Below are positions 1 to 64,000 of a stretch of 64,000 bases of DNA, piece by piece. The position numbers were made by a program, and so were the translations under genes. Source of the DNA: Gracilinanus agilis (lineage: Eukaryota); the NCBI RefSeq assembly GCF_016433145.1, contig NC_058134.1:207503156-207567155 (forward strand), in the 5' to 3' direction. How positions within the stretch are numbered: the first letter of the stretch is position 1; the number at the start of each line of letters is the position of its first letter. A model generated the notes under the pieces. That model saw only the letters and a list, made by a program, of their open reading frames with translations, was not told where the DNA came from and did no database searches.

Positions 1-149
1 TTGTGACTTCTCCCACAAAAATCATCTCTGCTAATATGCTGCAGTCTACTTAGATCAACCTAGTACACATTCCATTTATCCTTTGGGTTATCTGCTATTT
101 TGACTCTTTTCAGAATGTAGTGTTCCATGGTTCATAAACATACAGCATT

Positions 150-315
150 GTATTTGAATCTGGGATGCTGGAGGTCATCCAATTCAACCTCCTTATTTTA
201 TAGATGAGGAATATGTGGCCCAGAGAGTTTAAATGACTTGACCTACATTATACAAATAATAAACACAGCTAGGATTTGAATTTAGGTCCTCTGACTTTAA
301 GACCATAGTGTTAGA
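150..315 (-). mobile_element. MIR3-like CORE-SINE fragment
   Basis: Contains gaggtcatccaattcaacctccttattttatagatgagga and CORE gactt/ggatttgaa motifs. Confidence 0.55.
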
Positions 316-377
316 AACAAGATGGACTTGGCAAAGCAAACAGCTTGTGATCAATCAAAATGCTTAAAAAAAACCCA

Positions 378-562
378 AACAACTGTCTTAGATTTGATAC
401 TAAGTATTGGTTTCAAGGTTGAAGAGTAGTAATAGCTAAGTAACCAGGGATAAGTGACTGACCCAGGGTCACAGAGCTAGGAAGTATGTAAGGTTGAATT
501 TGAACCCAGGACCTTCTGTTGCCATGCCTGGTATTCTATCCTTTGAGCCACCTAGCGACCCT
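378..562 (-). mobile_element. Opossum tRNA-derived CORE-SINE
   Basis: Contains aagtgactgacccagggtcacagagctagg...tttgaacccagg...gagccacctagc, the reverse of the ggcagctaggtggctca head. Confidence 0.7.
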
Positions 563-1159
563 GGTCATTCAAAATGTTAAACAGTTTCCAGATTATGAAA
601 CAATGGAATCTCTCTTTCCTATTCAATTTTTGTATCCAGTTACTATCTGTAATAGCTATCTATAAATAGGTTATATTAATGAGCTAATTCAATAGACTGG
701 CTATTCAATTGCATATCATTGGGGCAATACATTTTTCCCATCCATTTTATTTTTCTAGTATGGTTGACTAGTCTAGTTTCACCTGATTATTATTATTATT
801 AACAATGAAGAAGATAATGATGATGATGACAATTCACTGAGGAATCCCTATTCTGGGGATTGATACAATCAGTACAATATTATCAGGAAATGGGGGTATC
901 TTGAAAACTTTGCTATGGATAAATAATTACTTTTCTGTTTATGTTCCTACCCCTTTCAATCCAATCTACTCTTTTGGTAGAAGGCTGTGGGGATACTTCT
1001 GTATTTGTTTCTATATACGCTGAAGTATTGGAAAAGGAAAAAGAATAGCTAAGGAAAGGAAAAGGAAGCAGAAGATTAGGATGAGGATTATGAAAGGTGA
1101 AAATATAAAACAAGTAAACAAAAAATACCCAGTATGTATCACAAACAGAAAAAACTCAC

Positions 1160-1295
1160 CTTGGTATATTCATCTTTGGCCTTGGTGAGCATTCGTAAGA
1201 TATCCACTTCCTTGCCCTCTCCTGAATTGAGGATCATTGGGGAGATTCCTGCTCTAGCCCCCTGACGTGCTTTCAGTTGCTCATATTGAGTCAGG
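1160..1295 (-). CDS. DCP1B: DCP1B coding exon 5 (136 nt; LTQYEQLKARQGARAGISPMILNSGEGKEVDILRMLTKAKDEYTK), includes the helical motif I (DILxMLxxAKDEY)
   Basis: ctttctag acceptor and GTGAGT donor. Exons 1-5 sum to 522 nt, 174 codons with no stop. Motif I is the EDC3/DDX6-binding motif of metazoan DCP1. Confidence 0.98.
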
Positions 1296-1369
1296 CTAGA
1301 AAGTGAGGGGTATAGAAGTAAACAGAAGGAAAAACTAGAAAAAAAAATAATGGTATAAAAAAAAAAACC

Positions 1370-1515
1370 ACAGGATATGGAGTCAGAGGACCTGAGTTTG
1401 AATTCTAACTTCTACTACTTTTGCCAAGTCACTGCTTTTCTGGGCGTCAGGCTCCTCACACTTAAAATAAGTGGTTGTAATGGATTTCTAAGTTTCTTTA
1501 GTTCTCTTTATATCA
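1370..1515 (+). mobile_element. MIR/MIR3 fragment
   Basis: Contains ggagtcagaggacctgagtttgaattctaact...caagtcact. Confidence 0.55.
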
Positions 1516-4196
1516 AACTATGGCCTGAAATGACTTAAAAATACTTTTAAAAAGGTAGTTTTAAAAACCATCTTCCTCAATTATTTTCATCTGCTTTTTC
1601 TGACATTAGAAATAAGACTAATTAGGAGTCCAAAGAAGTAGAAAGAAATGAGACTTAAGTTATGTGCATACTGACTGCATATCCAAGTCATAACAAAAGA
1701 AATGAGAACTTTCTAAAGATTTCTCCCAAGGTAAGACCTATAAACTCAGAAAACCTCTGAAGATATTGCAAAGGAAAGTGAAATCTGGTTCCATACACTG
1801 AACTTGGAGCCCCAAAAGAGGGCTGATCTCAATTTAGCTGCTGTAGTTGTTACCTCAGAGAACCCCTGACTCCTACTTCTAAAGCTCAGTCTCAGTGGGG
1901 CTATTAAAAATGGGAAGGAATTTTTTTTTTCCTGGTAAGCCTAACAACATAGAGACAGGCCAAAACTGCTCATGTCTTGAAGCTATGAAATCCCCAAAAT
2001 GGTATTTTTAAACCTACTGATTTGGATCCTATAGTAGGCCAAATCATAAGGAGTGATTGGTTACTCACCTAAAGTTAATGAAGCCTGTAAACCACACCTG
2101 GAATAAAGTTAACAATCTTGCTAGCAAATAGCTCCAGATTGCTATATTAGGAAATAAAAAAGCTCCAAAAGTAAATGACTGGTGCCTGGGAGAGAAGGCT
2201 TTTGTGTAGGCTAAGCCATACCAATTCCAGGGCATATTGTTCCTCAGATCCAATACAAACTCCTACCACACCCATTGCCTGACCTTTCTTTTCTGGACAC
2301 AACTCTGACTCAAAACCTACATCCTGAAATCTGTATCCTAAAACTGTTTCTTTATCCTTTCAGAAAGCCAAGTAAACTTATATTCAACTTGATATTCCTA
2401 TGTTTGTATGTTTCATTTTCTGGGAATCCTAGGTCTTGTCTCTTGGCCCTATAGCAAGCTCCAGGCATTACTGAGTGACTGGAGTAGCCTTACTTATATC
2501 TGGCCTACAAGAAATATTAAGTCTACCTTGAATCCATGGTGGTCAAGGCCAGAGATTTTACTGAAGAACCTCAGCTTAACTGACAGTCTTGAATCTACAA
2601 AAATCAACCATTAACTGCTAGTGATTTTTTTATTTAGTAGTAAGTACGGCAGAATTCTGATCTATATCCAATACTATTATTATAAAACCACTACACAGTT
2701 TACAAAAGCATGAATATTCTGAAAATTAGTCATAAACATACTTCAGCTAGCTAATTAAAATTCAGCATTACAAGCCAATTTCTCAGAAATTAAAGATAAT
2801 GAAAAGAAGACTCCCTTCACACACTGTGTCTTTTGGCCAGATTTTAACAACTACATTTGTGTTGACATTTCAATGTGGTCAGCAATGATCAAAGTCATCT
2901 TTGATAAATATAGTCATAGTCAAACTCATTTTGTTCTGAGGTTTTTATTCATTACCATGAATAGGACAGAAATAATTATCTCAGAGTAAACAGATCTGAG
3001 AGCTCCAGAACTGACTAAATGAGTAACCAACGGAAAAGCAAGCAATAATAGGTGCACTAGGGTCAATCAGTAGAATCAGTCTTGAACAGCAATGGCAGCT
3101 CACCCCAAAGGGGACATATTTGGCTGTATATTCATAGAGTCTTACTAGGACAGGGATCGAACTGGACATGTGACTTCCTTGGCAGTGGGAACTCTCTTTA
3201 AATTCTGCTACCAAATATACACCTTTTCTTCAGTTTAAGAGAGTTGATAAGTGCAAGAGTGTCAAACTCAAACAGATTTCTGTTAAGTAATGATTTAGAA
3301 ATCTACAAAGTAACATTATTTATGTACTATGTTTCTATTTATACTGTTAAACATTTCCCTCTTACATTGTAATCTATGCCACACTTGGGAATTTTCTCTC
3401 TCATATAGCCACTTCTAGCCTAGAGCACTGAGAGTTAAGTGACTTGACTTCATCCCACAGCCAATAAGTGTCTAAGGTAAGTCTTCTTGGTTCCAAATTT
3501 AGCTCTCTATATACACTATGCCATGTTGCCTCTCAGGGGCACTATTAGAATTAAAAAAAAAAAGGATAATAGCATGTTAGCATGAAATTCTACAATGATC
3601 AATAATAGAAACAATTCCTAAGAGATGAGAAAGGAAAAAACTGCCTTAGTACAAGTATGGTTTTATTACTGAAAAAATTAAAGTCTTCTAGGAAATAGTA
3701 AAGTGAAAACAAGTGGGAAAATTTGGTGGTGGAAAAGAGAAATCAAATTCAGTGCAGAAAAAGGAGAAAGAATTCTAGAAAATGTGAATCTTCCAGTATT
3801 TCTTGCAAAACCTTTGCTTTTCCTTTTTCTCTTTACAGATATGTAGGCTACTTATTTTCCAAAACAAAAAAAAAACCTACATTTAAAAAGGGAAAAATAA
3901 CTATATTTCATTAGAAGAGATAAAGTCCTATTTGGGAATCACTGATACTTTACACAGTACCTGAAAAAGTAGGTTGAATTGTTAGCTTATATATTACATG
4001 AAAGTAAAAGTACCAGCAGATATCTATGTCTATTTTGTAATAAAATTTATAATATTAAGTATTTAATAACATTAAACATTAGTGTTTAATTTATCATTAT
4101 GAAATGTTTCTAGAAAGAGATATTTCACAAACATTAAAATGTATTTATGTATGTGTGAGTGTATATAAATAAAAACAGCTGCCTATCACTACTCAC

Positions 4197-4263
4197 GTTT
4201 TCATGAGTTCTGCGATTCTTTGGCATTCTTCCTTATCGTAAAACCAGATTCCATAAATGGACA
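4197..4263 (-). CDS. DCP1B: DCP1B coding exon 4 (67 nt; L-SIYGIWFYDKEECQRIAELMK-T)
   Basis: ttttttcag acceptor and GTGAGT donor. Contains the IYGIWFY motif and C-terminal helix of the DCP1 EVH1 domain. Frame is continuous. Confidence 0.98.
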
Positions 4264-4289
4264 CTGAAAAAACACAAACATAAATCATG

Positions 4290-5075
4290 ACCATCTTCTT
4301 AACCACAAACCCAGCAGTGGTATAGCTGGATCAAAGGGCAGGCAGTCTTTTAAAGCCCTTTCAATAGTTCCAAATTACTCTCCAGAATGGTTGGATTAAT
4401 ATACAACTCCACCAGCAGTGTATTAGTATCTTAATTTTGCTACATCCCCTTCAACATTTATTATTTTCCTTTGCTTCCATATTGGCTAGTCTGAGAGGTG
4501 TAAGGTGGTACCACAGAGTTGTCTTTATTTGCATTTCTCTATTTGGGAGGGATTTAGAACACTTTTCATGTGATTATTGATAATTTTGATTTCTTCTTCT
4601 GAAAACTGCCTATTCATATCCCTTGACCAATTTGTCAATTGGGGAATGGCTTGATTTTTTGTAAATTTGATTAGTTCCTTATATGTTTGGGAAATTAAAC
4701 CTTTGTCAGAGAGTTTTGTTATGAAATGTTTTCCCCAGTTTGTTGCTTTCCTTCTAATTTTGGTTGCATTGGTTTTGTTTGTACAAACACTTTTTAATTT
4801 GATATAATCAAAAGTCATTCATTTTACATTTTGTAATATTCTCTATTTCTTGCTTGGTCTTAAATTACTTCCTTTCCCACAGATCTGGCAGGTATACTAT
4901 TCTATGGTTCACCTAATTTCTTTATGATTTCACTCTTTATATTTAAGTTATTTACCCATTTTGAATTTATCTTGGCATAGAATGTGGGATATTGGTCTAA
5001 ACCTGATTTTTCCCATACTGTTTTCTAATTTTCCCAGCAGTTTTTGTCACATAGTGAGTTCTTGTTCCAAAAGGG
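4290..5075 (-). mobile_element. L1 ORF2 3' fragment (degenerate), sense to DCP1B, immediately upstream of the exon 4 acceptor
   Basis: Minus ORF 4525-4818 (FDYIKLKSVCT...QLTNWSRDMNRQFSEEEIK) is L1 ORF2 C-terminal sequence. Confidence 0.9.
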
Positions 5076-6039
5076 TTTTTTAGACAATGAAATAACATTT
5101 TAAGTAGCAGAAGAACATTTTTCCTCGAAGTATTTTTTTCTTTAAAAGTTTTTTAAAAATTAATATTTTAAAAAAATTAATATTTACTTTTCTCTCTGTC
5201 CTATCCTTTCCCAATCCCAGTAGCAAAAAAAGAAAAAAACCCTTATAATAATTATGCAGAGTCAGAAAAAAAATTCATGTTGCATGCTAGTCCCTTTGGC
5301 ATGTTGGTGGCCCAATATTACTGAGTTTTGGTCACTATCATCTCCCCTTTTTCTGGATTATGTTCTCCCTCCCCCTTTGAATCATCAAGCCTGGCTTTCT
5401 GTTTTCACAAGCTCTTTTCAAAAAAAGAATCCATAAACTTTGCTTTTGTTCTACAAGGAAAAATGCACTTTTTCCATAAAGAGGTTATAACAAATCAATG
5501 GGAAATGTTATAAAACTTAAAAGCTTTATCACTAATTTGAAATCTTTACCTATAATAGATTCATCTTTAAAATCAACTTGCCCAGCTCTGTCTGGGATGG
5601 ATGTTGGTTAGTTCTCAGTTTCTAGACAATGAATTTAGTTTCACAAAGAGTGCCATTCTAAAATGTACTTTCTATGTCTTATTTCTAGGAACCCCTGGAC
5701 TTAAGGAGAATTCCTTCTGGATGAGCCCCTTCTCCACAAAATAGATTGTGAGAGGATAGGGAAAGTAAGATGGTATAATGTCCTTGATTACAAGATGGTA
5801 AAGCCCTTTACCTCTTTGGGCACTCTAATATTCTTCCTTCTGTGTGAGATTTTAAGCAGCTTATAGTCATCTCCCTTGGAAACTGTTTCTTGAATGTAAC
5901 TCTTGGCTAAAAGGGTCAGTTGTATAGAACCTTCTCTTGATTGGTTTAGATTAGTTTATTCAATGCCCCATGCCTACATGGGTTCAGAGTTGGTGAGAGT
6001 TGAAGAGAGGAGAGAGCCAGGATTTGAGGGCTTCTAGCC

Positions 6040-6428
6040 TTTACTCATCTACAAATAGGGATATTAATAGCACTTATCTTCTTGGGTTGTTGTGAAAATC
6101 AAAGGAGATAATAATTATACAGTCTTTATCACTGTGCCTGGCACACAGTAAACACTATATAAATGTTAGCTATTATTATTAGCTATTTGTCAGAGTGTAG
6201 TTAGGTGGCAAAATAGATAAAGAGTGCTAGGCCTGGAGTCAGGAAGACCCAAGTTCAAATGCAGACTCAGCTGCTTATTAACTCTGTGAACCTGGGCAAG
6301 TCATTTAACCCTGTTTGTTTCAGCTTCCTCGTCTGAAAAATCACTGGAGAAGGAAAAGGCAAACCAACCCCAATATCTAGGAAAATTCCAAATGAGTCAT
6401 GAAGAGTCAGACCCAACTCAACAACAAA
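6040..6428 (+). mobile_element. MIR 3' fragment followed by a MAR1 SINE (about 6195-6428)
   Basis: MIR tail gtgcctggcacacagtaaacactatataaatgttagctattattatt, then tRNA head, CORE and BovB-type tail ctggagaaggaaaaggcaaacc...aacaacaa. Confidence 0.75.
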
Positions 6429-6479
6429 TTTGTCAGAGAAGATACGCCATTCTAACCTCTCTTTGGGTTACTAAAGGGA

Positions 6480-8045
6480 AAGATGCTGAGAAGAAGCTGA
6501 AATGTAGAGGAGCTACATTTATGAAAAAAAAAAAAAAACTGCAAACTTCCAGAAAGAAAAAATTTAGGTACCCAGGAATGGCAACTAACACTCAAGATTA
6601 AGATGGGAAACTTCTTTGTAAATGACTGGTCAAACTGGAATATAATATTCCAAAAGGTCAGAGAGATTCTGTAAAACTCAGGAAAGTAATACAAATAAGA
6701 AAAAAAAAACTGGTCCTTTTATGCATAAAATTTTCAAGTATTCCTGATCAAAAAACTAAAGATAAATAGGAACTCTGAAATATAAAGTCCCCCCAAACCT
6801 AAAAAATCAAATTTATTTGAGTAATTGGAAGGAACTATATAATGCACTAATACTAACATTTTAAATGGGGAAGAAGAAATGTCTTCAGAGTATTGAGATA
6901 ATTTAAAAAGAAAAACATGAGTCCAAGAGAGGTAGTGTTTCTGTTCTAAGGATTTTAAAAATGAAAAGAGAAGGGAAGGTAAAGAAAGGTAAGAACACAA
7001 TAGTATAGTTAGAGGGAAGAAGAGGAATGGAAATGGCTATTTCTCATAATTTAGGTGCATAAGAATTTACAAACATGGAGGAAGGGGTCATGAAAGTAGG
7101 CAACAGAAGAATTTCATTCTTATCTTAAAACAAAGAGGAGTAGTATGTGTGTATATGTATACATACACACACTTGATTCAGAAATATATCAGACTAACTC
7201 CACCAAAATACATGTAATGTGGAGAAGAGGTAGTCAAGAGAGAGGATAATATATTGAGGTGGGAATAGTCACAAGCAAAATAAACTTTTTGATCTTGAAG
7301 AAGAGGAAAGTAAAGAACTAGAATCAAACGGGGGTTCCTTTGATGACCCCTTAGATAATAGGAGATTGATGAACAAATTATTACTGCAACATAAGAAATA
7401 ACAAGGGATGATTTCAGAAAATTCTGAGCAGTAAGAATTGACTCAGGCAGCTAGGTGGCACAGTGAATATAGAGTGCCAGGCCTAGAGAAAGGAAATGGC
7501 AAACTACTCTAATATCTTTGCTAAGAAAACTCCAAACTGAGTCACGAAGAGTTGGACTCAACTGAAAAATGAACGAATAACAAAGAATTGACTCTGTGAA
7601 GGAAACAGACCTGGGAGAACAATTCAAACAACAATAAGGACAATATTGTAATGGAAGACAACTCCAAAAGGCTTAAGAATTCTGATCAAATTACTAAAAA
7701 TCAGTCCCATTTCCAGAGGAGCTATGATGACAGATATAACATGTTTCCTGGCTGCACGGTGATGTATTCAAGAGTGGAATAAGACAAACATTTTAGGCCA
7801 GGGCCACTGTGTAGATTCTTTTTGCTTTACTATGTTTATTTGCTACAAAGTTCCGCCCCCTTCAGTCCATTGGGAAGCATGAGTTGAAGGGATTACTGAT
7901 TCCCTCTCTACCCAACCCCCACTGAGAGGGATAGTGTAAAGTTTTTTAAATGCACAAAACAGGAGGAAGCACAGGCAAGCAGGGCAGTTTAAAATATGTA
8001 GAATTTTTTAAAAAATAAAAAGCTTGTGGTATGAAGTAGAAGATT
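6480..8045 (+). mobile_element. Old L1-derived element: ORF1 3' part, spacer, extreme ORF2 C-terminus and 3'UTR (HAL1-like organisation)
   Basis: ORF1-like remnants (KKKFRYPG..., WNIIFQK) run into a purine-rich spacer and the L1 3' end, with no EN/RT sequence. Confidence 0.55.
7445..7582 (+). mobile_element. Internally deleted MAR1 (tRNA head fused to RTE tail) with 12-bp TSD
   Basis: TSD aagaattgactc at 7433-7444 and 7583-7594. Head ggcagctaggtggcacagtg joins directly to aaggaaatggcaaactactc. Confidence 0.8.
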
Positions 8046-8049
8046 TTGC

Positions 8050-10150
8050 ATTTTTGTACAGAATCTTCTTTTTGGGTTTGTGCCCATGGAAATGGCTCTT
8101 TTTAGGTGTTTTAAGTTTAAAATGAAAAAAAAATCTTGTTATATTCTGCTTTCTAGTATATTCTATCATTTTTGTTTATTTGTTTTATGGGTAAGTTCAT
8201 TTCATTTGTAATTTATTCTAAATAAAAAACCCCACTAAATGAAACGAGAATTCCCACATATATTGTGGAAAAGAAAAAGGTTGTACTAGAAACTGAATAT
8301 TATGTACTGTTTGCTTTTCTTTTTTTTAAGTATACAATATATTTTGACATAATTCTGAAGCTGTAGTGCTCGTCTGTGACTCTTTCTGGCCCTTCTTTTG
8401 TTCTTTTCTTTTCTGAGGGGGTGGGTGGTGATGAGAATCCTATTCCCAATACTCCTCTAAACTGCCTTCTCTGAAATTAAAAGTAAAATGAAAAAATAAA
8501 ACCCCTTAGCACAAACATACATTGTTTAGAAAAAAAATTTCCACACTGGCTATGTGCATACATACTTTGCCTGCTTATGTCTTTTAATCAAATTTATTTT
8601 GTCATTTCCTTATCTGATGTCATGATTACTACCACTGTTTCTTTTTTAATTCAGTTGATAACAAAAAATTTTGCTCTAGCAAAATCTGAACTTATCACAG
8701 GTTTTGATTATCTTTATTCTTTCTTTTTAACACCTTCAATAACATTTGTTTTGCTTATGACTAATCTCTCCCTGAATTTATCCTCCCCTCCCCCCCTTCC
8801 CAGTTCCCTCCTATAACAAATTCTTTGTGTGTTTGTGTGTGACAGACCCTTTTTTGACTGGTTAAAGTGAGGATTAAGTAATACCCATCACCCCCATCCT
8901 CATTTGTGTAGTCTTACTTTCACATCCTTATTTTAATATTGTCTTGGATTCACCAAGGTTCTCTTTGCACCATTCTGGTTTTAGGAAGAATCTATTACTT
9001 GGGCAAGGGTTTCCATCTTCCTCATCTATCATGACATTTATATAGTGCCAACTAAGTACCAGGCACTGTGCTAAATGCTTTACAATTATTATCTCATATG
9101 AGCCTCACCACAACACCAAGAGGTAGAAGCTATTATTATGCCCATTTTGCAGTTGGGGAAACTGAGGCAAACAAAAGTTAAGTGACTTTCTTAGAGTTAC
9201 ACAGCTAATAAATGTCTGAGGCTGGATTTGAACCTAGGTCTTCCTGACTTTAGGCCCAGCATTCTATCTACCACACCACATAGTTTCCCTATAGTCTGTT
9301 CTAAGCTATATGTTCTAATTCTTTCCTCCAGTTTTTATTTCACTTATAATTTTATTTTTTATCTATTGTTTAATTTCTTCCAGGTACTTTTTTAGTACTT
9401 GAGGCCAAAACATTCTTTTCTCTGAGGTTTTGCTTTCAGTTGTTATAGAATTATTAACTTTTGGCTTATCTCTTGGGCATCTCCTGATCCATCATAGTTC
9501 TCTACTTTATTTTGGGTCATCTTCTGTTTATTCTTATCTTTATTTTCAGTTGCTGATTTGAGACTTCATATCAGGCCTAGCCTCTACTCCCTCACAAACT
9601 CTTGGATGGATGGTCAAGCCTTACTTATTCCTGACCTCAACTTCCTATACTTCTGCTGCTGACTTCCACCTCTCTTTATGTGTCTGTTCTCAGGAAAGTT
9701 TAACTCTGTTCCTTCCTTAGACTTCACCCTCTGTTCCTTCTGTCTAACCCCAGTAGTTTCATAGTGCTTTGGTCATTAGAGTCCTTATATGTTTCAGATC
9801 AAGTTGTTTTGGACTTCTGGTTCAGTGTGGGCATCTGGTTTAGAGTGTTGCCTGTCTCAGCCCTGAGGGTTTCTGACCTATCCCCTCATCCCCTAGAAAT
9901 TCCCTGATAGAATATTCCAGACTTCTTGCCTCCTAGGAACAAGATGCTAAAGGTTTCAGATAAGAATGGAATTTTTGTCAGAGTACAGGCAGACTTATTT
10001 ATTTACCTGCTACTAACTTCAAGGGTACTAGTGTTACTGGCTCCTATCCCTGAACCCACGGATTTTAACCTCCATGGAGGTTCCTTATCTGAATACTAAG
10101 GATTTCTTACCATGCTAAGAATGGAGAGCTGATGATTTCAGTTGCCCTTC
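8050..10150 (-). mobile_element. Old L1/HAL1-like element (3'UTR, spacer, ORF1, 5'UTR remnants), interrupted by a CORE-SINE at about 9035-9290
   Basis: T-rich L1-antisense composition. The SINE contains gaaactgaggc...aagtgact...ggatttgaacctaggtcttcctgact. Confidence 0.55.
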
Positions 10151-10379
10151 AAGCACTTCTGGTCAGAATGCTAGCAAATGTTAGCTAATTAGCCTCACTA
10201 AATTTGTCTCTTATTGGTTTCCCTAGTGGAGGGATCTTGCAAAATTCTGTATTTGTTTTTTTGTGCAGTTCTGTGCTAGATAAGGCCTTTTAAGATTTTT
10301 GTTGAAGTATATGTTGGAAAGCCAAGACTCCAAATGATCTTTTATGCCTCCATCTAAATCAAAGGTCCATTCTCTCCCT

Positions 10380-12060
10380 CTTGATATCAACTCCTTTGGA
10401 TCTTGGTCTTGGGTCTCTTCTAAATTCTCTGAACTCTTTTTTGGTTTCTTGTCCTTTCCCTTCCTCCATTTCCCCACCTCAAGGTCTTATTCTTGGTCCT
10501 TTGGTCATCTCTCTACCCTTGTCTCATAGCATCAAGTATCATCTCTACCAAAAATGACTCCCACATCTTTATGACTACCCCTAAAGGTCTCCCTAGAGAT
10601 CTAGCAATGTATTTGCAAAAGCTTGTTACAGATCCTACTCTGGATATTGTGCCTTTGTCTCAAATGCAGAGGCTTTGTGGTACAGTAGAGTGCTAGACTT
10701 GGGAGTTAGAATGACTTAATTTCAAATCCTTCAGTGGCTTACTAGTTGTGGGCTCTAAACACATCACTTAAGCTTTTGGAACTACAATTTTCTCATCTGT
10801 CAAATGAGGGAGTTGGACCTAATGCCTGTGAGGTCCCTTTCAAGTCTAAATCCTTGATCCTAAGTCCAAAATTAAAGTGATTATCTTCCCTACAGAATTT
10901 CACTTCCCTATTTCTGCTGATCTGTCCAATATTATCTTACTCAGACATATAATCTCCATCTTTTTTAACTTTTTCTTTTTTAATATCCCCCTACCATCCA
11001 ATCAAATACCCAAGTCCTACCAATTGTATTTTAACAATATATCTCATGTCATGTCATCCCTCTCTACTCAACTACTACCACACTAGTTCAGGACTTCATT
11101 ATCTCTGACCTATAATATAAGAGGCTCTAATTGCTGTTACTTCTTCCCTCACCAAACCATCCTTTATTTTGCCATCCAAATATTTCCTAGTACTATCATA
11201 TTATATAAATTCTCTAATCAAAATTCTTCAAGGGTTCCCCAAAATCTACTGAATAAGATATAAACTACTCACATTATCCTTCAAAAGGCCTAATACAATC
11301 TAGGTCCAACCAAATAAATGTTGATTGACTGTTTATATAATATATCTTTCCACTGTATTTCATACTCTCTCCCACTTCTTATACATATTATTCCAGAAAA
11401 ATTAGGATATTTTCTACTTCTCCCTTCCCCCCAATTCCTCTTCTTTCCTTTCCTATCTTTGGCCTTTTTCCTATGTTGTCCCTCATGCCTAGCATGGACT
11501 CCAAACTTTTCTTCTCCATCTGTTTTGAGCCCCTCCCTTCTTTCAATGTCTGAATCAGGAAGTGCTTCCAGTATGAAGCCTTCCTCAGTTTTCTCCACCC
11601 TAGTTTAAAGTGCATTCCTCTTGTATAAATTACTTTAATACAAGTCTGCATCCTTGCCCCTTCCCTCTACTCATTAGTTTGTGAGCTAATACATGCATAG
11701 GGATAATTAGGTGTCACAGTGGAGAGAGTGCCAGGTCTGAAGTGAGAAAGACTCATGTTCCTTAGTTCAACTCTGATCTCAGACACTTCCTAGTTCTGTG
11801 ATCTTGACTAAGTCACTTAACCTGGTCTTCCTCAGTTTCTTATCTCAAAATGAGCTAGAGAAAGAAATAGCAAAGCACTCCAGTATCTTTACCAAAAAGA
11901 TCTTGAATGGGGTCATAAAAAGTTGGACATAACTAAAAATGATTGAACAACAAAAGAGGAATGAAATCTGTGTACTATTTGTCTTTAGAGCCCTTGGATT
12001 TAGAATAATGCCTTGCACATGGAAAGTACTTAAATATTTGTTGAACTGAATTGAATTATA
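10380..12060 (+). mobile_element. L2 ORF2/3' end with nested MIR3 (about 10670-10865) and MAR1 (about 11703-11955)
   Basis: Contains cctcaaggtcttattcttggtcct (PQGS.LGP) and tatcatctctac...gactccc (YHLY.DDS) RT motifs. L2 terminus aaatatttgttgaactgaattgaa. Confidence 0.8.
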
Positions 12061-12319
12061 AGTTTCAGACTACTATTTGTGGCGTTTGACATGAGGAACA
12101 AGGTCCTCAGCAAGGTAAGGTGCCAAGAAAACTGTTAATATATACTAGCAGGGCAATTTGACATTGTCAGTACCATAGCATAATTGAAATGAGGATTTGG
12201 GAAAGGAAAGTGCTAGGAAAACATCTTTAAAATGTCAAAAGGGAAGGAGAAAAAAATATGTTTCCTGGAAATTATTTTAAGACATGGAGGAGACTTCTCT
12301 ATATCAGGAAACATTTTCT

Positions 12320-13127
12320 GGCTATTTAGCTACACAAAATAGCTAAATAGCAACATAGTTTTAGTATTAAAATGGGATCATTTGAAATAGTCTTTTATTT
12401 CTGAGTAAAGTTTAATATGAACGTCAAGTTTAGTATCAGGAAATGCTAGCCCAAACTACTGGCCCAGTGCTAGGCAGTGAAACATTACAGTGTAATAATG
12501 AAGTGAAATACCTCAGGATCATTCCACCCCTACTTCCTGTTTCTTTCAATAAAATATTTTCATGATTTAAGCAGAATTCCACCAGGACCAATGTAGTGAA
12601 TTTCATTAATGTTAAAAGTTTAAAAGAAGTTTTCTGCCAAGGCCTCCATACCTCTAGACAAATTTGTTGCTCTTCCCCAAAAGAGATTATATCAAACTAG
12701 CTGGTGTTAGTGTATAAAAACCAGAGCACCTCATGCTTCAAGAAGGTGAGGAGCTGACAAGCTGACACAGGCCATAATTTTGTACTTCAATCCAAGTTTT
12801 TTTTTTTTTTTTGGATAAAAATGATCTGACTTGGGCAGACAGTGGGCACTACAGTAAAGAAGTAAAAGGACAAGAATGAAAAGGTCTCTTTTAGTTAGAA
12901 AAATGAATTAAAAATTCTTTTTTATTTAAGAAGAATTTTTACAGCAGAAATGGAAATGTTTACAGAAACATAAAGAATGTGATCATAGAAACTTACAGAA
13001 TAAGACGTAACAGACATGTTTTCTGTTTTTAAAACTTAAATTCGGAAAAATTCTGAAACAGGATTCAATTTTTTTTTAAATTTCAACAAAACAATCATTT
13101 ACATAGGACGATATTTGGAAATTTACA
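12320..13127 (+). promoter_or_regulatory. Putative promoter and 5'UTR of CACNA1C exon 1A
   Basis: TATAAAAA at 12713-12720, MCAT CATTCCA at 12520-12526, CCACCCC at 12524-12530, ETS ACTTCCTG at 12532-12539, and TGACA repeats near 12755-12770. No recognisable TE between about 12060 and 16390. TSS not determinable from sequence. Confidence 0.6.
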
Positions 13128-13263
13128 ATGTTTCAAGCTTTTAAGTCAACCACTCCTGCATATCAGTCACTACCTAATCACCTTCCAGCAGAAACAGAGG
13201 AGAAGTTTAAAGGTACTTTGGTGCATGAAGTTCATCTCAACTGTTTTTACATTTCACATGAAG
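13128..13263 (+). CDS. CACNA1C: CACNA1C (Cav1.2 alpha-1C) cardiac long-N-terminus first coding exon 1A, nested antisense in DCP1B intron 3
   Basis: ATG 13128 has A at -3 and an in-frame upstream TAG at 13104-13106. Encodes MFQAFKSTTPAYQSLPNHLPAETEEKFKGTLVHEVHLNCFYISHE plus phase-1 G, with a strong AAG|GTAAGA donor. Aligns to the recalled human exon 1A peptide MLRAFVQPGTPAYQPLPSHLSANTEVKFKGTLVHEAQLNYFYISPG. CACNA1C is the syntenic neighbour of DCP1B. Confidence 0.93.
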
Positions 13264-16200
13264 GTAAGAAAGTCAGTAATGATGTATGTAAAGAATAGGA
13301 AAGACCAGCTGAAGTTTATTGAATTGCATCTTATTTATATTTAAGTATATATATGTATGTATATATGTTATATTCAATCACAGTACAGATACTTCTTTGG
13401 CATTTACATGGGTATCTAACACAGACTTCCAATAATATTAAAGTTTGAGGCCTGAGGTACTACTACCTAATAAATATATAAACTCATATCCTTGTAATAT
13501 GTCATGCTATAGAAATTCTCAGATCTAAGGTGTTAAATTGTCAGCCTCAACAGGTGCATCAAGCATCTATTTAACTTAAAACATTCCTTCTACTTCTCTT
13601 TTAATTATTATGTAAAGAAGATGGAAATTTTAGTCAGTCTTCCAGGGTGAATTTATGTAGAGCAAGTCAGTTATGATTAGGCTGGTGATTTTATTGTTGT
13701 TTTTCTATTTTGCTGAAAAGACAAAAATATTCAATTTCAAGATGTTAAAAGCATGTGCACTTGGATTTTTAAAGATCATGCATTCAAAAACTTATTTGTC
13801 ATCATCTGACTCTTTGTAGTGTGACATACAACTTAACTGAAAGGTTCTTGAATATATAGTGTATATTTTTTATAAGTATCTCTACATAATCTGATCTTTT
13901 AAAACATCTTTGTATCCCCATTACTAAGTATGTGCTTGTCACATAGTAATTAAGCACTGACTGCTCTATATTTTACCCTAAAGACTTTTCAGTTCTCAAT
14001 CTTGGAAACAAATCTTTGATGTGGTTTGTTTATTACCTAATAAGGATCAATGTTGTTGCTTACTTAATTTTAAAGAATAGGGGCACATTCCTCTGTATTT
14101 AGGCAAAAGATAATATACATATACTGGTTTAGGAAAAGTTTTTCAGGACATTACAGGTGCTTGTATCTTGTTATGCTCTTTTCCTTTTTCACAATATTGC
14201 CAAAAACAACTGGAAAGAAGTTTTCGTGGTTGGCATACTGCATTCATTATATTTTTGTAGTTTTTTCTTTTTTGAACTAGGATTTTTAAAAACGGAGAAC
14301 AAGGCAATTAAATTTAAGATTCCCCAAGTCTTTGGACAGAGCCCTTGGAATATGTCTTCAAAAGCTCATTTCTTTATGAGGAAGTAAATAGAATGAATAT
14401 CTCAATATAAGAACTAAGAATGCTAAATCATTAATTTATATGTGGCTCTATATATGTACATATATAGACATATATATGTGTATATACATCTGTAGGTATA
14501 TGTATATATAAAATATACATGTATATCTGTAAAGAGGAAAAGAGAGCAGTTCTAATTGTTACATTATTTTTTAGCTTGTTACATGTTTAAAAAAATGTGA
14601 TTATGCATAAGGCAGACGTGTATATACAGACAGAGGTACACACATAGATACACTCTACTTTTAATATATATCATATATATACACACACACACACACATAT
14701 AAGTGCTTAATAAATAGTGCTGACAATTGATAATAATATAGTATAATATTTCTATTCCAAAAGGTTACAAAGTGTTTTGGAAAGTTCACAATGGTCAGAA
14801 GAATGGATAGTCACATTTTAAAATGAATTTAGCTTCCTTAAAGTTGACTAGGATCTATTTACATAACTTGTCATCTTGAAAGGGCACTTGCATTGCTTCT
14901 AAAAAAAAAAAGGACAAGGAGAAAAACTAAATGAGCTTCTGTCTCTGCCTTCTTACTACATATGCCTATCTTATCTTAAAGGATGTCTGGAATTCCCAGT
15001 GTTGGCAGTACACTTGCAGCAGTGAATGTTGAGGTCAACTGTTTTGTTGCCCATGCACTGACAGCCATAGATGGGAAATGAAGCCTATGCTTGGCTGGTG
15101 GCATGCTGAATTTGCACTACCAGACCATTCTGAATGTTTTGTACTGAGTGCTTTCCTTCCCTTCAGCACGTTTTAACTAATGCCTTTAATGTATTATTCT
15201 TTTATCCCTCTTCTTAGCTTTTCTGACCAAACAGGGGCATAATCTAATAAGATAGAAAATCTTTACTGGCCAGTGGCAAGCGACATAGCACTGTTATCTT
15301 TGGTCTCTGGGTCTGTTTCTTTTCACATGACATAGAGTTTTTACTATGTCTCACAAATCAACATTCCCATGTTCTTGAAATATCACGAGGTTAACAGTAG
15401 ATGTGGTAGTAGTTGTTTTAAGGATAATTTATAACCCTGAAAACTTTATTTAGAAAATGTGGTAGAAAAGTTGAATATATAGTTTAAAGTAAAGAATAAC
15501 CCCCTCCCTTACAAAAAATAAGTATAAGAACAAAACAAAACTACTAACTCAGGCATTTTACTAGTTTGGATTAAATTAGCATCCAAAAGATAGTATTTTC
15601 AAAATGAAATGTGGATTTGTTAAATGTTACAAATTTATACCAAAAACAAATTATGTCACTGAGCTTACCTAATCCATATAAAAATCCTTGGTTGTCAAAT
15701 ATGGAAAACTCATAGTTTGACAATATCCTCAAGTTTAGGAGGTCAGATTCTTAATCTTTCATTGTTTCTAGACTGTATTTGACATTGCTCTTCTAATTTC
15801 TATGCATTTCCAGGGAAACCCAAATAAGTGTATTATTCAGCAATAATCTTCATATTCAACTTTTAAGTCATATGATCTAAATAACAAATTAGATAAAAGC
15901 AATTTATCTCCCTATCTCTTATCTAAATTTTCATTTGAATTTTACCCATAAACTTATAAATCCCTTTACTTAAAAAATCATTCCCATATAGAAAAATCTC
16001 TAATAGTAGAACTAGTGTTTAAAGTTTTACAACATACTTTTCTGAATAACAGCCTGAGATATAGATATTGCAAACATTATTATTTCCTTTTCTAGACATG
16101 CAAATGAGGGTCAATTATTTTCTTTGGTATTTTTTGAGCCTCCTTTACTAAGCTGTTAATTCTCTTTTCATTATTTTCGTGCATGGCTGTTATTTCTTTT

Positions 16201-16392
16201 CCCAATTTTCCTCTACTGCTCTTATTTGAATTTCCTTCTTTTCTTCCTTTTTATCTTTCTTTAGGTTTTAATCTTCTAGGAATAGTTATGGGGCTTTTGC
16301 AAAATTTTTACATTAGGACTCTGATAAGTGATGACTGTATGTCCCATCAAATAATGATTTTAAGAAAAACCAAAACTAAAAACATTTTAGAC

Positions 16393-16745
16393 TGGTGATG
16401 GCAAACCTATGACATGTGTGTCAACACTGACAAGCATAGCCATTTTTGATGACACATGGCCGCATGCGGCCGCATACAGAAAAGTACGGGGCCGCATGCC
16501 AAGGATGAAACATCTGCTGTAGTGTAGTGTAGATACTCTGTGCACTATAGATGACAATTCTACCTGTATTAATTTACCTGTTTTGGTTTATTAAATAGTT
16601 ATATATTACAATTATCCATTTTTGATATTTAAACTATAAATATTGCAAAATTATGGTTTTTTTCTTGAAGCAACACACCACCTGAGTTATGCTCAGTTTT
16701 TTGGTGAATTTTGACACACCAAGCTCAAAAGGTTGCCCATTGCTG
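16393..16745. mobile_element. Non-autonomous hAT DNA transposon (hAT1/Charlie-type MITE) with perfect 8-bp TSD
   Basis: TIRs tggtgatggcaaacct and aggttgcccattgctg. TSD ttttagac at 16385-16392 and 16746-16753. Confidence 0.9.
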
Positions 16746-17333
16746 TTTTAGACTATAGGTACTCTCAATAAGGAAACTTTGTCAAATGACTAAGAAGTAA
16801 AGATTCTGCTAGAGAAGCTGAATATTACCAATATTACACATAAAGGAAACCAGGAGGAAGCAAGAAGTTATATAGCTGAATGAAAGGATGGCTTATTCTT
16901 TGAAGAAAAAGAAAGGAATGAGCAGAATACTATTAAAAGTTACAAGAAATGTTACTTCATGGGATATATGGTCACCACGTGTAGCTTTTGCTAAATCTTT
17001 CAATAGATCTTTTGACTGATAAAAATTAATATCAGTAAGTTTAGGCTTATTCCATAGACATAAATCAATACAATATTATATCTATACTATTGGCAGTTCA
17101 GACTATTATTCCCCCTATTTCCTAGTTGGTACCTCATAAAATATTTGAAACAAATCTACTAACAAAGCCTGATGCTCATTTTCATAATCATTATTAACCT
17201 AGATCCTCAGATAGGGGAGCACTAACATATAAACACAGATATGTACATGTAAGTAGTTAGGAATAACTGTCAATACTGTGTGTGCATACATGAATACATG
17301 TCCTTAAACTACCCAGTAGTATTTTTTTTTGAC

Positions 17334-17521
17334 TTTTTTTTTTAAAACCCTTAATTTCTGTGTATTGACTTATAGGTGGAAGATTGGTAAGGGTAGGCAA
17401 TGGGGGTCAAGTGACTTACCCAGGGTCACACAGCTGGGAGGTGTCTGAGGCTGGATTTGAACCTAGGACCTCCTGTCTCTAGGCCTGGCTCTCAATCCAC
17501 TGAGCTACCCAGCTGCCCCCT
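17334..17521 (-). mobile_element. SINE1_Mdo-type SINE
   Basis: Full-length. TSD cccagtagtattttt(tttt)gac at 17312-17333 and 17522-17539. Confidence 0.9.
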
Positions 17522-18209
17522 CCCAGTAGTATTTTTGACAGTAGGTATCTTAAACAAGACTTATTCAGGAAAATAAACCCAGTCATATAGCTTTGAATTG
17601 TGAAATGACCGGGCAGTCATTTAATGAAAGTGCTTTTTTTTAAAAATGCAAAATTTGCTCAAATGAAAATTATAGACTTTCCAGTGAATACTGGAATAAT
17701 AATAATAATAATAATGATAGCTAGAATGATTCAAGTGCTCAATCATCTGGCATAGTTGTTTCTTAAAATATTGCAGGTGATTATAACACATGATCACTGA
17801 AAATTTCTGTGAACTTAAGGAAAAAACTATTTTATTGCAACCAGTCTAGTTAAAGAAGCCAACTCAGTCTGACAGGTTGAAGGAAAGGTAGCCCAAAGTT
17901 TTGAGTTTGAGTCCTGCATGTTCAGGAACAAACTGGCACAGTTGGAGAGAGCATAGGTTCTAGGGCCAAGCAGTCACCCTACAAATCATGCCTCAAACAC
18001 TTAAGGGCTGTGACCTTGTTAAGGTACTTGAGCTCTCCTTGCTACAGTTTCTTCACTCGTTAAATAAGGGGACTGGACTTTACAACAGCTTTCTGATGTC
18101 TAAGCTCCTATAGAGATAGCTAGTGGCACATTAGCTAGAAGGCTGGGCCAGGAGTTAAGTAAGACTGAATTCAAATCTAATCTACCAATATGGATGAGTG
18201 GTAAAGTAA

Positions 18210-19790
18210 AGCCTGAGTTCTTTTAATTTGTGTTTCTCTAATTATTAGTGATTTGGAACTTTTTTTGATATGGCTATTGATAGTTTGGATTTCTTCCGCT
18301 GAAAACTCTCTGATCATATCCTTTCACCAATTATTGAACAGCTCTTCTTTAATCATATCCTTTGGTCAATTATGGAATAGAATTTATTCTTTTAAAATTG
18401 AATCTGTTTCAAATACATAATGGAAATGAGAACTGTATGATGTAAAGGTTTTTATTCAATAGTTACCTGCTCCCCTTTAAATTATAGACTGGTTTTGTTT
18501 GCAAACAAATTTTTATTCATTTAATCAAAATTGTCCATTTTATCTTTTGTGATCCTCTCTATTCTTTGGTTATGAACTTCCCCTGTTCATAAATCTGATA
18601 ACTAATTTCTTCCTAGCTCTTCTAATTTTATACTATTCACTATATCTAAGTCATGCATCAATTTGGAGCTTAACTTGGAATGCTTTGAAAGATGTTGGTC
18701 TATGAATGAAAGAAAATTATTAAGCACTTATTAGGTATAAAGCACTACACTAAGAACTATCTTTAGAAATAGAAAAGTAAGGCTATCCCTGTTAGAAATA
18801 GAAAAGTAAGGCTGTCCCTGTTCTCAAGGAACTCACACTCTAATGAGTAAGACAAGAGAAATAGAAGGTTTCAGTTGCAAGAGCAATGGAAAGGTCTTAT
18901 GATGCTTAGAACTTGCAGCAGCAAAGCAGATGGTAATGACTGTTCTTTAATGTCATTTTTGCAGATAAAATCTTGTAACATTTCTGATATTGAACCACTG
19001 GGAAGGACAAAGATTTAAGTGGCAAGAATTTTCTTTCCTAAGTCTTCAACAACTATGGTTGTAGCACACGAAGTAGTTTCCTGGCTGTATTTCCCCAAGA
19101 ATTACTTTCCAGGGGCACTGTAGCACCAAATCATTTTGAAGATTACTGTTCTGTAAAAGTTTAAAATTTGGTATTTTTAGGCCCTTTCCTCAATTTTATT
19201 TATTGTTTCCCTTGATATTCTTGACCTTTTGTTCATCCAAATGAATTTTGTTATTCTTTTTTCCAGCTCCATGAAGTAATCTTTTGGTGGTCTGATTGGT
19301 ATGTCACCAATTAAACAAATTAATTTAGGTAATTAAATACATTAATTTTTATCAGTTGGCTCAGTCTATCTATTTTTGTAGAGTGTTTTGTAATTGTATT
19401 CACATAGTTCCTTTTTCCTAAAGTGTCTGGTAAGTAGATTCCCAAGTATTTTATACATTTCTTATAGTTATTTTAAATAGAATTTCTCTATTTCTTCCTG
19501 CCGGGTTTTGCTGGTAATGTACAGAAATATTTATGTGGGTTTATTTTATGTCCTGCAACTGTGAATATATTATTTTGAAATTATTGTTTCAATTAATTTT
19601 TTGGTTGAGGTTCTAGGTTTCTCTAAATAAACCATTATATCATCTGCAAAGAGTGATAATTTTGTTTTCTCTTTGTTAGTGCTTATTCTCTCAATTTTTT
19701 CCTTGTCTTATAACTAAGCTTGTATTTCTAATATTGTATTAAATATCTAATTTAAAATAAAAACACAAGACTAAAGAGAAACCTAAAAAA
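18210..19790 (-). mobile_element. L1 ORF2 fragments interrupted by an L2-tailed element (about 18705-19150)
   Basis: Contains L1-antisense motifs ccatttatatcttttgtgatc and ccattatatcatctgcaaagagtga. The insert starts with an inverted L2 3' terminus. Confidence 0.75.
18763..18820. repeat. 29-bp tandem duplication (2 copies, 1 mismatch)
   Basis: ttagaaatagaaaagtaaggct[a/g]tccctg repeated twice. Confidence 0.95.
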
Positions 19791-19831
19791 GTTAATATAT
19801 TCGGGAAATTGTAAAGGATTACATAATGAAA

Positions 19832-20065
19832 GGGCAGCTTGGTAGCACAGTGGATAGAGAGCCAGGTCTAGAGTCAGGAAGACATGAGTTCAAGTCCAGC
19901 CTCAGTCACATCTGGCTGTGACTCTGGGCAAATCATTTAACCCTATTTGACTCAGTTTCCTCATCTATAAAATAAGCTGGAGAAGAAAATGGCAAACCAC
20001 TCCAGTGTCTTTGCCAAGAAAACCCCCAAAAGGGGACACAGTTGAAAACAACTTAAACAACCACA
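19832..20065 (+). mobile_element. MAR1 SINE
   Basis: tRNA head, CORE and RTE tail gctggagaagaaaatggcaaaccactccagtgtctttgccaagaaaacccc. Confidence 0.85.
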
Positions 20066-20499
20066 AATATGATGAAGTATTTTATTTTAATATGGAAAGA
20101 AGAAGCAAATGTTCCCTCAGATTTTTAATATCTTCAAGTGTCACAGAAGTAGGTAAAATAAGACAGAGGTTGTCAGGATGGTTTTGTTCTATTTTAATGA
20201 TTTTTAAAGTAGAAATATAAGAGATGAGAAAAGGAGTACATAAAGGAAGGGGATAAAACTTCCCATTTCAAAGAATCAGGGTATTCAAGAAGATAACTAT
20301 GTAAACATGGGGAATCTGTCACAAGAATCTCACTTTCATCTGAACTCACACATAGAATTTGGTTTAAAAATACATGAAACTCACTAAGGAAATAGATAGG
20401 AAGAAGGGGAGTGGAGGTTATGAGGAAAAAGAGAATCTGGATAGAATTTGTCATAAGCAAAATAAACCCTAATGCTGGAGAGTTGATTGTGAAGGAAGG

Positions 20500-23400
20500 A
20501 TTTAAGGGTTGCTTTGATTTGTCATGTTTTTCTAGGGGAGCTATAATCTGAAGTCCCTTTGCATCCTCTCTTCAAGATCAATATAAGTTTTGCTTATGTG
20601 GAAATCATGTTATTGCTTTTTGTTTCTTTTCTTCCAGATTCTCTTCTTCATTTCTGTGTAGATACATTTGCAAATGTTTTTTTCCCCCTGTTGTTTATTT
20701 GGTGAGATATAGCACTATGGATTTGATGTTTTCTATTATGTCAATTATTTCTGTCATGCAGGCCATAATTCTTTCACAATTCTTATTTCTTTTTTAAGTC
20801 TTTTGAAAGAATTATGCTATGATTCCATTCTTTGTTGGGAACCTGACCTCATCAAGTATTTATTCACTTTTGGTTTTTTTCTGCAATAGTTATTCATAGA
20901 TTTGTGGACTCTTTAGCTATCTACATTTTATATGTTCTTTTGCTATCAGTATCTTCCAGTTGGTTTATCTGTTTATGTTTAGTCTGAGTTTTCTTCTTCT
21001 TGAAGGTTTTGGTAATTCCAGTCTTTTTTTCATTAAATTCTCCTATTACTCACCTTCTGACTCCTTCCCCTTTGAGGATGATTTCCCTGGAGGCTAGACA
21101 TCAAAGTAGTCTCAGTCTCTCCTGCTCTGGATAATACATTTTTCTCTAGTCTCAAACTCTGCTTGAAAGTGACTTTCTAGGGGATAGAATTTGACTCAGC
21201 TGGATTTGGGCTGTTTCCCTAAGGCTTAGTAGAACGTAACACAGTCTTACATAGTGGTATCTTACTCCAGTTTCCTCTGTTTCTCCCTCTCAGTTCTCTT
21301 GCTGAGCTTTATTATATAGCAAAGAGCACCTTCCTCACTGCTATCCCAGTAGCAAGCTTCTTTTTGCCTTTTGGTTATTTGAAGCACTGAGAGGAGGATA
21401 GGGGTAGAGTTAAATTCTATTGCAAGCCTATGGGTAAATTTGTGTAGCCTACCCAAGCATGGTGAGTGGTGGGGGAGAGGTTAATGAGTGTTTTAGGTGT
21501 TAAGGATTAGCATTCTCTGACGATAATTCATCAGGTTTTTTTTTTTAATCTCAGTAGGAGTTCTTGGTGTCACAGACTATGGAATCAGTTGAAATTGTTT
21601 TATCTTTTGTGCATTATTTCTATTATGGATATATATGAGAGGTCATGAAGTTCACAGAAAATGTCTAGTCCTCCATCTTGTTTGGTCATCTGACCCAAAA
21701 AGGGGGAATTAAAAGGAAAGGAAAAAAAAGAGTAAATATTGTTGATCAGAGTCTAGGAGAAGAAAAGAAAAAAGGGCAGTAGACTGTTTCAATTACAGAT
21801 GACTAGTGTTGAACATATTCTTCTTTCATTAAATTCCTTATAAAAAAGGAGGATGGGAAAAAGGAAGAGATGAAAAAGTACAAGATTAAGATGGAGGGAG
21901 ATACACAATTAATTAACAATCATAAACAAAAATGTTAAAGAAATGAAATCATCTATAAAATGAGATCAGATAGGGAAAGTGGATTAGAAGGCAGAATCTA
22001 TTAATATGTTGTTTATAAGAAACTACTTGAATTAAGCAGAGTTAAAAGAAAGAAGAAGGGGGAGAATATTTAATACTTTAGGTGAACTAAAAAAGCAAGA
22101 GCAATAATCATGATCTGAGACAAAGAATAGGAAAATTATACATAACTGAGATAAATTGGGAAACAACATTATGTTTAAATACATCACATATAGTGAAATA
22201 TCACTGATATAAAATATAAGGCATCTAATTTATTGAAGAAAAATAACTGATTTACAGAAAAGGGAGATAATGCATTAGTTCAAGATTTGAATGGACCTCT
22301 TTAGACTGATAAATCTAGTAAATAAATAAATAAGAAAGAAGTTAAGGTCCTGAGTAAAAGTTTTAGAAAAGTTAGATATAATAAATTCTCTAGTGGTTAT
22401 AGAATGGGAATAAAAGGGGATATTCCACATTGCTGTACAGCACATTTACAAAAACTGATCATGTATAAAGACATAAAAACTTAAAATGCACAAAAAGTAG
22501 AAATGTCAAATCTATATTTAACTGACCACACCCAATAAAAATATATTCAAGGTAGGGCCTTTGAAGATAGGATTAAAAATTAAATATTAAATTTGTGAGT
22601 CAAAGAATAAACCATAGAAACAAAAATTCTTGATGACAAAGCAAATGATAAGGATACTAAATACTAAAACTTTTGGGATGTAGCAAAAGCAGTCCTAGGG
22701 GGATATTGGATCCTAGATACTCTGAAAACATTCTGGGGAGTTGAGTTGCACAACAACACGTGAATCATGTTTAAATTTCCCAACCCAAATCTAGGCTTCC
22801 ACAAAGGGAACCCCTGAGGCCTAAAGAGGATCTCTGAAAGACAAACTATACCAGTAGATAGCCAGATATACAAGGTAGAGCACACTGTGACCCTAAGAAG
22901 CTTCAGAGTAGTTCCAGAATTTTTGTATGAACTCATCAGCACCTAAGCCCATCTTAGCCCAGTCTGAATCTTCTTTTAGAGTGGCTGCATTAGAGCAACT
23001 TTTGGGGTACTCTGGGTAGGCCCAGTATGGTACGTGCTGCCCAGCCGGGAAAGGGTATCATATTTCTTCAAATCCATGATTGAGAGGTGAACTCTGCTCT
23101 GGAGGGAACAGTCTTGAGGCATTCTATAAGTTGATATTACAAAGTACTCTAAGAAAGAACTTAAGTCTATCAGGGAGAGCAGCCACAAGGCTTTCATGGT
23201 CCAATGGAGCACCATAGGCCCAGACCAAACTGTGGAAGGAAGGCAAAATCTGGCCAGAACAGTCCCTGAAATCTGAAATCCCTGCACAAGAGTATCCCTG
23301 AGCCTCGCATCAGGGGGAAGGACCTAGGGTAGACCTACAGCAGAGAGATCTGTGACAAGGGGGAGCCTCTAACCAGAGTCCTGCAATCCTGTAAAAAGGG

Positions 23401-24110
23401 TTGATATAGTCTAGAACACTCAGGACCTGTGCACAAAATTCTTAGCTTAGCCAAAAAAGAAAGCTTCTCATGAGCAAACCAAGGAAACCTCCAACCACTA
23501 TGAAGAAGTATTTTGGTGTGAAAGATAGTCAAGAGGTGAAACCCAAAGACAATAACAACTTCACAAGAGCAGGTAAAGTCTCAGAGAAAAGAAAATGTCC
23601 TGACTATAGGGATTACAGAACTACCTGCAGGAATTTAAACAAGAGATTCAGAATGGAAAAGCTAGGGAGGAAAGAAAGGCAAGGGGAAATGATAGCTGTT
23701 ACAACAAAGAATAGAAAAGCTCACTGAAGAACTGAATGCTTAGAAATTATAATGGGACAGGAAGAAAACAACTCAATAAGAAGACAAGAGATAGCAAAAC
23801 TAAACTAAAAAAAAAAGAAAAAATCTAAGCAACATAATATTTTTTAAAAGTTAACTTGGAAAACAGGCTAAGGAGAAACAATTTAATAACTATCAGACTT
23901 TCTGAAAATTATAATTACAGAAAAGTCTGGATACCATATTTCTGGAAATTATAAAACTGCCCAGAACTCTTAGAATGAGGGGGCAATATGAAAATACAAA
24001 AAAATTTCAAAATGAAAAATTCCAGGAACATTCTATATAAAATCTGTAGAGCTTTCAGGTCAAAGAAAAAAAATACTACAGGCTGCCAACAAGAAGGGAG
24101 TTCACATACT
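20500..24110. mobile_element. L1 cluster: minus ORF1/5'UTR (about 20500-21650), plus spacer/ORF2 endonuclease (about 21650-22690), plus 5'UTR and ORF1 (about 22690-24110)
   Basis: EN-like remnants. ORF 23470-23727 (MSKPRKPPTTMKKYFG...) resembles a marsupial L1 ORF1 N-terminus, preceded by a GC-richer 5'UTR. Confidence 0.7.
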
Positions 24111-25185
24111 CAGTTTCTTTCTCTGGATCGTTATTCATAAAATGTTCCCTGACTATACCCAAAAGTATCTTGGGCCTTCTTCCTTTCTGTCCTCATCATT
24201 TCACATGAGTTTACTTATTACCCTTATGCTGATTCCTCTCAGTCTATATTTCTAATCCTCTCCAGAGCTTTAGTTCCACATCATTAATAGACTACTTGAT
24301 ATTTTGAAGGCAGTTAAACACTGGGAATTTAAAGGAGAGCAACAACAATGGTCTCTGCCTTCTAAGAGCTCTGGCTATCCTGTGCACATATCAAATTCAA
24401 CAAGTTCAAAAATTGAACTCATTTTTTTTCTCTGAATTTCTCTTTCTGCAGAAGAGCGCCACAATCCTTCTAGGCACATGAGTTCATATCTATGTCATTA
24501 TAGACCCATTTACTTTCATTCACCTTCCTAATCTTGTTCTTATTCCTATAACATTTCTGGCTTCCATGCCCTTATCTCAACTCATAGAACTACAACTCTA
24601 ATTCAAGCTTTCATCAGCTCTCATTTAAACTATTTCAATAGCTTCTTAATTGGTCTCCCGGTCTCAAGGCCCTCCTTTTCCCCATCTATTCTTCCCTGAA
24701 CTGCCAAACTGATTTTCCTAATATGCATATCTGATGTCACTTACCTACTCAACAGAATATATATGATCTCGGAGAGCAACTATAAAGTCCTCTGTGTGAT
24801 ACTTAAAACCCTTCATAACCTGGTCTCAGCTTGCCTTTCTAAACTTAATGCACAACATTCCCTTCTATACATAATGGAGTCCAACCAAATCGGTCTCTTG
24901 CTGGCTCTTCATACATGACATTCTATCTCCTACTTCATGCCAGATATACTATTCACTTCCATCTCTTAGAAGCCAAAGTTTAGCATATGTACCAACTTTT
25001 CCATAAAGTCTTTCCTAATTGGCCTTATCCACCATCACCTCCCAGCAAATTTCCTCCTCCTGTATTTATTTACATGTAGTTGTTATTTCCCCTTTTATAA
25101 TGCAAATTCCTTTAGGGCAGAGACTGTTTCTACTTGGTCTCTATATCCTCAGGGCCTAGCACAGTACTTACCACATAATAGAAAC
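24110..25185 (+). mobile_element. L2 ORF2 3' part and 3' terminus
   Basis: Pyrimidine-rich L2 sense sequence ending in cagggcctagcacagtacttaccacataatagaaacttattaaa. Confidence 0.75.
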
Positions 25186-25289
25186 TTATTAAATTCATAT
25201 TGATTGATTTAATATTAAAATTTCCTGGTGAAGAGCTTCTTCTATCAATGAGGATGGGCCCATTTTTGCAACATAGATTTGGTCTAGGG

Positions 25290-25503
25290 CAGTGATGGGC
25301 AAACTTTTTAAAGAGGGGGCCAAAGGAAAGGAAATGTTCATCTGTCAGTCTGTTTCTAAGGCAACTCTTACAAAGTTTCATTGTATTGTATCCTACTCAT
25401 TGTATTTGTCAGATTAGGAATAATGTTGAGTGGCTGAATAGAACATTTCAGTTCCCCCTACCCCCCACAATCTGGCCCAAGGGCCCTCGTTTGCCCATCA
25501 CTG
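25290..25503. mobile_element. hAT-Charlie MITE (214 bp)
   Basis: Perfect TIRs cagtgatgggcaaac and gtttgcccatcactg. TSD gtctaggg (25282-25289) and gtctagag (25504-25511). Confidence 0.92.
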
Positions 25504-25659
25504 GTCTAGAGTACTAAATTACTTGACCAAGGTTACAGAATTAGTAGCCAATGTCAGGTATACTTGAACCCAAGTTTTATTGACTTCAAGACCAACTCTC
25601 TATAGACTTGTTGCCTTTTTGGGATTCTCTAAGGGATTTTTAAAATCTGAAATGTTTGG

Positions 25660-26205
25660 ACATATACACCAAAATATTTATGACAATGTTTTTTGTGGTA
25701 GCAAAGAACTAGAAGCAAAGTAGATGCCTGTTAATTGGTGAATAGCTAAATAAATTGTGGCACATGAATGTAATGGAATATTAATGTGCTATAAGAAATG
25801 ACAAATAGGATGACTATAGTGAAATTTGGAAAGATTTACATGAATTGATGCCAAATGAAGTAAGAAGAGCTAAGAAAAAATATACACAACGATAACAATG
25901 TAAATAGAAAGAACTACTATATTAGTAATGGATAATGAATGCCACAAAGTTACAAAAAACAGACTAGGTCCCAAAGAAGAAAAATAAGAAACCACCTCCT
26001 AATTTCTTGGCAGAGGTGGGGAGATCAAAAGGTATGGAACATAACATGTCAGATTTTTTTTGGATGTACTGATCAGATTAAAATTTTTTTAATCTTTCTT
26101 TTTCTTAAAATCCTTTGTTATACGGAATGATTCTCTTGAAGGAAGAAAAGGGATAGAGAGAAATTTAGGTGACTAAAAAAAGATATCAATAAATATTTAT
26201 TTTAA
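25660..26205 (+). mobile_element. Old L1 3' end (ORF2 C-terminus and 3'UTR)
   Basis: Contains aaaatatttatgacaatgttttttgtggtagcaaagaactag...aaattgtggcacatgaatgtaatggaatatt. Confidence 0.8.
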
Positions 26206-28727
26206 AATGTAAATAGTTACTTGGATTTGTTGTCCTCTGTCTTTCTCTTTTCACTATTGTATTATATACTTGATGCACTATTGCTTCAAGATTTGTACTG
26301 AATTTGGATTGCTAATTTACTTACTCCTTATTTCACATGAATTCAAGTAAGCACACTTAAATGATTCCTATACAATGGTATAGATCCTATCTGGTATGAA
26401 AAATATTCCAAGGGAGAATGTTAAGTCAGGCATTTGCAGTAACTATTCACTTTCATGCCTCTCTCTTAACACTAAGCAACCTGGAAAAATGCAAATCAAT
26501 TCTCAATTATCTACAGGTAGACAAATTAGTTTTGAATTTCTTCCTAATATGACTAAATAGGATAGGTAACAAAATTCTATGCTCACAAAATTTGAGATCT
26601 CTTTATTTTTATTCCTTCATGCAGCATGAAGGCCCAACTGAAGGTCTTTAAAGCCAAAACATGGAACTCTACCGTAACTCTACCAACAAAATGAAGGGTG
26701 AATTAAACAGTTCAGTTCATGTTGTTGCTTTTTATTCATTTATGAAATGATACTGTCTATTTTAGCACATAGTAGGGAACAAAAAGAATTCTAAGCAAGG
26801 GGCCCCTGAGGAAAGCTGTACTACCTTATTCCTTCTTTGTCTTTACAATATGATGACATTACTTCTAAAGTGTAAATTCCTACAACAGATAACAATATGG
26901 GACAAATCTATATTCATACAGGAATAGGGCCTGGATTTGTGATTTTGTGGGTATGGAGAACTCCTGAGGGAGAAAAATCCTTCTTCTAATTCAGGTCAGC
27001 ATCTTCTCTGCAACATAATGTCTTAGAGAGTTTAAAGAACACTGAGAGTTAAATGACTCCCAGAATCCTACAACCCACTTGTGTCAGAGGCAAGGCCCTG
27101 AACCTTGGTTTCAAGACTAGCTTTCTATCTACTTCCCCACACTGACTCTAGACAGAGATATAACAACACTAAAGTCAAATAGAAACAATTTTTGAATTAC
27201 TAAATTTATTATTAATCATTTAACAAATGACATAGGGCAATTAATGCTATAAGTTAGATACATGTGATATGTAGTAAAAAAAAAAAAAAAAAGGCAACCC
27301 AAAAAACAAGACCCTGGACTTAAGGATGAGGGATAGATAAGAAAAATATTTGTTAGAATATTAAAAAAGGCTATTTGCAAGTCCAATAAACATGTAAACG
27401 ATTTTCTATAATATGCATGTGTGTCTGTGTTTACATTTGTCACATATATACACATGTACATCAGTATTTTCTTATTCTTTATAAATAACTTTGCTGCTGA
27501 TTCATAACTGTTCTCCTGGGTTGCCCAATGGTCAAAATAGCTTGTTAAAAGAGATAGAATAGCTTAAGAATAAAAAAGGAGAAAGACTATTTGGTTGGAG
27601 ATAATTACCTGAATTAAAATTTGACCAGGTTTGTTCAGTTAACTGATACTGCTTTAATAGTATGCTTGACAAGCTCCAAAATCCTTAATAATAATTAAAA
27701 AAACTTTTTGGATTTTTTTTCACTTATTACATATTCCAAAGACAGTATGCTATCAATATAGGCTCTCTATGCTGACTACCATAGTGATGCTTGGCCATTA
27801 GTGATAAACCAGGAAGAAGTGTCATTTGCAAAAAACAATAATTCCATATTCTGTAATAAATATATGTTTCCTAAGCAAGAATTCTCCTGGCCCAGACTAG
27901 TTAGATCTCTGACGAGATCACAGCATAAAATGATATAATTGCCAAAAACTTACACCATAATATCTAAATTGTCTTTTTTCTAATTTTTTTCAAGGAAGAG
28001 GTTATTCCCTTAATTAGGCATGCAGTAAGAAGTCAGATCTGTGCTTCAGAATATCATTTTAGTACCTGTGTGGAAAATGGATTGGGGAGGGAATAGTGGA
28101 GAGGGAGAATAACTAGGATCCTATTTCAACAGGCCAAGTGGGAGAGGATGAAAGAAGGGTTAGAGTTGTGGAGAATCTATGAGCTGAAAGAAGGGGAAAG
28201 ATATGAGAAAGACTTGGATTAGTAGAAAGTCTTAATAAATTATTAGATATGGGGGAATGTGAAAAGATGAGGAGTTAAGGATGACAATAAGATTTAGTCT
28301 TTTTGATTATCCTTTTCATCAAATCTTGTATGATCTCAACAGATGCATGAGAAATTACTTGTTGGAGAACCTTTAAAGCTGTGTTTTGCTCTGTTGTGTC
28401 AAATGCTTTTTTAAAAATTTGCTTTATTATTATTTTGTAACTGGCAAACACAACCTGGTCTATTCATTGTGAGTAAAGATGTGAAAAACATTTGCTAAAG
28501 GCTACTTGTTTCCTTCTGATATTTTCATTGAGGTAATTCTTGATACACATGTATAGCATTCTAATAAACATTCTACAAAGATGATAAAACAAATTAGGTA
28601 GGCATTTCCTAAGCCAACTAATGCTGACCATCTGAGGCAGCAAAGGCTTCCATATATAGTGCAATTTAAAACAAACATTAGAATGTTAGAAGAAACAACG
28701 ACCCAGTGCATATAGAGAATTACTCAC

Positions 28728-28855
28728 ATCTGGCATTCCTATATAGAAGAAATGGGTCCTGAAGTTGGAAATCCAGGTCTTTAGTGATGGGTTCTGTCCT
28801 ATTTTCCATGCTCAACCTATTCATAATTGTGAATCCATGCTTGGGAGAAGCTGAC
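28728..28855 (-). CDS. DCP1B: DCP1B coding exon 3 (128 nt; SASPKHGFTIMNRLSMENRTEPITKDLDFQLQDPFLLYRNAR)
   Basis: tttcag acceptor and GTGAGT donor. Frame is continuous with exon 2. EVH1 core sequence. Confidence 0.98.
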
Positions 28856-28912
28856 CTGAAATCACCAGAAGAAAAAGCTGTTCAAAAGTTGCTATAGTAC
28901 AGTTTTATTTTG

Positions 28913-29138
28913 ACAAATCATTAACTTTTTGCTTCAATTCATGTAACCATCTTCAGCCTATGGATCTCTTCTCAGAATCATGTTTTCAACTGCATAAAAT
29001 AACATATATAAGATTACAAAGAAAATCAATTATGTTGAAAAAATGGGGTAATTTGTTCCCACCCAACTTTATAGACCTCTGAAATCTATCTACAGGCCCC
29101 AAGAGGTCCAGAGATGCCAAATTAAGAAATCATGCTTT
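28913..29138. mobile_element. Degenerate Charlie4/MER80-like hAT MITE just upstream of the DCP1B exon 3 acceptor
   Basis: Internal agcctatggatctcttctcagaatcatgtttt...gattacaaagaaaatcaattatgttgaaa matches the recalled consensus. Termini are decayed. Confidence 0.55.
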
Positions 29139-30204
29139 AGATACTTTTTTCCTTTACTAGTATTTCTTTGTCTGTACAAATATAAAGTGACATTTTATAA
29201 CTCTTGGGGGTTATGCTCAAATACATCTGTAATGTAAGGACTCACTTTTTATGCCCCTCATTTGGCAATTAATACTTTCCCTTGAAAATACTCTTGTATC
29301 ATTTAAATTTATACATATATGTCCTGCCTCCCTGTCTATTATCCCAATATAATATTTTTGTGAAGATAATCTACTCATGTAACAGTTGAGTTTCATATAC
29401 AATCCTCTTTTCTATTACTCTTTATATGCTGAAATGCTGATATTTGTTACATTCATAACAAAAGGGAAAATTTATAAAATCTATAGATATGTTTGGGGGC
29501 ATTATTGATGAAGGCATGAAAAAGGAACAAGAAGGTTTTCATAAATGATATTTCATAGCAGACCTATTTTACCCACAAAAGGCTGACTGAAAGATGTAGA
29601 AAAACCAATATTCCACTATGCTTATTTATGTTGATTATGAGGTATGTCTTAAGCACATTTCAAATGATGCAAGATTCCTTGAAACTATACAACAAAAATA
29701 TCCTGATTTCATAACTTTGTGATCTTTAGGCACAAAGCATAAAAGCATATGCTCACCAAAGAACTAAAGTGATACAGGTGATTTGGTACAGAGTCCAAGG
29801 GAAAAAAAAAGATACCATATAATGAAGTCTTCTAGATGCTACCATTTACAAATTATATTTTGCAAAGAAAAACCGCAGAGAATCCTGCACAAATTCAATA
29901 ACCATTCAAACAAGTTCATCTTAACTATCTACACTGGGACAACCAAATAGATGAATACAGCTGGGTTCTGATTAGTGCAAATAAAGAATTCCCCTGAAAA
30001 CGGCTGCATGATTTGAATATGTACTACATATTTCCTTTGAGCTGGAACCAATGGCCATAGTTTACATAATTTTAACTTCAAGTAATTCAAATTCAAATAC
30101 AAGTGATCTATACAGAAGATTTCTGATTTGTACTAATCAGGCAGAAACATCTATCGTCCTGATTATGATATGCAGTTGGATTGACAATCTCAAGTATATA
30201 TCTA

Positions 30205-30400
30205 GGGGGCAGCTGGGTAGCTCAATGGATTGAGAATCAGGCCTAGAGACAGGAGGTCCTAGTTCAAAGCCAGCCTCAGACACTTCCCAGCTGTGTGACC
30301 CTGGGCAAGTCACTTGACCCCCACTGCCCACCCTTACCACTCTTCCACCTATGAGCCAATACACAGAAGTTAAGAGTTTAAAAATAAATAAAATAAAATA
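30205..30400 (+). mobile_element. SINE1_Mdo-type SINE
   Basis: TSD aagtatatatcta (30192-30204) and aagtatttatcta (30401-30413). A-rich tail. Confidence 0.92.
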
Positions 30401-31059
30401 AAGTATTTATCTATCAGTATAAGTATGTATGTGTTTATTATACAATCACTGCAAGCAGAAAATGAAGTGGTCTCAGAATTTAAGAGGAAGGAGAGAACAG
30501 GATCAGCTGCCTTTCAGAAATTACTCCTCTATGAAATAGTTACCCATATTTTTAATATCAATATCTTCTGGCACTGACTTGTGGAATGCCATAGCTACCA
30601 AGGTGAAATTGAGAATCACTCAAAAAGTAACAGAAAGAAGCATAGTAGCCATGAGTAGGCTGTAACAAATGGCAAACAAGAAGTAGAATTACATCATCAT
30701 AAAAAATGTTTTAAAGAAAAAGAAAACTGGATGATAAATAAGTAAGAATGAGAGAAAAACCAACGGACAGTCTATGTACTATATTGTTATCCTCATAATG
30801 TCAGAAGGAAGTGAGGAAAGTTCCCAATACACTATCTGCCAGTGAACATATAAAAAGACATGACACACAGTATAGGTAAGCTAGAATGGGTTCTGATCTT
30901 CATTACTCAGGGTATGAGAGAATACTCACATCAATAAAATCACAGATACATTTGACAATTCTGTTTCTTAAATTCTTAAATTAAATTAAATTCTAATTCT
31001 TAAATTAAATTTTTTTTAAGTACAAGGACACTTTTTTTGTACCTCAAGAATGCTTAGCA

Positions 31060-33131
31060 TAAATTAGAGAAGAAAAAGAAATTGAAGGGATTAAAGTAGG
31101 CAATGAAAAAACTAAACTAACACTCTTTGCAGAAGATATGATGGTATACTTAGAGAATCCTACAAAATCAACTAAAAAACTAGTGGAAATAATAACTTTA
31201 GCAAAGTTGCAGGATACAAAATAAACCCACATAAATCATTAGTGTTTCTATATGCTTCCAACAAAACTCAGCAGCAAGAGTTACACAGAGAAACTCTATT
31301 TAAAACTCAGGAATTATATGAATGCTACTATAAAACACTTCACACAATTAAAACTAGATCTAAACAATTGGAAAAACATTTAATTGCTCATGGGTAGGAC
31401 GATCTAATATAATAAAAATGACAATCCTACTTAAATTAATTTACTTATTCAGTGCCATACATATCAAATTATTACCAAAAAACTTTTTTATAGAATTAGA
31501 AAAATAACAAAGTTCATTTGGAAGTACAAAAGATCAAGAATATCAAGGGAACTAATGAAAAATAAAGTAAAAAATGGAGGCTTAGCAGTACCAAATCTTA
31601 AACTGTACTATAAAGCAGTGATCATCAAAATGATATGGTACTGGCTAAGAAATAGAAGGGTGGATCAATGGAATAGACTTGGGGTAAATGACCAGAGCAA
31701 GCTATGTTCGATAAACTCAAAGATCCCAGCTTTTGGCATAAGAATCCACTATTCAATAAAAACTGCTAGGAAAACTGGAAAATAGTATAAGAAAAATTAG
31801 GTTTAGATCAATATCTCACGCCCTATACCATGATAGATTCAAAATGGGTAAATGACTTAACTACAAAGAGGGAAATTATAAGTAAATTAGTGAGCATAGA
31901 ATAGTATACCTATCAAATCCATGGGAAAGGGAAGAATTGAAGACCAAGCAAGAGAATGAGATTATAAGATATAAAATGAATAATTTTGATTATATTAAAT
32001 TTAAAAAGTCTTTGTACAAACAAAACCAATTCAACCAAAATTAAAAAGGAAGCAACAAACTGTTAAAAATTTTTATAAAAAATCTGACAAAGGTCTAATT
32101 TCTCAAATATATAAGAAACTATGTCAAATGTACAAGAAATCAAGCCATTCCCCAACTGACAAATGGTCAAGGGATATGAATATGTAGTTTTCAGATGAAG
32201 AAATCAAAACAATCAGCAATCACATGAAAAAGTGTTCTAAATCCTTCCTGATTAAAGAAAGGCACATCAAAACAATTCTGAGGTACTACCACACACTTAG
32301 CAGATTGGTCAATATGACAGTAAAGGAAAATAATAAATGTTGGAGGGGATGTGGCAAAATTGGAACACTGGTACATTGCTGGTGGAGTTGTGAATTGATC
32401 CAATGATTCTGGAAGGCAATTTGGAATTATGCCCAAAGGGCTTTAAAAGAACGTATATCCTTTAATCTAGCAATACCACTAATAGGTGTGTATCTCAAAG
32501 AGATAAAAAATGTTTACACAAAAATATTTATAGGTGCACTCTTTGTAGTGGCAAAAAATTGGAAAATAAGAGGCCCCTTAGTTGGGTAATGGCTGAACAA
32601 ATTATGGTATATGATTGTGAAGGAATACTACTGTGCTATAAGGAATGATGAATTGCTTGATTTCTATAAAATCTGGGAAGACCTCTATGAACTGATGTGG
32701 AATGAAACGAGAAGAACCATGAGAACACTGTACACAATAATTGAAACATTATGGGATGATCAAACGTAATACATCTAGCTACTAATAGCCATGCAATGAT
32801 CCAGGGCAGCCCTGAGGGACTTATGAGAAAGAATACTACCCACATCAAGAGAAAGAACTGTGGGAATAGAAATGCAGAAGAAAAACATAGGATTTATCAC
32901 TTATTTATATGGATATTTGATCTGGGATTTTGATTTTTAAAAGATTACTCTATTACAAAAATGAATAACATGGAAATAGGTATTGAGGAATAATACATGT
33001 ATAACCCAGTGGAATTGCTTGTCAGCAATGGGGTTGGGGGTTGGGGAAGAGGGGAGAGAGAGAACATGAATCATGTAACCATGGAAAAATACTTAAAAAA
33101 ATAAAATTTAAATTAAATTAAATTTTAAAAA
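31060..33131 (+). mobile_element. 5'-truncated L1 (ORF2 RT/C-terminal part and 3'UTR) with perfect 14-bp TSD, inserted in an L2 3' terminus
   Basis: TSD aagaatgcttagca at 31046-31059 and 33132-33145. ORF2 remnants include TLFAEDMMVYLENP and [21 protein letters not shown]. Confidence 0.95.
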
Positions 33132-33706
33132 AAGAATGCTTAGCACAGTGACTTGACAATAATAGTCATTAAATTAAGTATCTGTGGATTGCTTTGTTAC
33201 CATACAGTATATACTAGCCATCATTTGAGAAGTTGTTGACAAAAATTTAAGGGTTTGATTAAAATTGAAAGATGTGAAATTTTTTTGAGGAACGATAAAC
33301 AGGTCAGTGAATTTGCCAATGAGAATTATAAAATTAAAAGAGTAAGTAAACTAACTGAAATACATTAGGAACCAAATTTCCCACAATAAAGAGAAATCTG
33401 AGTTACTTGAAAAGGTGATTATATATGTTTATCCTGCATTTAGAGGAAGAAGCCAGTAGATAAGGAGAGATTAAAGATTAGAGATGCAATGGGGATAGTA
33501 GTAGGGGTAATCTGCTGGAGAAGAGAGGAAAGGATGAGGTCAAGGGTACATATGAGAATGGTATGTTTTGGCAAGGAGAAGGGACACCTCTTCATTTGAT
33601 ACAAGAATGGGGGAGATAGTAAGAAAAGATGTCTGGCAGATATTAATTTCTATTTTTATATGTTTCATATTACACATAATTATTAGCACAATAGTACAAG
33701 TATATA

Positions 33707-34370
33707 TAGTTGATCTTCATTAAATCATGAATTCCTTATCTGCGAATTCATCTAACTTACTAAAATTTGTAACCTTCAAATCAATGCTCATAGCACTTTT
33801 GCTTCATTCATGGACATGTAGCAAGTAGTAAAAACGTTTGAATCATATGTTATGCATGTTCCCAGCTGAAGTCAAACAAAAAAAGAGCATTCCCTGCCTT
33901 CTTGTTTTAGTGTTCATACTGAAAACAAGTGTCCTTTTCATAGTCTATTTAGTGCTGCCACATTTTTTGCATGTTTGTGCTTTTTGTTGGTGATTTTGCT
34001 GTTTTAAAATGGCCTCCAAGTATAGTGCTAAAGTGCTGTCAAGTATTCCTAAGTGCAAGAAGGCTGTAAGAAGGTGCCTTTTGGAGAAAATAAATGTTAG
34101 ATAAGCTTTGTTTAGGTGTGAATTACAGTGCTACTGGCTGTGAGTTTTAAATTAATAAATCAATAATATGGTATGTCCAGAAAAAGGAAGAGGAAATTCA
34201 CTAATCTGTACATGAGGCAGCTCCATAAAGTGCTAAAATAAATGTTGTGACTTAGAGGCTTGCAGGAACCCAATCCTCTATTTCTCCAAGGAGCAAAGGT
34301 GCAGTATTTACTAATTCAGTGTTCAAGGAGACTACAGAAAGTAGCTACCACAAATGATGAGAATTAATTA
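33707..34370 (+). mobile_element. Tigger5/MER47-related Tc1/mariner deletion derivative with a transposase N-terminal remnant
   Basis: Decayed TIRs flanked by TA. From about 34009 it reads MASKYSAKVLSSIPKCKKAV, resembling a Tigger HTH N-terminus. Confidence 0.75.
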
Positions 34371-37300
34371 TAATTTATAAGTATATAGACATAAATGTAT
34401 TCTGAATGTTGCTCAAAATTATTTTTATTGACAGGGGTTTGGAAACTACTGACCTCAAAAATAAAATCTAACCTCTTTGGCCTGATCTCTGAGATCATTT
34501 ATAATCTGATATCTACCTATTTTTCTAGTCTTTCCCCCGACTACTCTCCTAAAAGAAACCATGGTTCCAACCAAATTTACTACCTTCTGGCACTTGACAG
34601 AATCCTCAACAAATATATTTTCTATCTACCTCTTTGGTTATGTAAGTTTTACCTATCCCTGAAAGTAGAACTTAAATTTCAATTCCTCCAACCCACAATG
34701 AATTATTCTTCTACTTAATTCTATAAAACCTACTTCAAAGGACTTTTGTGAGGATGAAGTGGGATAATCTATGGAAAACACTTAAAAAATTTTCAGTTGT
34801 ACCAATTCAAAATGAACTACTGCTACTATTGTTCTCTATACTACTATTCATTTAACAACATGCTAACTTGTATTCTTAATTTGTCTTTTCATATACATGC
34901 ACTACTTTCCCCTCCCCTACCAACTGGATTGCAAGCTCCTTGAAAACAAAAGAACACTCAATTCAATCCAATAAATATTTAAGTATATGTACTGTATGCA
35001 CAATACTTTTCTAGGCTCTTGGGAAAGAGGCAGAGTTTAGCTAAATCATGATCTGCCTAGATGGAGTTTCTGTAGTCTGGCAAAGGGATGGCACATAAAA
35101 AAGTAACTAATATAAAATGATACAAAAAATGCTATGTGAGATTCAAAGAGGAGAAAAGATCACTGCTGATTATGAGGATAGGAGAAGTGTTTCAGGAAAC
35201 AGTGGTATAAAATTTGGACTTTAAAAGGATGGGTAGAGTTTCAACCAATAGTTGAAAGGAAGGACATGCCAAACACAGTGAACTGCATGGCCAAAGGCAA
35301 AGATATGGGAAAAATCTTGAATGTGGAGAGAGGAGAGTAAATAGTCCAGTTTGGCTAAAGTATAGACTACATGGTAGGAAATAATATAACACCATATTGT
35401 AGTAGGCCTTGAATGCCAAAAAACTTGGAATTTTATTCAGTAGGCAATGGAGAACCATGTAAAACTTTTAAGAAAAGGAATGCCTGAATAAACTATACAT
35501 AATGAAGACAAATCCAGCAACAGTGTGAAGTATATTTTTGAGAGGAGAGAAAGTAGAGGGGAGAAGGCCACTGGGAGGCTATTAAAGCAGTTTATGTGCG
35601 TCTGTATTAGGTGTTGTCAAAAAAAGGAATGTATAAATGCAAGAAATATTATATGGGTAGAATTGGTCAGATTTGACTCCTGATGATATGAGGGTGAAGT
35701 CAAAAGCTAACACTACAGTTTCAACTTGGGAGACTGAGTAAACAGTGGTAATAAGTAAGAAAAAACAAATTTAGGAGGAAGATATTATGCTCCATTTTGG
35801 ATATGACTTTAATAAGACTATGTCTTATACCTCCTCTTTGTATCCTAGAACCTAGAGTAATGCCTTGTATGTTTAGGTGCCTATCAACTATGTGCTAATG
35901 AATTTTATCTGTAACATTCCATAACCATAAGAATACATCTGTTTCTCAGTGCCGCCACCACAATTCAGTTGAATGTGTATATATGTGTGTTGATGAAAGA
36001 TGTGTTCTTTCAGTAACTTCTATAATTTCACCTCAGCAGCATTTCAGATGAAAGAATAAATGCTGAGAGCATTGCCTAAATCCATTCTAAACTTCATTCC
36101 ATCTATGGTGATTTTCAAAAGCATTTCAGTTCTAATGAGGCTATTCTGAAGCATCATAGAGCATTTTTATGCAAAAATTTAGCTTTCATTTTAAATGCTG
36201 ATTGTGGGCTACAGTGTTCTTAATAGTAATAAATAATTACCAAGTAGCATAACCTTATTAATCAGGAAATAGTTGTAAATCTTATATCCTTACAGTAATA
36301 CATTTTAACATTTCCATTTTTCTTTAAAACTGTCAAAAGGATATTTAATTTACATATACATATATACACACATAAATATAAAATGCCAAGCTTTTATTAA
36401 GATTTATATTTTATTTCCAAAATAGTATTCACCAGTATATATGCCAGCAATCAATTAAAAAGTGTTTATTAGGTAGCTGAAATGGAATCAAGGTGGTGAA
36501 GAATTGGCATTTTTGCCTAGCTCTTCCAACACATCTCCTTTACAACAACCTAGAAAACACATCAAAACAAAATCTGATCAGAAAACTCAAGAGAAAGGTC
36601 AGAATGAATCATTTTTCCCTGTTCAGGGCAGCCCCAGCAAGACAACAGAGGGGTCTGTGGACACTGAGGTCACAGCTGGCTAGGAGTTTAGTGTATTGGT
36701 AATAGCAACAGTGGAGGAACCTGGAATAAGCAGTGGGATAGAAAGAGATCAGGGGATCCCTGAACTAATACTGGAAGCAGAAATAGGTGCTATCTAGCAG
36801 CTCTGTTACTATTACCCAGTTTGGAGTCAAAAGTCTGAAAAGAGTGTTTATGTCTGAGCACAGGGCCCTATCTGGGTACTGAGCACCTAATAAATTTCAA
36901 AACTTAGTTCTTAGCCCACCAGTAGAGCAGTCACTCAGTTCTAACTTTTAGCCTAGCACATAAGCCTGGAATGGCCTGAGAACATTCTAGTGTTCAGGGA
37001 CAGAAAGGGAATTGAGAGAAAGCTTCAGGTTAGAAAGAGGTCTCTGAGGACCCCTGAACTGGCACTGGAAGAAGGAATAGCCACCATCTGGCAGTTCTGT
37101 CTGGGTTACAGACTGGGGGAGAGGTACAGATGTTGGTGATAGTTCAAGGAGCAGCCATGACCAAGCTTTAGGCCCCAACTAGAAACTTTGTTATGTGGCT
37201 CTTAGAACAGGATAACTCAGATCTAACTTTTAAGCGTACAGTAAAACTACGGTAGGAGATCAAGACCAAAGAGGAGCCACTAATTCAGTGGCTTTGAACC

Positions 37301-38222
37301 TCTCAGAATCTCACAGCAAGTTAACAGTGCCGGAGTCTAGCAACAATCCACTGAAACTTAACAATACACACCAAACTTACAGAGTTCAAACTAGAAGGAC
37401 TATGAACATCCTCTTGTTTGATTATACCACGTTGGAAGCAATGAAAATATGAAGGTCTCTGGATTAAGCTGTGAAAGAAAAAGAAACTCAGGCCAACAGA
37501 AGTGAGCAGAGTATAACACTAATGTAAAGTCAAAATTCTAAAAATAGGTTGGATGAATGAGTAAAAAAATAAAGAGCAACCATGATGCCAGAGAAGCTCA
37601 CAAACACAAACCAAGAAGGCAACTTGAAAATATCTTTAAGTAAAACCTCAAAGAAAAATGTAGATTAGACACAGACTACCCCCACTAGAATTTCTAGAAG
37701 AATTTAAAGCAAAAGCTAAAGAAAGAGATAAGAAAAAGAACAAAAAATCTTTTAACAAACTGATAAAAGAAAAAATGGAAAAAGAAATGAGAACTAATCA
37801 AGAAAGTGTGAAAAAGAATTAACCATTTGGCAAAAGAGGTATAAAATCTTATTTAAGAAAATAACCTCTTAAAAATATGAATTGGCTAAATAGAATCTAA
37901 TGGATAGAGAACTCCATGACATCTCAAAAAATAACAAAATAGTTAAAAAATTCAAAAAATAAAGGAAAATATAAAATATCTTATAGGGAAAACAACTGAT
38001 GTGGAAAATAGATTGAGAAGAGATATAAGAATCATTGGTCTGAAAGTCATGATCAAAAGAAAAGTCCAGAATCAGATTTTAAGAATTATAAAGGAAAACT
38101 GCCCAGATATTTTAGAACCAGAGGGCAAAATAGAAACTGAAAGGATTTAACAGTCACTTCCTGATAGAAATCCCCAAGTGAAAATTCCCAAGAATATTGT
38201 AGCTAAAACCCAGAACTCCCAG

Positions 38223-39050
38223 TTGTGAATTGATCCAACCATTCTGGAAGGCAATTTGGAACTATGTCCAAAGGGCTTTAAAAGACTGCCTGACCCTTGA
38301 TCCAGCCCTACCACTGCTGGGTTTGTATCCCAAAGAGATAATAGAGAAAAATACTTGTACAAAAATATTCATAGCCATGCCCTTTGTAGTGGCAAAAAAC
38401 TGGAAAATGAGGGGATGTCCATAGATTGGGGAATGGCAGAACAAATTGTGGTATCTGATGGTGATGGAATATTATTGTGCTGAAAGGAAATGAACTGGAA
38501 GAATTCCATGTGAACTGGAAAGACCTCCAGGAATTGATGCAGAGCAAAAGGAGCAGTACCAGGAGAATGTTATATAGAGAGACTGATATACTGTGGCACA
38601 ACTGAACATAATGGACTTCTCTACTAGCAGCAGTACAATGATCCAGGACAATCCTAAGAGACTTATGAGAAAAAATGCTATCCAAGTCCAGAGAAAGAAC
38701 TGTGGGAGCAGAAATGCAGAAGAAAAACATATAATTGATCACATGGTTCGATGGGTATGTGATTGAGGATGTTGACTTTGAATGATCACTCTAATGCAAA
38801 TATTAATGATATAATATTGTTATATAATATTATATATTATGTTATATATAATAATAAATATTAATGATATACTATAATAATGATAAAGGTTTTGAACAAT
38901 GATACATGTAAAACCCAATGTAATTGCTCATTGGCTGTGGGGGGCGGGGAAGAACATGAATCACGTAACCATGGGAAAAATATTCTAAATTAATTAATCA
39001 ATACAAATTTTTAAGAAAAAATCTAAAATCCACCCTCCACAAGTCCCCCC
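38223..39050 (+). mobile_element. 5'-truncated younger L1 nested in the ORF1 of an older L1
   Basis: 18-bp TSD aaaacccagaactcccag (38205-38222) and aaaatccagaattcccag (39051-39068). ORF 38230-38424 is the ORF2 C-terminus. Confidence 0.88.
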
Positions 39051-39164
39051 AAAATCCAGAATTCCCAGGTAAAGGAGAAAATACTGAAAGGGGCCTGAAA
39101 GAAATAATTTAAGTACTATGGAATCCCAATGAGGATAACTAACACAAGATTTAGCAGCCACCAC

Positions 39165-39520
39165 TAAAAAGGCAACTCTAGACAGAATACTAAAAAGCAG
39201 AGACATCACCTTACTAACAAAGGTTTGTACAATAAAAGCCATGGTTTTTCCAGTAGGAATGTATAGCTGCAAGAGTCGGACCACAAGGAAAACTAAAGCT
39301 GCAGAATCTACACTTTCTAACTTCTGAGAGCCATTTAGACAGCAAGAAGTTCAAATCAGTCAATACTTATCTTTTTAAATTATGTAGTTTGTTACATTAG
39401 AATTTCCAGGTATCTCTCACTCTTTTTTCGCTCCTCATGCATGGGCACACATACATACACACACAAAAACTATGTCTGGCTTATTTCTATTTATCAGTAA
39501 ATACTTAAAGAAATGTATTC
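39165..39520 (+). mobile_element. BovB/RTE reverse-transcriptase fragment
   Basis: Translates to ATLDRILKSRDITLLTKVCTIKAMVFPVGMYSCKS, matching the recalled BovB NLDSILKSRDITLPTKVRLVKAMVFPVVMYGCES. Confidence 0.85.
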
Positions 39521-40704
39521 AGATGACTCACTGTCAAATGTCACTAACCAAATACTAAGGCCGAAGCTTAAACCAGGCAGAATTTATGCCAGGAATGCAG
39601 GCCTGGTATACTGTAAGAATACGAGGAAAATTGTAAGGATTATTGACCATATTAAAAACAAAAACATATTAATATTTCAGTAGATACTGGAAAAGATTTT
39701 GAAAAAATACAATACCTATTCCTATTAAAAATACTAGAAAGTATAGCATCTATTTTTAAATCAAGATCAAACATTATCTGAAAAGGAGATAACCTATGAG
39801 CTATTCCAATATGATTAAATAAAAATATCCTTTATCACAATTGCTATTCAATATTATACTAGAAATGCTAGCTGTAACAATGGATCAAGAAAAAGAATAT
39901 TGAAGGAATTCAGAATAGGCAATGAAGAAATAAGATTACTACTACATGCAGATGATATAATGGTTTCACTTAGAAAACCTAAAGAGTCAACCTAAAAACT
40001 AATCTAAACAAATTAGCAACTTCAGCAAAGTTGCAGGACATAAAATAAACCCACACAAATTATAAGCATCTCTATATATTACCAAAAAATTCAACGGAGG
40101 TAGAAAAAGAAATTACATTCAAAATAACCACAGACACTATAAAATATTTAGGAGTCTACCTACCAAGGCACACTCAGGAAGTATATGAACACAAATATAA
40201 AACACTTTTCACAGAGACAAATTTAAACAATTAAATATTAATTGCTCCTGGGTAGGCTAAGCCAACAAAATAAAACGAAAATACTAACCTAACTTAGCAA
40301 TTCAGGACCATATCAATCAAATTACCAAAGAATTTCTTTAAATAAACAGAAGCATCATCTGCAGGAACAAAAGGTCAAGAATATCAAGGATCAATTTTAA
40401 AAAAGGGAAAGGAAAAGGGAAACTTGCACTAAAATTGCCAGATCTTTTCCAGATAAATAGTGTTATCTTCTTTATTTTGTACCTTTAAAGTTGATTTTTT
40501 TAACCCAAGGATAAGATTTTACATTTAATTCTATTAATTATCATATTATTATTAGTGTCTGCCCAATGATTTAGATGGTCCAGATCTTTGGGGATCATGT
40601 TTCAATTAGTATGTAAGCATTTGTGAAGTACTTATTATTATGTCAGACATTGTTTTGGTTGCTAGAAATACTAAGATAAAAACAAAGGAAATTACATTCT
40701 ACAT

Positions 40705-41832
40705 CAGAGGTTGATAAATTTTTCTGTAAAGGCTCATATAGTAAATATTTTAGTTAGTGTTTCCTGTCATAAAAATAGATTTGTAAATGATCCTTTGTTA
40801 ATTTAATATATAATGAAATATTACATATTTCACTTTTGAAAATGTCTTTTCTACAGAGAGGTACTGCCACATACTGATACCAAGTCATATGCATACAATC
40901 TTAAGTGAGCATATTGTTTGGAAGTAATTTATAGATTTCTATTAAATTCTTCTCTTGATATTTGTCTTTTAGTATCATATTACAATGTAGATTAATTACT
41001 TCCAATTAAAGGTTAAGTGATAGCTCTCAACCACACAGTTGAACTGAGTTCAAATTATGGGAATTTCTTTTGTATATATTATATTAAGGTCACAAAAATG
41101 TTGGAACTGTAGTTTGAGCTCAGAAAATACATCCACTGTATATATGTGTGAGAATGGAGATCTTATTTCTTGTTTAACTTATGACAGCATAGTACGTATA
41201 TAAAAGGTAGCTTGATGTTACTTACATTTCAAGCATTGTCACTGAATTGATTTGACTATAGTTATGAATTTTGCATGTAAGCACTGTCTTGCCTTGAAAT
41301 TTTAGAATGAATGCATTCATAAATATTATCAAGTGTACAACAAAAGCTAATTTCCAAAGCTATTCAGTGTTTGATAACAGTGTTTGAAGATTTCATTTAG
41401 AAAAATTTAAATCTCAACCGTGAGCTAAAAAAATAAAACCTTCTTTCTTCTTCTTTTGACATGATAGACATAACCAGCAATTTAGAAAAAAAAGGTTGCA
41501 GAATGTCAATGCAGCACTTGAAATGCTACTGAATTATATCTGACACTGTAACTTATAATGTCCAGAGTAGCAGTGCAGAGTAATGAGAATGCCACTTATA
41601 CTCTGTTGCAACTACTGCTGTTGTAGTATAAAAATAGGCATGGGTGAACAGATGTGCATGGCTGTATTCCAATAAAACTTTATTTGTAAACACTCAGATT
41701 TGGATTTTATATATTTTTCATTTAATAAAATATTATTCTTCTTTTGATTTTTTCCAACCATTTAAAAATGTAAAAACCATTCTTACGTGAGCAATACAAA
41801 AACAGGTATATGTCGTAATTTGACAACCCCTG
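40705..41832 (-). mobile_element. Cheshire/MER58-related hAT element with a transposase C-terminal remnant
   Basis: MER58-like ends cagaggttgataaatttttctgtaaagg and ttccaataaaactttatt...tttgacaacccctg. The minus strand near 40800-40920 reads YAHLRLYAYDLVSVCGSTSL/CRKDIF, which after a frameshift resembles the hAT dimerisation motif. No clear TSD. Confidence 0.8.
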
Positions 41833-42129
41833 TCAGAGATAAATGTAATAAATACAAAGTAATTTTGTTGATAGGGAACACTAACAACTGAAATAATCAG
41901 CAAAGAGCCTCTCAGAGATGGTGGTACAAAAGCACAACCTGAAAGGAATTTAAAAATTCTAAAAGAAGGAAAGGAATAGGAGTATGTTCTAGGAATGGGG
42001 GACAAACTGTGTAAAAGAAGAGAGGTGGGAGATGGCAAATAGTATAGCAAGGCATTAAATGGGACAATTTAGTAGAAACAAGAAGGATATCAATTTGATG
42101 TTGATTATACATGTGAATTTTAGCAAGTC

Positions 42130-43590
42130 ATATTTCCATATTATCATGTTGTAAAAGAAAACACAAACAAAATAAACAATAAAAATAAAGTAAAAAAAAT
42201 ATGCTTCACTTGGAGTTTAGAGATCATCAGTTCTCTTTCAGAAGGGGGATAGCATCTTTCATCATTGGTCCTTTGGTGTTGTCTTAGATCATTGGCTTGA
42301 TCAAAGTAGATAAGCTTTATACCCGCCACCCCCCAAAAAACCCAAAGTAGCTAAGTCTTTCATAGTTTATCAGCCTTACAATGTTGCTATTACTATGTAT
42401 AATAATAGTCTCCTGGTTCTGCTCACTTTGCCTTGCACTGGCACATGTAAGTCTTTCCAGGTTTTTCCGAAACTTTATGATTATCATTTCTTAATAGCAT
42501 GGTAGTATTTCATTACAATCATATGCCACAGCTTGTTCAGCCATTCTCCAATAGATGGTCATCCCCTCAATTTCCAATTCTTTGCCACCACAGAAAGAGC
42601 TGAAATATATATATTTGTACAGATAGGTGCTTCCCCCTATTCTTTCATCTTTTTTGGATATAGACCTAGCAGTGAATGCTGGGTCAAATGGTATGCACAA
42701 TTTTGTAGCCCTTTGGGCATATTTCCAATTGTTCTCCAGAATGGTTGAATTAGTTCACCATTTTACAAAGAGTTCATTAGTGTCCCAATTTTTTCACATT
42801 CCCTCCAGCATGTTATTAACCTATTCTATAATGTTAACCAGTCTGATAGGTTTGAGGTGGTGTTTCAGAGTTGCTTTAATTTGCATTTCTCTATTAGTAG
42901 TAATTTTAGAGTATTTTTATGGGATTATTGATAGCTTTGATTTCTTCCTTTAAAACTGCCTTTTAAAAAACCCCATAACCTTTGACTATTTATAAAATGG
43001 GGAATGGCTCTTTTATAAATTTGGTTCAGTTCCCAATAGTTGAGAAATGAGACTTTTATAAGAAAAACTTGTATATTTTTTCTTCCAATTTTCTGTTCTC
43101 CTAATTTTGGCTTCATTTGTTTTATTTATACAAAAGCTTTTAAATTTCATGTAATAAATATTATCCATTTTTCATCCAGCAATGCTCTCTATCTCATTTT
43201 TTATTTGGTTATAAATTCTTATAAACTTATCCACAGATCTGACTCGTATAGTTTTCTATGCTCCTCAAATGTGAAAACACCTTTATGTATAAATCATTAA
43301 TTCATTTTGACGTTATCTTGTTATAGGGCATGAGATGTTGATCAATGCCTAGTTTCTGCAAAGATGCTTTCTAGTTTTCCTAAAAAATTTTGTCAAATGT
43401 TGAGTTCTTACCCCTCAAGCTTGGATCTTGGATTTATCAAACACTAGGTTACGGGGTCATTTACTATTGTGTACCCTAATCTATTCCACTGATCCATCAC
43501 TTGATTTCTTGGCTGGACCAGATTGTTTTGATGATTACTGCTTTGTAATATAGTTTGAAATCTGGAATTGCTAGGCTGTCTTCCTTGTGA
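42130..43590 (-). mobile_element. L1 ORF2 3' part and 3'UTR
   Basis: ORF 42491-42700 (CIPFDPA...FCGGKELEIEG) and typical L1-antisense text. Confidence 0.9.
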
Positions 43591-45400
43591 AGGGCTTTAA
43601 ATAACAAACAGTATGAGTTTTACTCTACATAAAAATGCTAAACAGCATAGTACCAAACATAGCTTTTCTTGAAGTACTATTCCAGAGACTTCCTCCTAAG
43701 CTGATATCAAATCATGATTATCTATTTTGGGATCTGACCACTCAACAAATTCTGAATACATTTAGTGGTACAACTGTTCAACTTTTCCATAAGAAAAACA
43801 TGAGCAACTTTGTCAAATCCTGTTAAAATCGAGATAAACTATATTTACATAATGCCCCAGACCTATCAGTGTGGGAGTTCTGACAAAAAAGGAAAAGGGT
43901 TAGTCTGATATGACCTGTTCTTAATGTAGCTATGGTCTTTGTGACCATCATTTCCTCTACGAATGTTCCCTAACCATGCTACATTCTAGAATTTTGGCAA
44001 GAATCAAAATCCAGCTAACTAGCTTAGAATTTAGCCCCAATACACTTCCCAAAAAAGCAATTCCCATTCTCTACTCCTAAGGCCTTTTCTATTCTCTGAG
44101 ATCTTTCAAAGATCAAATAGTTATCTGATCATATCCTGTTAGTTTATTCAGTGCCTAGAGGATGTAGCACCTAGATTTGATAAACTGACTTTTAGCAAAG
44201 GCAGTTAAATAGATGATTTCCAATTCCCTATTTGCTTCAAATGTTAACTCTTTATACTCATCTTTCTTCTGTCCTTTTAGGTCTAAACCCTTGGCAGAGA
44301 AAATATCAGCAAAATAGGAATTGAGTATCTCTATTTTTTGATCATCATCCCAACCATCTCCAGCAGTGCTCTCATCTTTTCTATGATCTTCAAGTTCCTC
44401 AAAGTAGCTTAAAAAACACCCAGGTCCTCCTACATATACGCACACACTTGCACACCAACTCTTTCTGATATTCTCAGCATTCTTTGCTCCCTTTGGCTCA
44501 TTTTAAACTTTGGAACTAATGATACTGTTCTTACAGGATGAGAGGCACTATTTTTCTGTGTTCATCTCTCACTTTTCCCCTTTCTTTTTATTATTATTCT
44601 CTTATTCTTAAAAATCCAAGTTCCATGAATACAGTGCCCTTTTTAAGAAATCTCCCTTGAAAATCTTTTATCTTCATCAGGATTGTTCCTTTTCATATCT
44701 TCATAATTTCATTCTTGATACCCTGACATTTCCCCTTTGCTGACTTCCCCAGAAGTATTTTAGGCTATGGCATTCTACTTAATTTTTCTTCCAGGATTCT
44801 TTAAATTCTGCTCTCTCCAAACATAAGGGGCATATCCAACCATTTGCAACATTTCTATTCTCCTCTATTACAAACTCTAAGACAGAATAGTTGCTTCCCA
44901 AGAGGTTACCATTATTCTCACCTCCTCAGAACCAAAATAGAAGTTTCACTCATTAGTTTCTCTACCTTTGTAGGGACGAAATCATTATTAAAGCCAGCCA
45001 GGAAAACTAGCTTTGCCTTAGGCAGAGAGGATGCATGGTCCAATACATATCTAAATGGACAAAATCCTGAAGGTTATGTTATCATGTTTCTGTGACAGGC
45101 TTGTGAATTGTTTCTCAAACTCAATAATTTCCTATGTCTAGGTGGACTAGTGTATATTTCCATGACAATATTGTTTCTGTTTTTGTCTGTATTATCTTTA
45201 CCTAAGTGTTTTCCAACATGCTTTATCTCCTCTGGATTGCCTCACTAATAGTATATGTTCTGCTATGCTCTACTCATCCTCTGCTTTATCCATCCTGTTC
45301 CCTTAGAATAAAGTATAACCTTTCAGAGCCATATTCTGAATGTGGGTCTCGATTCACATGATATCTATGAAGTCAAATCGGCCTTCTTGTATAAGAAACT
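43590..45400 (-). mobile_element. CR1/L3 ORF2 remnant
   Basis: ORF 44155-44445 contains KIEILNSYFADIFS (CR1 EKAEVLNAFFASVF-like). Also ttagtctgatatgacctgttctt. Confidence 0.75.
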
Positions 45401-45564
45401 ATAGTGTGTTTACCTTATTTCTTTGCCCATTATTTGTGTATTTGTAAGAAGACATCTGAAACTATAATTTATTGCAGGGTCCTTCTATGGATGTTTTCTC
45501 ATGTGAACTTGTAGGCATCTTACTGCTATTCTTCTTATATTGTATATACTCTCTATGGTCAGTC

Positions 45565-47760
45565 AATCAACAAAAGTTTATTTGCAACTTCCATATGCCA
45601 AGCAGTGTGTTTAACACTGAGGATACAAAGAAAGGTGAAACAGTCTCTGTTGCTGAGGAGATAATATGAAAACAACTCTGCATAAATAAAATAATAATCA
45701 CCATAGGGAAGGCATTAGTAAAGGAGATCAGAAACGTTTTTTTGTTTTTGTTTTTTTTTTTGTAGAAAGTAGGATTAATTGGGAAGCCAGAGAGACCATG
45801 AGAGAAAGGAGGAGGCAGAGAATTACAGACATGGGGAACTGTCAGTGAAAACACAAAGAATCTGGTAAGGGAGTATCTTATTTGAGAAACAGTATTGGAG
45901 GCTGGTGTCATTGAAACAAAGAGTATATGAAGTAGAATCAGGTATAAAGATACTGGAAAGGTAGTAGAAAGTCAGGTTGTAAAGGGGTTTGACTGTTAAA
46001 TAGATGACTTTATATTTGATAGGGAGGCACTGACTTTTACTGAACAGGAGGTTAACAAGTCAGATTTGTACTTTAGGAAGATTAATTTGAAAACTAAATG
46101 AATGATGGACTGAAGTATGGAAAGATGGAACAGAGAGATCAACCATAAAGTACTAGCCGGGTCAGAGAAAAGAAAGGAAAATATAAAAGAGATATTATGA
46201 AGGTAAAAATTACAGGATGTGGCCACGTCTTGGATATGGGAAGTAAGAGAGCTGAGAATGACACTGAGGTTATGAGCCTGGGTAACTCAAAGGATGGTGG
46301 TACCCTTGATAGTAATGGGGAAAAAAATAAGTAAGAAAGAGGGCTTAGAGGTAAAAAAAAAAAAAAAGAATTAAATATGAACACATTGAATTCAAGCTGT
46401 TTATTGAGACATCCAATTCAAGATGTCCAAAAGGTACTGGGGAGATGCAAGACTAGATATTGGTCAAGAGAAAGATTAGGGCTGAATAAGTTGAAATGGG
46501 AATCATCAACATATAAATGACAACTGATCCAAGGGAGTTCCTGAAATCAGCAAATGAAATAGAATGGAGGGAAAAGAGAATAGGGCCCAGGATAGGGCCT
46601 AAAGGCATGACAGTTAGTGGGCATAACCTGGATAAAGATCAGGAAAAAGGAAACTTTAATAAGAATAGTTAGATGTGGAGAGAAGTACCAGGAGAGAATT
46701 GACTCTAGTTTAAAGACATTTTGATTAGATTTTCAAAATTCTATGAACATATTTTTGTTATCCCTGGGTTTTTTCCTTCTCTTCAATGTATTGACTTCAA
46801 ACTAATTTTTCATTCTTTCTTTTCCCCTGGCAATAAAATGACTCTCAGAAAGGCGACAATATTAAACAGAATCATTCTGCTTAAAAGAATCTTGATTTAA
46901 ATACTGTCAGTTTTCTACATAAAAGCATAATTATTCCTACCTTGTATAAACAAACAGGGTTCCTTCTACATCAGTCTTCTCCTGCAAAAAACATACAACA
47001 AAATATAAATATATTTTCTCCATTCAAACAAAGAGTCATATATTTGGAAATCATAATCTTCTTATGAAATAAAATAAGCAGGCCTGAAATCCAGTATTGA
47101 GATCAATCAGGTAATATGTATTTATTAAGCATCTGTTATATGCCAGGTACTTGCTAAAAGTTGGGGATACAAAACCAAAATAGAATAGTTTCTGCTCTTG
47201 AGAAGCTTACAATCAAGCCAGAGAAGATTTTGTGTGTGTGTGTATACACACCCCTATGCAAATACAGGTATATAAAAAATAGGTCTAAGATAATTGTATA
47301 TTCTCTTATAAAAGAAGAAGCCAACAGCTGAGGAAGTGGTATCAAGAAAGGCTTCTTGTAGGAAGTGGAAAGGTGGGTTAGGTTCTGATTATGAAAAGTT
47401 TTAAATGTCAAGAAAAAGTTAAAGAGTCTAGAGGTTTTAGGGAGCCACTAGAATTTGAACAGAGGAGTGACATGGACACAGTGGTATATTAGGAAAATAA
47501 CTCTGGCAGCTGAGTAGAAAATAATTTGATAGTACAGAGAGACTTGAGACAGGGATAGCCATCAGGAGTCTACTGCAATAGCTTTAGTGAGAATTAATAA
47601 GAATTTGAACCAGGGCAAGTGCTGTGATAGTAGAGAGAAAAAGGCTGATTTGAGGGATGTTTGTGAAGATAGAAACAATAATATTTGCAACTAATTGATT
47701 ATCAGGAGTTAGTGAGAGAAAGAAGTGATGTATGATAAATTTAAAATGATCAAATGTTAG
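45565..47760 (-). mobile_element. L2 fragments flanking DCP1B exon 2 (about 45565-46700 and 47100-47760)
   Basis: Inverted L2 termini caatcaacaaaagttatt and atttattaagcatctgttatatgccagg, with purine-rich L2-antisense bodies. Confidence 0.7.
46941..46981 (-). CDS. DCP1B: DCP1B coding exon 2 (41 nt; EKTDVEGTLFVYT-R)
   Basis: ttttgcag acceptor and GTAGGA donor. Phase 0 in, phase 2 out. Peptide continues exon 1 exactly as in DCP1B. Confidence 0.97.
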
Positions 47761-48358
47761 TAAGAGAAATACAGAGACAATTACTTTTAGAAAGCACAGG
47801 AAAGTAGATTTCCTGTCATAATTATGATACTCCAGTTGGAATCAGCTATTTTCTTTTAATCAATCATAAAATAAATTTAGTATTAGTTTTCTTTACCAAT
47901 ACAGAGATAATAATTCAGTTCTAGAAAAATAACATAAATAATTCTGTTCCATAGATTCACTAGAAAAAAGTAATTTAAAAAAGTGCTGCCCCTTCTATCC
48001 TTTAGATTGCATATATAGAAAGCTATTAAAAAATCACTGCTCTCTGTATTTTTTATTATTATTTTTTTGCTATCTACTTATTTCCAATGTATATTTTTCT
48101 CTTGCCAAATCCTATCCCTGGGAGAATGGATAACTGGTGCCTCTACTTAACTTTCTAGATAAATGAAAGCTTCCAAAATTTTTAAATATCTACACCAAAT
48201 CTGGTATACACGTATTATGTTAAGAATGTTTATTGACAAAGATATTTCTAAGCCAAGGAGCCTTTAAACTAAACTTTGACACAATCACCAAGCTAAAACT
48301 CTAGACTAGAAGTAAGGCTGAAAATATTATGAGGAAGTTGCCAAATGAATATGTATGA

Positions 48359-48545
48359 GGGCAGCTAGGTGGTTCAGTGGTTAGAGTGCCAAGCCTGGAG
48401 TTGGGAGGGACTGAGTTCAAATTTGGCTGTAGACACTTCCTAGCTGTGTGATTCTGGGAAAGTCATTTAACTCTGTTTGCCTAACCTTTGTCCTCCTGTC
48501 TTAAGGGTTGTTACTGGGACAAAAAGTAAGAATCTTTTAAAAAAA
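48359..48545 (+). mobile_element. Opossum CORE-SINE (SINE2_MD-like)
   Basis: Head ggggcagctaggtggttcagtgg, CORE and tail ending taagaatcttttaaaaaaa. Confidence 0.8.
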
Positions 48546-49635
48546 ATCTATATGGAGTATTTCAGCTAAACCCAATCCTCACTTTCCTAAGACAGTAAAC
48601 CTTGAACCCCAAATAAGTAATTAAAATTTGAATAATGAGAAAATTATGATAGAATTAATGAAGGCTTTAATATGTTTAAAGGGGAAAAAATCTTTCAATT
48701 GTGCTTAATACAAGGGTACAATAAAATCATAAGAATAAGGTCTTTACTTACATAACTAGGAATAAAATAGCTAAACTTTGGAATTTAAAAGCAATTTAAT
48801 TTTCAAAAGCATTTAAGCAATTTAATTTCAATACTCTATTAGATATAAACTAATGAAATCCAATTGGTTAATTTCTTCTTAATTAAATTCTATTTCCCAA
48901 ATTCTTTGATTTCATGCATGCCTACAAATTTTCTGACATACCAGCATCACATTCTTCACACATTTCTTATCTAAACTTTTATATATACCTTTTCCTCCAA
49001 TCATATATTAAAATTGCATCATTTGAACATATATAAGCCATTTTTCCTTGGCTCTTCACAATCATCACACTCCCCACTCTATACATGTAAGAACATGCAA
49101 AAGGGAGTGACAAAGACCAGGACTGGCAAGAAGCCTTTTCTGGGCATTAAAATATTCATGTCCATTAGGCTTAGAAATAACAATTTTGCTTAAAAAGTTT
49201 CCATAGGATTAATCAATAGCTCTTTTGTTTTGAGATTTTTAACGTTTCAAGTTCCTAAAAAGCTAATTGAAACATTTTTTCAAAATGTTACTTCACCATG
49301 TTCCCTGTCACCCCTACACCAAAGAAGATAACCTCCATGATATTTTATCTTTAATGCTGTCATTATTATCATGTGGAATTTGGCAATACTGTACTTTCAG
49401 GAAGGACTCTATCCTTTAAATGGAAAATTATGTTAGCGGCAATAACAAAACCATTAAATTTTTTGTTGCATTTGAAACATTTCTCTTAGCATGACTGAAA
49501 TAATTTTGATATTTCCCTTCAGTCATTTTCATCAAATTCTCTAAGCAAATGCTGACATTCTAGGAAACCTGAAAACAGAAGACAGCACTTCTCAAATTAT
49601 GCATATATATTACCAAACACTTCTAATTAATTCTT

Positions 49636-49825
49636 TTTTAAAAAACCTTTACCTTTCATCTTAGAATCAGTACTGTGTATTGGTTCTAAGGCAGAAGAGT
49701 GGTAAGGGCTAGGCAATGAGGGTTAAGTGACTTGCCCAGGGTCACATAGCTAGGAAGTGTCTGAACCCAGGACCTCCCATCTCTGGGCCTGGCTCTCAAT
49801 TCACTGAGTCACCCAGCTGCCCCTT
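49636..49825 (-). mobile_element. SINE1_Mdo-type SINE with a short B-box deletion
   Basis: TSD taattaattctt at 49624-49635 and 49826-49837. Confidence 0.88.
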
Positions 49826-50935
49826 TAATTAATTCTTAATATTGCATGAGTATAAAGTACATTGTTGCATGTTTAGGAAAAAGTTTCTTTGACCTTAAGA
49901 TATCTGGTTATTGTTGCAGAATATTCGATTCAGGAATGAAGAACTTTATGAATATAAAATACTCAGCTAGTCTTTTTTTCTCTTGTAAGCATAGGTAAGG
50001 GGGTCAGGAGTTCATTGTTAAATTTGATTTTATTATGTCATTTTGAATAAGACATTCCAGTGGTTGTGTCCTTTTCTTAACTGCCAAATGGGGGCATATT
50101 GCTAACTTTATTTCACCATTGTGTTTTGAAAAATAAGATTATATTTGTAAAGCAGCTTTTAAAGTGCTCTGACCCCTCAAGCTAAAAAATAAATAAACAA
50201 TAGAAATATCAGTTTTAATCTTTCTTTGGAGAAACTCATGGTTCTTAAGAAATATAACTACTTCCTAAAAAGTAAACTAATGGTGTACTTCAGTACCTAG
50301 GAAATGATAAAACTCAGGGCACTAAAATAACATTTAGTAAGTAACTATTCCAGGAAAGTAAATACTATCAAGGGCTTAGCACAGTATTGGGCACATAGCA
50401 AGTAAATGTTTATTGCCTGATTATTGATTGAAATTATCTGATTGCCCTACAATGTCTCTTCAGTCCCCCTGCAAGTTATCTATTACTATTCAGTCAACTT
50501 AATCATTCTACTAAAAATACTTGTTTGTATCCATTATATAGGGAATCTAAAACAAGTAAGAAAACTAAATAACCAATAGAATTAAGTTTAGAATGAGACC
50601 CTATAAAATTCCATGTCGGAACTACAGCTTGCAGGACAAAAATATTTTCCTCAGCTACAGTATCTGCCTTTTGACATCTCATCATGGAAAAGCCACAACA
50701 AGCTGTTATATATGTAGGCAAATGCAGAATTTTTTTTGTTTTCTTTCGCTTTTTATGAATTAGTTTTTAAAAAGTTACTGTAATCACTCAACCAGCATTT
50801 ATTAAATACTTCCTATGTGTAAAGCAAAATTAAAAGTCAAGACTCAGGAAATATAAAAGTTATGGTTCTTCTGGCAACATTCTCTTTATCATGTTATTCT
50901 GCATTATAAATATAACTGAGAGTTTAACTGGCTTG

Positions 50936-50972
<37 letters not shown>
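50936..50972. repeat. (TA)n microsatellite
   Basis: Directly visible, one interruption. Confidence 0.95.
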
Positions 50973-52599
50973 ATGAGTAATGCAGAACTCTGTTTCAGCA
51001 GCAAAGGTAGGTGACTTGCCAGGTTGTGATGGGCTAATTATTTCATTACTATATGTCTGTCCCCTCCTCCCCCCACCAAATGGAAAGGAGAAAACTACTT
51101 TATATTGCTCAAGTGTTTAGAGATTTGATGAGGTGACATGACATGCTTAAAGTACTGTAGGATACTTAGAATAAAGGTCTTTTGGAAATGCAAATAACTT
51201 CTCAGGTTCAAAGGACACAAATCTATAAACTTTTCAGAAGGCAAAATACTCTTTTAGTGAACTTCAGGGCAACAGGAAATATTTAAAACAGAACTCTATG
51301 CCACATAGGAATACCTCGCCTTTGTTTCAACAGGTAAATCTTTGATTGCACATGAAAATATGGCATCTAACTTTTAAAAATTGAACTTAATTATAAAGGC
51401 TAAATTGTGTTAAACTACTAAGCACTTAAAAATAAAAATAAACCTCAGAATAAATTTTTGTGTTGTTTTGCACATAGTATTAGGACTTAGACACCAAGAC
51501 TATAATAAAATAATATGATAACACTAATAATATAATAATAATGGTCACTGAAGGCTCAAATGATGAGACATGGTGATTTAAGTGAACAATAGAACCTAGT
51601 CCTAAAAGAAAATCATCAGAATAGAAAAAATTAAGGTCTACCACTCAGATGCTACATAGATAGATTTGTGTGATGCAAGCTTTCTTAGCAATTGGAAATA
51701 AATCTTGCCCTACATATCCTATTCCAGATATGACATTATCTTTTAAGGGAGAAAGGAGAATTCCATATATTTTCAAACAATGTCCAAGTATTCATCTCCT
51801 TTTCTAATAGAACATCATTCTTTACTCATCCATCCTACCCAATCCCAACTTCTCTACTTGTTTAATTAAGACAGTCTTCATTTATTTTGCTTATAACAGT
51901 AACTGGTCCTCTGGGCATCTACCAGTCTCCCTGACAATTTCCTTCCTTCTTTATCTCACAAATATTTTCTCTAAGTTTTCTCAGCTTCATACTTAAAAGG
52001 TTCAAAGGCTCTACAGTGGAGAAGTTGGTGACAACAGTGGCAACCTTTACAAACTCCTATTGATCATATGCCCAGATCATTTTACAGCTGAACTATTTTT
52101 CTTCTTTTAGCTGTTAAGTTTTGACTACTTTAAGAGAATGATCTCTTGCTATATGAGTTATGTATTTTTTGAAAGCAATTTGTTCAAAATGCAGAGAAAA
52201 CACAACTCTGTTTCAACAGACAACATAATATTTTAGTTATCTCATCCTTTTCCCCAACTGTCAGGAAATTTATATTTACTCAAGGAATACTTGCCCCCTA
52301 AATCATTCGGTTCCCAAAATGAACATACAACCTATTTTACTAAGGTTAACTAGCCTGTCTAATTTTCTCCACTTCAAATATTCAACTTTCTCTCCCTCCA
52401 TATCTTAAGTCTGATCCTGTCTTTTCTTGCTTCTCTACTTAGAAATAAATACTTGTGGCATAATGGAAGGGCACTGACCTTAAAAGTCATAAGATGTCAA
52501 CTACTGTGTTAGGTAAGGGTAGATAGCTTATATGCTGGAGAATAGGGGTGGAGAAATTTCACAGAACTTCAGAATCAGAAAATACCTTAGAGGTAGTAC

Positions 52600-53150
52600 A
52601 TAATTGAAAAAAAATTCTCTTTATTTCATACTCACCAAGAGTTTATGCAGCCTTTACATAAAGGCATCAATTCAGGGGAAACAAACTCCTACCCTCTACA
52701 TACACAAAATTTTGGATAGCTCTCAAGTTACTCCTCCATCTTAAACTTGTGAGGCTGATTATTTTAAACCAAATCAAAGAGTTCACATTTATTCCTATTC
52801 AATTGCATCTTATTAAACTAGATCCTATGCTCTATCTCATTTATATCTTTTAAAATCCTGATTCTCATCTGGTGTGTTTAATGCCTAGTTTTGTGTCATC
52901 TGAAAATGTGATAAGTATGTATGCTTTTTTTTTTTTTTAAATCCAAGTCAATGACAAATCATTTAAAGCATAGGACCAAGGACAGATCCCTGGAGCATTT
53001 CATGAAAGACTTCACAAGCTGACATCAAAACCATGGCTAGCCCACATTTCTCCACCTTCATAAGAGAATGAGACACAGTGTGAAAACACTTAACTAAATC
53101 TAAGTAACAACCTATCTACAGAATTTCCCTAATTTACTGGTCTAGTAAGT
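52600..53150 (-). mobile_element. CR1/L3 RT 3' fragment
   Basis: Contains ttttgtgtcatctgaaaatgtgataag and ggaccaaggacagatccctgg, the reverse of the PQGSVLGP and DDTK motifs. Confidence 0.65.
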
Positions 53151-53759
53151 CCTGAAAAAAAAAAAAAAAGAACAAATCCAAGAAATATTTATTTAATATC
53201 TACTGTTAAGTTTTGAAGTCTTTTCTTATTCAAGACACTTAGCATCTAGTATAATTTGGGGACTTAGCTTCTTCATGTGTAAAAATACAGGATAATAATA
53301 CTTGTACTATGTACTTCATGTTATTAACCCCAGTTTTACTGAAGAAATTGAGGTTGAGTGTACTGCAGTTGGGTGTCCAGGTCACAAAGCTACGTGTATT
53401 TTTCTAGTTGTTAAGTGAACTTAGGTCTTTCTGACTTCAAGCCCTCCACCATGCTCTTTTCACTCCTGGTTCCACCTGTATGCTTTCTTGCTGGCATCAC
53501 CACTGTCATAGCATCAAACTTTCAGCAAGTTTGGTTTCTCCTGACACCAGAAAAAAAAAAAAAACACCACAGTTCCAAGACCGGATTTCTTCCCCAATTT
53601 AGATTTTTCCTACTTGTACCATAAACTCCTTTGGGCTGGGATCTGGACCAGTTTGTCTTAGCATCTCCAGAGGAGCTTTTCACATAGTAGGCATTTACTA
53701 TGCAGTTTAAAAGTTAATAATAATTAAAAAAAAAATCTCCTACCTCGCAGGGAGAGTTC

Positions 53760-54560
53760 GCTCTGCCTGAAGCTACTGTAAATGTTTAGCCGCGATCAAA
53801 CCCAGTCTAGGGGGTCTCAGGCCCCGGTCCTGGTTCTGGGAGTGTTGGGCCCGCCCCCTCCACAGTTGGGACGGCAGCCCCTCCCCCCCACCGACCTGTC
53901 CTGTCCACCCTGGGTGGTGATGGGAGGGGGGGGGGTGCTATGCCGCCAGCTTCCTCCCTCCCCTCCACCCGCCCCCGCGGGGCTCAAGTCTCTAGTCCTA
54001 AACGGGATCCCGGCCCCGCTTCGGGCCGCGCAGGCCCAACCCCTCCCCCAGCCCAAGTCGGCCTCGGCCACCCCGTCGCAGCCTCACGCACCCACTCGTT
54101 GGCCCGATGGCCGAAAGTGTACAGGGCCACCTGGCTGGCCACATCCACTATGCGGTTGATATAGGGGTCGTGGCGCTGCAGGGCCGCCAGACTGATGTCC
54201 CGTCCCTTGCCCACTAGGCCACCAGCAGCTACCGCCGCCATCTTCCCTCCCTCCCGGACATCAACACGGTGGACCGGACAGACGTGGCCAATCGAGCGCC
54301 GAGAAGCGCGAACTTCCCCACAACTAAAAAGAGAAAGAGGAAGCCAGGCCCTTGATATACTGGTCCAGGGCAGGCGAAGGGAGCCGGGGGTCCTTCCCAA
54401 TCCTCAAGGATTCCCGCGACAGACATCGCTAATCGAGACCGACTTGTTTTCCTCTGGGGATTTTGTAACCATGGGCAACGGCAGGTCTAGACTCAGCCGC
54501 ATCATTCATCTCTTCTTTAGCCTGGCTGTGCAGCTACATGTTCGGTGTTGCTTCCTTCTT
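53760..54560. promoter_or_regulatory. CpG island / DCP1B promoter, 5'UTR and start of intron 1
   Basis: Abrupt GC- and CpG-rich segment in otherwise CpG-depleted DNA. CCAAT at 54288-54292. YY1-type AAGATGGCGGC (minus strand, 54234-54244) overlaps the start codon. Confidence 0.9.
54092..54241 (-). CDS. DCP1B: DCP1B coding exon 1 (150 nt; MAAVAAGGLVGKGRDISLAALQRHDPYINRIVDVASQVALYTFGHRANEW), start of EVH1 domain
   Basis: Translation matches the recalled human DCP1B N-terminus. ATG (plus CAT 54239-54241) in context AAGATGG. Donor GTGCGT begins at 54091. Lies in the CpG island. Confidence 0.98.
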
Positions 54561-55850
54561 TCACTTTTAAAAGGCCTTGGCCAGGAGCTACTTAAGCCTT
54601 TTATGACTATTTCAACTATTTTATTAGTGGCTTTATAGAGAAAGATAATTCTGAGCTCCATATCTGTTACCAAATATATAATCTCCCCATGCACCATTGT
54701 GAAAGGAAAAATTATTCTCACCTTTTCATCTTCTTATTTTTAAATTTGTCTCCAACCAAACTGGAAAGCTGGGCTCCCAGGACCTACTTTTCTCCCCAAC
54801 TCAATTCTGAAGCAGCAGAGCTATTCTCCAACTCAAAGTGAATTCATTGCTCCAACACTGGGAACCTTCATGTCCCCAGTAGATTCTACCCTTACTACTC
54901 TGTCTTCCAAATCTTTTATGCTCCTATAAGCTTTTTATCAGCTGCCACCTCCTCCATGACACCGTCATTCTTTGAGGCCCCTGATTAGTTATTGATGCTC
55001 TTCCTTAAATTTCCCTAGAGCACTCTGGATGGGCTGAGCAAACTCTGAGAACAACCCTGAGTATCTTTGAAAAAGATTTCCATTCTTTGAAAACACTTTA
55101 AGAAAGGACTTTTAGAGAGACTGCCCAAGAGGCAAAAGTATGTACTTTTGAATGATATACTAAAGATATAATTCTATCCCTATATACCTCTTTTGAAGAC
55201 TGGAGGAGAGGCCATCCAGCCTCAGAAACCTTGGATCTTCTTTGCCCTTTCTTCTAGCTAGGTTGCTGGTGGTGTTAGCACAGTTCTCATTCTATTTTTT
55301 GTAGAAGTGGTCCAGATCATAGTCCACTCCTCAAATATCTCTAGATCAGATGTGCAAATCTGTCTTCAGAAGGAAAACTAGTTTCCTCTGATCACTTTCA
55401 AGGGGGGAAGTAATCCTTATACTCATCAGCTTAGCTCCTTATAAAACACTAATGATTCAATCATCACGAATAGCTAGTAAGTCCTATTATTAAAAAAAGC
55501 ATCAAAGAGAAATTATGCAAACTAAAATATGCCAAAGAAATGCATAAAAATAAATGAGCTCTTCAGCTAGGAATGAGGTAGTGAATGGTTTCAAATTTTG
55601 CAGTAAAATACAAGACAAGGTTCATAGTTAAGAGCTAAAAGTGTGAGGGGATTTAAGAAGGAGAGAGAATAATCTCATTGATAAGAGTTAGCTTTCAGAA
55701 GTCTCTAGGACTATAGGCACTGAAAGATAAGAGACTTGATAAGGAAATGGTATTTTCTATATGTCTGTGGCTCTGATACTCTAGTCTACCATTCATGTGA
55801 TGTGATGGTCACCAGTCTCTCTTGAGTTCTTCTGTAGAAATATGTCTCCA

Positions 55851-56086
55851 GGGGGCAGCTGGGTGGCTCAGTGGATTGAGAGGCAAACCTAGAGACAGAA
55901 TATCCTAGGGTCAAATCTGGACTCAGACACTTCCTAGCTGTGTGATCCTGGGCAAGTCACTTAACCCCCATTGCCTAGCCTGTACTGCTCTTCTGCTTTG
56001 GAACCAATACACTATATTGATTCTAAGATGGAAGGTAAGGGTTTATAAAAAAGAAAGAAAAAAGAAAGAGAGAGAGAAAGAAACTA
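55851..56086 (+). mobile_element. SINE1_Mdo-type SINE with a GA-rich tail
   Basis: TSD agaaatatgtctcca (55836-55850) and agaaacacgcctcca (56087-56101), differing by three C/T changes. Confidence 0.88.
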
Positions 56087-57149
56087 AGAAACACGCCTCC
56101 AACAAACAAACAATTCCTTCACACAGGTACTCGGTTTTGTACTTAGTCTTCTCTCAGCCAGTCAGGAGGAATGTCTCCTTACACTAAGGCAGTCAATAAG
56201 ACTATTCCTCAGGGAAAAAAATCCACTCCAAATTATGGGTGAAAGTAAGGTTATATGTATTTACTTATTTGCCCCAGATTTATGGGGGAAATATTTTGTT
56301 GTTACTGTTCATCCAATGAAATTACAGCAAATATTTTTGCTTTGCACTAATTTGTTAATCAGTTGATTATTGAAGGTAAACCCATTTGTTGGGGCCTCCT
56401 AAGCTATTGTTCTAGAAGTTTGGACCTGAAGAATACTTTGTATCTATGTTAGTGGTCTCTGGAGGTACCCAACTTTCAAGTTCAAATTGGAGGAGGGTAG
56501 TCCCAAAGAGGATGCTGCATATTCACATCCCCTTCTCTGGAGATTCTCTTAGGAACATCAGAAGTTCGTCACTAGATCTCCACAAAAATGGGAAAAAAGA
56601 CTTATTTCTATGAAAGAACTATCTAAAAATGCATTCAATGCAGTACAGGCTTCATTTTGTCTAGTAGGAAAACAAAATACAAAGGACTGACACTGATGCC
56701 CATAAATAATTAACAGCTCTTTCTCCCTCTTCAGTGGTCCTCTACCTTCTTCAAAGATCCATACAATCCTCCAGACTTATAGTACTACTTTGGGGTTGTG
56801 ACACCTCCTTCCCCTTACCTCCTACAATGGAAAAGCATTCAGAATTGTTCCTGTATCCTCTAGCTAATCATAGCCTACACAACTCTCAGTACAAGTGAAG
56901 GGTACAGTTTAAACTTATTCCTCTCCATCATGGTTCTCATTCTTTGCTCTAATCTGGTTCTATCTTCTGATTATTTAGGAACCCAGCTTGGTCCAGGAAT
57001 TCCTTTTCTAATCTACAAGTACTACATTCTCCAAGACTGAAGTCTCCTGAAGAGGCTACCCAAACATACAAGATTCCATTACTTGTGAACAATCTAAGAA
57101 CCTGAGTTCATTCTCTGTGTATACTCTTTCCCCTTATTTGTTCTTACTC

Positions 57150-58680
57150 AGTAAACTCTTCCTTTGAGATTCATTCAATTAGTATCTACCACTTAATCAA
57201 AATTCTGATAACTTTTGTCTACCAACCCTCAGGATGCTTCCTTCTTTCTTCTTGGAATTCAATGCCTCATTGGAATTCAATTCCTCTCATACTCTACTCC
57301 TGCCTTCCTACTAAAAGACTTCAGCAAAATGGAGATACTCCCTCAAACACCCTAACCTTACAAATTTTAAATTTGCTAATTTTACATGACCTACTTTTCC
57401 ACCCACTTTAGCCATTCCCTATGATGGTCACCCCCTTGATCTTGATCATTCACTAATATGCCATCTCCAGAGTTATGGGCTCAGAAATTCTCTTATTTAT
57501 CACAATCTATTGTCATTTCACCTCTCCCTCTGCCTTGCAACCCTAATCCCTGTTCCTCATTTATTCTATAACCTCTATTCTCTCAGCTCCATCAAAAGGT
57601 CACTATCCTTGCACTAGTCACACTCTCCTCTCTTCTTCATTTTGACTCTTTGGTGAACTAATTCAACTCTACATTACTCTCTTTTCTTGAGTACTTTGTC
57701 CTCTTACTCTATCATAAATCTTACCCAACCAAGCCTAAACCTTGGATCATTCCCACTATTCACTGTCTTCTCTTTTACAACCAGGCTGCCAAATGAAGCT
57801 GTAGAAAATCACAAAATTTTAAACCATTTTGCCTTGGTCTACTACAAATGTATGTTACAACCTCATCTGGGTACTTACTGCAGCTAGGTCATCCTTTTCA
57901 CCTCCATGATGAACTTACTCTCCTAATCACCACAGTGAATCTTCTAAACCTTTTCAGTCTTTCTTAAACCTCTCAAGGATTCTCCTCATCTTACCCCTCT
58001 ACTCTCTTAGGCAAGAATTTTGCCTCATATTTTACTAAAATAATTGAGGCCATTAACTGAGATAGGTTTCTGCTTCTCCCCTCTTCTTCATCTAACATCA
58101 TCCAGATGCCTTCTGCTACTATCTTTTTTACTCCTGTCTTGCATCTTCTGGCCCATCTTCTTGCCAAGGTAAATGCTTTATTCACAAGTTATCCACATTC
58201 CATCCCATCTTCTTCAACAGACTGCCCCTTCTATCATCCTACTAACACTTACCTTCAATCTCTCCTTGCATATTGGCTGCATCCTGTCTTCAAAGATGCT
58301 TATGTCTCCCCTATCCTCAAAAAAACCCCTTAAATTAATCCATCCACTCTTTCTAACTATTATCTCATATCTTTCCTTCCCTTTATGGCTTAAGCTAGTG
58401 AAGGCACTCTACGATAAATGCTTCCTTTTCTTCTCCTTTCACTATCCTAACTCCATACAATCTGGTTTCTAATAACATTATTTCACTGAAACTGCTCTTT
58501 CCAAAGTAAATAATGATCTCTTAAATGTCAAATCTAAATGACCTTTTCTCCATCTCCATTCTTCTTATTTCTTTACAGTTTTTGAATGATCATTTTCCTC
58601 TCCATATGTTCTAAGTTTTTGCACCACTCTCCTGGTTCTCCCTTTCCTGTCTCTGCCAGATCTTTATCTAGGTCATGCCT
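57150..58680 (+). mobile_element. L2 ORF2 (EN/RT) remnant
   Basis: Contains cccccttgatcttgatc and ctctttccaaagtaaataatgatctc (TALxKVxNDL). Confidence 0.8.
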
Positions 58681-59105
58681 ACTACTTTGCTAAAGTTGTG
58701 AATTTTTTCAACTAATTTTTTAGTTGATTCTCTAGGATTCTCTACATATACCATTATATCATTTGCAAAATGATAGTTTTGTTTCTTCATTGCCTATTTT
58801 AATTCCATCAATTTCTTTTTCTTCTCTTATTGCTATATCTATCATTTCTAGTACAATTTTGAAAAATAGTGTGATAATGGGCATCTTTACTTACCGTCTG
58901 ATCTTACTGAGAAGATTTCTGTCTTATCCTCATTATAGATAATGTTTGCTGATGGTTTTTAGATAGATATTATTTATCTTTTAAGGAAAGCTCTATTTAT
59001 TCGAATCTATGCTCTTTAGTTTAGTTTTTTTTTAATAGAAATGGATGTTGTATTTTGTTAAAAGCGTTTTCTGCATCTATCAAGGTAATCATATGATTTT
59101 TTTGT
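58680..59105 (-). mobile_element. L1 ORF2 RT fragment
   Basis: Contains ccattatatcatttgcaaaatgatag, the reverse of the FADDMMVY region. Confidence 0.8.
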
Positions 59106-60510
59106 TTTTTTTTTTCAACAAGCATTTATTAAGGGTGTACTTTGTTCTAGGCATTGTGTTAATCACTGAGAATACAAATATAAGCAGAAAACTTTCAAGG
59201 AACTTACATTTTAATGGGAGAAGACAACACATAAAAAGAAAAGCTGAAAAGAGCAATGACTAGGGCTCATCGGAGAAGCCCTGAATCAAAACTGGAGTGG
59301 ATTGAAGGACTCACTCCTACCCTCAGATGAGAAACTAAATTGACCTGGGTGAAAATTTCTCTGGGTCCTTCTTTGCAATACACAGGCTACTTAAACTTTT
59401 CCCCAGCAATCCCTCCAACATATTGGTTGATCCAAATAAAGGGCAGGATAAAAAATTTCCTCTGGATTCCTTGAATACCCAAGACACCTGAAATTTCCTC
59501 AGTGGATCCCTGCCCATTCATAGGATAATCCAAATGGAGTGCCAAAATCATACTACTATAAACAAATGGGTCTAGTTAAAAAAAAAGTTAAAAATAGAGT
59601 TCAGAATATCCTATATGGGTTCCCCCAAAATTATTTATCACTGGAGATTGATTGTAATCTGCTTCTTAGATCCTAGAAAAGGTCCCCCAAGTGAAACAAT
59701 ATGATCCGTTGTTGCATCAGACCCAGTGGGGGAAGTAAGATGCTCGGTTTCTTCACTAGGGAGTCCCTTTCGGCTTTAGCCCTTATTTGCAGACAGTTTT
59801 CAATTTTGGGGGAGCCTGGTTTCTAGACAAGGTGCCAAGTTCTTTTTTTTTCTCATACTTCCTGGCTTTTTACTCCCCCACACCAAAGCCGTGGGGGTAG
59901 GGGGAACTATTTAAATCTTAAGTTTTTACATGCTTAGGGTCTTGCCAAAGGAAGAGAGGCTCACCTAAACACATATGTGTTTTAGCAGCCATATGCTCAC
60001 AATTTGACATTTCTGCTAGGGTGGGTAGGTAGTTCCTCTTCACCCATACACGGGAAATGAAGGAAAGAAGAGTAACTTGACACATGTTGAATTGAAGGAA
60101 AATAATTCACCTCTTTTTAAGATCTATTGAGGAAGTGATTCTTCTCTGAAAGTTACTAGAGGAACTCAGCTCATATTTCATGTGATACACTAGCTTCCAC
60201 CACAGATTCATAATGCAGACATTCACATCTTTGGTCCACTCTAGAAACATTTGTGTTTCCTGCTTTAGTAGTTAACATTTTCTTCAGTGATGCATTTCCA
60301 GCAGATGGAGTATTGGTATTTCTGTTATATTTTACCTTTCTGAGGTACCCAAACTTGAAAGTGTACCACTTAGCTATTCTTGCAGTCTTCATAATGGGTC
60401 ACCCTACTACCACAAGTTATGCTTTCTCTTTGTGAGTGATAATCCCAGAGCTCAATTGACCAGAATTTCAAAGATCCTGGTAAAAATACAGGAAAGGTAA
60501 GAAGGGGCCA
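59105..60510 (-). mobile_element. L2-tailed non-autonomous element of unassigned family, apparently split by an LTR
   Basis: Inverted L2 terminus ttcaacaagcatttattaagggtgtac at 59113, followed by a non-L2 body. The right boundary is uncertain. Confidence 0.4.
59557..60189 (-). mobile_element. Putative solo LTR (633 bp)
   Basis: Right end ...tgtgataCA. Left end tataaac is presumed to be a decayed TG. Flanks ctac/ctag match 3 of 4 positions. Retains CpGs. Confidence 0.45.
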
Positions 60511-60519
60511 AGTTATTTA

Positions 60520-62480
60520 GAATTTTCTTCTTTTCTTTTTTTAAATTAAATTTTCTTTTTTCATTAGTAAAAATCCTTCTCTCCCTTCTACACCTTCCAA
60601 ATAAGAATGAAAGAAAAACCAAACCCTATTATAAACATATATAGTTAAGTAAAACAACTTCTGTACTGACCATTTCCAAAAGGAATATATACATATGTAC
60701 ACATATGTATACATCAATTTATAGACATGCACACACATGTATGCAGGTGTGTCACAGTCTCTGAGTATTTTACTTCTCTATCAAAAGGTATGTAGAATGT
60801 TTTATCATTACTTTTCTGAAATTATGGTTTGTGTCTATACTGAAGAGACCAAATCTTTCAAAGTTGTTTGTCTTTACAGTTTTATTGTCATTGTATAAAT
60901 TGTTCTCCTGGTTCTCTTTTCTTAATTTTCTATCAGTTCATACTCTTCTCAGTTTCTTTGAAACCGTCCCCTTCACTATATCTTACAGCATGATAATATT
61001 CCATTATACCTATATACCATAACTTGTTCATTCATTCCTCAATTATTGGGTACCATATCAGATTCCCATTCTTTGCCACTTCAAAAAGAACAATAAGTGA
61101 GTTTGGACACTTTTTGTTAGAGTTTGTTTGGCTAAGGACAAATTTTTACTTCGATCTTCCCTCTAGTCTCCTCTCCTTTTCCTCCTATTTGCCTGTTGAG
61201 TGAAATGTATTTCTGTCCCCACTCATGTGTGTAAGTGTGTATGTTTGTGTTCTTCTCTCATTCAACAAGTTCAAATGAGACTGAGGTTCAAGTGTCAGCT
61301 GCTTCTCTCCCTCAACCCTGGCTGTTTCTGTAGCTGTCTACTTGCATACCCTGATCATATGAGATAATTTCTCCTAAACTTCTATTCCCTTACCTCACTT
61401 GTATATTCCTTTTTCTCTTGCTTTCCATTCTTTTTAGCTCATCAAGACTTAATAGAACCACTTTTAGCTATTCTGTCTAATTTGATTCCCTCTATGATCC
61501 CTGATGATGATAGGGCTTAGGGGGAACACATGTATCATTTCCCGATATTAGAATATAAACAATTTATCTTTGTTTAATTTTTTTGTGATTGTTCCTTCAT
61601 GCTTACTTTTTATGGTTTTCTTAAATCTTGTTTGAACTTTAAAATATCTTTTCATTGGGAATTCTTGTAGGTCCTTTATTTAAATGTTTTCCCTTGTAGG
61701 AGTATATTAAATTATTTGGAGTAATTTATTCTTGACTATAAGTCTTTATCATTTTCCTTCTGGAATATTGTATTCCAAGATCTCTATTGCTTTAGAGAGG
61801 TGATTGCTAATTTGGGTGTGATACAGATTATGCCTCTTAGGTACTCGATTTTTTTCTTTCTGGCTCCTTGCAGTAGTTCTTCTTTGACCTAGAGAATCGG
61901 GATTCTAGCTATGTTGTTCCTAGGAATTTTCATTGTTGGGTTTTTGTCAGGAAGTGACTAGTAGATTCTTTCTGTTTGCACTTTGCCCTCTAGTTTTAAG
62001 AGATTGGTACAGTATGTTTTTAAGACTTTTTCAAATAGGATGCTAGACTTTTTTAGTTATTATTTCCAATTAGTATAAAGATTCTTAATTTTTTTCTTCT
62101 TGATCTATTTTTCTGGTTCATTATTTTTGCTATGCTAGCTTATACTTTCTCCCATTTTTAAAAACGTCTTTTGACTGTGTTTTAATATTTTTATATCTCC
62201 TAGAGTCACACTGATGTTCAGGAAATTTGTTGTTAAGCTAAAGTTTTGTTAACTTTTTTGCCAAGCTGTTAATTTCTATCCCAATTATTTCTTATATTTA
62301 TCTAATTTCTTTTCCATTTCTTTCTTCTAGTCTCTTTTCATTTATTAAAACCCTTTGTATTCTTTCTTAAACTCTTGCTTCATCTCTTCCAGGAATTCTA
62401 GCTGAATTTGTGTCCAAACTACATTTTCTTTTGAGGCTTTGCTGGTAGACATTTTGAAGTCATTCTTTTCTTCTGGCTTT
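60520..62480 (-). mobile_element. Old L1-derived element: ORF1, spacer, ORF2 extreme C-terminus and 3'UTR (HAL1-like)
   Basis: ORF1 C-terminal remnants at about 61560-62480 join through a spacer to the WLNKLWY-type segment at about 60980-61090, with no EN/RT. Confidence 0.6.
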
Positions 62481-62896
62481 GTTTTGAGGATACAGCTAAG
62501 CTATAGGTTCTATGAGGCAGAAGTTAGGAGGGAGTATTCAAGGAATAGGAAACAGCCTATATAAACAAATGGAGCCAGACTATATAATGTTCTTTAAAGG
62601 GAACTTTGAGTAGGCTATTTTGGCTGGAAGGTAGAATGGGTGATGGTTAGTAATGCACAGTGTATTTGAAAAGTTCAGCTAGAGTCAAATTGTGAGTGGT
62701 TTTAAGAGGAAAGTAGAGGAGTATATTTTTTATCCTGAAAAGCTAATATGGCAAACTTTGAGATTCATAGCAGAGGGATTACATGGTTAGAAAGACCTGT
62801 ATTTTAGTAATATCACTTTGACAGGTATCTGGAGGATGTATTAGAGAATAAAGAGACTAGAAGAAGATAGAACAAGTAAAAGGGTATTATAGTGGT

Positions 62897-62912
62897 GGGG
62901 GGGGGGGGGGGG
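62897..62912. repeat. Poly-G16 tract
   Basis: Directly visible. Confidence 0.95.
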
Positions 62913-63082
62913 AGGAACAAGTTTTTAAATTACAGTGATGGCTGTTTGAATGGATAAAAGGAGGCAGACATTCAAAAGATATTATAGGGGAAGAATCTTC
63001 CGTATTTGGAGTGAGGGAGAATGGAGAGTTGAAGATGATTCCAGGATTGCAAATCTGAGTGATGAAAGGGTAAAGAGGGTAA

Positions 63083-63484
63083 TGTGAGGGGGTGAAGGGA
63101 GGAAGGCAGAAGGAAGGAAGGTTGGGAGAAAGGAGAGAGGAAGGTAGAGGAAGGAAAAAGAAAGTAGCGGTTTTTGACCAGAGCCCTTGGGGCTCAAATA
63201 AAAGATCAGAGAGCAACTTGGGGTTTAGAATGGCTAGGTTTTATTTAGATTAGGAAAGGGAAAGGTTAGGTAGGGGAAAAGGGTCTCTCGGATAAAGAGG
63301 GTTTAGGATCAGAGAAAGTCAGTCAGCCTCCGGGTTGGAGAGAGCAGAGAAAAGGCGCCAAACTTTCTCTTTTATACTTTCTCCTACACCTCCCACAAAG
63401 GAAGTGGGAGGTCTCGGGGAAGTTGTAGCAAAGGGTCCTGGGAGATGTAGTCTCCCAGGGCTTACGATAATTTTAAATACTACA
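63083..63484 (-). mobile_element. Solo LTR (402 bp), ERV1-like with 4-bp TSD
   Basis: TG...CA termini. TSD gtaa at 63079-63082 and 63485-63488. Minus-strand TATAAAA at 63370-63376 and AATAAA at 63240-63245 are in U3-R-U5 order. Confidence 0.85.
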
Positions 63485-63896
63485 GTAACTAAAAGAAAGC
63501 AATGTCACAAAAACCCCAGGGAAGAGTATATTGAGGAAGAAGTTATGGTTAGTAGGGCCAAAAGTAGGAGAGAGGTTAAAAAGAATGAGAACTGAGAAAA
63601 AGCCATTCATTAGCTCTGGCAGTGAAGAGATCATTGGTAATATTAGTGTCAACAATTTCAGTTGAATAATGAATTGAAAACAGATTACTCAAAATTGAGA
63701 AGCAAGTGAGAAGAAAAGACACGTAGGCAATAAATGTAGGTAGCTTTTTCTAGGAATTTGTGAAAGAGAGGAAAAATAAGAGATGAAAGCTTGATGGGAT
63801 GGTCAAATAAAATAAACATTTTAAGAGATGATGGAAACTTGATCATTTTTGTAAGCAATTGTGTAGAAGCCAGGAGATAGAGAGAAATAAAAATTG

Positions 63897-63985
63897 GTGA
63901 GAGAGAGAGAAAGAAGAAGACATACAGACACAGAGAGACAGAAACAGAGATAGAGACAGAGACAGAGAGTCAAAGAGAGAGAAAA
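63897..63985. repeat. (GA)n/(GACAGA)n low-complexity repeat
   Basis: Directly visible. Confidence 0.85.
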
Positions 63986-64000
63986 AGGTGTGATAACTGT

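What the first reader, a model, noticed from the sequence alone, without database searches (positions are those of the whole stretch)
13128..13263. Hidden cardiac CACNA1C exon 1A nested antisense inside DCP1B intron 3
Seen in sequence: a 136-nt plus-strand coding exon with a Kozak-type ATG, an upstream in-frame stop and a strong GTAAGA donor. It is absent from the ORF track because the unspliced ORF is only 56 aa. Established (recalled): its peptide aligns with the 46-aa long N-terminus of the cardiac Cav1.2 isoform, the exon phase (1) fits splicing to CACNA1C exon 2, and the nesting within DCP1B is annotated in human. Inference: the long-NT isoform and its nested position predate the marsupial-eutherian split. 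An isolated first exon far from the gene body may be missing from the marsupial annotation.
Basis: partly seen in the sequence, partly recalled or inferred. Interest (0 to 1): 0.78.

Follow-up and report, generated by a model that had tools for sequence, protein, structure and literature searches.

The report
Marsupial copy of CACNA1C exon 1a
This is the expected counterpart, in this apparently marsupial genome, of the well-known alternative first exon (exon 1a) that gives the heart calcium channel Cav1.2 its long N-terminus; it lies antisense inside an intron of DCP1B as in mouse and human, so it is real but ordinary.

Summary
An ATG at 13128 opens a 136-nt coding stretch that ends at an AAG|GTAAGA donor (13263|13264). 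An in-frame TAG lies 8 codons upstream, and the unspliced ORF is 56 aa.

It is not a chance ORF. A search of 1.84 billion proteins found eight short unspliced ORFs from other vertebrate contigs (E down to 3.5e-7). All end at the same G|GTAAG donor, and all keep a coding length of 1 mod 3. One of them (P0016, 57% identical, E 1e-16) contains an exact match to a published rat Cacna1c "exon 1a" qPCR primer, which gives the family its name.

On the minus strand, four DCP1-family exons with clean splice sites place the exon inside intron 3. A rodent-like contig shows the same antisense DCP1B exon 4 just upstream of its exon 1a.

Conserved non-coding blocks flank the exon: a putative promoter at 12630-12800 and intronic blocks with GATA-like and CArG-like motifs near 15.0-15.4 kb.

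No RNA run was available, so splicing to exon 2 and heart expression are inferred. I could not check whether the current annotation includes the exon.

Verdict: a correct reading of an already known feature, of low interest.

The parts
13128..13263 (+). Coding part of CACNA1C alternative first exon 1a (45 codons plus the first base of a split Gly codon; phase 1)
   Evidence: named link through the rat exon 1a primer
13264..13269 (+). Splice donor GTAAGA; GTAAG is invariant in all six aligned loci
13104..13106 (+). In-frame upstream stop TAG, 8 codons before the ATG
12630..12800 (+). Conserved non-coding block about 330-500 nt upstream of the ATG, shared by all six loci. It is a putative core promoter or start region of exon 1a. 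It contains a TATA-like element at 12713-12719, canonical only in the window
   Evidence: the function is inferred
14959..15089 (.). Conserved intronic block, 79% identical over 123 nt to L005-L007. It holds two GATA-like sites at 14966-14976 and a CArG-like CCATAGATGG at 15065-15074
   Evidence: motifs read by eye
15180..15367 (.). Second conserved intronic block, 83% identical over 76 nt to the rodent-like L001/L002. It holds a GATA-like TTATCT at 15294-15299
54092..54241 (-). DCP1-family (DCP1B by synteny) exon 1 coding part: ATG at 54241, GT donor at 54091
   Evidence: (PF06058 E 6.4e-9)
46941..46981 (-). DCP1B exon 2 (41 nt) with AG acceptor and GTAGGA donor
28728..28855 (-). DCP1B exon 3 (128 nt)
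   Evidence: PF06058 E 1.6e-11
4197..4263 (-). DCP1B exon 4 (67 nt). Exon 1a lies between exons 3 and 4, that is in intron 3
   Evidence: PF06058 E 1.3e-5
54001..55000 (.). The only CpG-rich kilobase of the window (GC 0.52, CpG o/e 0.63). It lies over DCP1B exon 1 and is a probable DCP1B promoter

Best explanation
Window 13128-13263 (+) is the coding part of the orthologue of CACNA1C exon 1a, the alternative first exon that starts the long-N-terminus ('cardiac') isoform of the L-type calcium channel Cav1.2. It would be transcribed from its own promoter inside intron 3 of DCP1B on the opposite strand, probably involving the conserved block 12630-12800. It would be spliced in phase 1 from the GTAAGA donor at 13264 to the common exon 2, which lies more than 50 kb downstream, outside the window. 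Work on rabbit and human channels shows that the first 46 residues form an N-terminal inhibitory module. This module lowers open probability and is needed for the Cav-beta-induced rise in Po,max. Shown here: the exon anatomy, its homology and name, conservation of phase and donor, coding-type constraint, the nesting, and conserved flanking non-coding blocks. Inferred: actual transcription, splicing to exon 2, heart specificity, and the function of the marsupial N-terminus.
For: Anatomy. Homology: eight hits with E 3.5e-7 to 5e-4 in 1.84e9 proteins, all reading through the same G|GTAAG donor as '...GGK'; eight rodent-like ORFs of the same type, two of them already among the first eight. In alignment A1, conservation stops right after the donor. 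Name: the rat Cacna1c exon 1a primer from PMC10219890 matches L011 exactly inside ORF P0016. It matches L001, L002 and L012 at 20/21 nt. Window versus P0016 is 57% identical, E 1e-16. Frame: exon coding lengths are 136, 139, 139, 130, 130 and 139, all 1 mod 3, so all indels are multiples of 3. Variable sites by codon position are 15, 20 and 35 of 42. A contig from a related species (about 91-94% identical) lists only 3 changes in the exon, 2 synonymous and 1 Thr to Ser, against 20 in the 150 nt upstream. Context: DCP1 exons flank the exon on the minus strand. The same exon 4 lies next to exon 1a in L001 and L002. The literature states that exon 1a is used in heart, lies more than 80 kb upstream of exon 1b, and that Dcp1b runs on the reverse strand (PMC5008151). 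Exon 1a encodes the first 46 aa, the inhibitory module (PMC2151559; PMC5680263). Conserved promoter-like and intronic blocks.
Against: There is no RNA evidence. No run on record as RNA holds the stretch, and the one contig across it (X15, 12918-14024) is collinear with the genome, that is unspliced. Exon 2 of this species was not seen. No full-length, named long-N-terminus Cav1.2 protein could be aligned directly: PDB and Pfam have nothing, and the length filter hides full-length proteins. The window copy differs from the others at nearly invariant positions. Its last residues are His-Glu instead of Pro-Gly, it is one residue shorter, and the TxxYxP motif reads TPAYQS. If the transcript starts at the conserved upstream block, the 5' leader would hold up to eight upstream ATGs, depending on the start site.
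Confidence: 0.88

Rival explanations
1. It is a relic exon. The sequence is the orthologue of exon 1a but is no longer used in this lineage, where the channel would start only from exon 1b or 1c.
For: No RNA support could be obtained. The nearly invariant Pro-Gly at the exon end is replaced by His-Glu, and Pro of TxxYxP by Ser. Several upstream ATGs lie in the possible leader.
Against: The ATG, reading frame, phase and consensus donor are intact. The related species' contig shows few and mostly synonymous changes in the exon, while the upstream flank is far more diverged. The promoter-like and intronic blocks are still conserved against very distant loci.
Confidence: 0.07
2. It is a conserved exon of another transcript, for example a non-coding or antisense RNA of the DCP1B locus, and not part of CACNA1C.
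For: Exon 2 and the splice junction were not observed here. The exon lies inside another gene.
Against: A published exon 1a-specific Cacna1c primer, used with an exon 2 reverse primer in rat heart cells, lies in the homologous exon. There is coding-type constraint and strict conservation of phase. The literature places exon 1a at this position relative to Dcp1b.
Confidence: 0.03
3. It is a chance ORF in AT-rich intron DNA that happens to end near a GT.
For: The plus strand has 50 ATG-ORFs of at least 45 codons. Pfam, PDB and the word search found nothing.
Against: The whole-library E-values are 3.5e-7 and below for eight hits that share the same start and the same donor. The pairwise E-value is 1e-16. 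Third-position variation is enriched.
Confidence: 0.01

Closest known systems
CACNA1C exon 1a of rabbit, human, rat and mouse (long-N-terminus, cardiac Cav1.2 isoform)
   Same: It is a first coding exon with its own ATG. It has about 46 residues, a phase-1 donor G|GTAAG, and 54-57% identity to rodent-like copies. It lies far upstream of the gene body and antisense within DCP1B.
   Different: It is one residue shorter (45 codons plus 1 nt against 46 plus 1). The last two full codons give His-Glu instead of Pro-Gly. TxxYxP reads TxxYxS. The N-terminal MFQAF is shared with a second group of homologues of unknown taxon, not with the M(L/I)RA(F/L) of the eutherian-like copies.
CACNA1C exon 1b (also called exon 1), the short N-terminus used in brain, smooth muscle and heart
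   Same: It is the alternative first exon of the same gene, splicing to the same exon 2. According to PMC2151559 it is partly homologous to residues 6-20 of the long form.
   Different: It encodes 16 aa, is not an inhibitory module, and lies more than 80 kb downstream in mouse. It is not present in this window: there was no match to its primers or motifs.
Dcp1b/Cacna1c antisense overlap described for mouse and human
   Same: The DCP1-family gene is on the opposite strand, with its CpG-rich start downstream of exon 1a in CACNA1C orientation.
   Different: Nothing of substance differs. Only distances vary: exon 4 to exon 1a is 8.9 kb here and 2.7 kb in the rodent-like L001.

Membership tests
CACNA1C exon 1a (long-N-terminus Cav1.2) | Sequence homology to an exon that is named Cacna1c exon 1a | tested here: met
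   Window peptide versus P0016: 57% identity, E 1e-16. P0016's DNA (L011:505-525) contains the exact published rat exon 1a primer. The link goes through a primer, not through a full named protein.
CACNA1C exon 1a (long-N-terminus Cav1.2) | First coding exon with an initiator Met, encoding about 46 residues | tested here: met
   It has 45 codons plus a split Gly codon, and an in-frame stop 8 codons upstream. The literature gives 46 aa.
CACNA1C exon 1a (long-N-terminus Cav1.2) | Phase-1 donor compatible with exon 2 | tested here: met
   136 nt is 1 mod 3 and the exon ends in G before GTAAGA. All five compared homologues are also 1 mod 3. Rat primers imply that exon 2 starts GT TCC AAC. Exon 2 of this species itself was not seen.
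CACNA1C exon 1a (long-N-terminus Cav1.2) | Position far upstream of the gene body, antisense within DCP1B | tested here: met
   It lies between DCP1 exons 3 and 4 on the minus strand. No exon 1b or exon 2 is found in the 50.7 kb downstream. The literature agrees.
CACNA1C exon 1a (long-N-terminus Cav1.2) | TxxYxP motif (T10, Y13, P15) of the N-terminal inhibitory module | tested here: inconclusive
   Thr and Tyr are kept and Pro is replaced by Ser (TPAYQS). The motif is also not invariant among the other homologues: P0012 has Gln, and P0006 and P0007 lack the Thr. It is a functional feature defined in rabbit, not a criterion of orthology.
CACNA1C exon 1a (long-N-terminus Cav1.2) | Spliced to exon 2 in heart RNA; heart-enriched use | not testable with these tools
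   No holder of the stretch is on record as RNA. The only contig across it is unspliced and comes from a relative.
DCP1 decapping-enzyme family (PF06058), paralogue DCP1B | EVH1-type Dcp1 domain | tested here: met
   Exons 1, 3 and 4 hit PF06058 collinearly at profile positions 2-38, 54-93 and 96-116, all above the curated cut-off. The best PDB match is human DCP1A.
DCP1 decapping-enzyme family (PF06058), paralogue DCP1B | Being the B rather than the A paralogue | not tested
   The assignment rests only on synteny with CACNA1C exon 1a (literature) and on my recollection of the human DCP1B N-terminus.

The most novel reading that the evidence does not exclude
The exon 1a unit (upstream promoter-like block, coding exon, and an intronic block with GATA-like and CArG-like motifs) is older than mammals. 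The MFQA-type homologues on contigs L003-L010 may come from non-mammalian vertebrates. The marsupial copy would then carry a diverged inhibitory module (TxxYxS, His-Glu end) that may be absent from the current gene model.
Probability: 0.4. Interest if true: 0.3.

Novelty: already known. Interest (0 to 1): 0.15.

Why it matters
The practical value is mainly for annotation. If the gene model of this species lacks the isolated first exon, the cardiac isoform of Cav1.2 would be mis-annotated. The comparison also marks out conserved non-coding blocks around exon 1a: 12630-12800, 14959-15089 and 15180-15367. These are candidate heart regulatory elements of a clinically important channel gene. It further shows that the TxxYxP motif of the N-terminal inhibitory module is not strictly conserved outside eutherian-like sequences. 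None of this changes current understanding.

Tried and rejected
- Pfam and PDB (single sequence and profile) gave nothing for the peptide. The profile search returned only chance antibody hits, all with E of 0.7 or more.
- The word-index protein search with the 56-aa ORF found no candidate.
- The same search with P0010, region 49-95, was meant to catch spliced exon 1a-exon 2 fragments. It returned only unspliced genomic ORFs.
- Cluster look-up gave no names for the homologues.
- Full-text search for peptide strings of the family found no paper. Search for the run and assembly accessions found none either, so the taxa of L003-L012 remain unknown.
- Sequencing-run search: no holder is on record as RNA. 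The four runs laid were contigs of relatives. Only one contig crossed the exon and it was unspliced, so this is neither support nor refutation.
- The substitution list is truncated ('67 more not shown'), so the exon-versus-flank contrast is only indicative.
- Exon 1b, 1c and exon 2 motifs and primers are absent from the window and loci.
- Global identity of the 150-nt flanks is at background level (0.54-0.65), so conservation near the exon is confined to the exon plus about 25 nt before the ATG.
- The TATAAAA at 12713 is canonical only in the window; the other loci have TACAAAA-like strings, so I do not call it a conserved TATA box.
None of the contigs I fetched looked human to me, and I did not fetch the contigs of the MLRAL-type hits P0002 and P0008.

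Full report
**1. What is in the sequence**

Searches confirm the description.
- The plus strand has an ATG at 13128 in the context ACAATGT. A at -3 is favourable and T at +4 is not.
- An in-frame TAG lies at 13104.
- The open frame reaches an AAG|GTAAGA donor at 13263|13264.
- The coding stretch is 136 nt, that is 45 codons plus one G, so the exon ends in phase 1.
- Read without splicing, the ORF is 56 aa, ending at 13298.

An ORF of that size is not remarkable by itself. The plus strand holds 50 ATG-ORFs of at least 45 codons. The stretch 12601-13400 is single copy in the window.

**2. Is it more than chance?**

Pfam and PDB hold nothing like the peptide. The word-index search found no candidate within its length limits.

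An exhaustive phmmer search against 1.84 billion representatives gave eight specific hits, P0001-P0008, with E 3.5e-7 to 5e-4. A ninth hit, P0009, is a repetitive protein matched only over residues 20-42 and is probably spurious.

The eight are short unnamed ORFs from metagenome or Logan contigs. Each begins at the homologous Met, or reads in from upstream. Each ends its similarity with '...GGK', which is the translation of G|GTAAG read through. They are therefore unspliced genomic copies of the same exon with the same donor. A second search added six more rodent-like copies.

In alignment A1, conservation is strong from the Met to the donor and stops immediately after it.

I fetched contigs for five divergent homologues and compared the exon DNA.
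- The coding lengths are 136, 139, 139, 130, 130 and 139 nt. All are 1 mod 3, so every indel is a multiple of three.
- All six have |GTAAG.
- Of 42 ungapped codon columns, 15, 20 and 35 vary at codon positions 1, 2 and 3. That is the pattern of a translated sequence.

A contig from a related species (run X15, about 91-94% identical) is collinear across 12918-14024. It lists three changes in the exon, two synonymous and one Thr to Ser, against twenty in the 150 nt upstream. That list is truncated, so this point is only indicative.

**3. Giving it a name**

No tool could return a full-length named Cav1.2 protein with the long N-terminus. The link comes from the literature instead.

PMC10219890 prints the rat qPCR primers for Cacna1c 'Exon 1a'. 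The forward primer matches L011:505-525 exactly, inside ORF P0016. It matches the homologous exon of L001, L002 and L012 at 20/21 nt. P0016 is 57% identical to the window peptide, E 1e-16.

The reverse primers in the same table lie in exon 2 or span the junctions of exons 1b and 1c with exon 2. They share the string GTTCCAAC. This implies that exon 2 begins GT TCC AAC, the last two bases of a Gly codon followed by Ser and Asn. That requires a phase-1 upstream exon ending in G, which is what the window has. This step is my inference from the primers.

The literature also states the following.
- Exon 1a encodes the first 46 residues of the long-N-terminus isoform, and exon 1b encodes 16 (PMC5680263; PMC2151559).
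- Exon 1a is the dominant first exon in cardiomyocytes.
- In mouse it lies more than 80 kb upstream of exon 1b, with Dcp1b on the reverse strand (PMC5008151).

From memory, the human and rabbit long N-termini align with the window peptide in the same way. That is recollection, not a test.

**4. The host gene**

The minus strand carries four exons with AG/GT boundaries that join in frame:

| Exon | Window coordinates (minus strand) |
|---|---|
| 1 | 54241-54092 |
| 2 | 46981-46941 |
| 3 | 28855-28728 |
| 4 | 4263-4197 |

Exons 1, 3 and 4 hit Pfam PF06058 (Dcp1-like decapping family) collinearly, at profile positions 2-38, 54-93 and 96-116, all above the curated cut-off. The nearest solved structure is human DCP1A. 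The gene is thus a DCP1 paralogue, DCP1B by synteny.

The only CpG-rich kilobase of the window (54001-55000) lies over its first exon.

In the rodent-like contig L001/L002, a 95%-identical DCP1B exon 4 lies antisense 2.7 kb upstream of exon 1a. The nesting is therefore shared. The more divergent contigs (L003-L010) are too short, or lack the exon, so nesting there is unknown.

**5. Surroundings**

Three conserved non-coding blocks flank the exon.
- **12630-12800.** This block is conserved in all six loci. It lies 330-500 nt upstream of the ATG and includes an invariant AGGTGA-GA-CTGAC core. I read it as the promoter or start region of exon 1a; that is an inference. If transcription starts there, the leader carries up to eight upstream ATGs, depending on the start site, which is odd.
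- **14959-15089.** This intronic block is 79% identical over 123 nt to L005-L007 (E 1.6e-21), which is stronger than the exon itself. It carries two GATA-like sites and a CArG-like CCATAGATGG; L003 and L005 have a perfect CCATAAATGG.
- **15180-15367.** This block is 83% identical over 76 nt to the rodent-like loci and has another GATA-like site.

No ORF or splice pattern suggests that these blocks are coding. GATA and SRF sites would fit a heart or muscle enhancer, but I read the motifs by eye.

**6. How it most likely works**

The sequence of events I propose is as follows.
- A promoter inside DCP1B intron 3 drives transcription on the plus strand.
- The first exon supplies the ATG and 45 residues.
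- The GTAAGA donor is joined to exon 2, more than 50 kb away. Neither exon 1b nor exon 2 is in the window.

In rabbit channels the first 46 residues, and specifically residues 1-20, form an inhibitory module. It lowers Po,max and is required for the Cav-beta-induced increase.

The window copy keeps Thr and Tyr of the TxxYxP motif but has Ser for Pro. It is one residue shorter and ends in His-Glu, where nearly all others have Pro-Gly. Whether it still inhibits is unknown.

**7. What could not be done**
- No run on record as RNA holds the stretch. The laid runs were contigs of relatives, and no spliced form appeared.
- The annotation of this genome cannot be consulted with these tools.
- The taxa of the homologous contigs are unknown.
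- The marsupial origin of the window rests on an earlier unchecked note that calls the genome opossum, and on a MIR/Mar1-like SINE at about 11.7-11.97 kb that I recognise from memory.

**8. Verdict**

The observation and the interpretation are both right. The feature is the orthologue of a long-known exon in a long-known arrangement, so it is already known and of low interest. The modest additions are the evidence that the exon unit is deeply conserved, with fixed phase and donor, and the three conserved non-coding blocks.

Noticed in passing
window 14959-15089 and 15180-15367: These are deeply conserved intronic non-coding blocks 1.7-2.1 kb downstream of exon 1a. The first matches L005-L007 at 79% over 123 nt (E 1.6e-21), better than the exon itself. 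It carries two GATA-like sites and a CArG-like box, so it is a possible heart or muscle enhancer.
   Followed up: partly
window 12630-12800: This is a conserved block of about 170 nt upstream of exon 1a, present in all six compared loci. Its core is AGGTGA-GA-CTGAC. The AAG|GTGAGG at 12741-12749 also resembles a splice donor, and CTGAC resembles a branch point. Its role as promoter, start site or splice signal is therefore open.
   Followed up: partly
window 12733-13016: Eight upstream ATGs lie between the conserved upstream block and the exon 1a start codon. That is unusual for a 5' leader if transcription starts at the block.
   Followed up: no
window about 11700-11970: A MIR/Mar1-like SINE (AAGTCACTTAACC...CTCAGTTTC core) lies here, at very high summed depth in all four runs of related species. 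Weaker copies lie at 55903-55966 and 49721-49764.
   Followed up: partly
L003:8629-9132, L006:3867-4478, L007:4434-4958: In the divergent (MFQA-type) contigs, the gene caller placed a 167-203 aa ORF directly upstream of exon 1a on the same strand, over the conserved upstream block. It is probably spurious, but I did not examine it.
   Followed up: no
P0006 (L005-L007): This exon 1a homologue is seen in 156 blocks of the collection (JGI, ENA, Logan). It therefore comes from a host species that very often contaminates metagenomes. The species was not identified.
   Followed up: no
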